Source of the DNA: Epiperipatus broadwayi
Taxonomy: Eukaryota; Animalia; Onychophora
DNA length: 64,000 bases
Assembly: GCA_028023455.1 (NCBI GenBank)
Contig: JAQFVV010000011.1
Location: 1,178,001 to 1,242,000 of the forward strand
Direction of reading: 5' to 3'
The notes beneath the pieces were generated by a model. It searched no databases. It worked only from the letters and a program-made list of their open reading frames with translations, and was not told where the DNA came from. Shown one piece after another: positions 1-64,000 of this stretch. Position 1 is the stretch's first letter. Every line of letters starts with the position of its first letter. A program made the translations under genes and the position numbers.

Positions 1-506
1 CGCTGAGTACGGTAGAAACATTAACTGCCAATTTCGAATTAAGATATTTTTTTTAGTGATTGCTGAAATTATGTTTATTTTTACAAACTGCTACTCTTTG
101 AAAGAAAAGATCCATCTTGAAAATTAATAAGTAAAATGTATAAAATTTAAGTATGTATGAGCGTCTACATATATAAGTACGCGCAAGATGCGTATCCTAT
201 CCATTAACAAATTGCAGAAAAGTGTTTTCTGTTAACTTAACGGAGATACTTTTATTCAACTTTGAGACCTTTAAAGGAAATAAGGAGGACAAACTTCCTA
301 AAATCCTTTTTATACGATTTTGTTATTGCATCTGTTATTACTAAGCGATTGTTCAAACGGTTAATGAATGTAAATGATTGCACCCCTATATGCATCAACC
401 AATGTGTTATTTGGGTTTAAGATTAAAAAAAATACCATGATTTCTTTTCAGTTAACTGATACAACAACTGAAATATCAAATGAGTTTTCTTCCCGGTAAG
501 AAGAGT

Positions 507-1000
507 GGGTCCTGATTTAGTTTGCGCTCGTGGCTATTTTGAAATCTTAAAAACCACCGCTGACACATCCAACGGATAAATGACATAAACATCGAATAAA
601 AGTACTTTTAAATTCATATTTTAGAAATTATAAGATAGTAAAAATAATATTCTTTATTTTATTAATGATTTTTTTTTTTTAATTTACCTTAATAAAACAT
701 TTGAAATACGACGGCAGGAATATGCAGGAAAAGGGATGGATCATTTGGCCGATACAAAGTATCATCTAAAAGATGTAGAAGTATGATCAAACCAAGCTTA
801 TAATTTCGAAATACTAAAAGATTACACTATATACCCTTATAAAATAAAGCATATTATTTTTGCTAACTTACAATTTCTAAAATATGAATTTAAAGTACTT
901 TTATTCAATATTTGTGTCATTTATCGCTTGGATGTGTCAGCAGTGGTTTTGGCTGGACTTTAAATTTCAAAATGGCCGTGAACGCAAAATAAATTGGCAC
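507..1000. mobile_element. MITE-like element with ~130-bp terminal inverted repeats
   Basis: 507-633 (gggtcctgatttagtttgcg...aaccaccgctgacacatcc...aaattcatattttagaaatt) is the imperfect reverse complement of ~868-1000; no ORF; superfamily not assignable. Confidence 0.6.
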
Positions 1001-2295
1001 TGAAGAATGTGTGTAAATAATTTTATTAGATATTTACAATCATGTCAAACAAAACTAAGTTATGGTTTTTACTCTAGGTAGTTGATCACTAAAAGTAAAG
1101 GTTACTAAGAATCTTTTGATTGTGGACTCAGGCTAACATTTGATGATGACTTTTTATAAATACAGATCACTTTCAAATAAAAAAAGATTACTTAAATTGA
1201 AAGAACTGTCTAATATTAAATGAGATGTTGTTGGAGATTGTGAAGTTAGAAAAAAAAGAAGAAGAAATAATTGATGTGAAAAGTGGACGTGTATATAGGA
1301 TTCAAATAGTGGAAGCATATTAAAAGTAAAAAATAGAAGAACACTGTTGTAGATATTGATAATATATCAAACAGAGTAGCAAGATTAGTTATTCAAATTA
1401 ATTAAAAATGCTAAATACAGATAACTCAGGTTTATGCTTCAAGTTATCATTGTGATGGAGAAGTAAATGATTTTTATATGGATAGGAAAAATGCTTTTGG
1501 TCAGACTAAGCAGATTTTAAAATTGTTTTGAGATACTTTAATGGTATATTTAGAAAATGATTGAAAGATAAAAGTATAATGAGTAAATTTGGCTTTGGCA
1601 ATAGAAATGATGAAGAGTCATTGGGAAGTTTTACAAAAAAGAAAAACTGTATATTATGAATTATTTTTTTGAGAAAAATGCTAAATGGAAATAGATATAG
1701 AAGCATTGAACTGAAGATACAATAGGAATATATTTTGACTAATAGAAATATGTATTTGAAGATTGTAATGTTTTTAATAGATTCAACACAGAAATTGATC
1801 ATCATTGATGTAAGATATATGATAATGCAAAATTAGAAAGATAAAAATTACTGAAAAAGATATCGACAAATGATATTTCTAATCTTCAGAAGTATGACAA
1901 TGAATTTAAATTAGGACTTGCCAAACATTTTAAAATATTAATAGTCTTTGAAGATGATTCATATTTAACTGACATCAAAAAAATAGCTGTAGTCTACTAA
2001 TAATTGCAATAAAGATAACTGTTACAAAAAACATTAATTTATCAATAAATTTTTGAGACCGAGAATATATGAACAAAAAGTATTGCAAAGTATTACCAAA
2101 TTCACCACTTTCTTTATTTAGCTGCAATATCTTATGTAATGAATAATTGACTTCACTATTTAATTGTATTACTTATAATATGCTTTAAACATATATAGGT
2201 GAAGGTAATAAATTTTCACAAAAAACAACATTTAGCTTAGCACTTTCGGAGAGTGTTTACTCCATATTCATAGCCATTATTATGTAATATATAAA

Positions 2296-2440
2296 ATGCA
2301 ATTTATCCATTACTTTTGTCCTGCAGTCTAAGTAGCTCTGAAGAAGACTGCAGGATTGTCGAAATGTAAGATTGTGTATGCATAAAGGTACAATAAAAGC
2401 TTTTTTCTAAAAAATGTTCAAAGTAGTGGATAAATTGCAT
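2296..2440 (+). mobile_element. Short hammerhead-bearing element, family A (fold-back ends)
   Basis: 20-bp inverted ends atgcaatttatccattactt (2296-2315) / aagtagtggataaattgcat (2421-2440); CTGAAGA 2338-2344, stem II GAC..GTC, GAAA 2361-2364, GTA; second copy at 61532-61710. Confidence 0.65.
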
Positions 2441-2644
2441 ATTGCATAAATATTTAAAAATGATCTATTAAGAAGAATTGAATACCTGCAGTTATATAGA
2501 ATGATCTGAAAAAGAGTTAACAATGATGTAAAAATATAATTGTGAATTGTCAAGAAAAGCTATAGAAGAAAATTAAAGTTTCAAAAGAATAAAACAACAT
2601 CTTGGTATTGGAAGAAAAAATATTTCATTAATATGAAAAAAACA

Positions 2645-3210
2645 TCACATGATCATCATTTCTTATGCTTGCTCATGCTGTTAAAACAGGCGAAACTCTC
2701 ATACAGTAGTACTACTCATGCAAGCCAGAGTAATCAGTGGATACAAGAAGATTTGTGGCACTACTGTATGGAGAGTTTTGCCTGTTTTAACAGCTTGAGC
2801 AAGCATGAGAAATGGTGATCATGTAATGCTTAGTGGTTTATTACTAATCCTGCTAATAAGACACCAAAATGTATGGGTACTGAACTGAGTTCAGACCTAT
2901 ATAACTATATAAGTTAATGAGTTTGGATTGAAAATATTATGTTTTCAATTTTAGACTCATAGTTTTGTAGTTAAGTAGAGATAAAAGATGGCTGCTGGAG
3001 GGTTGCATTAGATCCTAAGATCTAGGTGCAGTGCTTTCAGATCCAAAGTTCTTCACTGATAAAAACCATAAGCTATAAACTAGTCTGAGGATATTTGATG
3101 AGTAGGCAGTAGATAGGAATTTTATGCACAAACCTTCTTGCATCCATTGATTACTCTGGCTTGCTCTGAGTGGCACTACTGTATTTGAGAGTTGCCTGTT
3201 TTAATATGAA
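2645..3210 (+). mobile_element. Hammerhead-bearing repeat family B: fold-back 3' end (2645-2826) plus longer copy (2830-3210)
   Basis: ~80-bp inverted arms around gccagagtaatcagtggat; decayed core ctgataa..taaactagtc tgagga at 3056-3091; shared end tggcactactgtat(g)gagagttttgcctgtttt. Confidence 0.65.
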
Positions 3211-4274
3211 GAAATAATGGAACTGTCACTTAAAATATTAATGATGTAATGAAATATGTGGAAGATAAAATTGTACCATAATTATGAACATACATACACA
3301 AAGCAAAAACATTATAAGAGATGATACATATAATTAAATCTATAAAGAAAGGAAGTTCCTGCAAATGATGAAATTATATTGATGTCTTAAAAGAAGCAAG
3401 TAAAAAAAAAATAGAAAAAGTATCGATAAAACTAAATATCAATCTTCTATCCATTCTCTAAAATCTTTACCAAAATAATTACAAATCATCTATAGGGAAA
3501 TTTGGGTTTTAGCCAGCAAAAAGAACGATGGATTTAAATGTGGTTTTAGCAAAGTGGATCACATTCAAGTACTGAGAGAGGTTATGGAAAAAAGCCCCAA
3601 TGAATTCGAATTGCCATTAGGGTTTGGATTTGTATATTATAAAAAGATATTTGATTCTATAAGTACCAACAAGACTTAGATCCAGAATATTATCATAATC
3701 TGAAAAATATCAAAATGTAACACCAGCAATTCGATTATATGGTGACAATTAAAAAAAATTAATATTGAGATGGGTGTATAACAGGATGATCCTATATTTC
3801 CAAAACTTTTTACTGCAGTTTATCAAATGAAAAGCTAAAGAGTAAAAATATGTGAAAATTATTTAAGTCATCTAGATTTTATCGTTGATATTATTGTTTT
3901 TGCAAAAAAAAAAATGCTTCAGAGTTCAGAAAAGTCTGTGCTCATATACCCTACATATTACATATATAGACACAGGTATATAATAAGCCTGTGTGTTTCA
4001 GTTATCAGATAAAAGTAAGAAAGTAGGATTAAAAAAACCAAAGTAATATTCAATGGATTTTCTCAGAAGAAGATAATAAAGATTAATAATTATGAATTTA
4101 AAAAAGTTAATTTCAAAAAACCAGATCAGATTATTAATACTAGTGAAAATACAATGGATGGAATTAATCATAGAATTAAACTTGAATAAAATACTTTTAG
4201 TAGAAATAACTTAATATTAAAAAAATATATACATATATTTTTGAAAAGGAAAGTTTTTAATATATCTGTTTTAC

Positions 4275-4700
4275 ACAGAGGCAACATTCTCCATACAGTA
4301 GCACCATCGGTGAAATCCAGAATAATCAATGGATGTAAGAAGGTGTGTGCATAAAATCCGTCTATTCATCTGATATCCACAGACTAATTTCTAGCTTGTG
4401 GCTTTCATCAGTGAGAAATCTTGGATCTAAGAGCACTGCACCTAGATCTTAGGATCTAATGCAACAAATGGTTTAATAGCAATGCTGTTCAATAGGATTA
4501 TGGTGACTCTAGTTATTAAAGAAATAAAGCCATCAAAAAGTATGGATGTTGAACTGAGTTTGGGTCTATACAACTATACAAGCATGTGAAATTAGCTTAA
4601 AAGCATTATTGTGTTTTATTTTGGACTCAAAGATTTATAGTTAGCTAAAAAAGTAAAAGGTAGTTGCTGGAGGGTTGCATTATATCCTAGGATCTAGGTA
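4275..4700. mobile_element. Family B copies in opposite orientations (minus 4275-4470, truncated plus 4480-4700)
   Basis: Minus strand 4411->4382 reads CTGATGA AAGC CACAA GCTA GAAA TTAG TC; ttaggatctaatgcaac matches the reverse complement of gttgcattagatcctaag at ~3002 and ~4675. Confidence 0.65.
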
Positions 4701-7700
4701 AAATAAAAATATAGATATTTATCAGGTAAAAAAAGACATATTATATATACTAAATTGTATGGAAAAAAATCAAGAAAATATAAATATATAATAATTCCAA
4801 CTGCTGCAAGAATTGAAAGAGATCTTACATAATAAAGTAGATTTTAAACTTCAATATTTTCAGAAAATATTAACCAAAGCACTAATTTTATATTAGTTAA
4901 TCATTCAAATGTGTTTTTTTTTTTACTCTGCTATCTAAAGAATAATTATATGAATCATAATTTAAAATAAATAATCAAATAGTTTACTATGTGATAATTA
5001 ATACAAATTTTGAACACCAGAAATGACAGAGGTGGGCTATGGTTCAAGGATTTTGAGCCCCCTTTTATACCACTGCACTAAACTATGTGGGGAAATATAA
5101 TTTAAAAAGGTACTTTAGTTAGCATGTTTCATCAGTAAATATTTTACCATAAGATGTAACAGCTATTTTAAAACACGTTCTTTTATCAGTCAGTTTAAAG
5201 AGATTGATAATTAATATCAAATATTAAATAAACTAAAACAGAAAGTTTATTTATTACCCATGATTCAGCTTTTTGTACAAATTAAGGCTAAGGTTTCTCT
5301 AGAAATAACGTATATATGAAGTTGAAATGTCACATGTGATATATGAATTGTTTGATAAGGTCTATGTTTCTAATGTATCTATGGTCTGAAATGTTGGTCT
5401 GATTTCTGGGCTGATGGATGTTTGTGATTGGCTTTCAAGCATGATATAAGTCATTGGAATCTTCAGTTATTTCCTATTCAGTTATATATAATCTGAGTTA
5501 TTTACTTATTTATTAATAGTAAAACAATAAAAAGTAATAGGAGGGTTTAGTGTAAAATGTTTCATAGAGAAGAAATCCTTAACTCAACTAATAGGAATTA
5601 CAACATCAAAAAACATTAAATACAGAAGTGAAATAAAATATAAATTATTAAAATTATGGAATTGTAAATGGTAAGAACAAAAACAATAGTTAGTATTTGG
5701 TGCAGTCAGTGTTTAATAATTTTAAGAAAATATCATGCTACACATTTATTTCTTTATTCTCATCGAATATCAGCATAATCCAATGGGTAACCTCATCTGA
5801 GACTTATTTGATATGTAATTAATTTATCAAACATGGGATTCAAAAAATAGATTTGGTCTGGCATTGTCCTATTAAAATATGCTAGTGAAACCTATCTGCA
5901 GATAAATACCTGCCAACATGTCACAATTTTCCCACCAAATCATGATGAATATGAACACCACGGTACATTGTACATTAAGGGTTTTTTCAGACAGATTTGT
6001 TACTAACATTGTCTTCATGTAGACACCATATTTTTGTCACTATCACAGTTTCTGATCTAGTAGAACAAAATCAAGAGAAATAAAAGCAATAGATGGTAAA
6101 TAAAACATTTACTCTAATATTGCTAAATTCCAGGATTATTTTTTAATATGACTGCTTCACACTACTTTACTCTTCTGTTATAATATTCTCTATGCTGTGT
6201 TTATACTTCTTACATGAGATTGGTGAAGTTGTGGATTTTCCATCTTGATCTTTTTGCTTAATCCAAAAGTGTAAGAAATATACATATATGTTTGTGGTAA
6301 TGAGCACCTATCTATCCATGTTACATAACATGATTTCAATTAATTCAATTATATTTCTTGTGGCTATTACAATGTAGCTAATGGGACTTAGTTCTGTGAG
6401 TGTAATTATTATTTCTCTCCACTATTATCTATTCATTCACCAAATGTATTACATAGGTTTTTCTCAGTCGTGCAAATTTTTATAAAAAAAAACAAATATT
6501 TGAAATACAGGCACACTTCATATACCTGGAGCTTAATTGTAAATATATTGTATCAGTGGTACGAGATAGTGTGGATAGTTGAAAGGTGCTTAAAAGTCTG
6601 AGTTTAAATCCCCTATATTTAAAAAATAGATATTCATATATACATGTATATTTTTTATTAAGTCCTAATGCTGTACGACTTTAGTATTTTAAGATACATC
6701 TCTAACTTAAGATAAATTATGAGATGGCAAGCAATAGTGCTGATCGAGATTAGCACATGATCATGATTCCAAGAATTGCCACAGGACAACAAATTAACTT
6801 ATTAACATATACACGAGCTAATGTTACTCTTCTTAGAGAGTGTTTAAGAGAAATAAGAAAGGGTGAGAAATAACTTTTAAAAAGGTTAATTTAAATATCT
6901 GTTAAAGCTATTTCCTAGCAATCCTCTTCATTGGATGTTTAAAAATAAAAAAAGAATGCAGACAGAAATTTCATGATTAAGCGTGAGAATTACTTTAATA
7001 GTACTCTCGAACCAGCTTCCCATCTTAATACATGTGTTGCAAACCAAAAAGAAAATAATGGAAAACACAATCCGTATATATTCAGTAGGAATAATAATTA
7101 CTTGTGAAATGAAAAAATATATTTGAAAAATATAACTTATATAAAATTTGTAATTACAACAGGCATTACATTAAAAAAAAGATAATACATTTTTTAAAAG
7201 TTATTTTAAGTACTTTTCTTCAATCTTATAATTTAAATATTTAAATAATCAAATCGCTTTTTTTTTTTTTAAATAATAAGAAATCTTAAATGTTATCTAA
7301 TTATTTTTCTTTTTTTAAATAAAAAATATAATAATTAAAAAAAAATTAATAGCAAAGTTTTTATTTTATTTGAAAAATAAAAGGCATTATTCTATTAAAA
7401 TCTTAATCAAATTTGCTTTTATTTTTACATCTTTAATTAATGTATGAAGGAATTCTATTTTACATCCCTAGAGAATTAGTTAACCCTTTACTGCTCGAGT
7501 ATGATTTTATTTACAAAACGTATAAGGTAATGATGACCAGAAATATAGAATCATCGGCTTAAAAAAAAAGTTGGATCTTAAATAAAGTGAAGAATTTATG
7601 TTGTTATATAAAATTAAAAATGGTTGAGGAATATCAGTATGATTCTAAGTAAACAAAAACTTTTTAAAAAATGTTTGTCCTTCATGAAAGTATGAACTAA

Positions 7701-8229
7701 TAATATCTGGTATAATTCATTAACTTAAAATCTCTATTGCACGAAGAGTTAAAATATAATGCAACCAACTGCTACATTGATTGGCGACTTTACAGCCTCC
7801 TGATTGTAAATATTTATTTTTAAAAATTTCATTCACACACACATTCATCCTTTCTTCAAGAAAACTCAACTCTTATTTCACATAAGAATCATAAGGGCTA
7901 ATGGGAAAAAAGCAGGATGTTTCGGATCTTAAACTGAAAGGTGAAAAATCAGTAAACTCATCATGCTGTCTGATTAATGATGGTGTTCAACCCGTCATGT
8001 TTCGTTGCTATATGAACAATAACAGCAATGATGGCTGTGACAATGAGATTGCATGGAATGAATATTAGGAATTTGCCTAATTTGGCTTCTTAAGACGAAT
8101 CAAAGGATTTTCTTTCTTTTAACAGTAAAATCTTTTGTGTAGCCATTCATTATAATATATTACTTTCATTTTAAACATTTAACTACAAAGAGTGAAAAAA
8201 ATAGGGAGAGGCTTTTGATGTCATGATAA

Positions 8230-8440
8230 ATAATATTTCTGTAGTGTAATTTTCACTACTTCACTCTTCCACTTTTAACACCTTGTGAAGGGATATCCAT
8301 AAGGTGTTAAAAGTGGATAGAAACCAGTCTCTAGTGAGAGAGTGGCACAATGAAAATTACACTACAGAAATATTATTCATTATTGGATAATTTCTAGTCT
8401 AATAAATGACTAATAAAAATTATTAGTATACTTTCATTAA
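8230..8440. mobile_element. Fold-back repeat family D (second partial copy ~10870-11020)
   Basis: 26-bp inverted arms 8230-8255/8351-8376, inner arms ccacttttaacacctt/aaggtgttaaaagtgg; GAAACCAGTC at 8320-8329 resembles a hammerhead stem III but the CUGANGA box is not intact. Confidence 0.45.
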
Positions 8441-10774
8441 GTGATTTGTGCCAAAGTTGTGAGGGCATCATATTTGACACTTATTAGACAACTTGTAGTA
8501 ATTTACTACCTATATATATATTAACAGGAGAAATAGGATCGTATTATTGATATGTTATTGAATGTCCAATGATTGGCTGTACCACAAGTAACAAGACAGT
8601 ATTAACACATGACTCGATGCCATGTGACTGGAAACCATATATAACTGAATGATCTATTTTTCAAGAGTCATATGTCTCATTATGATCATTAATCTCACTA
8701 ATTCAGTTGATATAATCATAAGAGTATTAATGGTTAAATAGAAAAAAATCTGATTTAATATGCCTTCTTCCATTTACCCTCTACTTCAGCTCAAATTATG
8801 CCATGATATTCAAACTCAGAAAGAATATGTATGGGTTCTACTTCAGAGTATGATTGCATCATGCTTGTACCCAAATTATATATATGTGATGTGATGATTT
8901 GTGGAGCAGATAAATAGCAAAGATTTCAACTATTATAATAATTTATTTAATAAAGTTATTAACATAACAGATTTTGTTCATAATTATAGTTTAACATAAT
9001 ATGTGAGTTGTGCAATTATTAACTGAACATTGGATAAGCTTTATTATCTCTCATTTTATTTCTTGAACATCTGGTAATCCAATCCTGTTTTATCCCTACA
9101 AAGGATAATCATTCATTACTCAAACTTATTAATTTAAACTTTATAACACAAAAAGAAATTAAAAGATTATTATATATTTACCCTAACTAATTTTCCTATC
9201 CTTAGCTTTTTCTTGTTTTTCTTTATGGTGAGTTTATCCATGGATTAGAATTTTTGTAAGAATTACTCTATGTGTTGAAAGTCATAGAATACGATAATAT
9301 GATAGGAAATACCAGTCATACTAGTGTTTTAATCATATATCTTGAATAACAATTATTTAATAAACAAATTAGTTATAACAAACATGTAATATTTCACATT
9401 GTAATTGTCATAGTATATATATATATATTGAATATTACATAAAATAATAAACTCTTAACTTTTAGTCTATAACTAATCAAACTTATTGTTAAACAAGCTT
9501 GGGATATCTATGTCTACGATTTATTAATAAGTTGAAATAATAATTTTTCAGGCCATCTCCTCTATATAAATCTAACTTATTGTTGGATGAAATTCATCTA
9601 TTATCAAAAAAAAAAAGAAATTAGCATAATAAGAAGAAAGATATATATATATTATATTAATTGTGTATAGTAAAGCTAAAGTTTAAATTATCAAAAGTTC
9701 ATATTGACAAATGTTCAAGGAATTTTCTTTTAGGAAATCCTTTTATCTCACATACAATCCACTGTACCATATTTGAATGCTGTTCGAATCTTCACTATGG
9801 TGATTACATTTCTTTCATTGACAGTATTCGCTCCAATCTAAGAAGTTTCTTTGGTTTATTGTAGCATATTTTTGGCATTTTATTCAGCATGGATGGAGTA
9901 AATGCTAATTTTAACAAACTAAAATCTAACATTTATGGTTATATGTGAACAATTTCATCTCCACGATGTCTTCTCTCTTTTAGCCAGACATAGCTACATA
10001 ACTCTGTTGATAAGTTTGCTTGATGTTCTCAGTTTATAGAGTTAATAGTGGATTTTTAATTTTAAAAACCTTGCATTAAGATTGAGATGATTTCTTAATT
10101 TTGATGCTGAAATTCACTATTATCATGAATAAAATGTTTCCCAGATTTGTAAAGTAAATTTTTACAGAATATATGATTTATCCATATAGACTCAAGCAGT
10201 TTTCTCCTTATCTCCCATTATTACTTTCTTCTTTAAAAGTATGACGTTTCATTGGCTGTTGTTCAATGCTCTTGAATAGTGGGTTTGAAATTAGATTTCT
10301 CTAAAATGTGTATTGAATAGCCAATGTTATTTTCAAATCTCTTTTTTTTTTTTTCAAAGAAGAAAAGTCTTCCATTTTCTAAAAAAAAAAAACCTGTTTC
10401 ATTGTGTTTTATATTTTTTTATTATTACAGTATATCATTTTTATTTCAATTATTGACATCATTTGAATATATGCATGTCTTGTTATGGATTACCAAGTAA
10501 TAAAAATTTAATTATTTCCTTTTTTTGATTTTCATGAATTGTTTGCTTGTATTGTGAAGTTTGACTATTTGTAAGTCAGTATTGTTAAGACTATAATTTT
10601 AAATGACAATTTTAAACAAAATTATTAGTATATAATTAATAATGTGCTTTTGACTATTGTTGATGGTAGATTTAATCTTAGGATGTATGCGTATGTAGTG
10701 CTTTTTGGTGGTATGTAAAGTGTATCCTTATATTTATACACTGAACAATAATAAAGATATGTGTAAGTGATTAT

Positions 10775-10836
10775 GGTCTTAGCCAACTGATGAGTACTGG
10801 TGCAGCAAGAAATATGCATCTTAGGAATTATAGACC
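10775..10836 (+). ncRNA. Minimal type I hammerhead ribozyme motif, family E (partly decayed)
   Basis: CTGATGA 10787-10793, GTACTG-GTG-CAGCAA (decayed stem II), GAAA 10809-10812, palindromic ATGCAT, TC; distal stem I ggtct/agacc. Confidence 0.5.
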
Positions 10837-11469
10837 TTTTTCACATGTCTTTAGCCATATGTTTATGTTTACATCTCTCTACAAACATATTAAAAGTGGA
10901 TAGAAACCATTCCCTGCCTGGTGTGTGATGGAGGAATGAAAATTACTGTACAGAAATATTATTCATTATTGGATAATTTCTAATATAATGAATAGCTAAT
11001 AGAAAATTATTAATATACTTTCTGATGCCAGATTTTGGTAATTTTGATGTTAAAAATATGCACTGATTTTAAAGTTAATATTACATTGATACTAGTATAA
11101 ATAAACAATAATAACATTTTTTCTATGAATTTTACAATGTTAATGCAATATTTTCTTATTCAACATTTTCAAAAATAGATGATAGTTTCGACCATCTAAC
11201 AATCTTCTTCAGAGAATCATATACTTATTTTGTAATAGTTTATTATTTAATATCAAATAATAGATGTGAATCAAACAAATAATATAAAATAGACATCCGA
11301 TATTTATAAATCAGTATTCAATTTTTGATGCTAGAGGTATTCAATTAAAAAAAAATTAGAGATCCATAGTTTTACCCAAGTTGGAAGATAAGAGCATATT
11401 ACCACTAATAGATGTCTGAATTATGCAGACTATGAAAAACTTGACTTATAAACAATGAAATAGATATCT

Positions 11470-12048
11470 GAAGGTTTGTGATGAAGGTATTCTAGATGTG
11501 ATAATATGTTTGACTATTTCCATCATCTATCATTAAATATTGAATGTCTAGAAAGTTTTAAACTTTATTTATACTTTTACAAATACAAACGACTGCTAGT
11601 AAAACACACACAAGTTAGTAGATAAAGACATATTAGTAGAATACATAGGATAGTAGATTACAATGTTTTGAGTGGTATTATTCTCCACACTTTTTCAGGT
11701 GTTGCTGGCTTGACCAGGGACAATGCTAACATAGGAGTCAAACTTGCATCTTTAGTTTTTTGAATATCAAATTTTAAGACAATGTTCTAACCAATTGAGC
11801 TATTATTTCAAAGGTTTTTGGCAGAATAAATTGTTTGGTTAGAGCATTGTCTTAAAATTGGTTGGAGTGTTATCTTAAAATTCAATATTTTAAGAATATA
11901 AAGGTGTAAGTTTGATTCCTATGTTAGCATTGTCACTGGTCAAGTTAATAATCCTTGATGAAGAGTGAAAAGTAATATCACTTGAAATGTTATGTAATCT
12001 ACTATTCTATATTGTTACTAACCTGTGTTATCTACTAACTTGTGTGTT
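11470..12048. mobile_element. Family C fold-back: two head-to-head copies of a tRNA-head + hammerhead element
   Basis: 11603-11802 is the imperfect reverse complement of ~11835-12048; each arm has A-box-like TAGCTCAATTGG (minus 11802-11791), B-box-like AGTTTGA(C/T)TCC (minus 11744-11734; plus 11909-11919) and a hammerhead-like core ~35 nt downstream (plus ttgatga 11955, gaaa 11984). Confidence 0.65.
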
Positions 12049-12399
12049 ATTATTAAGAGTTGTTTGTATTTGGAAGCTGATGAAAATAATCCAACATATT
12101 TTCACAAATAGAAATGTATCATTTATGGATTAACAATTTAAGCATTAGCAAACTTTAGATGAGAAAGTCATACTATTAATTATTCAAATTATGAGTAACA
12201 GCAAATTGTGTAGCTCTCAATGCAAGAATGTTCTAAGAATGATCATTCAATATAATCTATAAATTTTTGATTGATGTTAGTATGGTTTTGTACACATTTA
12301 ACATTATCAAAGTACAAATCCATGTTCAATAATTCAATCACATGAGAAAGAAATTTAAAATTACTTATATACTGATAAAATTTTGAGACAAGATATATC

Positions 12400-13150
12400 T
12401 TAAATGGTCAATGACAGGAATGTTGAAGAAATGTAAAAAGAAAATGTTATTGGTACATTGTAGATATGGAATCAAAGATGAAATAAAATTATAATTATGT
12501 TTTTGTGAATCCAATGCTCTTTCTTATGAAAATTATATTTTCTGTGTAGTTAAAAATGATCTATATACATGAATTTCAGTAGATGAAGTTTCCTGGCACT
12601 CATATCTAATGATGAATACATTATCAGGAACAGATTATAAATTACTTATCTATATATTTTTAAGTAATTGTGATAAAGAATAATAAACACCTCTGATTCC
12701 TGATATATCTTCTCATTAGAAATTGATGTAATCAATAATGAAACAAATGAACTGCAATCGCAAGAAGAAAAAAATATGAATCTAAAAAAAGTTTGATTAA
12801 AATGAAACAGAAAAACAAAATTTGAAGTAATAAATAAACTTGTCAGAAAATTCAAAGAGTATCTTGGAAAGTCAAGAAACAACACCATAATATTATTTGC
12901 AAAGATATTGAATATGGAAATAAGCCAGGAAAACAAACATTGTCTTTCAAAAGATTCAGCAGATCAAGAGATTCAACCATAAATAGGTTATCTAAAAAAT
13001 AGAAATGGACAGGTCATAACTAAAGAAACAAGCATTGAGCAGAGATTAAAGGAATATAATAAAGAAAATATAAAATCTACACCAAAATATTTTTTTAAAA
13101 AGCCAGGTGTAAAAGAAGAAACATTAGAAATGGAAAACAAACTTAAATTA
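12400..13150 (+). mobile_element. Decayed RTE-like LINE fragment (between APE and RT)
   Basis: IGYLKNRNGQVITKETSIEQRLKEY (~12982-13056) resembles the RTE linker I.D..G..LT...I..RWKEY. Confidence 0.45.
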
Positions 13151-13584
13151 TCTTTGACTGACAAAGTTTGTGCAGAGTGATCCGAAAAGAGGAGCGATTT
13201 AGTTTTATGCCAAATTATATAGTACTCATAGAAAAATAAGTATAAAAGAGTATTTCAACATTGTTAAGAGGTGTTATATGTTGAACTATTTCCATCATTC
13301 AATTGAATTATCAAATGTTTACAGAAAAAAATAAACTTTATTTAACAATTTTCTGAACACCATTAACTTTTGTAATAATACACAGATTATTATAAAACAT
13401 AATGTTTTAGGCATTATTTTTCTTACAATCTTGACAGCCTGAACAATGACATTCTTTCACAGAGATTGATCAGCAATGGTAGATTCACAAAGATTAAATT
13501 TAAGTGATGATCTAATCAGCTAATTCATTCTGCCAATGAAGAATTAACCTAGTTGATTGCACACTGTCTTAAATGTAACTAATC

Positions 13585-13735
13585 TAATTGGTTAGAACAT
13601 CACTTTAAATTCAGTTTTTATGTATCTAAAGTTTACCAGTTTTATCCCTATGTATCAGATGAACAACAGTTGAAGAAGAGAGCAGGACAATATATAAATA
13701 TGACTAAAATACCAACATTACAAAACTTCAGGAAA
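13585..13735 (+). mobile_element. Internally deleted family C copy
   Basis: ctaattggttagaacat head, aacaacagTTGAAGAagag (13670-13676), and 3' end actaaaataccaacattacaaaacttcag matching the reverse complement of 14757-14790. Confidence 0.5.
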
Positions 13736-14089
13736 GCAGACAAAATAATACTTGAAATGCTGAATTCTATATACTTCCGTATGTATTTAGAAAGGCATAT
13801 ATAAAATGTAAATTTAAAAAAAAACCACTTAACAGTTTAATTATAAATTTATTAAATGCACATTGATTATGTAAGTAATATTTACTGAGGCTATAACCTC
13901 AATAATATGCGTATAAAATGCGATAGTAGGGACCTCTACAGGTATTTTAACCACAAGCTTACGCTATGGAAGAAAAGAGGTGAACTAAATGATGGAAAGA
14001 GTCCAATATATAACTACAAGTGACTACCATCATCATAATGCTCAGGAGAACATTCTTAATAGGAGTCTTGATATTGAAGTAGAAATACA

Positions 14090-14245
14090 CAGGGACTAAA
14101 CTCTCCATACAGTAGTGCCACTCAGTGCAAGCCAGAGTAATTAATGGATGCACATTGAGTAGCACTACTGTATGAAGAGTTCAGCCTCTGTGTATATAGC
14201 TTGTATAGGCATAAAGAATGGTGATCATGCAATGTTTAGTGGTTT
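14090..14245. mobile_element. Family B fold-back insertion with 13-bp TSD
   Basis: Arms actctccatacagtagtgcc / gcactactgtatgaagagt; exact flanking repeat aagtagaaataca at 14077-14089 and 14246-14258. Confidence 0.75.
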
Positions 14246-14756
14246 AAGTAGAAATACAATTAAAGTAGGTTAATGTGAAAGATATTCATTTGTATTACAT
14301 ATTCTCACCTTATCTATTCAATATATATTCTGAATATGTATGAGAACAGATCTTTACAAACAAAAATCAAAATTATTCAATCTATAATATTTTTTTGGTG
14401 ATTCTCTAAAAACGTGAAATTTGAACTTATTGATGCTTTTGAATTAATAATAGCAAAGATTTTTGAGGTTACCATATAAAATAAGAAAATGTTACCTCAC
14501 TTGAGGCATAGGTGATCAGATTGGAAATATCATATTTTGGTGTATTAAAGATTGATCTAATTTATTATAAAATTGTAGTTAATCATTGCAACACTGACAA
14601 ATGATGTTGTTTTGATGAAATACTATTCATTTAACTGCCAGAAATCAATATCTTCTAGACATCATACAAATAATAATAGTACTTCTGTGAAATGAGTAGT
14701 GGTAGTTATAGAATACTACTTTTAACACACACACACACATAATATATTCATGTTTT

Positions 14757-15040
14757 TCTGAAGGTTTGTGATGCTGGTATTTTAGTTTTATTTATATATT
14801 GGACTATTTCCATCATTTAATATTAAATATGGAATATTTTTAGAAAAATTAAACTTTATTTAAATTTTCCAATTACATTTAACTGTTAGTAATAGCACAC
14901 AGGTTAGTATATTCACAACGTTTTGAGAGGCATTATTCTCCTGTCTTCTTCAGGTGTTGCTGGCTTGACCAATGACCATAACTTTGGATCCTTAGATTCG
15001 TGAATATTGAATTTTAAGATAACGCTAGTGTACTATAATA
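14757..15040 (-). mobile_element. Family C copy (tRNA-like head remnant + hammerhead + AT-rich tail)
   Basis: Minus: CTGAAGA (14953-14947) A GACAGG-AGAATAATG-CCTCTC AAAA CGTT GTG; 14757-14900 aligns with 11467-11620. Confidence 0.6.
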
Positions 15041-15334
15041 GTGATCTTAAAATAAAAAGTAATGTCAGAATTATCTCATACTGAACTCTTAGCTTCATCT
15101 AAGATATATTTTGCTTCCCTTAAATATTTGTATACCCTTTATATTTAATAATTATTTTGTGAATATGTATAGGCAAATGTCTTAATGAAATTTGGTTTGT
15201 GGTAAATAGCGGTTTATTTTTAACAGATTAATACATTACACATAATACATACTGCTGCCATTTAAAAAAAAGAATAGTGATTAAAAAATGAACTTTTTAA
15301 TATTGTTTGGTTGACTTTATATAAATAGAATATC

Positions 15335-15431
15335 AGTCAAGCGTTGGTGGCCTAATGGTTAGCATAGCTGCCTTCCAAGCAGCAGGTCCAGGTTCGCTTC
15401 CCCGTCAACGCATTTGACATATGGAAAAAAA
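15335..15431 (+). pseudogene. tRNA-Gly(TCC)-derived retrocopy / minimal SINE with A-tail and TSD
   Basis: 15341-15412 GCGTTGGTGG..GCTGC-CT-TCC-AA-GCAGC..GGTTCGCTTCCCCGTCAACGCA; acceptor and anticodon stems intact, T-stem has 2 mismatches and T-loop A58 is lost; trailer tttgacatatgg + A-run; TSD ataaatagaatatc (15321-15334) / ataaataggatacc (15435-15448). Confidence 0.85.
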
Positions 15432-16054
15432 TAAATAAATAGGATACCATTAGTTAACTTCCAATGACTTCTATTATCTAGACATAATTATAAAGAAGAG
15501 AAAGGGTTGAATTTTTATGACAGATCATCTTAGCATGAGTTATGATTTACTAAATAACAATTTTTACTTATTCTTGAAAAGTAAAAAAAGTAGTAATATA
15601 TATATATATGTGAAAATAAAACTAAAACCCACTTGTAAATTAATAATATAACGTTATGATTATTATTATTTATCTTAATCTATTCAATGGCTCTTTTTAA
15701 TTTGTAATTTTAAATATTTTTCATAGAAAATAGCAATAGAATGCTAACTTGAAAAAAAAAAGACTTGCCATAGTTGATCTAATTGCTTTATCTGGCAGAA
15801 CGTAAATGAAGTCAAATGAATAAGAGGAAAACCAAATTATTAAATAACCTAATTCCCTGCATGATATAGCACAGGGATAGAATGGCAGCTTATGGAGCTC
15901 AAGATTCATGGATTGCGGTTCAGCTCTATTCCTTCCAATGCCCAATTTTCTTATAAATTTCCGAGCAATAAAATCATTCAATATATATAGAAGAGATATT
16001 TCCCCCCACTTCTACGACAAAACTATTCATTATTATTTTTTATTGATATATATT

Positions 16055-16217
16055 GAAAGAGGGATGAGCGGATGAACTAGTCTAAATTTTCTTAGTAATT
16101 ATTGAGATAGCATACTGAAGATAGATGTAATCATGGGCTCAGCATTTCGTCACATCATCTCCAGCATGCTACCCGAAGACCCTAAGTCGGACTGTAGTAA
16201 GATGCGCTCCCTCTTTC
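16055..16217 (-). other. Unassigned ~160-nt multi-stem structured segment
   Basis: Terminal 10-bp stem GAAAGAGGGA/TCCCTCTTTC, ~25-bp inner hairpin (16105-16174), small hairpin 16178-16188. Confidence 0.4.
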
Positions 16218-16371
16218 TTGTGAAAACCGACGTCCCGCTACAATATTGTTAATGTTTTTATTTAATTATTAAAAATAAATCTAATATATAGAAAATATAA
16301 GTTCATAACTCATCAATTTATGAGTGTTTTAAAAACACAGGAGATTTGAAAGCATATTAAGTTATTATTTT

Positions 16372-16432
16372 GCGTGGTTTGGTGCAGTTGGTCAAGTGTC
16401 CGATTTGGCGTCAGGAAGTTCTAGGTTCGACT
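16372..16432 (+). mobile_element. tRNA-derived SINE head (Pol III A and B boxes)
   Basis: A box TGGTGCAGTTGG 16380-16391, B box GGTTCGACT 16424-16432, tRNA-like spacing; no acceptor stem. Confidence 0.45.
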
Positions 16433-16820
16433 TTAACAGTTTTGGCGCTCGAACTGTTTTTAAATAAACTTCCGAGTTAATAAAACCATTGGCATTTTCT
16501 TTTCTTTTTTATTACTATTTGATTGCTTATCTTTAAAAAAATCATTAAACTGAAAAAAAATCTCATCAAAGCAATATGTGTGTGGATATATATATATATG
16601 CTATCATATTTCAGAGATTGGATTTAATAATGGATTTATCACGCAGTTTTTTTTAGTTATTAAAAGAAATCATGCAAGTATTTTAGAAAATTTTAAATAT
16701 GATTATTTAAATTTTCAGCATTTTACTTATATTATTAATAAGATTTAATTTAATTCTTCGTACAAAAATGTTCATTTGTAATATTTAAATACAAGTACAA
16801 TTAATACTTGGAATTAGATA

Positions 16821-17092
16821 TAATATAGGGGATATGAACACAGACTTTCAAGCTCTCTTCTGCTATCCAGTCTATCTCTTACAACCGATACACGTGGTCA
16901 CACACGTAAAAATGTAAATGGTGTCCAATATACATATTTCATGCTGCTGGACACTCATCAGTTAGTCCAGATCATCATCTCCCACATATATAATCACTTT
17001 ATATTAAGATAGCAAATCATCTCCCACATATATTATCACTTTATATTAAGATAGCAAATCTGTGCTCAAATCCCCTATATTAATATTCATAT
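16821..17092. mobile_element. Fold-back element with family E hammerhead and B-box-like arms
   Basis: ~27-bp inverted ends taatataggggatatgaacacagacttt / aaatctgtgctcaaatcccctatatta; minus CTGATGA 16961-16955, GAAA 16940-16937; internal ~42-bp tandem duplication; arm-related sequence at ~3930 and ~6575-6618. Confidence 0.55.
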
Positions 17093-17689
17093 ATATATAC
17101 ATTTTAAATCTTCCTTTATTGTTCAAGACATTTCTTCTTTTAATGACTATATTTCCAGTACTATATTCAAGCATTTTATGAAGTATATACTGTATATATA
17201 AATATGATTTAAAACATCACGCTTCTAAAAATAGAATTTAATCTAAACATCCTACTATTTATTAACAAGTTGAAAAAAAAAGATAGGTTGTATTTTTAAT
17301 TAAAACATTACACATTGTAACTAGAATATATATATATCAACTAAATTGTTATTATTTATTGAAAAACTTATGTAAACATGGTGAGAAGCACTAAAAGTCA
17401 CATGTAAACATTTAAAAAGTTATTTAAAAAACAACAACATAATTTATACAAATGGAAGTATTTCTTAAAAGATTATACAAAGGAACCACAACAATTTAAA
17501 ATTAAAATGTTTTATTATTAAATCATTATTTGGTGGATAATTGATTTTTTTTAAAAAAAACTACCATTAATAATAACAAAAAATATCAAATGTTTAAGTG
17601 GTTGAAAGATCATATGAAGTATGAATACTGGTTTCATTTTTAAAAAATTCAATTTTTAAGTTTGATTTCATTATCATCCTTTTCACCCA

Positions 17690-17945
17690 TTATCAATCCA
17701 CTGCAGGATGAAGGTTTTTTCAAAGTTTAATTTAATTTCTAGTCTTTCTTCTTCACATTATTCCAACACACTTTATTATTTCATCCAACCATCTCTCACA
17801 CAGTCTCCTTCTAGGTCTTTTACAATCTCTTGGAATCTGGTTTAAGATTACAACTGTTTATCTACTATTGTCTCTTCTAGCAATATGTCCAGCCCAACTC
17901 CACTTCAGTGTCTTAATTATTTTCAATTATGTCAGTAGTTGATTT
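17690..17945 (-). mobile_element. 3' end of RTE LINE (same family as 60340-63370)
   Basis: Minus LKWSWAGHIARRDNSR, ccagattccaagagattg and catcctgcagtggattgataatgg match 63120-63345. Confidence 0.75.
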
Positions 17946-18249
17946 ATTGTTTGATAAATAATTTTAATATTTTTTAAAAAAATACAATATATTAAAAAAT
18001 CTTTAATCAATTAACTATTTAGAGTAAAAAATGCAATTTTTTAAAAAAAATATTGGAGAATTGATAAAACTTAAAATTGAAAATATATATATATATATTT
18101 TAAAATTACATCAATTAATGAAATAGGAGAAAAAATACATTGCATACTTAAATTTTTTTGTTTGGAAAATTTTTCATTAATAATTTTTGAACAGAGAAAG
18201 AAAATAAAAATATAATGTTATATACAAATATATTTTAGATTTCAACAAT

Positions 18250-19594
18250 ATACTTTATTGCACAACAAGTAGGTTGCATATGGTATCACCAGAAAAGGTA
18301 TACTGATAAAATAGATTTAGATTGTACATTAGTTCATTTGTATATTTACAATCCAATGAATAGTCATTATTTTTAATTTTTTGCAATCTTGAAGCTTTGT
18401 TATAGCCTTGATCTTTGCTTGATCAGGGACCAAGTGGTTGCATATATGTCTAGGGGTGTGATCAATTTGTCCTTATGTTGAAGGGAATTGTCTAGTGTTT
18501 TTTCCAATTAGAAATTTGCACCTAGTGCACCACAGAGTATACAGTAGAAATGTTGCTGCTCTGATGGTGGGTATTGATTTGCCCTTATAAGCCTCCACTA
18601 ATTGTTCTATCCTGGTATTGTTTTTCCTATATATGTTACGTATTATGTCTCTTATTTGGTTTAATCCTCTACAGTGGTACATGGTGCTTCCATTTTTCTT
18701 CTGTTTCATGACATAATCCACAGAAAGGATAAATAGACATGTACATTCTTCTGCAGAATAGAAAATTGGTAGTTGGTAGTGCATCCAGATTCATTTTCAG
18801 GACAAAAATCAAAGAATTTTGGTAAAATTTTGATTCCAATTTCCATTTTTTATATTCTTTTATCATTTTTTTATTGGTTATTCCTACTATTGGTGTTGTA
18901 TTATTATTTTCATTGTTGTTTGTGTGTATGATATTGTATATTTCCCAGTACACCTGGGTCTCGTTTTATGCGGTAGATAGGGTCCACAGAAAACCCGCAT
19001 TAAAAAAAATCACACAAAAATAGACTTAACTTACCTTGAAAAATGGGGGATAGGGTTTTGAGATGATGGGTAGTAGGTATGGCTCTATCATGTCTTTTAT
19101 TACCTTTTCTAAAATTTTTATTGGTAGCGGGCCCATTGAGATGGGTCTTAATACATCTAGAGTGGGAGTACTTGTCTTCTTTTTGTTGTAAACCCTCTGC
19201 ATGTGTATAACCTCTTGGATCAGATAGTTGGCCAGATTAGTAAGGTAATTTGCCATAAAACATCCATATTTTCCATTTTTTTAATGAAGATTTCTTCTTT
19301 GAATATGGATTGTTCTTCAATTGTGCCAAACATTTGATTGACATATTGAGTTGCTTGGTTTGTTTGCAATTTGTTTTTAAAGTATTTAAATATCGGCAGA
19401 ACCATGTTATACCCAGAAAAATTATCATTATTACATTGAATGGCACTTTTATGTAAGGTGCGTAAACCAGTGCCCATTTGATATATTTATGTGTCCAAGT
19501 GTGTTGTTCCGAGATACAGATCTTACTTTTCTTGATTTTTAAATAATCTTTGAGAGCATCACAAGCCTTATCATAAGCATATTTTAGTTTATAT
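18250..19594 (-). mobile_element. L1/Tx1-type LINE, ORF2 C-terminal part (decayed)
   Basis: KMNLDALP...PFCGLCHETEEKWKHH (C-terminal C-x2-C..H motif), similar to the 55701-56297 ORF; AATAAA on minus at ~18255-18260. Confidence 0.65.
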
Positions 19595-21381
19595 TGTAAT
19601 GGAATGGACTGACTAAGTGAGAGGAATAAAAAAATGATTAATGAAATTGGGAAAAAAAAAGAATTTCTTTAATCGTTAACTTGCTTTATTTATTTTAAGA
19701 GAGCGAGTCTTCACATTAATAAAATAAAATAGGAGTGTTCTTGAATTCAATCCCCACCCTCTGTTACCACAAGCAAAGAGAACCTATGGACATAAACTCA
19801 TTCATATCCATACTTGACCGAACCTGGGACCATACAGATATTGCCCCAGGTTATCTTTCCCAGTCAAACATCTCTCAACTGCTGTAATTATTAAAGAATT
19901 ACAGCACTTGGATGAATTATAAATTTAATGGGATCAGAAATGCCATACAACTAGTCTCACATGTTACTTAGTACTCAAAATGAAGTAATAATTCTAACCC
20001 AAAACCTTCTGGGTATATTAACTACTTGAAATGGCAAGAAACGAGACAAAACAGACAAAATAATTAAGGAACATTTAATATAATAAATAAATAACAAAAA
20101 AGAAATCAATTGAAACATTTTCATACAATAAAAAAAAATCACTACGATTAAGTGTATGGGTTAAATCCTATAAATGATTATAATTTATTACAATAAATTA
20201 TCCATTTAGTCGTCATTCCCAGTATTAGAAAGAGTCTAATTAGTGTCTATCTCATTAATATCTGGAATTTGCAATTGCTTTAAATCAAAAGTGTGCACGT
20301 GTTCTAATTTACCTAGGTTTTTCTTCTCCAACGTGAGTGAATGTCCTGTTGACCATCATGTGGAATTCCTCCACTTCTTTAGCAAAGACGGCCACTCTCA
20401 GGCTTGGATTTGGTTTGTTGAATCCCTTCTTTTGTCTGTAGTGATTTCTCCGTACTAGGACATCAAGTACATGGCAGGCAGATCATCAGGCAGGCACTAT
20501 ACTGGCAGTTGTTACATGGCGAGGTGACTGTATGAGCACGGTGGGTCTGAATTGACCAGCTATCACGATGGCCCTTAGCCAAACATCCTTGAAGCTTCAG
20601 TTATGTTGTAGATTATTTTTATGTTCATACAATGTTCAGTATTCTACGTCGAGGTCCTTATACTCAGCTTCCTGGTTTTTTTTTCTTTGCAAAATTTTAA
20701 AGGATTTTCATGTCTGCTTTCTACTATATTCTAATCTGCTTCTTCTCTGAGCAGTCTCCTCACCAAAGTCTCTACGTGAACTGTCCTAATTAATTTATTA
20801 ATGTCTTTTTTCAAATTCTTTCATTATCTTGATCTTTTTGTTTATAGCTTTTCTTTCACACCTTTCACTTTACGACGCCTTCAACAACTTATACAAATTT
20901 ACTTTTTCATACAATTTTGTAGCAATATTTTACATTTATTTATTATTTATTTTATTAATAAAATTTTCATTTGACATGCATTAAACATTGCTCTCTTTAT
21001 ATATACTTTCACACATGCATTTCATTTCCGTCAAAATGTATACTTTTTTTAGAATAGATCTTTATCTTTTGTCACATTTTAAATTCTACTTCTAATCTTA
21101 TTTAAACTCCTCAATTTTTACTTTTTTTTATAAATCATTTTAAGTTCCTATTTCGTTTATATTTCCTTTCTCACTGTTGATTTTAAACCAAATAAACAAT
21201 TTCAATATTTTCTAACTTTACTTCTTATATTTTTTAAAATATAAACTTTGGAGGGTAAAGGATAAGAATCTTGTTCGATTCCATTTCCCTCTCTTTTATT
21301 TCATTACGGTAATTAATTATGACATTTTCTTTCCTCATTGGCTTAATTCTTTTATTTTTCTATTTCGAAAAGAAAACTACT
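19595..21381 (-). repeat. 3' LTR (1787 bp)
   Basis: Direct repeat of 24631-26443, roughly 90% identical by eye. Confidence 0.9.
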
Positions 21382-21391
21382 TTCCCTCCTT
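21382..21391 (-). promoter_or_regulatory. Polypurine tract
   Basis: Minus AAGGAGGGAA directly before the 3' LTR. Confidence 0.75.
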
Positions 21392-22279
21392 AAAAATTTT
21401 TTTTTCTTAAAAAAAATTTTGATGGATTGAAAGCTATGCACTTCTTAACTTAACTATTGTTATTATGACCCTCTCATATCCATGTACTCCTAATCTTGGT
21501 TAAGTGATGACGAGACTATTCCTAGAGAGGTGATCAGGCCCATACGTCCCCCTTTTCGAACGATCGAATCAGCATTACCAAACCATTTTAATCAAGCTTA
21601 TACAAACAATACGCGAGTTGACTTTTGCCCCCTGATTGTATATACAGGTTCGAGTCCACAGAATATCTGTGACCCGATTAAACCTGTTCATACCCCATAT
21701 TTCACAACTTATATCCAAGTGACAACTCTGATCACTATACCAAGGTAGGATTGATGACTGGCATTTCTTATCCAGCTCACCCATAAGTTCAGAATATTTA
21801 CTGACAACTCATTATATAAGGGGTTCTTTCCCCATACATTGGTTTATATTTCGCTGACTCACAATATTTATCAAATATCTAACTGGAAATTTCAATCCAG
21901 TGAGTCTTTATATGAGAAGAGAATCTCTGTCCCTGTCTTCCCTATCTAATAACTTCTGGTTCACCACCGAACTCACGCATGAATATATAACAGAGATTGT
22001 TTACCATATACTGCTAAGATCCCTACTAAAATATCTATCCCTACATACCTCCTGCCTTTATTTACGATCTCACTCACTACTCTCTCTATAAGTGATGGTT
22101 TGTCTCAATTTGGATAAAGTATTCCTTGCAAACTATTTGGCCATTCATTGGCTCATTCTTCCCTTATATTATCATTATTATTATTTTTTCCTATTATCAT
22201 AAGTCCATTTTTCATTAATCTTAATCCAGTCCATTTCCAATATTGTACCAGTGAATCTGTCCGTTCCTTAAAATTGTAA

Positions 22280-23672
22280 TTATGTTTTATCTGGAGGTAG
22301 TCTCATCCTGTTGAGCTCATATCTCCTTCCTCTGGGATGCGGATTTTGATCCCTATGATTTCTATCCTCTGTCTGTTCATATGAATGCTTCCATTCAGTC
22401 TCCACTCTATGTTGTCCATCTCCCTGCACTCTTGGATTCTGCTCCATAAAATTCCGTTTTCTTCCCATCGACCTTTATTAGAATCCCAACCATTTTTAGT
22501 TACAAGTGGTTACTTTGGAGGCAGTCTATATTTATATCCCTCATCCTCTGGTAGGCCCTGGTGCTATCTAATATGTTTAGCAACTCAGCAATCCGATCCA
22601 CTGTCTTTTTCTCTATACTAATCAGTATCTGTTCAATGTCTCTTGGGAAACCATGCCCAATCATCCGAATTATTTACATTTCAGATAATAAATTAGATAT
22701 CATCATCCGTAACTTGGCCACTTGACAGTGAAAGAAGGTTGTCAATGATTCCCCCGGTCTCCACTTCTCATGTGCTATCTGATGCAACATGTTTTCTTGG
22801 AATTCCTCACTCCAATAACTAGTCACCAAAGCTTTATGATATTCTGTGATGGGCTTATGGAAGTGAGTTCCACCACATTTGTGATTCACCCTGCAAATGA
22901 CTGTAGGTGACCACTATCTTGGCCTCCTCATTCATCCTGCTGAACTTGAAATATCTTTTGAGGCTCCCTAAGTGCTCCTGGGTGTCCAGAGAAGACTTGT
23001 ATCTTTAAGAAGTGATGGAACCTGATAGGATTATCTATGTGATTTCCCTAGCCCCTGTCTATATATCTTCCAGTGGCTCTTGGTTCGATGCCTTCTACTT
23101 CTGTATTGGCACTGTTACCGGCTGACATTATCCTCTCTTCAAATTTAGACTCTAACTTTTCCACTACTCTCCCTACCTGACTTATGTCCCCCTGCATATT
23201 CACCCATTTAAATTTTTTCATCATTTTTAAATCCCCCCCCTTTTTCTAACTCCCCCTTTCCCCCTCCTGGCTGCCCTATGCCCCCTCTCAGATCAGACTC
23301 TGCTGACTTTATATCTACACTCTCTGCCCTATCTAGTTCCTCACACTCATATGGTTTTATGTTTCTTGGTTCATCCAACTTGATTTCCCTGTCCTGTCCA
23401 TTCCCTGTATCATTGGCATCTGATTGCTTGGTGAAGTTACTTCTTATTTCTTCTATGGCTTCCGCAATTCTTTTGTTATTCTCCATTGCTATCTTCACAC
23501 ACCATTCTTCCATCCTTCTTTCTTCCCTGTCCTGGCATTTCTTCATAAACTGCTATTGTTCCATTCTCATTTGCATGAGCATATTCATTACATCACTAAA
23601 GTCTATTTTATCTTTCACTTCCCTGTCCTTATCTTCATCCACTTCTCTTACTTCATTTACTTGATGGTCCAT
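22280..23672 (-). pseudogene. gag: Gypsy-type gag (coiled-coil N-terminus, capsid region) with stops and frameshifts
   Basis: MDHQVNEVREVD..MKKCQDREERRMEEW (E/K/R-rich), EAKIVVTYSHLQGESQMWWD (L.G.A..WW capsid motif), YWSEEFQENMLHQIAHEKWRPGESLTTFFHCQVAKLR. Confidence 0.8.
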
Positions 23673-24609
23673 TTTAGTTTGGGACCTTGTACACATAGAT
23701 ATAATTTTTACTTAATTCTTCTTGATATATTTTTTTCTACTGCTTCTTTCCTTTGTATTTTGATTTGCTATTTGGTTCTTTATTATATGATTATTACCAT
23801 GTAGACCGCTAGCCAATCCAAACACATTTGCTCTGGTTCACCATTTTGTCTACCTGCCCTAGATTCATTTTGACTGCCTGCCTTATTTTGATGACTGCCC
23901 TCTATTCCACTATGTATGTAAACTCTTAATTATTCTACTTAACTAAATGACGCACTTATATATTTTTTCATATTTTAACTTGACTTAAACACTATACTTT
24001 ATTCCTCTCTGTTAATGATATATATAAATTCATTTATTTTAACTTCTTTCCAACAATCCACATTTTTGATATACTGCGTGTATCCTTTATTGATCACTTT
24101 AGGGTTGTGGCTATTTCAAATCACACATACATTTATTTTTTAACTTAACTGAAATACGAGACTATTTTAGAATCACACAACATATATTTCCTTCAACTTA
24201 ACTTACATACACAACTATTTTTAGTATTTATAATTAAACCTTTCTAAAACTTTGTTTTATTCTACTGGACGTAAGCACTTTATACTTCGTTAACAGCAAT
24301 TACATCTACATAATCTGTCTTTGATCGCTACAATTATATTTGAATACTTCTTTTCTTACATTGAATACATCACAACGAAACTCCAAAAGCTTTCTTGATA
24401 TTAAAATCCCCCCCCCCTCTTTCTATCCTTTCTACACATTTGATGTTGAAACACATAAAGTATTACAAAGCGCAAAAAAAAAAAAATTATCCCCCTCGTC
24501 TTAGCTCCTCACCACTCTGATTTATTAAACTAATTATATATATATTTAAATATTTACTTTATTTTACAAAATTTACCCAACACGTGATTACCAATTGCAC
24601 AGCAATAAT

Positions 24610-24627
24610 ATCCCGGACTGGCCCCCA
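24610..24627 (-). promoter_or_regulatory. Primer-binding site, tRNA-Pro-like
   Basis: Minus TGGGGGCCAGTCCGGGAT, 16/18 match to the tRNA-Pro PBS TGGGGGCTCGTCCGGGAT, 3 nt from the LTR end. Confidence 0.85.
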
Positions 24628-24630
24628 AAA

Positions 24631-26443
24631 TCTATCGGAATGGGCAGACTGTGTGAGAGTGAGAATAATAATAAAAATTATTAATGAAATTGAAAAAAAA
24701 AAAGAATTTCTTTAATTATTAACTTGCTTTATTTATTTTAAGAGAGTGAGTCTTCACATTAATAAAATAAAATAGGAGTGTTCTTGAATTCTATCCCCAC
24801 CCTCAGTTACCACAAGCAAAAAGAACATAAACAAATTCATATCCATACTTGACCGAACTTGGGACCATACAAATATTGCCCCAGGTTATCTTTCCTGGTC
24901 AAATGTCTCTCGACTGCTGTAATTATTAAAGAATTACAGCACTTGGATAAATTATAAATTTAATGGGATCAGAAATGCTGTACAACTAGCCTCACGTGTT
25001 ACTTAGTACTCAAAATGAAGTAATAATTCTAACCCAAAACCCTCCGGGTATATTAACTATTTGAAATGGCAAAGAAACGAGATAAAACAGACAAAATAAT
25101 TAAGGAACATTTAATATAATAAATAACAAAAAAGAAATCAATTGAAACATTTTCATACAATAAAAAAAAATCACTATGATTAAGTGTATGGGTTAAATCC
25201 TATAAATGATTATAATTTATTACATTAAATTATCCATTTACAGTCGTCATTCCCAGTATTAAAAAGAGTCTAATTAGTGTCTATCTCATTAATATCTGGA
25301 AAATGCAATTGTTTTAAATCAACAGTATGTGCACATGTGTTCTATATAGGTGTGTTATGTAATTTACCTAGGTTTTTCTTCTCAGATGTGAATGTCTTGT
25401 TGACCGTCATGTGGAATTCCTCCACTTCTTTAGCAGAGATGGCCACTCTTAGGCTTGGATTTGGTTTGTTGAATCTCTTCTTATATCTGTAGTGACTTCT
25501 CCATACTAGGACATCAAGGGCATGGCAGGCGGATCAACAGGCAGGCGCTATACCAGCAGTTGTTACATGGCAAGGTGACCGTACGAACATGGTGGGTTTG
25601 AATTGTAAGCGATCATGATGGCCCTTAGTGCACATCCTTGAAGCTTCAGTTATGTTGTAGATTATTTTCATGTTCATATAATGTTCAGTATTCTACGTCA
25701 AGGGACCTTATCCTCAGCTTTCTGGGTTTTTTTCTTTGCAAAATTTTAAAGGATTTTTATGTCTGCTTTCTACTATATTCTAATCTGCTTCTTCTCAACA
25801 GTGTTCTCACCAAAGTCTCTATGTGAACTGTCCTAATTAATTCATTAATGTCTTTTTTCAAATTCTTTCATTATCTTGATCTTTTTGTTTGTAGCTTTTC
25901 TTTCACACCTTTCACTTTACGACGCCTTCAACAACTTATACAAATTTACTTTTTCATACAATTTCGTAGCAATATTTTATATTTATTTATTATATTTTCT
26001 TTTTATAATAAAATTATTTTCATTTGACATGCATTAAACATTGCTCTCTTTATAGATACTTTCACACATGCATTTCGTTTTCATCAAAACGTGTACTTTT
26101 TTAGAATAGATCTTTATCTTTTGTCACATTTTAAATTCTTTTTCTAATTTTATTTAAATTCCTCAATTTTAACTTTTTTTATAAATCATTTTAAGTTCCT
26201 ATTTCGTTTATATTTCCTTTCTCACTGTTGATTTTAAACCAAATATACGATTTCAAAATTTTCTAAATATACTTCTTATACTTTTTAAAACATAAACTTT
26301 GGAGGGTAAAAGATAAGAATCTTGTTTGATTCCATTTCCCTCTCTTTTATTTCATTACGGTAATTAATTACGACATTTTCTTTCATCATTGGCTTAATTT
26401 TTTTATTTGTTTTTTTTTTTTCTATTTCGAAAAGAAAATTACA
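24631..26443 (-). repeat. 5' LTR (1813 bp)
   Basis: Direct repeat of 19595-21381. Confidence 0.9.
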
Positions 26444-26447
26444 ATAT

Positions 26448-26760
26448 TTAATATTGTTTAATATTAAATATATACACGTGTGATCGCAGTATGTGAAATC
26501 ATCACAATATATATATATACTGTTGTGTATGTTGTGTTGGCGTGGTTGAAGTTAGTCTTCTATGGAGTTGTTCAGTATATTCTAATATTTTTGATGGTGG
26601 TGGCTGGTTTCTAACTAGGTGGATGTTAAATGATAGTATGTTTATGAAAACTTGATACTGTTATATAGGATCTAAATTGATTGATTATAGTTTGTTTAGC
26701 ATTATATAGTGTGCCAAGGCCAATTTGGCACATGTATATAAAATAATTTTGTCTAAAAAA
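26448..26760 (-). mobile_element. Probable continuation of the L1/Tx1 ORF2 upstream of the LTR insertion
   Basis: Excising the LTR element and one TSD restores an open minus frame (YLILNNIKYKLKYAYDKACDALKDY). Confidence 0.45.
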
Positions 26761-28086
26761 AATATTAAAATAAAAAAAAATCTTCTGTAAAAGAGTTGAA
26801 ATAAAAGTTGAAAAATAATTGATTAAAAGTGGGAAGGGTTTTTTATTAAAGTTAAACTAAAGGTTTTATAAAAAGGAAGTAAAGAGTTTATTATTATTAG
26901 TTGAAATACAATTTAAAAGGTTTAATATATATATAAATCTCTTCATTTAAATTAAAGAAGAAAAATAATCTTAAAACTATTTTTGATTTTAGAATAGTAA
27001 AATATATATGTGCGTGTGAATGTAAATAAATGTAAGTTGTTAAAAAGAGATATAATAAATGCGTGTTAAAATCATATTGAAAAACACATGAAAATATTGA
27101 AATGAAATATATTTAAAAACACAGCGGTGGGCTACTAAAGATATACAAAAAAAATACGTTTATGAAAGCTACTACTAATTAAACAATCGTCAAAAACACG
27201 TTGTCATAGGATTAATTACCAATGGAATTCAACAACAGATATTTGCCGGAGGATCCTACATGGACAACATATCGCAGGCATAAATAGACTTTTTTTTATC
27301 GGATAATTAATTGAGTTTTTTCAATCTAGTTTGCAGTGACAGTCTTATTTCAGTTCAGACAACAGTGCAGTTTCTATTATGTATCCAGAAACAAAAACGC
27401 ATTGTTGAGCAGCTTTTGGAAATATACGCTTGTGCTTCAGCCTTTTTAGTCCAACAAGATCATCAAAACCTGCCTGTGAAATAATGTCTGCCTAACAACT
27501 CAGAAATCCTCCGTCAAATGTTCAACTGTTTTCAAGAATAAAGCCAATGGATTCGCATAAAATCTCTTCAAGAAATGTCCAAATCTAACCGGTTAGATAT
27601 AATCCATCAGAAGCAGCCAACAACAAGCAATATCCACATTCCAAAAATCCTAGGTAAACATTTATTTATTATCATTTATACGTAGTAGCCACCGCTGTAA
27701 TTCATTAATCCTACCGAGTAAAGTAATTTGAACTCTTAAGCATGCATAAAATGAACTATTGATATGCGTGTGGGTGAATGTGAAATAATTTAACGATGTC
27801 ACATATTATTTAAGCTTTTCACCAGATATGTTATAATGTGTTAATTTAAAAAATGTGCGTGTATTAAATTAGATTATCAAGATGTTTAAATTTAGTAAAT
27901 TAATGTTGGTTTATAAATTATCTTTAAAAATTAATTAATGTTGATTAAAATAAATTGTCTTCAAACTTAAACTTCATTTGTCGGTCAATTCTTTTTACCA
28001 ACCTTTTTTATTAATTCTTTCCACTAATAATTTTGTATAACTTTGTTATTGAATAAAAATTAGACTGAGCTAGTTTTAGGGAATGT

Positions 28087-28273
28087 TTCGAGCACTGGAT
28101 TATGAGCCTACTGCCCGAATATGTTAGTCCTTGGACTAGCTGGCACCCCGGGGTTTACTCCGAAACAAATAAAGTATTTGGATAGTAGGGGTTTGAATCT
28201 AGCAGCCGAGGTGGGCCATTGTTGATAGTTAAAGCTATCAATAAGATCTCCCATTTTGCTCGAACGTGCCGGC
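28087..28273 (+). other. Unassigned ~190-nt structured segment with potential pseudoknot
   Basis: Several perfect short stems plus two crossing 8-bp helices (see findings). Confidence 0.4.
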
Positions 28274-28399
28274 TCGTTCACGTAACATTTACAAAATTAT
28301 AAATGTATTATGAAGGAGTTTGAAACCGGTCAAAACTTATGTATACATATAAGTAAGTGGTTTCAGCAGTTCGACCTGGTACAATAGGATTCCAAAAAC

Positions 28400-30870
28400 A
28401 GAAATTCAGTTATAGCTGCAAGTAGTAAGATTCTTATTGTTCTTGTGAGTGGAAGTGTGGTCATCTGTATATTATTCATGCTGATTGTGATCATTTGGCC
28501 AGAATGATCAGAAAAACTTGTTGGCATAAGTTTAATCATGATGAAATGATGCAATACTGGCGAATAAAAACATAGATCAATTAGAGATGCAAACCGGCTT
28601 TTGTGAAATATCGCATCTGCAGGCAGGAAGCCTTGGCCACTCATAAGTGGAACTGCTATTTTGTGTATCCATTTCTATGTAAATTGCTGGTATGATGCAT
28701 TACAGTTACCGACTAGAATTGTCGGGTATCCTGTGGCTGCTAGCCTTGAATTTATGGTTATTATTTCAATTTTTGTGTTTTGTATTGGTATGTAGATAAA
28801 TACTACATTGATTGTGATGATTTTGTGAATAAAAGTAACAATTAGTAAATGTGAATCTATGAGTTATTTTGAAAGTTAGGAATGGGCAGATATTGTTAAT
28901 TATTATGCCAGTGCCTGCCATGCTAGCCTTGGAGCATGCACAAAACTCCTCAGCATTTAGGTATCTGCTGGGATCTACTTTTGATGCCACATATATCTTG
29001 ATTTCAAGCAGCCCTATGTGGCCTTGTCTCTTTGATCCCGTTTTTAATTTTTTACAATTTGGAGATCGTATTTAAACCTCTAACATTAATTGCTGCTCTT
29101 TTTATTATCATTATAATTTTGTTGGAGTGTATTGTTATTTTAATCTCTGTTGTTCATTGATAGTATCTTAGATGCATCTACATAGTCCAGCTCTATTTCA
29201 TCAGAAAATTCACCTGAATGACAAAGTGGGTTGGTTTGATCATTATATATTTATTTTTTTTATATGTCTAATCATATTTGGGGATCAGCCTGGCTCTTTT
29301 TTGTTCTACTTCTTATTTGGAGATCGGCCTGGCTTTTTTTTTTTTGCTCTACTTCTACTGATATATTTTGTGATATATCTGTAGTTATTTCTTTCATGAT
29401 TTGTGTGCTAGCCTTATTTATTATTCTTGAAGTTTGTAGTGTATTCCAATCATTATTTATTTTGATATTATTGAGTAACTGTTTCATTCATTGCCATCCA
29501 TTTCATTTTTGCTTTTTTTTGTTTACCTGACCTTCGAGTCTCTTTATCTTGTTCTGAAGGTTTATTATGCACCATATTTGGTGCTTGCTGATCAATTCGT
29601 GAGTTTGTCTTATTATCTTGTTTTGGGTGTTTGGTTGATCTGATTCCTGCAAGCTCATTTGGTCTTGAGTTTGATATATTTATATTATTAGATGTTTTTT
29701 TTTTCCTTTTTGTTTTTTTCCATTTCAATGTCTATTTTTTTAATCTTAATGATATCTGTATATTCACTATTTTTTATATTTAGTTCTTTATTCACCTTTC
29801 CCATTTTATTTATTGTCTGCTTAGCATTATTTTGTGGTCTGTCTAATAGCATTGCCTCATCTTTCATGGTAGGTCTCAGATCTATTCCCTGCTCTAGTTT
29901 CTCTCATGGCAGATCAGCTGAGGTTGTTTTTATTGTTTGTGCAGTTTACTGCTAGATGCCCTCTAATTCCACAACCATAGCATTGTGGTCTCAGGACTTT
30001 TATTTGAAGTCAAAATAGCTTCCTGGTCTATTATTTGTTTAGGGAAGTTTTCAGGATTGATGTTGTCATTTAGCTTAATTTTAAAATGAAAACTGTTGGT
30101 GTAGATTGGAATAGGTGGGTCTGTGCAGTAGATAAGTTCGATATATATGGGTTGACCAAATGGCTGTATTAATTTTGTAAAATCTTGCATATTATAGCCA
30201 AAGTATTTCTCAATGTTCCTGTGTAATAATTTTGTTACTATAATGAGAGCATAATTTTGGAGTGATTTAATTTTATCTTGGAACTCTGCACATTGCTTTT
30301 CGTTAAAGAGATCAACCGCTATATGTATCTAGAATTTGGGTGGTCTCCGATTGTTTGTATGTCATGCCACATTTGTTTCTCATCTATTTCTTTATATAGG
30401 AGGTCCCTTGAGAATTTATATAAAGTTAATTTTTTGTGAGTAACCGTTAATACTATAGATTTATTCGAGAAGAATTTCTTAAATGTTTTAAATAATTTTT
30501 GGGGTATGGTTTCATTGGAATTTTGGTTGATCTCTTTCAAATCTTTTTCAGTCCACGTTTGGAATTCCGGTTCATTATAATTTTCATTGCCTTCGCCTAT
30601 ATTCTCAATGTCATTTTTGTTGGCTCTTCTAAATATTATAGTTTGTGTTGATTCTACATATTTTTTTTAAAAAAAGAGAGATTTGTTTTTATCATATTTG
30701 CATACGTTTTAGCATTCCCTGCATTGTTTGAATTTGTGCTAATTTCTTTACGTTATCTAATATAAGATTTTTTCTCTGGATGCCATGTTTGCTTTTTGTT
30801 CTTAGTTTTATATAATAAAAGTAAATTTGTTTTACCTTTTTGACAGAAAAAATTCCCTTGGGTGTGTGGG
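28400..30870 (-). mobile_element. L1/Tx1-type LINE 5' half: ORF1 (CCHC zinc knuckle) and APE endonuclease, decayed
   Basis: CYGCGIRGHLAVNC (C-x2-C-x4-H-x4-C, ~29982-29941); APE motifs AINVRGLN (~29085-29062), MAGTGIIIN, HKSRFASLIDLCF, SFSDH (~28510); RT absent. Confidence 0.85.
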
Positions 30871-31699
30871 TTTTTTTTCTTACTTCTTAATGAGTTATGT
30901 TCTATTCAAAATTTTGTACTTTTTATTACTTTCTGTGACTTTTTGGTAGCACTAATAAAAATATCTACATCGCCGATTAAATAACAGGACCGCATTCACA
31001 CAAATATATTTTTTATTACAGCTACATAAATAACATCACTATATTTTATTTCTGAAATATTATTTCGAAATTGTAAATATCAGTAAAACAACACATACAA
31101 ATAGAGAGATAATAAAAAAAGCTATTTTAAATTAAAACGATAATAATATTCAAACTTTAAATAATATTTTAATTCATTGAACTTTACTAAATTTAAGATA
31201 TTATTTTTTAAAAAGTACATTAAAATTTTTTAAACATGTTGAATGAATTTTTGAATAAGTACAAACCCAAAACATCAGAATAAACTAGGAGAATGTATAC
31301 AGTATATCACATTTTAATTACAAAGCAAATTGTATAATATATGTAATATTCTATATGCAATTACAAATTTTTTTTTTATGTGGAGAAAATATAAACAATA
31401 TAAAATATATAATTTTAATGCATTGATTATTTTCTGTGCAGAGCAAAATATTAAGGTTAGTTTTTTTATATTTTCTCCTCTTGAAACATTTTTATAACTA
31501 AGATGTCCTGAATTTAAGACTGCACCCCCTTTTTAGGGGTCCAAAATTTGGGGAAAAAAGTTTACCCCTGAATTTAAGATGCAGTAGGATTTTAAGCCAG
31601 AAAATAAATTTATAAAACATTTTCTATTAAAATCTGAATCATTCTTCTTAAATAATTTATATTTGTACAAATATTTTCTGGGGAAAAAAAAATCTCAAA

Positions 31700-32436
31700 T
31701 CAGCAAAATAACGTTAAAAGATTTTAAAACATTAATTTCACTTTAAAATCAAAACAAAAATTCCAGAACTATCAAAATTTTAACAGGAATTCCCTTGTGT
31801 ACAGAACAAAAAAAACCCAACTATACAACACCTTGGAAGGTAGGCTCTTATCTCATTATGTATATTGATTTGTTAGTTGCAACAAAATTTTAAAGGTTAT
31901 TTGGTACAAAATAATGGTAAAATTCAGCAAAATAACATTAAAGTATTCTAAAACATTCATTTTCACTTTAAAATCAAAACAAAAATTCTGGAATTGTCAA
32001 AATTTTTACAGGGGCTCCCTTGTGTATGGAACAAGAAACAAACAATCAATGCTTTGTAAGCCAGGCTCTTATCTCATTGTGTATATTAAAATGCTAGTTG
32101 TAAAAAAATTCTAAAGGTCTTAAAACATTCGTTTTCACTTCAAAAATCAAAATGAAAATATCGGAACTGTCAACATTAGCAAAATAGCTTTAAAAGATTC
32201 TAAAACATTTATTTTCACTTGAAAAATCAAAATTAAAATACAAGAATTGTCAACAACTGCAAAATAACGTTAAAAGATTCTAAAACATTTGTCTACATGT
32301 TGAAAACCAAAATGAAAATATTGGAATTGTCAACATTAGCAAAATAGTGTTTAAAGATTCTAAAACATTTGTTTTCACTTTAAAAATCAACATCAAAATA
32401 TTGAAATTGTCAATATTGGCAAGATAACATTAAAAA
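31700..32436. repeat. 80-bp minisatellite (4 exact-period units 32111-32436) preceded by two ~220-bp related units
   Basis: taaaacatt recurs at 32121, 32201, 32281, 32361; gcaaaataac.ttaaa motif also at ~31703 and ~31927. Confidence 0.85.
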
Positions 32437-33140
32437 TAACAGTTTGAGGGGGAGGGGTTAAAGCCATTTATAAAATTAATCCAAAAATATTGATTCAAAA
32501 TGATTTAACATGCTATTTTACACATGTAACTATCATAATACTATATGCATGTATAGCATAAAGCACAGCATAAAGCAAATATTCACGGAAATAAGTTGTT
32601 AAAAATTTGTTTCAAATTTAAGATGCACCCCTTTTTAGGGATTCAAAATTTGGAAAAAAAAGTTCATCATATTCTAGTAGTATGGTATATATATTACTGA
32701 ACTACCACCATTTGTATACATCATATAAAAGCATTCCAACAAAACTTATACTTTAAGGTTGGTGCTTGTATTATAGATAAAGATGCCGTTGGATGGCGCC
32801 ATTTTCATGCTAAAACTATAAAATATGAACATTCATGGGCCGTTGATTTTAATAATTTTTCTGTGCTTTTTTGTAATGCAAAAATAAAAACAAAACAAAA
32901 TCGTCTTTTTTAAATATTATTTTTTATTAACATATACAATTTAAGTGATAATAATAAATGTAAAATAAAATCAACAAATTACAATTTGATTCGTGTTTTA
33001 TATATCGTATACTTTTTAAATTGTGTTACGGCTTTTTTTTTATCAATTTTCTATTGGATATTTTTTTACTTGTGTTACGACTTTTTTTGTTGTTGTTTAA
33101 CTAAAAAATATTAATTGTAATAAAAGTAAAAGTTGTTACG

Positions 33141-33250
33141 GTTAGATTTAGGGTTAGTTTTAGGGTTAGTTTAGGGTTAGTTTAGGGTTAGCTTTAGGGT
33201 TAGTTTTAGGGTTAGTTTAGGGTTAGATTTAGGGTTAGTTTTAGGGTTAG
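33141..33250 (+). repeat. Telomere-like 11-12-nt tandem repeat (TTTAGGGTTAG)n
   Basis: Nine GGG-containing units with 1-nt length variation. Confidence 0.9.
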
Positions 33251-35039
33251 TGTTCTGTTTGTTTGTAATGCTAAAATAAAAAAATTCAAAATCGTAACCG
33301 TACTCGGACAGAAGAAAGAAACTCAAACTTTTTTTAAATAACAACAAACACATGTCTTCTTTACTTATTAACATGTTTATAATATTTTCTTTTTATTAAA
33401 TTTACAAAAAAACCAGTATATTTGGACTTTTCTTACTGGATTTTTTTTTCTTACCGCTCTTTTTTACTTCAAAAATATACAGACGGTAGAATCTTCTTTG
33501 TCACGTTACCTAATTGCAACTCAATAAAAACATAAATATTTAATATTTTACCAAATAAAAGTTCACTACAGTACGTTGTAAAAAGTCTTATAATTATTGT
33601 TTTAAAAATTCTGAACATTTCAATAGTTTAAAATAAAAAAAAATCCAATGAAAACAACATTTCAATACAATTCAAATACAAACTCTCTCATCAAGCCGTA
33701 ATTATTTTATAAATTGTGCGAATTCGGAAAATGTATTTGCAGCTATGCGACATACATGCTGTACTGTGATGCAACATAGCAGCCTGCATTCTGTAGCACA
33801 ACAAAAAAGTTGTATTATAGAAAATGCGGGTTCGAACATGTCGGCCGCGGAAACAGCATTTTTTTGTGTTTTGGCACAAAAACCACGCCATTGAGTGGTG
33901 CCTTTAGCTATAAGATGAGTACCTTAATGTTTATTTTAATAACTTAGTATAGTTTCAACAAATTAGTATCATATTTATTGATTATCAACTGATAACAAAT
34001 CGAACATTAAATAACATTTAAAGGACTCTTCTTTTTTTTTATGTGAATAATATTGATTTTCTAATTCTTCACGTATTCATTTTATACTCTTTGACTTTAT
34101 TCTTTCTACCATTTCTTCCTTTGTAAACCACTTCAACAATACCTGGATCATACCAATGTCTATATTTGGTGCAATTTATTTTCATAGTTTTAATAAAAAT
34201 ATAATTTTTTTGATTGTAATACAAACAGGCCACTATAACCTGACCTTGTACTAGATCTCACCAAAACACTCTGCATCAGACCTCTCACAAAAATAAGCCT
34301 ATCATGCAATATAAAGCCATATTAATAAATTATAAGGAAATAGTAATACTTTACCATCTCTATAAAAGATTATATTAAACCTTGCATCACCAAAAAAGAA
34401 CAAAAAGATTTTATTAGAATTGATTATTTAAATAGGAATCTTTGATAACTTGATCAGTTGGTACATTGAATTATCATTGATCAGGGTAGTGATGCTTAAA
34501 GAAAAACAATCTGAAACACTGTGTTCTATACTAACTGAATGCTCATTGATATTCATGAGCTTAAACAGTTACCAATTTAATTTCTGAGCTATACTGTGCT
34601 GTTAAGGCAGAAACACCTGGAGAAATGGATTAAAAAAAACCATCTGAAACTATGTGGTTTATACTAAAATCACATGTATTTAGAGAAATATAAATAAAAT
34701 TTAATTATTAAATAATGTGCCTAAATGTTGGAAATAGTCTAAGATATAAGCATCAGTCAAGATAAATATCATACTTATTATTAACAAATAAAACATAATC
34801 AAAATGACAGATTTCTAAATACATTTAAAAAAGGATAAATATTCTGCAACAAATTTTATATCAATACTTAAAAGAAAATTATTTAAAAAATGTTTACAAA
34901 GTTGCACTTCTATACCTAAAGTCATAAAGATATCAGATGACTATCACGTGATTCCATCATAAACATTTTTATTATTCTTTTTTTTTTTTTTGACCACTTA
35001 ATGTAAGCTTAATAACTAATAAATGCCAGATGATAGTGC

Positions 35040-35400
35040 TTATTAAATCCTTAACCAGTGCTAGTCTATATAATATCCTTGGATTAATTTGTAGCTTATA
35101 GCTTTCTTCAATGAGGAGCTTTGAATTGTAAACTAATGCATCTGAACCTTTAGGATTTAATACACCTTCCTTCAAGCAGCCATCTTTTACTTTTCAATTT
35201 TACTATCAAGCTGTCATCCCAAATTGAAACCTATAACTTTGGGCTAATAGCTTGATAATAAAATGAAAAATAAAAAATGGCTGCTAGAAGGAAATCACAC
35301 TAGATTCTAGAGGTCCAGGTGCAACGTTCCAAAATCCAAAGCTATAAATTAGTCCAGGGTTATAGAATTGGTTAGCATTGGTTAAGGAATTCATAAACAG
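35040..35400. mobile_element. Family B fold-back (5'-part arms, decayed hammerhead)
   Basis: gcagccatcttttac..tatcaagct / agcttgata..atggctgc and tccttaaccagtgcta / tagcattggttaagga inverted arms; similar to 2990-3090. Confidence 0.55.
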
Positions 35401-35805
35401 TAACATCTGCAATTTATTAATTTTAACAGAGGTGGGAAAAAAAAATTCATTCTCTTACTCTTTGTTAAACCTGAAATCAGTTAAAAAATTGTCTACTTAA
35501 TTAAGTTTTTTTATATCAATAAGTCTAATGATTATTTTTTTTTATATAAGATATTAGATTAAACAAGTTCATAATGTTTGTTTCAGAAGAAGTCACATAA
35601 ATTTATAATTGCACATTACAAGAAAAAAAAAAAGAAAAAAAAGAGAAGGAAGAAGAAAAAGAAGAAGCAATATTATCTTTATACTATATAAACATATATT
35701 GTAAATATAAGTAATAAATGCACTCAAGATGATAATACCAACTAAATTATTAGTATAATCCAATGCTAAAAAGCAATGGATCATATCTACACACCCAATA
35801 TCTAT

Positions 35806-38303
35806 TGAAACAGTAAGATTCATTTCGAATCTTAAGTTTCACCTTTTTCTGTCATCTCTCACTGACCGGTCTATCCCGCCCAAATTTAAACTTTTTGGTA
35901 TCGAATTGTGTGTGTAGCAATATTAAAATGTATAAATATATGTAGAATTCAGCATAAACATGCACACATTTCGATCTCAAATTAAAGGCAATAAATAGGG
36001 ATAAAATCATATAATTTAGATTTCTTTTAGCTATATAATTTTGTATAATTTTAATCATTTATTTTGGATTATAAAGTTCATATTTATTGCTTTGTTTAAA
36101 TTTCGTTTAATAATAATTCTAAAAAAATCTGATGTAATATTTAATTAAAAGTTAAAATAATCTTATGTTTCCTTTTTGTCTTTGAAATTGAAAAGCATCG
36201 GTCAGTGATAGATAATAGATTAATTAAAGAAAAATTCCCCAAAATATAATTAGTAAATGTAAAATGTAAACAATAGAACGGCAGCTTTCTTTAATTAAAA
36301 AACCCAACAAAATGCATTGATTATCCTCAGGGCAGATTAAGTAGAACCTAAAAATATCTTAACAAAAATGTGAAGATCAAGATAAAAAAAAAAAGGCCAT
36401 CTTAGACTTGCTGGAGACATTCACTTAAACTTTAGCTTTGCCCTCTATCACTGAGAGTCTCCAAAAATAATAAAATAATTTGTTCCTGCCAAGGTATGAC
36501 TGAGTAAAGCACCTAGATTATTCTCCATCGGGAGATGGCCTATCGGATGCCGAACTTTCCATTGCCCATCATAAATTCACCATGAAGATCTGCTGCCTGA
36601 AATAAATGAAAAAGCTGCTGCTGCTGTGAAATTAAATGAAATATCTAAATACAAGAAAGACTTGCCACTCGTGAACTTTTTGCTGCTAAACTAATGGAAT
36701 CAGAAAACTTACAAAACAGGTACCTGTCTGTGTTCAAACTCTAGAGTACTCTAATAATATGCTATAGCTCTTCTTCATAATACTTATCTCAATTATAAAA
36801 TGTAAAAACTACCATATGAATAATTAACTTAATGTGTAAATTTCTCTAATAATCTAGCTTACCTCACTCTAGCTTTCTTGGGTGCGTATTTCTATAATCT
36901 ACATTTTTATCTAAAGTTATTATTTAATTATTGCATGCTCATAATTGTCTCAAATTTCAAAGTTTAAATCCATGATCACTTAAAACAATGAATGCATGTC
37001 CAATTTTCATTAATATTTACTTTCCTAAATAACTTTACTTTCATATAAATCGACACGCATTCAGTGCATCATTTATTGTAATGCAGGGTCTACTACTTCG
37101 CTGGCATATTAGTTGTAATAACTCCCAGTTTATATATATTTTGTATTTATTAAATCTAATGAATAATTCTAGAAAATCCCATTTCTTTGAGAGTCGCCAG
37201 AGTTCTTGAGTAAATGTTGGTAATGTAGGGCCAAGTCAGAAACCTATTTAAATCTCATCATAACCGTTTATACAGTATACATGTGTTACGTTTTAGAGAT
37301 GCGATGACCCATTCCACCGTGAAATTTCCGGATTCTTCAGGGTTGAAATTAACCCCAGTCGTCCTACACAAGCGGGCATAATGGGTGCTCCCATAGGACT
37401 TGACAATGTCAGGCAGCCAGCTGGAAAAACTGCGACACGGACCGCTTGTCCCTGGTTATGCTTATGTGACACCTTACTTCGTCCGGCCGATGGCAGAGAC
37501 CAGCCCGACATTCTTATAAACTCATTCACGGCATTGCAGTTTCGATATACTGCCATTCCATATCGCCTTTCTAAAGCGTACCACGTGTTCCTTTACTTAA
37601 TTTTATTATTCTATATGTCACTCCGCCTCTGCATTATCTTCATAAATCACTCTCAAATAAATGTTTGCCCTTAGTTATAAATAAATATTTTAATTAAATA
37701 AATATATGTCTGCCATTACTCTTATAACCCATACTTTAGACTCTTGCATTGCAAAGGAATAAATCCCTCCAGGCATGCATTAGAAATACTTACTCAAGAA
37801 TTTTAGGTAGCTAGATTACGCCCTCAAATAAATGAATTCCTTTTGTAAACAAATAAATAAATGTATTCTTTAAAATATAATCATGTCGCAAATCCCGCTA
37901 CTGAAGCTTTTAATCCATAAATATTGTTAGTAAATGATCTTATTAAAATGTGTTAATAAATAATTTTAAACTATACGTCTGCAGTTATGTTTCACTTATT
38001 CGATACCCATTCTATATATTTCCTCGATTATGTAAATATGAATGTTTAATTAATATTAGTTTGATTATTGGCTAACTCGAGAATAAAATCATGAGTCTCT
38101 TGCATATCCCTGACCACCGTGCCTAAGGAAATATTTACTAATGTTGCATCAGATGCGTTGTTTCGTGGATTGTATTGTGGAACCGATAAACTATGTTCGA
38201 ACTCAGTACCATGGGTGGCTTCGCTACTCGATGGTGCTGCTGTTCTGTATGGTGGTCGAATTCTGCACTATGTTTACGAGTCACATGTTTTCTGACCGTT
38301 ACA
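35806..38303 (+). repeat. 5' LTR (2498 bp)
   Basis: tgaaacagtaag...gaccgttaca; direct repeat of 40066-42565. Confidence 0.95.
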
Positions 38304-38326
38304 TAGTTAAATTTTTTTTTAGCGTT

Positions 38327-38347
38327 TGGCGCTTTCCAACGTGGAGC
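38327..38347 (+). promoter_or_regulatory. PBS-like site, tRNA-Lys(CUU)-like
   Basis: TGGCGCTTTCCAACGTGGAGC vs TGGCGCCCAACGTGGGGC (3-nt insertion, 1 mismatch); lies 23 nt past the LTR end. Confidence 0.55.
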
Positions 38348-38895
38348 TTTCGATACAAAAAACCCATATATACCCTGAGCAAAATATAACGCATATAAAT
38401 TTCTTTTAGCGTTCGTTACTCGAGTTGGCTAATTATTCTATATATATACGATTTTGGTTTGATAAAAATAATGAAAAAAAAATAAATCGAGTGAAATAAT
38501 GTGGGTCGAGTAAATGAAAGGACAGCAGGCGTAATAACAAATTTAAGGAAAGCAGGGATGTGTGTGTAATTTAAGAAGGAACGAAAATACTCGGATCTAA
38601 TGAAATATTTATATATATATGTCAAAAAAAATAATAATCAGTCACTAAATGAGAAAGCAGGTAGCATTGAATAATTTATTAAAACACCGTTATATATGTA
38701 TCATAGGCAGCAGTAGCTTATACGCGTTACCAGTAGTTCGCTATAATATATATGTTTAATATGTTAAATGCAGCAATATAGAGATAGGGCAATGTAGAGT
38801 AGGTGAGGGCAGCGAAAGAGTGTTATAGGGCCAATATACCGGTGGGGAGTAGTCAAATGCTAATAGTATAAAGAAAATAAATAATATTAAGAAAA

Positions 38896-39693
38896 ATGGA
38901 ATCAGAAAATGACAGAATAGCATCAATGAACTTCAGTCTAAGGTTACTTGAAATATTTAGACAGAATATGCAAGAAATGAAGAAAATGTATGAGGAGGAA
39001 ATGAGAAAAAGAAGAGATGAAGAATCAAGACAGAGACAAGAAGAAGAAAAGATAAGAGTGAGAGAATATCAGGAATTTAAAGACCTTATGTGGAGAGAGT
39101 TAGAAGCTATAAAGGAACATTTTGGAATATCCCCAGCTAGTAAAAAGGAAGAAGAAATTAAAGAAATGGAAAAGGAAAGGGAATTAGAAATACTTGACAA
39201 ACCTATGATAGTAGATGAGCAAATAGACCTTATTCCAATAGATGAAGGTCCACAAGAACCATTGAGTGAAAGCAGTAAAAAAAAGACGAAGATGGACACT
39301 GGCATAACACCAACACGTTTGCATTTTGGTAAAGCGGACTCATTACTGATCAAGACGCCATTACCCATGGATGAACGTGAAATCAATATTGAAACTGACA
39401 GAGTCAAGGCACACCGCCGTCTTACAGAAAGTGCAGAATGGAAATTACGAGCAGATCAGAGAAGCCAACATTTCCAGGTCGGGAACTATGTTTGGGTACG
39501 GAACTCTCAACAAAGTAACTGAGAGAAAAGAGTATATAAAAAGTTCTTTCATTTGTACTGGGGACCCTTTATAATTGATCGCACATGTGGCCCAAATGCA
39601 TATTTATTAAAAGATGGAGATACCATAAAAGGGACATATAATGTATGTAATCTCAAACCATGTAGGCATTATCCACCTGACCCGGGGTTGTAA
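38896..39693 (+). pseudogene. Gag N-terminus fused in frame to integrase C-terminus (one TGA at 39520-39522)
   Basis: E/K/R-rich coiled coil then AHRRL..FQVGNYVWVRN..*EKRVYKKFFHLYWGPFIIDRTCGPNAYLLKDGDTIKGTYNVCNLKP (GPY/F-type integrase C-terminal motif). Confidence 0.85.
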
Positions 39694-40049
39694 AAATATT
39701 AGACTATTAGGACTTTTATTATATATATATATTATTGTTTTAATTATTATTACTCTTAAAAAAAAAATTTTATATTATACTAACTAATCCTATTCTAAGA
39801 ATTTTTTATATATATACATTCAGTTTAACTAATTATTACTATGATTTTAACCAGACATGGCCAAATTAGGCCATTTTAATTAAACTAAATTCTAGATCCG
39901 GGTATATAAATTGTTCGTTGCTTCATGTAAAATCTGCTTTCTATATTTCAATATATCTGTAAAAAAATAATAATTTTTTCGTATTTAAATTATGTAATGT
40001 AAATTTTTTTTCTCTTTCTTGCCTCCTTTGTTCTTCCTTAATTGTTCAC

Positions 40050-40065
40050 GGGAAGTATGGGGAAA
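40050..40065 (+). promoter_or_regulatory. Polypurine tract
   Basis: GGGAAGTATGGGGAAA abutting the TG of the 3' LTR. Confidence 0.8.
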
Positions 40066-42565
40066 TGAAACAGTAAGATTCGTTTCAAATCTTAAGTTTC
40101 ACCTTTTTCTGTCGTCTCTCACTGACCGGTCTATCCCGCCCAAATTTAAACTTTTTGGTATCGAATTATGTGTGTAGCAATATTAAAATGTATAAATATA
40201 TGTAGAATTCAGCATAAACATGCACACATTTCGATCTCAAATTAAAGGCAATAAATAGGGATAAAATCATATAATTTAGATTTCTTTTAGTTATATAATT
40301 TTGTATAATTTTAATCATTTATTTTGGATTATAAAGTTCGTATTTATTGCTTTGTTTAAATTTCGTTTAATAATAATTCTAAAAAAATCTGATGTAATAT
40401 TTAATTAAAAGTTAAAATAATCTTATGTTTCCTTTTTGTCTTTGAAATTGAAAAGCATCGGTCAGTGATAGATAATAGATTAATTAAAGAAAAATTCCCC
40501 AAAATATAATTAGTAAATGTAAAATGTAAACAATAGAACGGCAGCTTTCTTTAATTAAAAAAACCAACAAAATGCATTGATTATCCTCAGGGCAGATTAA
40601 GTAGAACCTAAAAATATCTTAACAAAAATGTGAAAGATCAAGATAAAAAAAGAGGCCATCTTAGACTTGCTGGAGACATTCACTTAAACTTTAGCTTTGC
40701 TCTCGATCACTGAGAGTCTCCAAAAATAATAAAATAATTTGTTCCTGCCAAGGTATGACCGAGTAAAGCACCTAGATTATTCTCCATTGGGAGATGGCCT
40801 ATCGGATGCCGAACTTTCCATTGCCCATCATAAATTCACCATGAAGATCTGCTGCCTGAAATAAATGAAAAAGCTGCTGCTGCTGTGAAATTAAATGAAA
40901 TATCTAAATACAAGAAAGACTTGCCACTCGTGAACTTTTTGCTGCTAAACTAATGGAATCAGAAAACTTCTTACAAAACAGGTACCTGTCTGTGTTCAAA
41001 CTCTAGAGTACTCTAATAATATGCTATAGCTCTTCTTCATAATACTTATCTCAATTATAAAATGTAAAAACTACCATATGAATAATTAACTTAATGTGTA
41101 AATTTCTCTAATAATCTAGCTTACCTCACTCTAGCTTTCTTGGGTGCATATTTCTATAATCTACATTTTTATCTATAGTTATTATTTAATTATTGCATGC
41201 TCATAATTGTCTCAAATTTCAAAGTTTAAATCTATGATCGCTTAAAACAATGAATGCGTGTCCAATTTTCATTAATATTTACTTTCCTAAATAACTTTAC
41301 TTTCATATAAATCGACACGCATTCAGTGCATCATTTATTGTAATGCAGGGTCTACTACTTCGCTGGCATATTAGTTGTAATAACTCCCAGTTTATATATA
41401 TATTGTATTTATTAAATCTAATGAATAATTCTAGAAAATCCCATTTCTTTGAGAGTCGCCAGAGTTCTTGAGTAAATGTTGGTAATGTAGGGCCAAGTCA
41501 GAAACCTATTTAAATCTCATCATAACCATTTATACAGTATACATGTGTTACGTTTTAGAGATGCGATGACCCATTCTGCCGTGAAATTTCCGGATTCTTC
41601 AGGGTTGAAATTAACCCCAGTCATCCTACACAAGCGGGCATAATGGGTGCTCCCATAGGACTTGACAATGTCATGCAGCCAGCCGGCAAAACTGCGACAC
41701 AGACCGCTTGTCCCTGGTTATGCTTATGTGACACCTTACTTCGTCGGGCCGATGGCAGAGACCAGCCCGACATTCTTATAAACTCATTCACGGCATTGCA
41801 GTTTCAATATACTGCCATTCCATATCGCCTTTCTAAAGCGTACCACGTGTTCCTTTACTTAATTTTATTATTCTATATGTCACTCCGCCTCTGCATTATC
41901 TTCATAAATCACTCTCAAATAAATGTTTGCCCTTAGTTATAAATAAATATTTTAATTAAATAAATATATGTCTGCCATTACTCTTATAACCCATACTTTA
42001 GACTCTTGCATTGCAAAGGAATAAATCCCTCCAGGCATGCATTAGAAATACTTACTCAAGAATTTTAGGTAGCTAGATTATGCCCTCAAATAAATGAATT
42101 CCTTTTGTAAACAAATAAATAAATGTATTCTTTAAAATATAATCATGTCGCAAATCCCGCTACTGAAGCTTTTAATCCATAAATATTGTTAGTAAATGAT
42201 CTTATTAAAATGTGTTAATAAATAATTTTAAACTATACGTCTGCAGTTATGTTTCACTTATTCGATACCCATTCTATATATTTCCTCGATTATGTAAATA
42301 TGAATGTTTAATTAATATTAGTTTGATTATTGGCTAACTCGAGAATAAAATCATGAGTCTCTTGCATATCCCTGACCACCGTGCCTAAGGAAATATTTAC
42401 TAATGTTGCATCAGATGCGTTGTTTCGTGGATTGTATTGTGGAACCGATAAACTATGTTCGAACTCAGTACCACGGGTGGCTTCGCTACTCGATGGTGCT
42501 GCTGTTCTGTATGGTGGTCAAATTCTGCACTATGTTTACGAGTCACATGTTTTCTGACCATTACA
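40066..42565 (+). repeat. 3' LTR (2500 bp)
   Basis: tgaaacagtaag...gaccattaca. Confidence 0.95.
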
Positions 42566-44460
42566 CTATCTTTAATGAAGATGTTCATTTGGTGTCAGAT
42601 TTGTATTTTCTTGTAACTAGGATATTGCCTCACAGGTTTCACTTTATCTGTTAATAGCAAATTTTATAATCAGGCTTCAGTAGTCAACAACTGAAGTAGA
42701 ATAAGACTCCATATTACAGAATTATTTTATCTGATTATTACTCATATTAATTTGTGGAAATAAGCAATTCTACAATAACAACTCGTACACTTATTTAAAA
42801 TGTGCTTTCCTAAAATTGAATCTGTTGAAAGATAAGTCAGTATTGATAACGGACATATCAGAAATGATTACACCTCAATGTCCTTTCTACTAGAAAAGAT
42901 CTTTCTACTTGAACTAAGTTATTGAATTTTGATGTAATCATTGTAACCTGCTAAAAATTAAAAGCGCATTACTATTGAGATCATTAAAATATAGGTAAAT
43001 TATGAATCTAACACTTTTAAAATGTGACACTTCTCACTACTTAAGGTCACATAAATATTATAGTCATATTCTGTTTTTATCATAAGAGCAATACTATTTA
43101 TCTGATTAATCTATATTGAGATATTTAGCATCCTACTAACAGTAGCTTAATACCTACTGAGCCTCATTATATGAAAGAAAAATTCTTTGTAACCTGAGCA
43201 ATTTCAAGGATTCCCCTCGTCATGGTGTATTATATAGAAACACTAACGCAACCATGAGATATTTTAATTTAAAACTGGTTATACTAAAATATAGTAAGAT
43301 CAGTTTTTGTTTTAACAATGCCACTGCCTAGTGGACTATAATAAAAGTCTTCAAACATATTTCCTATTTTAAAAGAAAGATATTCTATCTGTAACAGTAT
43401 ATTTTCTAATAATATTGAAAAATTGAGATACCTAAATGTTAGCATATTAATTGACCACTCCAATTGATGATACAGTTTTCATCTTATCAATTACATTATA
43501 TGAATAGCTCAAAAATTTGTACCTTGAACCAAAATATTTGGATTTTTTGATATAAATTACTATCTAGGCTCTTCTTACCAGTGCCTTCTTGTTGGCTAGA
43601 AAATATCTTTCCCATATCAATGCTATATGTTTATTACATAACTGAGATTAAAAAAATTTAAACAACTTTTGTTTTACTATACTGAAATGTAAACATACAG
43701 GAATATAATTACTACTATAACATGGTCTGTCACCCAACATTAAACACACTTATCAGTAATATTGAAAGAGGGTTCCTTCCAAACACCAAAGTCATAGCTT
43801 TCATTTCTTTCACATTATTATTTCTAAGTTGCACATTTGTATTTATCTGCACTATCTCTAAATTCCAATCTTGTCAAGCATTTATAATCAAGAGGTCAGC
43901 ATAGCTGCTTTACAATCTTTATTTATAATAAAATTATACTTAGAAATCAGGTCCTTCCTAAGGCCTCTTATTACTGGCAAATTTGTAAACACAGATAACT
44001 CTGGGAATTTTTTTATTATTATTTTAATTATTAATTTTTTTCTCTCTCTCAGAATATTTTTAAAAAAAATCATTTGTAATACAAAATTATATATATAAAC
44101 AAGAATATTTTTTATTTTGTAATTGCAACAAAAATATTCCTTTACACCAGGTATTTTTTTGTGTGCGTGCATGTGCTTATTTTAAAGTCTTATCATAAAA
44201 TTTTGGTGTCTTTATATATATATAATGATGATTTTTATAACAAAACATAATTTATGTATAAACTGATACTCTATCAATTTTTTCCTGTTTTCACTATACT
44301 CCCCCCTCCATCAAATAACTATAATAATGCCCTGATTATTTGTAAAACAATAGAGTGGTACACTCCAGAGATCAAGATTTATGGATTGAAGCCCATTTCT
44401 GTTACTTTTCTATGCCCAAACTTCTTATGTGTTTTCTAGCAGTAAATCGTTAGATTAATT

Positions 44461-44645
44461 AATAAAATTTGATCTTAAATCATTTGACTAACCAATACAA
44501 TTTGATCTTAAACCATTTGGTTAACCAATACAATTTGATCTTAAATCATTTGACTAACCAATATAATTTGATCATAAATTATTTCATTAACGAATACACT
44601 TTGATCTTATATCATTTGATTAACAAATAAAATTTGATTTTAAAA
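44461..44645. repeat. 33-bp minisatellite, ~5.5 copies
   Basis: Unit aatacaatttgatcttaaatcatttgactaacc. Confidence 0.9.
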
Positions 44646-47600
44646 CTTTAAATAAAAATTTATGTGGTAGTATAGATAAGATGAAAGATAAAATCAATTC
44701 AGTAATATGTAAATATGTTATGATGAATAGTTGAATATAGGACTTGTTGAAATTTCATATGCTTCAATGTCTACATATGTTAAGTGTATAAAAATAAAAT
44801 TACAAAACTGATACATAGAACATATTTTTATTATAAAAAACTATGCGAGATGTTTCAACTACTTTAAATAACTATCTTCAGTCTATAAAAATGAAATAAA
44901 AAAATATATACTTTTTACTAAAGGTGAATATTATTTCACTTTTATAAACCTTCAAATTCAAAATAGAAAATCCAATATTTAATATAGCTTTGACAACAAA
45001 TTTATGTTTTGAGACAAATTAGTTTAAAATTATGATATAAAACAAAAAGAAATTATTAGATCATAGTAAAAATCATTTCTCTCCCTATTAAAAAAATATC
45101 AAAATTAATATATACTGAAATAAATAATATTCTATTCATTTCATGGTCAGCCATGTGATCTTTCACATGACAGCAAATTGATTTTCAATGTTGTGATGAG
45201 AATAATAAATATAGCATTCAAAAGCTTTAAAGAAAATATATAAAATAAAACAAATAGCTTAAAATAAAGTATTAAAGATACTAATAATAGGTATATTTTA
45301 ATGTTAACATAAATTATTAAATGTTATATTTTAAAATAATAAATAATAAAATAGATTTGAGAAACTGATAAATTATGTAAACTATGTTAGAACTGTTTCT
45401 ATTATCAAAGATTAAAAGAATGTATGGAATCTATTGAAAAACAACTTAGTTAATTATGCTAGCCTTTTAAGAAATAGATTTAAAATAATTAAATTAAAAA
45501 TAAGTTAATAAAAAAGATTAAGCCTGTTTTGAGATATGAGATTAAAAAAGAAGAGTGCTTTGAAATTCAATCAATTAAATAAAAATGAGAGTATGAGAAT
45601 ATTTTTAAAATTCATGTAATTAAAATAAAATGAGGTCATAAAGATATTAAAAATAAGAGATTATAGGTGTTAAAAACAAGAAATCAAAACCTTTATATAG
45701 TCAATTGACATTGAACTGTCACTAATAATCAAGTTGAGAAAAGAAAAAATGTTGTTTGAAAGTCTAACCTGGATTGCTGTAGGACCTGATTGAGCTATTT
45801 TTGAAGGAATTTATAATCAAAATGAAATACAATGCTTGAACCTCAAATTGGGATGATAGATTATAAAATACATTATAGCAACTTGTAAGAAAAAGAAAAA
45901 TATTATAAATGGAATCAATTAATGGAAGCCATTGTGGGAGAAATAATAATCTGCAAAAACATGCTTACAATGAACTATAGAGAATCCTGCTTCAAAACTT
46001 TTGCTGTGTAAATTAAAAAAAATCTGTTTGTAGATTAATCTGTATACTAATGAATTAACAATTTTGTTTTATTTTATGACCTCTTATAGCATATATTTAA
46101 TTCTAACAAATTATATTTTATTATGTATATTATTTATATACTATTATTTAACTGATTGATTAAAGGAAGAATTGAATGGTTTTTTTTTTATAAAAAAGTA
46201 TTTGTTGCTCTAGCTGCATTTTAGAGCAGCCAAAAATAGTAATTGAAAAAACTACACTTCATCTTGTATATATATATTGTACCAATTGAGGTTCAAACCC
46301 GATACAAGTATAGCCATTTGTAACTGAATAAAATTATCTAGACATTGAGAAAAAGTAAATAATCTAGTATTCCTTTCTATTCAGTGTTTTCTTATATGTA
46401 TATCTGGGAGCCATTAGGCTATTAAACCTAGATAATAGTTACAATATATATGATTTGTTAAAAAACCCTGGTTTTAAAGATTTTCCTTAATGTGTAATTA
46501 TTAGCAAATATGTAAAAATTGTGTATAATCAGAATGTATTACTCATTTTAAATATGCTAAGTGTTCACACTTGTAAAGTCCAAGGGTTAAATAATAAGTG
46601 TGATGTAATTATTAGTATTTTAAGTTAAAGGTTTATTTTGGATTTTGATCGAGTTTATTTGTATATAAATTAGTTCTTCTTTTGATTACTGTTAGATTAT
46701 ATGTATGTAGAACTTATAATTTAAATATAGTTGTTAGATCACTGCTGAGTGGTTAAAATGTTCTATATTTATATGGTGGATTTATTCAGTGTTGTGTGTA
46801 AATTTGGGATCAGATTCAAAGGGCCAACTCAATTAATGAAGTAGTTTTTATTGAATTTAAAATAAGACTCAAAAAAGCTCTCATTGTAATTGAGTTATTT
46901 TAACTGTTAATATATTTTTAAAATATATGATTGAAATTATGTGCTCTATATTTTCTGATGTTTAATGTCAGGTGGCACCCAAATCAATTAAATTAAAATA
47001 AATTTAAACCTATAAAAGCTTTGGTCTTTTTCACATCTTTGATCATATGTTTCAGTAAAGTGTGATGGAATAGAAGTTTGAAATATATTGAGGTGGTATT
47101 TTCTGCCACCACATCAGTAAATATATATTTAATTTTGAGTTAGGTTTAAAGTAGTTTAATTAAAAATATATAACTTTATTTTAATCTTTTAAATCTGTCT
47201 TAAAAGGTTTTTTTCTGATGGCAAAGAAATCATAATTTCTTCATTTTAATTCTTTATCTAACAAAATCAAGATTAAAATCTCAATGTTTTTGCTAAAATT
47301 TCTTTTGTGTGTTAATTAAATTGTAATTCTTGGAATAATGTGGGTTGGGGGTGGGATAAAAATTAGTTTGTGCAATTAACTCTATTGTTGAAGCTACAGA
47401 TACTAAAAATATTTGTAATTAGATTTATCACTAGAGTTGATCTATTACAGTAATTAAACAAGAATGTTTCCACTGATTAAAAGAAAAGTAAATGACCAAA
47501 AAAGGATAAAATTTGGAAGTGTAGAGATGTATCTAAAAATAAACCAATAAGTGTGAAAACTATTGTCAACAAAATGTATAAATTGTGGACTTTTCTTTTG

Positions 47601-48931
47601 TTAAGGCAGTCGGAACCATTTTTCTAAAAAAAATGTTACAAATCAAGAACTGTTGCTAAAAAACATTATTAACCAGTGCCAAGAAAATATTTTCATGCTA
47701 GAGAACATCTAAGAAACTTTCCCCTCAGAAAATATGTCTTCCGTCCATACCTGAAGCCACCTGAGTGATCATCAACCATGGATAGGTGGGAGTTTAACCA
47801 GTTAGCTAAGGATGTCAAGAAAAGTCAATGGACAACACACAGGATTCACACCAGCATATAAGAATGTTGACCACCTGGAGAAAGTTGAATCATTGATTGA
47901 TCAGGGTAATTACGAACTGTTATTTAGTGAACTTCTATTCCTGCTTGTGCATTAATTGTGTTAAATGTTTCAACAATAGAGTGCAGGATTATAAATGGGG
48001 ATTTCATTATGCTGTTTTAACTTAATTAAAACAGGGAATGCTGATAGATTATTTAAATGTTTTTTATACATTTTATTATAATTCAATGTATGAATCAGAT
48101 TACTTTTTTCCCGAATAATGTTAACTGCTTGATCTTGAAAAACAAATGGGGGGATTAAGAAGATTCAGGTCAATTAAATTTTCTGATGATAAGCAACACA
48201 GGAACCTTATGTCAGAACATAGTGTATGGAAAATGGATGCCCCAATGGCTGTAAGTAAATGATGGACCCTTAAGCTGTCCATTAAGATTTGAATATATTA
48301 TTTAACATTAGAAAGAGAGGGTTTGAGTGTTGCCATTTGCCATACTCTTATTAGTAAACTACCTGTAAGTTTCACACCTACATGATCAGGATTGTCATAA
48401 TCAACTGGGATCGCTGTCGTACATAGGGTTGGTGATGACCCATGTTCTCTCGAGAAAAGAACATTTGTTAAATAATTTGGATCACATTTAAAAATAGGCA
48501 ATGCTTGCATTTTAATTTAAGTTTGTATTTGTTCTTTATAGAAAAGATTTGAGTCAGTTTAGAATGCTATAGGAAAAGAGAATATACATTTAATTTGAAA
48601 GTAAATATAATAAAATCTCTAAATGTCATATTTGAGTATCTTTGTTTTAATTTAGTTATTAGTTAAGTAATTAAGTATCCCTTTGGTAGAATTAAAGTTC
48701 ATGTAAGATTACATTTTAAAAATATATTTGGTGATTGCTATTCATAAATAAATAAATCACCATGATTGTTGAATGTGCGTCACAATCTGGTTCTAGATTA
48801 TATGCCTGCCTAGTGTCGCCCTTGTCTGGCCACTTTATTTTTGTAATCTCCATAAAATTACAGACATTGTCAAAATGTAATGGCACAATATTTAAATAGA
48901 TATTTTATGAAGTTAAGTTTAAGTATTTCTA

Positions 48932-48998
48932 AATAATAATAATAATAATAATAATGATAGTGATGATAGTAATGATGATAATGATAATAGTATAATAA
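48932..48998. repeat. (AAT)n/(GAT)n trinucleotide microsatellite
   Basis: aataataataat...gatagtgatgatagtaatgatgat. Confidence 0.85.
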
Positions 48999-49062
48999 TG
49001 AGGAGTTAAACCACTAAACATCACATAATCACTATCTCTTATACTAGCACATAATTGTTAAT

Positions 49063-49150
49063 AAACGAGACAAAACTCTTCATACATCCATTGATTACTC
49101 TGATTGGCACATGGTGGCAATACTGTATGGAGAGTTTTGCCTTGTTTAAT
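49063..49150. mobile_element. Short family B fold-back
   Basis: aaaactcttcatac / gtatggagagttttgcc arms around catccattgattactctg. Confidence 0.6.
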
Positions 49151-49330
49151 AAGGAGAAGGATGAGGAGAAGGAGAGTAGGAGAAGGAGGAGGAGAAGTAG
49201 GAGGAGAAGGAGGAGAAGTAGGAGAAGAAGGAGGAGAAGTAGGAGAAGGAGGAGGAAAAGTAGGAGAAGGAGAAGTAGGAGAAGGAGGAGGAGCAGCAGA
49301 AGAAGAAAGAGAAGTAGAAAAAGGAGAAGA
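49151..49330 (+). repeat. Purine-rich (AGG/AGA/AGT)n low-complexity tract
   Basis: aggagaaggaggaggagaagtagg reiterated; explains the three spurious ORFs at 49039-49451. Confidence 0.9.
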
Positions 49331-50399
49331 AGTGGTGTATATAAAGTTAAATTATAACATGTGCTTAAATGGCTTACAGGAAAAAGTGTATGTTTCAAAT
49401 ATTGATCTGACTTCTAGGCTGATGGATATGGTTATGATAAGAATGAGATAAAGGTAAAAGATGCAATGATAAAAACAAAAAAAAATTGCAAATATATAAG
49501 CTGACCATTACAATATATATATATTAAATTCTCTGTCCAAAGACATTGATCAAGCAATAAGTGCTTGATCATTATTCAGGGCAGTTTTACATTGATTGAT
49601 ACCCTCAACATAATTTTAGAGCAATGTCTTAAACATTATTGAGCTTATATATCTATTAAGATATCTAGTTTCTGAAATAGTTTCAATTTAATGGAATCTA
49701 AATTTTAGTTTTTATAAAAGTTATATCAATAAAATGAGTTGTCAGTTAGGGAAATATGATGCAGTAGTTTTCCCACTGAAATAAATGCCCATTATCCAAT
49801 TATTCTATTGGCATTGCTATTAATACTTATTGAATAAATCGTGCATGCATAATTGCTTAACAATGAATAAAGATGGCGTCACTTACGATGGTGCTGTATC
49901 CATAAGTTTAAAAAAAAACTTTATTTATTTCCTGGCATAATAAGCAATGGTTCCCAACCAGCAGTGTTGATGATTAAATATCATAACTTGGTCAAGCACC
50001 AATTACTTGGTTACTTTAGTTTGCGTTATAACAAAACTTGAACATAAAAACATTTATTTGCACAATGTGCTACTAGAGGTCTCTGACTCATCAATTGTAT
50101 GGAGAGTGGAAAAAAGTTAAAAATAAAGGGAATGAAAGAGGTAGAGGTGACTTTTTGTTTAGATTTTTATAATGATATTAGGGAATATGCAAATAAGATA
50201 GTGGAAATAACAAAATAGTTTTTATCAAAAAAAAAAGAAAAAAAAAAGAATCACATCTGGAGAAATAATTGTATAGTAAAAAGCAGTGGGGTTTATTGAA
50301 GTATGTAATGATTTTGAAGAGTATGAATATTTAATATGGCTAACAAGATTTCTATAATCTACGCAAAGAAACTTTTACTTTCATTTAAAGAGAAATCAT

Positions 50400-51100
50400 T
50401 ATCTAAGACATGGCATTTTACAAAAGATCAGGAATTCTTTAAGCAATATAGATTATGGTCATCATTTGCATGAAAACTGTTTGTATTCTATGAATAATTA
50501 AATTATATAACATTCAACAATTGTGAGAGAAATATTGATACATTTTCTAAGTAATCTTAGTAAAAGAGATTGAGTTCTCACTCACAATATTTTATCTTCT
50601 GAGCATTTTTTTGAAATAATATATGCATTACAGGATGAAGCTAGTCCATCCACAATATCCAAATAGTGTCATACAGAGAAATGATTAGAGTATGATATGG
50701 CTGTTCAAATCATAGCAGTTTCATCACAATGTTTATACTTCAAGAAGACAGTCTAATTAATAGGGTTTTTTTTTGTTGTTGTCCATTATTAGTGATGGGC
50801 TATTCTTGGTTTAAATGCTGTAAACATTGATTCATCCAATTTTATGATCTTTCCAGTCATCAATTAATTGTACAATTGTTATGCTTATTATATCATCACT
50901 GTCACATTATAACTAGCAACCGAAACCATTGCCTTGGAAACAATATCTCAGTCATAAATGGTTATGCCAAATTAATCATTTTGATTCGATACTAAAACAT
51001 TCATATATATGTTGACATCTAATACTTGTATGTTTGTGTGTTTAACTATAATGCTTTCAAATGGTTGATCCACATTGATTTTTGGTCATTTGTAGTTATA
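50400..51100 (-). mobile_element. Possible Tc1/mariner-type transposase remnant
   Basis: Minus, broken frames: KIIKLDESMF (first catalytic D context), VFMQ (second D context), aattcctgatctt (PDL motif). Confidence 0.4.
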
Positions 51101-51167
51101 GCAGGTTTTATATCTTCAATTAAATTATCCTTGAGATTACCACTTCTGAAATTTCAAATAACTTAGC

Positions 51168-51285
51168 AGTCAAGCGTTGTTAGCTGAGAGGTCAGCGCAG
51201 CCGCCTTGCAAGCAAGCAGTTGGCTGCAGACGGTTGTTGCGAGTTCACCTCCCGACCGATGCTATGACATATGAAAAAAAAAAAA
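51168..51285 (+). mobile_element. Diverged, lengthened member of the tRNA-Gly-derived retro-element
   Basis: Same leader agtcaaGCGTTG and trailer tgacatatg + A-run as 15335-15431; TSD-like aacttagcag (51160-51169) / aacttagtag (51284-51293); 90-nt body 51174-51263. Confidence 0.75.
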
Positions 51286-52728
51286 CTTAGTAGTTTTGAA
51301 CCTGAAGCTCCAAGTTAATCAGATACTGGCAATTTAAACCATTTTCAATTTGGACAGGATTATAAAACTAATATTAATTTTTTTGCTCCTTATAAATTCC
51401 TTATAATTCTATGAATAAAAAAATGTGATATTGGTATTGCGTTTTGCCTTTATGTGCTAAATACTGTTAAAAATAAGCTGGAAAATAAAACAGAAACCCA
51501 AATTGTTCAAGCCCTCACCGTCTAAAAAATGGGCAAGCCTGGTAAATAATGCTTTATTCTTCTCCGCACTCTACTGTTATTGGAAACATCTTTGCCGTGC
51601 AATTAAAAAAAAAAAGATTTTGTTTTTTATCTATAGCAGGTGTTTCTGTTATTTTGTCCAATTACTACGAAGATAATGACAATTTTAAAAACGTCATTCT
51701 TGAAATATAATTAACTCTTAAATTAAAAAAAATCTACACTATGAACTTTAAAATATTTTTTAACTGCTCTCCCCCCTCCCCCTCATGTTAATTTCTATTT
51801 AAGTAACTTTTCGTGATGAGATTTTCCTTCCACGAAAGTTCTGAGATTTACTTCCCTTGCATAATAATTCCAGAAAAATCGTCGTATTTCTAATGAATTT
51901 CTTTTACTAACTATTTGCTTTTTATTTATATGTTATTAATCATTTCAGAAGAATAAAACAATTATTTTTGTTGTATTAAAAAAAAATTATATATTTTTAA
52001 AAAAAATTAATATATATAATTTTAATATTGTTCTTTTTTAATAGTAAAACAAAAATATTTGACATCCAAGATTCTAATGTTAGAATTGAAAAATAATTGA
52101 AAATTGAAATTACTATAAATAAATTTGATTATCAAATGAAAGGAAATGTAAACTTGTAGATATTTTATATGGCAAAACAAAATTAAGCAAAAATATGGAA
52201 GCATTCAAATCAGGGTACTGCAAAATTAGATTATATTTTAATTAATATAGATTCAACGACAGAAGTAACGAACAATTAATTAGATGCAATATACAAGACA
52301 TATGATAGCTCAGAGCTAAAGGACTAAAGTTATTAAGAAAGATAATATTAACAGTTGATATTCTTAATCTTCAGAAAAACTTCAGTGAATTTAGGTAAAA
52401 AATTAAAAATTATTTTAAGATATTAATATGACTTTGAAGATGGCTAAAATTTGAATATCATCTATAAACAGAGAACATATACAGAAACTATACACAGATA
52501 GGTAGTTTTAAAAAATAAAAAACAGCAGTTCACCAATAAATTTTCAACTGAGATAAAGTAATATATGATAAAAATAATAAATATGAAAATATTTTAAATT
52601 AACTCTTTAAAAGACTTGAATGTCTGAAGTTTGATAAAATGGTATTGAAAAGAGTTAATTTATGATGATAGAAGTAAATATAACAAGATAACAAAAAGTC
52701 TTAAAAGTTATAAAACAATATCTTAATT

Positions 52729-52915
52729 AAAACAGGAAAAACTCACTATACGTATTGCCACACATAGCAAGTTAGAGTAATCAATGGATGCCAGAAGGCT
52801 TGTGCATAAAATCCCCATGTAGTGCATACTCATCCAATATCTCCAGACTAGTTTCTGGCTTGTAATCTTCTTCAGTGAGGAGCCCTGGATCTGAGAGCAC
52901 TGTGAAGTTTATTAG
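52729..52915 (-). mobile_element. Family B hammerhead element with 13-bp TSD
   Basis: Exact TSD caatatcttaatt (52716-52728 / 52916-52928); minus cctcaCTGAAGA..GAAACTAGTCtggag (52875->52846). Confidence 0.8.
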
Positions 52916-53716
52916 CAATATCTTAATTTTGCAAAGAAAGTTGTTTGATAATAAGATGAAAAGATAGCACTATCAGTAAAAAGATTTATGACATTATGAA
53001 ATATGTAGAAGGGGATTTTAAATATATAATAAAGTGCAAAAAAGATATCAAGAAGTAGCCTCATAAGATTATGACATCCTTTGAAATTTCATTTATTTTA
53101 AATGAAGAGGTGTGACTTGCAATTAAACTTATAAAGAATGGGAAAGCTCCAGGAAGAGCTGAAATTATTATAGAAATGTTGAAAGAAGTAGATAAAAGAA
53201 TAGAATAATGGTTGGTAAAGCTATATAGCAAATGTGTAAATAATACTAATATTATCAGATGACTGAAAGAATACAGTAATGACATTGATATTTAAGAAAT
53301 AAGAAAAAGGTGTTATTGCAAATTACAGACCTATTAGTTTTTTTGTCAATTCCACACAAAATATTTACTAAGATCATTACAATTTGTTTACATAAAATTT
53401 GGATTGTAGCCAACAAAAAGAATGTATTAGGTAATAAATCACATCCAAATATTAAAAGAAATTTCAGGAAAGACCAATGAATATAAATTGCCATTGTGTT
53501 TTGGATTTGTAGATTATGAAAAAGGATCTAATAATAATGAATTAGAAAAAATTAAAATCTAAAATAGCATGACAACATTATTAATACACATGAAATTTAG
53601 TGAATAAGATTAAGCAAAATAATGGAGTGTTTTAATAAATGTCTTTTACCAATGCTTACTTATGGATATGAGATTTGCTCTAATTTAATAGAAGAATAGC
53701 ATATATTTTTGAAATC

Positions 53717-54306
53717 TGTCACATCTGACCTTGCCTTCAGAAATGGACTAGTCCAGATTCCTTCTTTATCTAATCAGATTGAGCACTCATTGTTGCTAAC
53801 CAATGTGTGAACATGTGGATAACCAACATATAAACATAGCCAAAAGGTAAAACATAAGTATGGTCAATGTGTAAACATGTGTATAAAATCCTACCATTGA
53901 TTAGTACAGGCCAATAGGCACTGATGCTCTCTGAATCCAATTGCTGGCAGTAAGGTAGAATGATCCGGCAATAAATAGTTAGTCTTTTTGGAGGCAAGAC
54001 AGAATAAGAGAGATAATATCTTTCTAACCTGAATGACTGAACATGCTCTCAATAGAAACCACTTTCAACTGTGAAGGTGTTTCTACTATAGACATTACCT
54101 ATAAGTCTATGCAGTGAGATAAGTTCACAATAAGACTGGAACTGCTAAGACTATGGCTGACTCAAGGAAAGCTGTCCACTATAGCTGGAATTGTCTTGAT
54201 TGGAACTCAAGGTAAGCTGTCCAGTATAGCTGGATGAATCTTGACTAGAACTCATGAGGCAAGCTAATATATACAACTGGAAGCGAGTTATATTCTGGAA
54301 GTAACA
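53717..54306 (+). mobile_element. Probable solo LTR inserted in the RTE
   Basis: TGTCAC...GTAACA termini, gtataaaa (~53882), caataaa (~53970), internal ~45-bp duplication; no matching TSD seen. Confidence 0.5.
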
Positions 54307-55437
54307 AGAAAGATATCAAAAGCAAATTACATAGATGAGAAAGCAAACTGGCATAATTAGAGGAATTAAAAAACTGAAATGAAATTGAACTGGATATTTA
54401 GTTAGAAGGGATGACAATGGATAGGTGATTGATACTTTAAACTGGTTCCCAAAAGTTTATATGAAATGAATGGAAAAAATAAGGTTTGCTTGAGTTTAAG
54501 GAAGACTAAATTAGAAAGACTAGATTAAAATGAAGAATCCTTCATTCTGAAGAGGATTGAAAATGGTTGAAAATTATGATATAGAATTATTAAAATTAAA
54601 AATGAAGTATATGTATGCCAAATAAATGCATCCACAAACAGATCTTAAGTGAAAAGTTGTGAAATTGATTTTTAATTTTACTTGGATGTGCAGTTAATTA
54701 AAAACTGAATTAATAAATAACGATGATAGTAATAAAAATGGATATATGTACTATTTTATTCTTATTAAAATGAAATTTAAACCAAGAATATTACGATACT
54801 GTTTATAAATAATGTGAAATATTAAACTTAATAGTTTTTGTTTTAAAATATTAGTTTAAAAAAAATTACATTGTGGGGTGTTTAAAGTTATTGTATTCAT
54901 TATTCCAATCCAAACTGATACATTAAAAATGTCTCTAATTCTATTTAATGAAAACCACTTGAGGGGATAAATGAAATTGAACCCTAGCACATTAGCTAGT
55001 GATCAGATTTATTAAGCCGAAAATATTTAATGGAGATAGCGGGAAAATTACATTAAAACATTTCATTGACTTAGAGGGATCGTTCTCTTTTCGCAAAATA
55101 TCAAATCAAAACTCAGCCACAACAATAAATGAATTTGCGCTGTACCTGTGTTTTTTTTTTACTATTTTAAAAACTAAAAATAGAAATGACAAATAAAATA
55201 AACTATTATAGTTTATTATTTATACTTTTAATATACCGTAATTACTTCCTAGTGAGTAAATAATTTCATAAATCTTAAAAACAAGCCAGAAAAAAACTAT
55301 TCAGCAGCTATTTAGTCTTTTACCAGATACATTACTGAGATTAGTTGATCCACAACTAAATGAGATTTTTATAAAATCTTTTGTAAACAATGGACACTAG
55401 ATGGCAGTGGTGTACCCAAATCTTAATAAAATAAAGA

Positions 55438-56300
55438 TTTTTTTTTTCTCAAAACATTTATTAAACTAATTAATATGGATGATATATTACAAATATGGAT
55501 AATGAACAATTATAATATTAGATGAGTTATGGAACTAACATTATTGAGTTAAACAGGGTTAGGTATTTAGTGGTTAAGTTCTTTGTTAACTTTATTAGAG
55601 AGTCTGATATAGCTTCCATGTCTCTTGAAAAATGAATGTTGTGGCAAGAGTTTTGTCTCTTTGTTTAATTTTCTCTATGCTCTGAATAAATAATGAGTTT
55701 TCATCTGGCTTGGGATGTTGGTATTGTGCCTTGCATCTTACAATCCAAATGGCATAGGTGATGAAAATTGACAGCCTGATTGTAGGAATATCTCTTCCAC
55801 GAATGCATTTCTTTTATATTAAGTATTTTGTAGTAGTCTATCTTTGAATTGTTAAATATTATTGTTTTAATATTACCTAGACCCATGCATGTTTTAATTA
55901 TGTGGTCAAATGTTTCCTCATCCCTGCCACAGCTGTGGCAAATTGATTGGACTTTGGTGCTAGATCTTTTATATCTGAGGAACCAGTTGACCGGCATGGC
56001 ATCCAGATTAATTTTAAGTAAGTAATCTAAGTATTTTGGTTCTAGAGCCCAATACTTGAATAGGGTAATCAGCTTGTGATTAGTTATTCCTAATCTTGTA
56101 GTAGAGATTTGATTATTTTGTTTTAGGATGTGATGGGCATCCCATAGCTTGATCTTGCTTTGATAGTTGTTATGGGCATTTTGTTGCATTGTTGACAGGA
56201 TTAGATGGTCAAGCCAGCTTAATTTTTTGGGGGGTGGGGTGTCGGTAGGAATTATGGATTCAGTGATTTTTATTATTGAAGTTAACACATTATTCATTTA
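55438..56300 (-). mobile_element. 5'-truncated L1/Tx1-type LINE 3' end with poly(A) tail
   Basis: 198-aa ORF with KINLDAMP..CHSCGRDEETFDHIIKTC (CCHC); AATAAA (55462-55457) then A-tail (T-run 55438-55447). Confidence 0.8.
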
Positions 56301-57621
56301 AAAAAATCAAGTATTATACCAATCAATAAAAATAATTTATGGTTTGTTGCCTGTCATTCGATACTCAAATACAGGAAATGATAGAGATAACTTGCTATCT
56401 ATGGATCTTTGATATGGCGGTTATATCAATCAATTTTATTGCTCTAAATTCTTGGTATAAATGAAAAAATATACACACAGCAATAAAAGATTACAAGTAC
56501 AACAATGTTGTAGACAACATCTAGATGATTTGGACACTTAAAAATATATCTTTTTAAATTATTAAAAAGCTTAATTAAAATAGTCTATTGAACAAATCAA
56601 TGAGTGTAATAGGAATAAAATATGTATTAAATAAAAATATTTATTAATATATAAGTTCAATATAATGTCTCACTTTAATGCTTATTTCAATTCAATACCT
56701 AAGGGAAGTATCTTAATGTCTCATGTAAGGAACTATCCCTGATTGGATGATTTTTTCAGAAAAATGTGGTAGTTCCACAGCTTTAGAATGCTGTTTTACT
56801 GTTATCTTAATTATATGAGTATAGGTTTCTTTTTAATATTGTAAATTCAGCCACACTGCTTTTATTGATTTTTTAATTGAAAAAAAAAAAATCTAAAGAG
56901 GTCAGTATCTTACAAACAATTGGCAAATATCAATCATTTTTACTATACTGTTCTCAAAGGAAAAACATACTTTAATGGTTTTTCTTTTCCTGATGATGCT
57001 TCATATGAAACTCATTGCTAATGTCATTACCTGTCAAAATTAATATTGTATTAGGGATATTATAAAAGTAAATATCAGATTTTGAAGCAGAGTTTGATAG
57101 ATTTATCACAAATCAATCTTTGTTTGTTGGCATTAAAAAAACTTAGAATAAAAAAGAATTTGTTCATTTTCTGAAAATATTTACAGTAACTTCATTTATG
57201 ATAATTATAGGACATTATTGTTATTAAAAAGGAAAAATATGATTTTTTTAGAATATTGATTGTTCATAAAATTAAATTAAAAAGGAATCAAGTCCAATTT
57301 ATTGAATTTTAGCATGAAATAATGATTTTATACAGAAATTAATGATTGAGCATTTTCAAAAACTCTCACCAGGTGGAACAATAAAAAAATGTCAGAATTT
57401 TAAAAGATTAAAGAAATTGCAAATGCCAAGTGTAACCTGTTGTCTAATGAATCTGCTTGTTTTTGAAGAGCACACCATACTCAACCAAATAAATAAACTT
57501 TACATGATTGATAAATCAATTATATTAAGTAGAAATAAGCATAAATTCTTATGTATTTTAGATAATTCTAAGGCAGTATGTAACTTGCGTATACTAGATA
57601 TTTCATATATGTAAGTAAAAT

Positions 57622-57826
57622 GATTTGAACTCAGGATGTTTTAGTCTATTCATTTTCCATCCCATCTGAAACAATTGGTACACATGACTAACTGGTGAGC
57701 ACTGGTTCTGTATAAAATATATTTACTGGGAATCATATATCTTTTTTGTATGTGCATGGTCATGTCTATTGGTTGCTTGAGATGGAGTGAAGAATGAATA
57801 TATTAAAAAAATCCTGAGTTCAAATC
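57622..57826. mobile_element. Fold-back of two tRNA-like SINE heads
   Basis: gatttgaactcaggat / atcctgagttcaaatc (B-box-like) plus ~45 bp of further inverted homology. Confidence 0.55.
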
Positions 57827-58129
57827 CCTCTCAATTCCATTAATTTCAAGGAAAGGGGGAGAGTGAACCTTTCTCTTACATGGATGAAGTATATTTTTAA
57901 TTATGATCTAAATCAATTTACTTTCATTTTACAAATAACAAAGATGTGCATATGCTTAAATTAGGAATTTTTATAACACTTGATATTTAAATTGATGTTA
58001 TCATTGCTTTAAAAACAACTTCATATATGTATCTAATGCATCTGCCTCCGTAAGGCTTTTCAAAAGAAAATCCATTAAAAATATCATCACATGACATCTG
58101 CATACAAAAAAACAGTAGATACTATAAAT

Positions 58130-58200
58130 CCAGATACACTGCTCCAAGATACAAAGCTTCTTACTGATGAAAGCCATAAGTTACAAACTGGTCGAGATAT
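58130..58200 (+). mobile_element. Family B fragment with hammerhead core
   Basis: CTGATGA 58164-58170 aagccataagttac aaactggtc. Confidence 0.5.
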
Positions 58201-58439
58201 TGCATTGGGCAGCACTGCAATGCAATGTGTGATGCAATGATCTCTCAACCACTATGCCCAGAGGGATCTATTAGCCACTTTACCTTCCTTTTCCATTCCC
58301 CACACTTTTTCCCATATTTTTTTTATTCTGCTCCATCTCATTTTCACAACATTACCTCTGAACACTCTATGACCTTTATATCTAAATCCCCTTTATCTTT
58401 TTCCAACACAACCCATTTTCTGTATAATAATTTTGTTTA

Positions 58440-59140
58440 TATTTATTCTGCCACGACTTCAATATTTGCACTCTTTCTGCTTGTGAGCATTTACATTCAA
58501 ATAACAGATGCCTAATATTTTCTCTGCTTTCCGTACATAATTTGCAGACTAAATCACCCACATTTCTCCATTTACGGGTATATTCCCTTATTTTTTACGA
58601 TCATGTTTGAGCTTTAAACAGTAAACTACTTTCCTTATTCTTATTATAAATTAATTCACACTCAATATTCTCTTTACTGCTATATATATTTAACTCTCCT
58701 ACTAGTTTTCCATCTCTCCAACTCCTTATTTTTTATTAATGCATCTATTCTTCTATTCCATGCCTCTATTCTATTCCATTCTTTGCCATTATAACACTCA
58801 ACAATTCTTCTAAGACAATCATCCCATCTTTTGTATAAGTATAATGACATAAAATCTTTATCCAAATCTTCTGCATACCATACTACCTTTCTCACCCATC
58901 TTGTTGCCTAACCTTTACTCATAACCCAATTAAATACTATTTTGGCTATTCTCTTATTATCCATAAATTGAAATCTACTGAACATTTTCCTTTTACTTTT
59001 TGCATCTCCCATATAAAACTTGATCATCCCATTTCTTCTTGGATTGCTTCCTTAGCCAACCACACATCTGCATCTAATATATGTCCCCATACTTATCTTT
59101 GTACTTTTTCTAAGTAATCTAATACCCTTTACTAACACAT
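58440..59140 (-). mobile_element. Non-LTR retrotransposon ORF2 C-terminal remnant (clade uncertain)
   Basis: RWVRKVVWYAEDL..RIEAWNRR..LERWK, ending RHLLFECK (terminal Zn-finger-like H..C). Confidence 0.5.
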
Positions 59141-60339
59141 AATTGGCTAGAAATTTAATAAGTGCTGCCATCTGACATCTATTGATTATTAAAGCTTACA
59201 ATAAGTAGTAATGTGGTGAAAAAATATTTTGTGATGCTAAAATTAACAAATTAAAATTGAAATCCCAAATATAATAAAATATAAAATTTACCAGTTGAGC
59301 AGTGGTAGAACAAAAACGAATGACATTTAAGTGCCCAGAAGTTGAGGCCCTTAATATTTTATTTCAGACAAAAAATGTTTTAGTATAAATTGTTTTTTTT
59401 TTAAATTCAAGCAACATTGACATGATATAAAATGGATTTTCCTAAAGCCTGTTTGAATAAAAGTTTATGTGCATAGACTGTCTAAAAATTCTGTTAGCCA
59501 AGTTGAATTCCCCTTTTTAAAAAAACCCATAATATATTACAATAAATGTATCTGTTTCTTATTTCTTACTATCAAATCATTTTTCAACTATGTTTCATTT
59601 CTTTTTGTCATTTTATTAAAAACTGATTCATTAGCTACTCTAACCTAATCTTTTATTCCTCATTTTTATTAGCAAGACCTAAACTAAATATACCCAAATC
59701 TCTATTTCGATCGTCTCTTTACTATTAAGTTTTTTCTCTTCTCTATATGATTTATTCTGATCTTTCTACAAATTTTAAATTTCATAAATAAGCATTCAAT
59801 ACTTTACCCTCAATCTCCAATAGTAACTACATCTACAAATCAAAACTTTGTTCCATATTTGCTTTCTTTCTCTGATATCTAAAACTCTTGTCCTTGCACA
59901 AATAAATAAATGTATCATCATCTATTCTTTCATATTTTATATATTGTTTATTCTTATATGACTATAAACTAATTTTTATTATTCTTTTTTATTTCCAATA
60001 ACTGCAGAAAAGAAGTTTCCTATTAAATGAAGGGAGAACTTTTGTTTCCTCTCTGAAGCATTAATGGAACTAAGCAGGGCAAATTCCTAATGTCCATTCC
60101 ATGTGTTCATGTTCCTATAGTTGTCATTACTATATGATTATTTATATTGTATATAAACATGGATGAGATGCATCAGTCAGCATAATGAATTTATTGTCTT
60201 TTTACTTCTGAGTTTAGGATCAAAAACCACGATGATCCTTTTTTCTCAGTTGCCCAATTGTTTTTAATTGAAATATCAGTTGAGTTTTCTTAAAGGCAGA
60301 ATGTGTGTGTAAATGCACTTTTTAAAATAGATATTTAGA

Positions 60340-63300
60340 ATCATGATGGGCAAAACTAAATCATGGTCTTTATTCCCAGAAGGTTGTAAAGTCACAGCTA
60401 AGGAAGCAGTTGGTGGGCAAAAATAGAAGGCACAAAAAATTTGCTGATTTCAGACCGAAACTATTGACATTTTATTTAGGTACTTACAACTGGAAATCAC
60501 TTTCAGATGAAGGAATATTGCATAAATTGGGATAAGATCAGTCTAATATTAAGTGGAATATTGTTGGATTTTGTGAAATTCGAAAAACAGTGAAAAAACA
60601 ATTGATTTAAAAAGTCTCAAAGGCATAAATATTGGAAGCATAAGTGGTCTTGGATTAAAAAATAGAAGAACAATATGGTAGATATTGATAGAATATCAAC
60701 AGAGTAACACGGTTGGTTATTCAAGTTAATGAAAAATATCAAATGCAGATAATTCAGGTTTATGCTCCAACAAGTTCTTATTGTGATGAAGCAATAGAGA
60801 ATTTTTATATGGATATACAAAAGGTTTTTGATCAGACCAAACATTTTAAAATTGTCATAGAAGACATTAATGCTAGAATTGGTAAATGATTGAAAAATGA
60901 AAATGCTGAGAGCCCATTTGTCTTTGATGATAGAAATGAGAGAAGACAAATTTGTGGAATTCACAGAAAAAGAAAAACTGTATATAATTCTTTCTTTAAA
61001 AAAAGTGCTAAATGAAAATGAACATAGAAGCATCCAAATGAAGCTACAGTAGAATTGGGTTATATTTTATTAAGAGAAAACATGCATTTCAAGATTTTAC
61101 TCTTCTTTATAAACTAAACACAGGAAGTGATTATTGATTAGTGATATATGATACATGCTAAAGCAAAACTAGAAAGACAAAAATTATGAAAAAAACAAAA
61201 CAATATTCACAGTAGTTTATATTCCTAATTTTCAGAAACATTCCAAAGAATTTAAATTATAATTTTCATATTTTAAATAATAGATTTTGAAGATGGTTGA
61301 GATTTGAACAAAATCAGTAGGAAGATAACTGATACATTATTAAGAACTGCAATAAAGATAGCTTATACAAAAGAGCAATCATTAACAAATAAAATTTTCA
61401 CTGAGACAAGACAATCTATGAAAAAAAAAGGAATTTGAAAATGTATAAAAATGATCCATTAAGGAGAATTGATTATCTAGAATTTTGTAAAACGGTACAA
61501 AAAAGAGGTAATAATAATATAAGAAAATATAAATGCAATTTATCCACTCTGGACACTTTTTAGAATAACCTTTTATTGGACATATATGCATGCACAATCT
61601 TGTGTTCCACTTTTACTTTAAAATGGTTCTGAAGAAGACTGCAGGACAGACAAAATGTAAGACTGTGTATTACAGCAAAATAAAGGAAGTGGTAAATTTG
61701 GTAATATTTTTATAAGAAAATATAGTTGTAAATTAGCAAAGAATACTACAGAAGTACAAAAAGATAAAACAAAATCTTGGTATTAGTATAAAACATTTCT
61801 GCAATAGGAAAATGGAGCTATTATTAAGAAAAGAGATGACATCATAAAATTTGTGGAAGAGTTCTATAAATAATTATACAGTAATAAAAAACAAGGCAAA
61901 GTATTTCTTCCAAATGAAATATCTTCTGAATTTCTCAGAATTTTAAATGAAGAAATGAGAAATGCAATTAAATCTATGAACTAAGGAAAGATTCCAGCTA
62001 ATTATGGAATTATAATAGATATCTTTAGGTAAGGAAATAGAAAAACTATTGGAAAGGTTATACACCAAATAAATGATAATGTTATACCAGTTAAATGGTA
62101 GAATGTAGTACTACTATTATTATTTAAAAAAGGTGATAAAAAAGATATTAGAAATTACAGATTTATCAGACTTTTATTAGTTTTATACAAAATGTTAACC
62201 AAGATAATTATAACTCTTCTCCAGCAAATTGTGATTTTAAACTACCAAAAGAACAAACAGGATTTAGAAGTGGTTTTAATGGCAGTGGATCACATTTAAG
62301 TATTGAGAGAAATTATAGAAAGGACCAATAAGTATGAATTGCCACTATGTTTTGGATTTGTGGATTATGAAAATACTTAATTTTATAAGCAATTTTGGGG
62401 TGATTAAAGCATTGGATCATCAAAATATAGATCCAAGATGTTGTCATATTTTGAAATTTTTTTTATCAAAATTCAATAGTTATGATTAAATTACACAGTT
62501 ATACAAAGATCATTGAGAAGGGTGTGTGGTAGGATGACTCCATATCTCCAAAACTTTTTATTAAAGTTTTACAAAAGCTATTTTGTGGATTAAAATGGAA
62601 AGCTACATGAACACAAGTAAATGGAGATTATTTAAGTCATCTAAATTTTACAGATGATGCAAATGGTTTTGCAAATAATGGTTTCAAGGAATGTTGCAAG
62701 AGTTATCAGATGAAAGTAATATAATACGACTAAAGATCAGTCGATTTTCTCAAAAGAAGACAATAGATTGATACTGATGAATTAGAAGAAGTTAGTCATT
62801 ACAAACACCTTGGTCAAATTATTAATAAAGATGTGAACATAATAGATAAAATTAATCATAGAATTACGCTTTTGATAAAAATAATATCAAAAGGAGATAT
62901 ACCAAAGTGTCTGAAAAAGGTTTTAATAAATGTGTTTTATCAGTTCTTACTTATGGTTCTGAAACATTGGCACTCAACAGAAGAGCAATACAGAGACTTC
63001 AGACCACTCAGTGAAGTATGGAGAGAATATATATGATAGAAGTAACAAGTGACTGAAAATGAAATACATGGGTGAGAGAACTAACATATTACTAACATCA
63101 TTGAAAAAAATTAAGAAATTGAAGTGGAGCTGAGCTGGACACATTGCTAAAAGAGAGAATAATAGATGAACAGTTGAAATCCTAAATTGGATTCCAAGAG
63201 ACTGTAAAAAATGTAGAAAAAGATCTTACATGAGATGGATGGAATAATGATGTTTGCTGGTTTGATATGGAGAAGGATGGCTAGAAATTAAAGAAACTTA

Positions 63301-63370
63301 ATTAAATTTGGAGAGATCTTTATCCTGCAGTAGATAAATAATGGTTGAAAATTATAGTGATGATGAACTT
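60340..63370 (+). mobile_element. Near-full-length decayed RTE LINE (APE-RT, TGA-type tail)
   Basis: WNIVGFCEIRK, IIQVYAPTSS, EDINARIG, FGFVDYE, DSISPKLF, LSHLNFTDD, YKHLGQII, LTYGSET, LKWS*AGHIAKR, tail agtgatgatga ~63356-63365. Confidence 0.9.
61532..61710 (+). mobile_element. Family A hammerhead element inserted in the RTE with 14-bp TSD
   Basis: Exact TSD tataagaaaatata (61518-61531 / 61711-61724); CTGAAGA 61629-61635, GACTG-CAGGA-CAGAC, AAAA TGTA AGAC. Confidence 0.8.
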
Positions 63371-64000
63371 ATTTTTTTTCTTACCCAACTTATCTACTTT
63401 TTTCATTCTTCATAATTATATATATATGTAATACATGCTATAAAATTATCTCTTTATTAACTTGGCATACTGTAAAACTTTCATGCCCAATGTGTTTCTG
63501 TCATCTCCATATAATCCAATTAAATATTATGTTTATTCATCTATTGTATCCCCCAAACATTTTTAGTTTCCCTCATTAAAAAAGAAGCCCACCCCATTTA
63601 ATCTTGAACAGTCTCATTTGCTGTTCACTATTCATCATCCAATGCAAAACTACCTACTTCTTTTTGTATTTTATTTAAACCATTTCCCAAATCCCTGACA
63701 ATACAAAGCACCCCATTTTCAAATATTAGACCGGGTAGCATAATTATTCTTTCAAAACTATTGTACATATACCATAGTCATTTTATTCCATTTAACAAAG
63801 TATTTAAAAGAATATTCTCCATTTCTTTAAGATAAATATTTCTCATTATTTTCCATTCTTTGGTTTTATCCGTTTCATTAAATATTAATATCTAAGCTTT
63901 TTCTCACTGAATTTAATTTGGATACAAGAGAATCACTGCACTATTAATTTTCCAAGTTCCAATTATAAAATCCCTATTAATATATATTAAGGCTATAATC

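Follow-up and report, generated by a model that had tools for sequence, protein, structure and literature searches.

Family C is a genuine repeat family in the 64-kb window of Epiperipatus broadwayi DNA analysed here (the window being the whole stretch, 64,000 nt). Each unit measures about 320-350 nt in the profile search of the local copies; it opens with an A box in a tRNA-like D-arm, continues with a B box resembling a T-loop and then a minimal hammerhead motif, and closes with an A-rich tail that lacks poly(A). The new observation is that these copies form two head-to-head, tails-out pairs, with all four arms starting within a few bases of one common 5' end. The reading that we favour, and regard as rather probable, is that family C is a tRNA-headed, SINE-like non-autonomous element with a 3' part derived from a Penelope-like element (PLE), mobilised by a PLE and founded by a copy with an intact hammerhead core.

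Results

Family C comprises five near-complete local copies

The extents of the copies were refined using a profile HMM built from the family C copies themselves and run against the 64-kb window with nhmmer. Between positions 11461 and 15035, this search identified five near-complete copies and one 60-nt tail fragment. Sequence reading, repeat searches and profile searches all recovered the four copies of the initial annotation at the places and on the strands given there, but its list of members lacked a fifth copy (c5), the tail fragment and a diverged relative at 34.5 kb. Repeat searches, alignments and the profile search indicated that four of the copies form two inverted pairs, c1/c2 and c5/c3. 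The left arm of the first pair is the full-length copy c1 (11461-11813, minus strand; profile positions 2-317, E=3e-83), and its right arm is c2 (11817-12123, plus strand; E=2e-53), which had been annotated with the correct position and strand but is longer than proposed. Copy c2 has a duplication of about 23 nt in its head and a deletion of about 50 nt in its tail. Copies c1 and c2 abut by their 5' ends, in head-to-head orientation, at an axis at 11814-11816, where the inverted-repeat search returned 43-nt arms lying 4 nt apart, and the alignment placed the axis at the same point. In the second pair, the left arm is c5 (13236-13538, minus strand; nhmmer E=1.2e-65 and alignments), which is near full length (profile 2-314) and heavily decayed. 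The right arm, c3 (13537/13581-13737, plus strand), was detected as two nhmmer matches (13581-13692 and 13688-13737) with its 5' end placed by alignment; its head is duplicated, and an internal deletion has removed the stretch between the stem II loop and the final ~50 nt of the tail.

The tail-only fragment (13981-14042, plus strand; profile 244-306, E=1.2e-5) represents either a copy truncated on its 5' side or a tail module that became attached to a different repeat. Copy c4 (14753-15035, minus strand; profile 18-315, E=7e-72) is without the first ~17 nt and the A box, and has a deletion of about 15 nt at the B box. A (CA)n run is found about 20 nt past its 3' end. On the other side, 15 nt past the 5' end of c4, a 13-nt piece read from the sequence (15041-15053, plus strand) lies in the opposite orientation to the c4 head and might, on weak evidence, mark a short inverted junction. 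In the contigs of a DNA run, other genomic copies also had an inverted head junction, which recurred at the joint 15022>11858. The diverged relative is a composite, partial tandem (34440-34754, plus strand; nhmmer matches 34470-34536 and 34547-34754) made of the start of the head, then the 3' end of the hammerhead with the start of the tail, then a stretch running from mid-head through the hammerhead into the tail.

All five local copies are dead relics. They are 19-25% diverged and too old for target-site duplications to be found; because of this divergence, the search for such duplications was limited to reading the flanks. No open reading frame with a Pfam match was present in or beside the copies among the ten longest of the window. 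The 21-mer GGTCAAGCCAGCAACACCTGA occurred twice and the A-box 23-mer once, with 0 occurrences expected for either. BLAST matches to the tail at 2002, 7116, 16660 and 17917 were weak, failed the profile search and were rejected as family members. A tail common to family C and the repeat at 13758-13985 was likewise set aside as unproven; that repeat has no other copy in the window, and the contig depth over it may stem in part from a poly(A) run.

Family C is present at very high copy number

Copy number and majority letters were obtained from the contigs of one DNA run of the same organism. Summed contig depth was ~0.13-0.5 million on the head and the hammerhead motif and 1.2-3.3 million on the last ~110 nt of the tail, compared with ~31 on unique flanks (single contigs); family C depth is thousands of times the single-copy level. 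The very high copy number and the lack of Pfam matches mark family C as a short, non-coding, dispersed retroelement, which supports the initial reading of a SINE. Head and hammerhead motif had also been proposed to be co-linear, and their about equal abundance across the genome fits this proposal. One small run, guessed to be RNA, included contigs running from the head of the element into its tail and was indistinguishable from low-coverage DNA. Scans of public collections with a hammerhead 25-mer and a tail 19-mer gave 0 matches, then 20 metagenome loci and 0 viral contigs; the 20 loci were discarded as chance matches because none of them gave a BLAST match to family C queries at E<1e-5.

Full-length copies share a 5' end next to a tRNA-like head

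As had been claimed, the motifs of family C follow one another as A box, B box, ~35 nt, CUGANGA, an extra A, a 6-bp stem II, (G/A)AAAC and a tail with AATAAA. The A box of c1, TAGCTCAATTGG (11791-11802, minus strand), matched once with one mismatch, 0 matches being expected. It opens a perfect tRNA-type D-arm with a stem of the GCTC/GAGC type, the closing strand of which is GAAC in c1. The B-box or T-loop-like sequence of c1, AGTTTGACTCC (11734-11744, minus strand), was read from the sequence 58 nt after the start of the A box; across copies it reads AGTTTGA(C/T)TCC, and the two boxes, with the full D-arm, are thus in tRNA order and spacing. The TTTGA of c1 fits a CpG-decayed TTCGA. The Rfam tRNA model gave no match on any family C head (gathering threshold and E<=10; 64-kb window, 6-kb and 351-nt regions), and ARAGORN reported no tRNA at ps80 (80% threshold) in the window, the heads or the head carrying majority letters; at ps60 it made doubtful calls only. 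Rfam matches to microRNA families at 11765-11866 merely reflect the c1/c2 inverted junction and were rejected.

In the alignment, the starts of c1, c2, c5 and c3 all fall no more than ~3 nt from TTTGGCAGAAT, just 5' of TAGCTC. This common 5' end of the full-length copies lies a few bases before the position matching tRNA +1, and for this reason the head is most likely an internal Pol III promoter. Transcription by Pol III is harder to reconcile with the tail, in which a conserved run of T4-T5 would stop the polymerase ~95 nt short of the 3' end. The run is T5 in c4 and in c4 with majority letters, T4 in c1 with majority letters and T7 in c5; T runs on the sense strand are otherwise rare, c4 having one T run and seven A runs.

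Head-to-head pairs with a common 5' end are a Penelope-style footprint: inverted copies adjacent at their 5' end and complex tandem or inverted insertions are a hallmark of PLEs (PMC8557442). The partial tandem at 34.5 kb is a further complex insertion in addition to the inverted pairs. A Pfam search of the ten longest open reading frames detected no Penelope gene or PLE domain in the 64-kb window, its only match being a weak zf-RVT at 55701-56297. The copies could instead be 3' ends or solo pseudo-LTRs of an autonomous PLE whose pseudo-LTR holds a tRNA-like segment upstream of the hammerhead, that is, ordinary truncated insertions. In its favour, PLEs are known for this type of hammerhead and for inverted layouts, and the tail is about 10 times commoner than the head by contig depth. 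We nevertheless regard this explanation as unlikely. Four arms end within ~3 nt of one 5' position, which argues against random 5' truncation of a multi-kb element, and this position is the one matching tRNA +1. Moreover, head and hammerhead are similar in depth, and Pfam found no remnant of a reverse transcriptase (RT) or GIY-YIG domain beside any copy among the window ORFs.

The hammerhead motif is of the minimal PLE type and decayed in every local copy

Sequence reading and pattern matching located the hammerhead-like motif of c1 at 11659-11701 (minus strand), with G8>A, a U.U mismatch in stem II, A12 and CA replacing the C15.2-G16.2 CpG. The motif of c2 (11955-11994, plus strand), recovered by a descriptor scan, has C3>U, a fully paired stem II (GAGUGA/UCACUU) and GAAAU, its CpG having decayed to TG; the stem II pair closing the loop is A-U in this copy and G-C in the others. 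The motif of c4 (14914-14956, minus strand), again found by sequence reading and pattern matching, reads CAC, CUGAAGA, A, GACAGG, a 9-nt loop, CCUCUC, AAAA, CGUU and GUG, with the predicted cleavage site between 14917 and 14916; its defects are a C.C mismatch in stem II and A12. In c3 and c5 the hammerhead defects are deletions, so that each of c1-c5 is defective in core or stem, in agreement with the initial annotation. CUGANGA (C3-A9) is intact in c4 and broken in c1, c2 and the 34.5-kb relative, which has the core CUGGAGA (A6>G), a stem II of AUGG/CCAU and a conserved GAAAC. Among c1-like copies in the DNA-run contigs, the majority letter at 11693 restores G8 and hence CUGAAGA, and majority letters at 11689 (c1) and 14943 (c4) restore both broken stem II pairs.

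The G12-A13-A14-A15.1 segment reads AAAA in c1, c4 and c5, and G12 is kept in c2 and the 34.5-kb copy only. The dinucleotide holding G12 is CA, TG, CA, TA and TG in the five copies, which points to an ancestral CpG and to G12 in the founder; the observed/expected ratio of CpG is 0.40, with TG and CA in excess. The consensus of the initial annotation, built by eye, departs from the data here: the G of its GAAAC and the C of its B-box TTCGA are CpG back-inferences and not observed majority states. None of the 40 best supported places listed for the DNA-run contigs was a majority G at 11669 or 14924, suggesting that A12 is apparently found in most genomic copies. If this holds, large lineages would have been amplified with a dead core. 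As G12 lies within a decayed CpG in all local and apparently most genomic copies, most family C cores are probably dead, and with A12 in c1, c4, c5 and apparently most genomic copies, the self-cleaving label would hold at best for the founder. The inserted copies all span the predicted cleavage site, indicating that they were copied from uncut RNA; together with A12 and the other inactivating changes, this suggests that self-cleavage was not a step in making these insertions.

The extra A after CUGAAGA is present in all copies. The first stem II pair is G-C in c1 and c4 and G-U in c2; the fourth is U-A in c1 and c2 and A-U in c4, the 5'-side A of which is shared by c3. Judged from these letters, there are two subfamilies, set apart by a compensatory exchange of U-A for A-U in stem II. 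Covariation of stem II over the four local sequences was not significant, 32-72 of 500 shuffles reaching the observed values. In line with the initial assignment to the minimal PLE type, the motif displayed the hallmarks described for that type (PMC4209133): a nucleotide between A9 and 10.1, a G10.1-C11.1 pair, a 6-bp helix II, a short helix I (CAC/GUG, only 3 bp) and, in place of helix III, a palindromic ACGU. At 15.2-16.2 the palindrome is AACGUU in c4, while c1, c2 and c5 have the decay products CA or TG. RNAcofold preferred other dimer pairings over the 4-bp ACGU helix.

These features bear on the possibility that family C is an ordinary tRNA-derived SINE mobilised by a LINE, with a decayed or chance hammerhead-like stretch and no link to PLEs. 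Searches with the Rfam hammerhead families gave no match on any copy (gathering threshold and E<=10; 64-kb window, 6-kb and 351-nt regions), the loose core pattern alone is barely enriched (11 matches for 5.6 expected), the core is broken in all local and probably most genomic copies, and the weak zf-RVT reading frame at 55701-56297 could also be cited in favour of this possibility. Minimal PLE hammerhead variants, however, escape standard descriptors (PMC4209133). We find a LINE-mobilised SINE quite unlikely in view of a motif that unites five independent PLE-type hammerhead features, has compensatory pairs in stem II and sees its local stem and core defects repaired by majority letters. In addition, the 3' end of family C has no poly(A) and no simple repeat. 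The two arms produced by L1 twin priming do not overlap, and the twins of family C differ from that pattern in having two complete outward tails.

A proposed origin for family C

We propose that the 5' part of family C derives from a tRNA, providing the D-arm and the T-loop, and that the 3' two-thirds, which resemble a PLE 3' region or pseudo-LTR in their minimal type I hammerhead motif and ~190-nt tail without poly(A), were borrowed from a PLE. A PLE reverse transcriptase and GIY-YIG endonuclease, acting on the tail, probably inserted family C, and copying by these enzymes would account for twin insertions that lie head to head with their tails outward. The hammerhead core was probably intact in the founder; most copies, all the local ones among them, now have A12 or other inactivating changes. 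The likeliest role of the motif is that of a passenger, or else of a structural or recognition element within the 3' module taken from the PLE. A more specific proposal, which we consider quite doubtful, is that the hammerhead serves as an RNA-RNA pairing or recognition module and not as a nuclease: ACGU would join two SINE RNAs, and the PLE machinery would copy both from the two sides of a staggered break. Such pairing would yield full-length head-to-head, tails-out twins and would explain the continued amplification of dead A12 lineages.

A further explanation is that family C is a non-LTR retrozyme, in which a Pol II tandem array is cut by dimeric hammerheads and the monomers circularise and are copied back, dispersed monomers being by-products. 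Retrozymes have themselves been proposed as PLE dependants (PMC7229834; bioRxiv 10.64898/2026.07.22.740005), and the partial tandem at 34.5 kb, in which the hammerhead 3' end and tail start precede mid-head sequence, also speaks for this explanation. It nevertheless appears very improbable. Each of the five local copies is a single unit, starts head-first at a fixed 5' end, stops at a fixed 3' end and is not circularly permuted at the cleavage site. The profile search found no head-to-tail arrays among them, the units being single, dispersed or inverted. A tRNA-like head is also absent from the retrozymes described to date, whose canonical hammerheads retain helix III and loop-loop contacts.

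Discussion

Within the window alone, family C amounts to ordinary, decayed repeat copies. Its wider interest would lie in offering a route into PLE template choice and the odd tandem and inverted insertions of these elements (PMC8557442), and into the role of the weak minimal PLE hammerheads (PMC4209133). A very high-copy dependant of ~330 nt would be a far more tractable substrate than an autonomous element of 3-4 kb, owing to its fixed tRNA-type 5' end, PLE-type hammerhead module and full-length twin insertions. Confirmation of the partner would place a SINE-PLE pair beside the classic SINE-LINE pairs, and would suggest that propagation does not depend on catalysis by the ribozyme.

Of the known elements, the Sm-alpha SINE of schistosomes comes closest to family C. 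A tRNA-headed SINE with a hammerhead is not new in principle, being preceded by Sm-alpha and Sj-alpha of Schistosoma (Ferbeyre et al. 1998; Laha et al. 2000; described in PMC2770079 and PMC6765202). Like family C, these are short (~330 nt), very high-copy dispersed retroelements whose tRNA-derived head is taken as a Pol III promoter. They contain an internal type I hammerhead, and its cleavage site separates the promoter from the 3' part. The Sm-alpha hammerhead is canonical, found by Rfam-type searches and cleaves in vitro, and its head is identified as tRNA-Gln by tRNAscan, whereas Rfam missed the family C hammerhead, and both Rfam and ARAGORN missed its head. Family C further differs in its PLE-type minimal motif (no helix III, an extra nucleotide after A9 and a 6-bp helix II), in its apparently mostly dead cores and in its inverted twin insertions.

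The minimal hammerheads of PLE pseudo-LTRs (Cervera and de la Pena 2014, PMC4209133; Lunse et al. 2017, cited there) share with family C the unpaired nucleotide between A9 and 10.1, G10.1-C11.1, a long helix II (6-8 bp in the PLE type) and a short helix I. Both also have a palindromic 15.2-16.2 through which dimers can form, and both occur as sequence families at very high copy number. In PLEs the motif lies in the repeat flanking the RT-EN gene; in family C it lies behind a tRNA-like head in a non-coding unit of ~330 nt, and A12 replaces G12, apparently in most copies. Metazoan non-LTR retrozymes are, like family C, non-coding, non-autonomous, hammerhead-bearing and presumed to use PLE machinery (PMC7229834; bioRxiv 10.64898/2026.07.22.740005). 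They are tandem repeats with canonical type I hammerheads and circular RNAs, and a tRNA head is unreported for them (PMC7229834), whereas family C is dispersed, head-first and inserted uncut. Finally, non-autonomous Chlamys elements such as MRC1 are short, non-coding dependants of a PLE clade (PMC8557442), as family C would be if its proposed PLE partner is correct. Chlamys elements have a 3' end in common with the autonomous element and form pseudo-LTRs or complex insertions (PMC8557442); unlike family C, they are algal and have neither a tRNA head nor a hammerhead.

Sequence inspection, repeat searches and a profile search confirmed family C in the window

Within the ~28% G+C animal DNA of the window, sequence inspection, repeat searches and a profile search confirmed the four copies of family C, a repeat with a tRNA-like head, a hammerhead-like motif and a tail, that the initial annotation had placed there; diagnostic 21-23-mers of the family were present where zero occurrences were expected. 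A profile HMM derived from the local copies and run over the 64 kb delimited c1 (11461-11813, minus strand; full length), c2 (11817-12123, plus; duplication in the head, deletion in the tail), c3 (13537-13737, plus; internal deletion) and c4 (14753-15035, minus; without the first ~17 nt). The family was extended by a near full-length copy that had been overlooked, c5 (13236-13538, minus), a tail alone (13981-14042, plus) and a diverged composite relative (34440-34754, plus); no further locus in the 64-kb window passed the profile HMM. The composite runs from the head start to the hammerhead 3' end plus 15 nt of tail, then from mid-head through the hammerhead to the tail, a partial tandem reminiscent of pseudo-LTR-like partial duplication. 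The local copies are dead relics.

Copy c4 lies ~300 nt from a genuine tRNA-Gly(TCC) gene (15341-15412, plus; ARAGORN, and Rfam at 33.2 bits). Five family C copies crowd into 4 kb on one side of this gene, against a single locus in the remaining 60 kb, a clustering that could reflect chance or a hot spot of insertion beside a Pol III gene. Separate from family C is a foldback repeat at 14085-14195, with copies at 2640-2840, 3139-3193, 4272-4335, 49006-49148 and 52732-52791. It has 43-nt arms that are 86% complementary, reaches a summed contig depth of up to 3.4 million and looks MITE-like; its weak Rfam microRNA-family matches arise only because it is a hairpin.

Family C combines a tRNA-type head with a minimal hammerhead-like motif

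The 5' start of the unit lies near TTTGGCAGAAT. Next comes TAGCTCAATTGGTTAGAGCA, a perfect tRNA-type D-arm with U8, A14, G18, G19 and A21, followed by a degenerate middle and, 58 nt after the A box, a T-loop AGTTTGA(C/T)TCC in which TTCGA has turned into TTTGA. Another ~35 nt, including a CUGG/CCAG hairpin, lead to the hammerhead-like motif, and a tail of ~190 nt with a conserved AAATAAAG ends in CTTCAG without poly(A). Rfam scored neither head nor motif, also with the cut-off relaxed to E<=10 on a 351-nt stretch, and ARAGORN at an 80% threshold found no cloverleaf in the head.

On a type I hammerhead reading of the motif, CAC/GUG forms helix I and CUGAAGA the core C3-A9; an unpaired A is followed by a helix II of 6 bp with a 9-nt loop, then by (G/A)AA and A15.1-C-G-U16.1, with U17 before the predicted cut. 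Helix III is missing; ACGU is self-complementary, and intermolecular ACGU pairing could take its place. These are exactly the traits listed for minimal PLE (Penelope-like element) hammerheads, namely an unpaired nucleotide between A9 and 10.1, a G10.1-C11.1 pair, long helix II, short helix I and palindromic 15.2-16.2; low in vitro activity is reported for these hammerheads as well (Cervera and de la Pena, PMC4209133).

A descriptor scan allowing no mismatch in stem II and no more than one in the core gave 5 matches in the window versus 1.1 in shuffles, with c2 the only family C copy to pass. Three minimal-hammerhead-like motifs outside the family, at 11186-11212 (minus), 44853-44881 (minus) and 54547-54572 (plus), keep CUGAAGA and GAAA intact, with a single extra nucleotide and wobble-rich stems of 5-6 bp; they may be remnants of other families or have arisen by chance.

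Family C is abundant and its stem II varies in a pair-keeping manner

Contigs of an E. broadwayi DNA run were placed on 11440-15080 at 80% likeness, and 106,742 were recruited. Summed depth was ~31 on unique DNA (single contigs), 0.13-0.5 million on head and hammerhead and 1.2-3.3 million over the terminal ~110 nt of the tail; depth sums are not copy numbers, and family C is clearly present in many thousands of copies. The similar abundance of head and hammerhead fits their co-linearity. By contig depth the tail is ~10 times more abundant, which could result from truncation at the 5' end, from a tail that is shared or better conserved, or from a degree of low-complexity recruitment. A head-to-tail contig is contained in one small run whose label, RNA, was guessed and which is indistinguishable from skim DNA.

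Majority letters restored G8 at 11693 (c1) and turned stem II mismatches into pairs, U.U into A-U at 11689 and C.C into G-C at 14943. Stem II reads GAGUGG/CCACUC in the c1-like set versus GAGAGG/CCUCUC in the c4-like set, a pair-keeping double transversion, and c2 has A-U at a pair where the others have G-C. Pair counts did not reach significance when only the four local sequences were used.

Loss of G12 is consistent with CpG decay

The window has a CpG observed/expected ratio of 0.40 with TG and CA in excess, which points to methylation-driven decay in this 28% G+C genome and matters for any repeat consensus built from it. Across the five copies the dinucleotide containing G12 is CA, TG, CA, TA and TG, the typical mark of CpG loss; the founder therefore very probably carried CG, that is, an intact G12. 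Among the 40 best-supported places, with shares down to ~42%, neither 11669 nor 14924 had G as its majority letter, and among the places listed the neighbouring CpG of ACGU was also unflagged in the c4-like set. From these places we infer that large lineages descended from sources already carrying A12. In the hammerhead, G12 acts as the general base, and Chi et al. reportedly used a G12A mutant in 2008 for slowing catalysis. Most family C copies should therefore be inactive as ribozymes.

Inverted pairs share a fixed 5' end

Two pairs are arranged head to head with tails outward, c1(-)/c2(+) with a junction at 11814-11816 and c5(-)/c3(+) at 13536-13538, and all four arms start within ~3 nt of one element position. 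Arm identities of 74-77% do not exceed those between unrelated copies, indicating that the pairs are not duplicates of one another. An inverted head junction recurs in other copies (joint 15022>11858, genome contigs). Inverted neighbours that meet at their 5' ends are a described PLE trait (PMC8557442); L1 twin priming yields non-overlapping arms, not two complete copies. A possible inverted piece of 13 nt lies at the 5' end of c4. In c2 (11835-11886) and c3 (13537-13616) the D-arm and anticodon segment are tandemly duplicated over unequal lengths, and the minus-strand arms of both pairs lack this duplication; it could be a junction by-product or mark a dimeric-head subfamily.

Transcription, cleavage and a putative partner

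The initial annotation had interpreted family C as a Pol III-transcribed, self-cleaving element borrowing PLE machinery, which was partly supported. The fixed 5' end, ~10 nt ahead of TAGCTC, matches position +1 of a tRNA, the expected start site of transcription from a type 2 Pol III promoter. A conserved T4-T5 run ~95 nt before the 3' end, on a sense strand where T runs are otherwise rare, speaks against simple Pol III transcription. The promoter-like head lies 5' and the tail 3' of the predicted cleavage site and every inserted copy has both, so each was copied from RNA that had not been cut. This and the A12 lineages argue against cleavage as a part of the productive cycle.

No PLE gene was found in the 64-kb window and no outside sequence akin to family C in public-collection scans, so motif type and insertion footprint are the two grounds on which we infer a PLE as the putative partner. 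Twenty metagenome contigs (L001-L020) with the exact tail 19-mer GATGATGGAAATAGTCCAA gave no BLAST match to family C at E<1e-5; these matches are chance or an unrelated conserved gene. A 198-aa ORF at 55701-56297 (minus) matches zf-RVT weakly, short of the Pfam cut-off (E=0.0033), and is perhaps what is left of an element that encoded a reverse transcriptase.

Comparison with known systems

A literature search found no account of a PLE-type minimal hammerhead in a tRNA-headed SINE. For retrozymes, dependence on PLEs has been proposed (PMC7229834; bioRxiv 10.64898/2026.07.22.740005). Schistosome Sm-alpha, a tRNA-derived SINE with a tRNA-Gln head, a hammerhead and >10,000 copies (PMC2770079, PMC6765202), shares with family C the union of a tRNA-like head and a hammerhead-type motif in one element; family C is a novel variety of already known element kinds.
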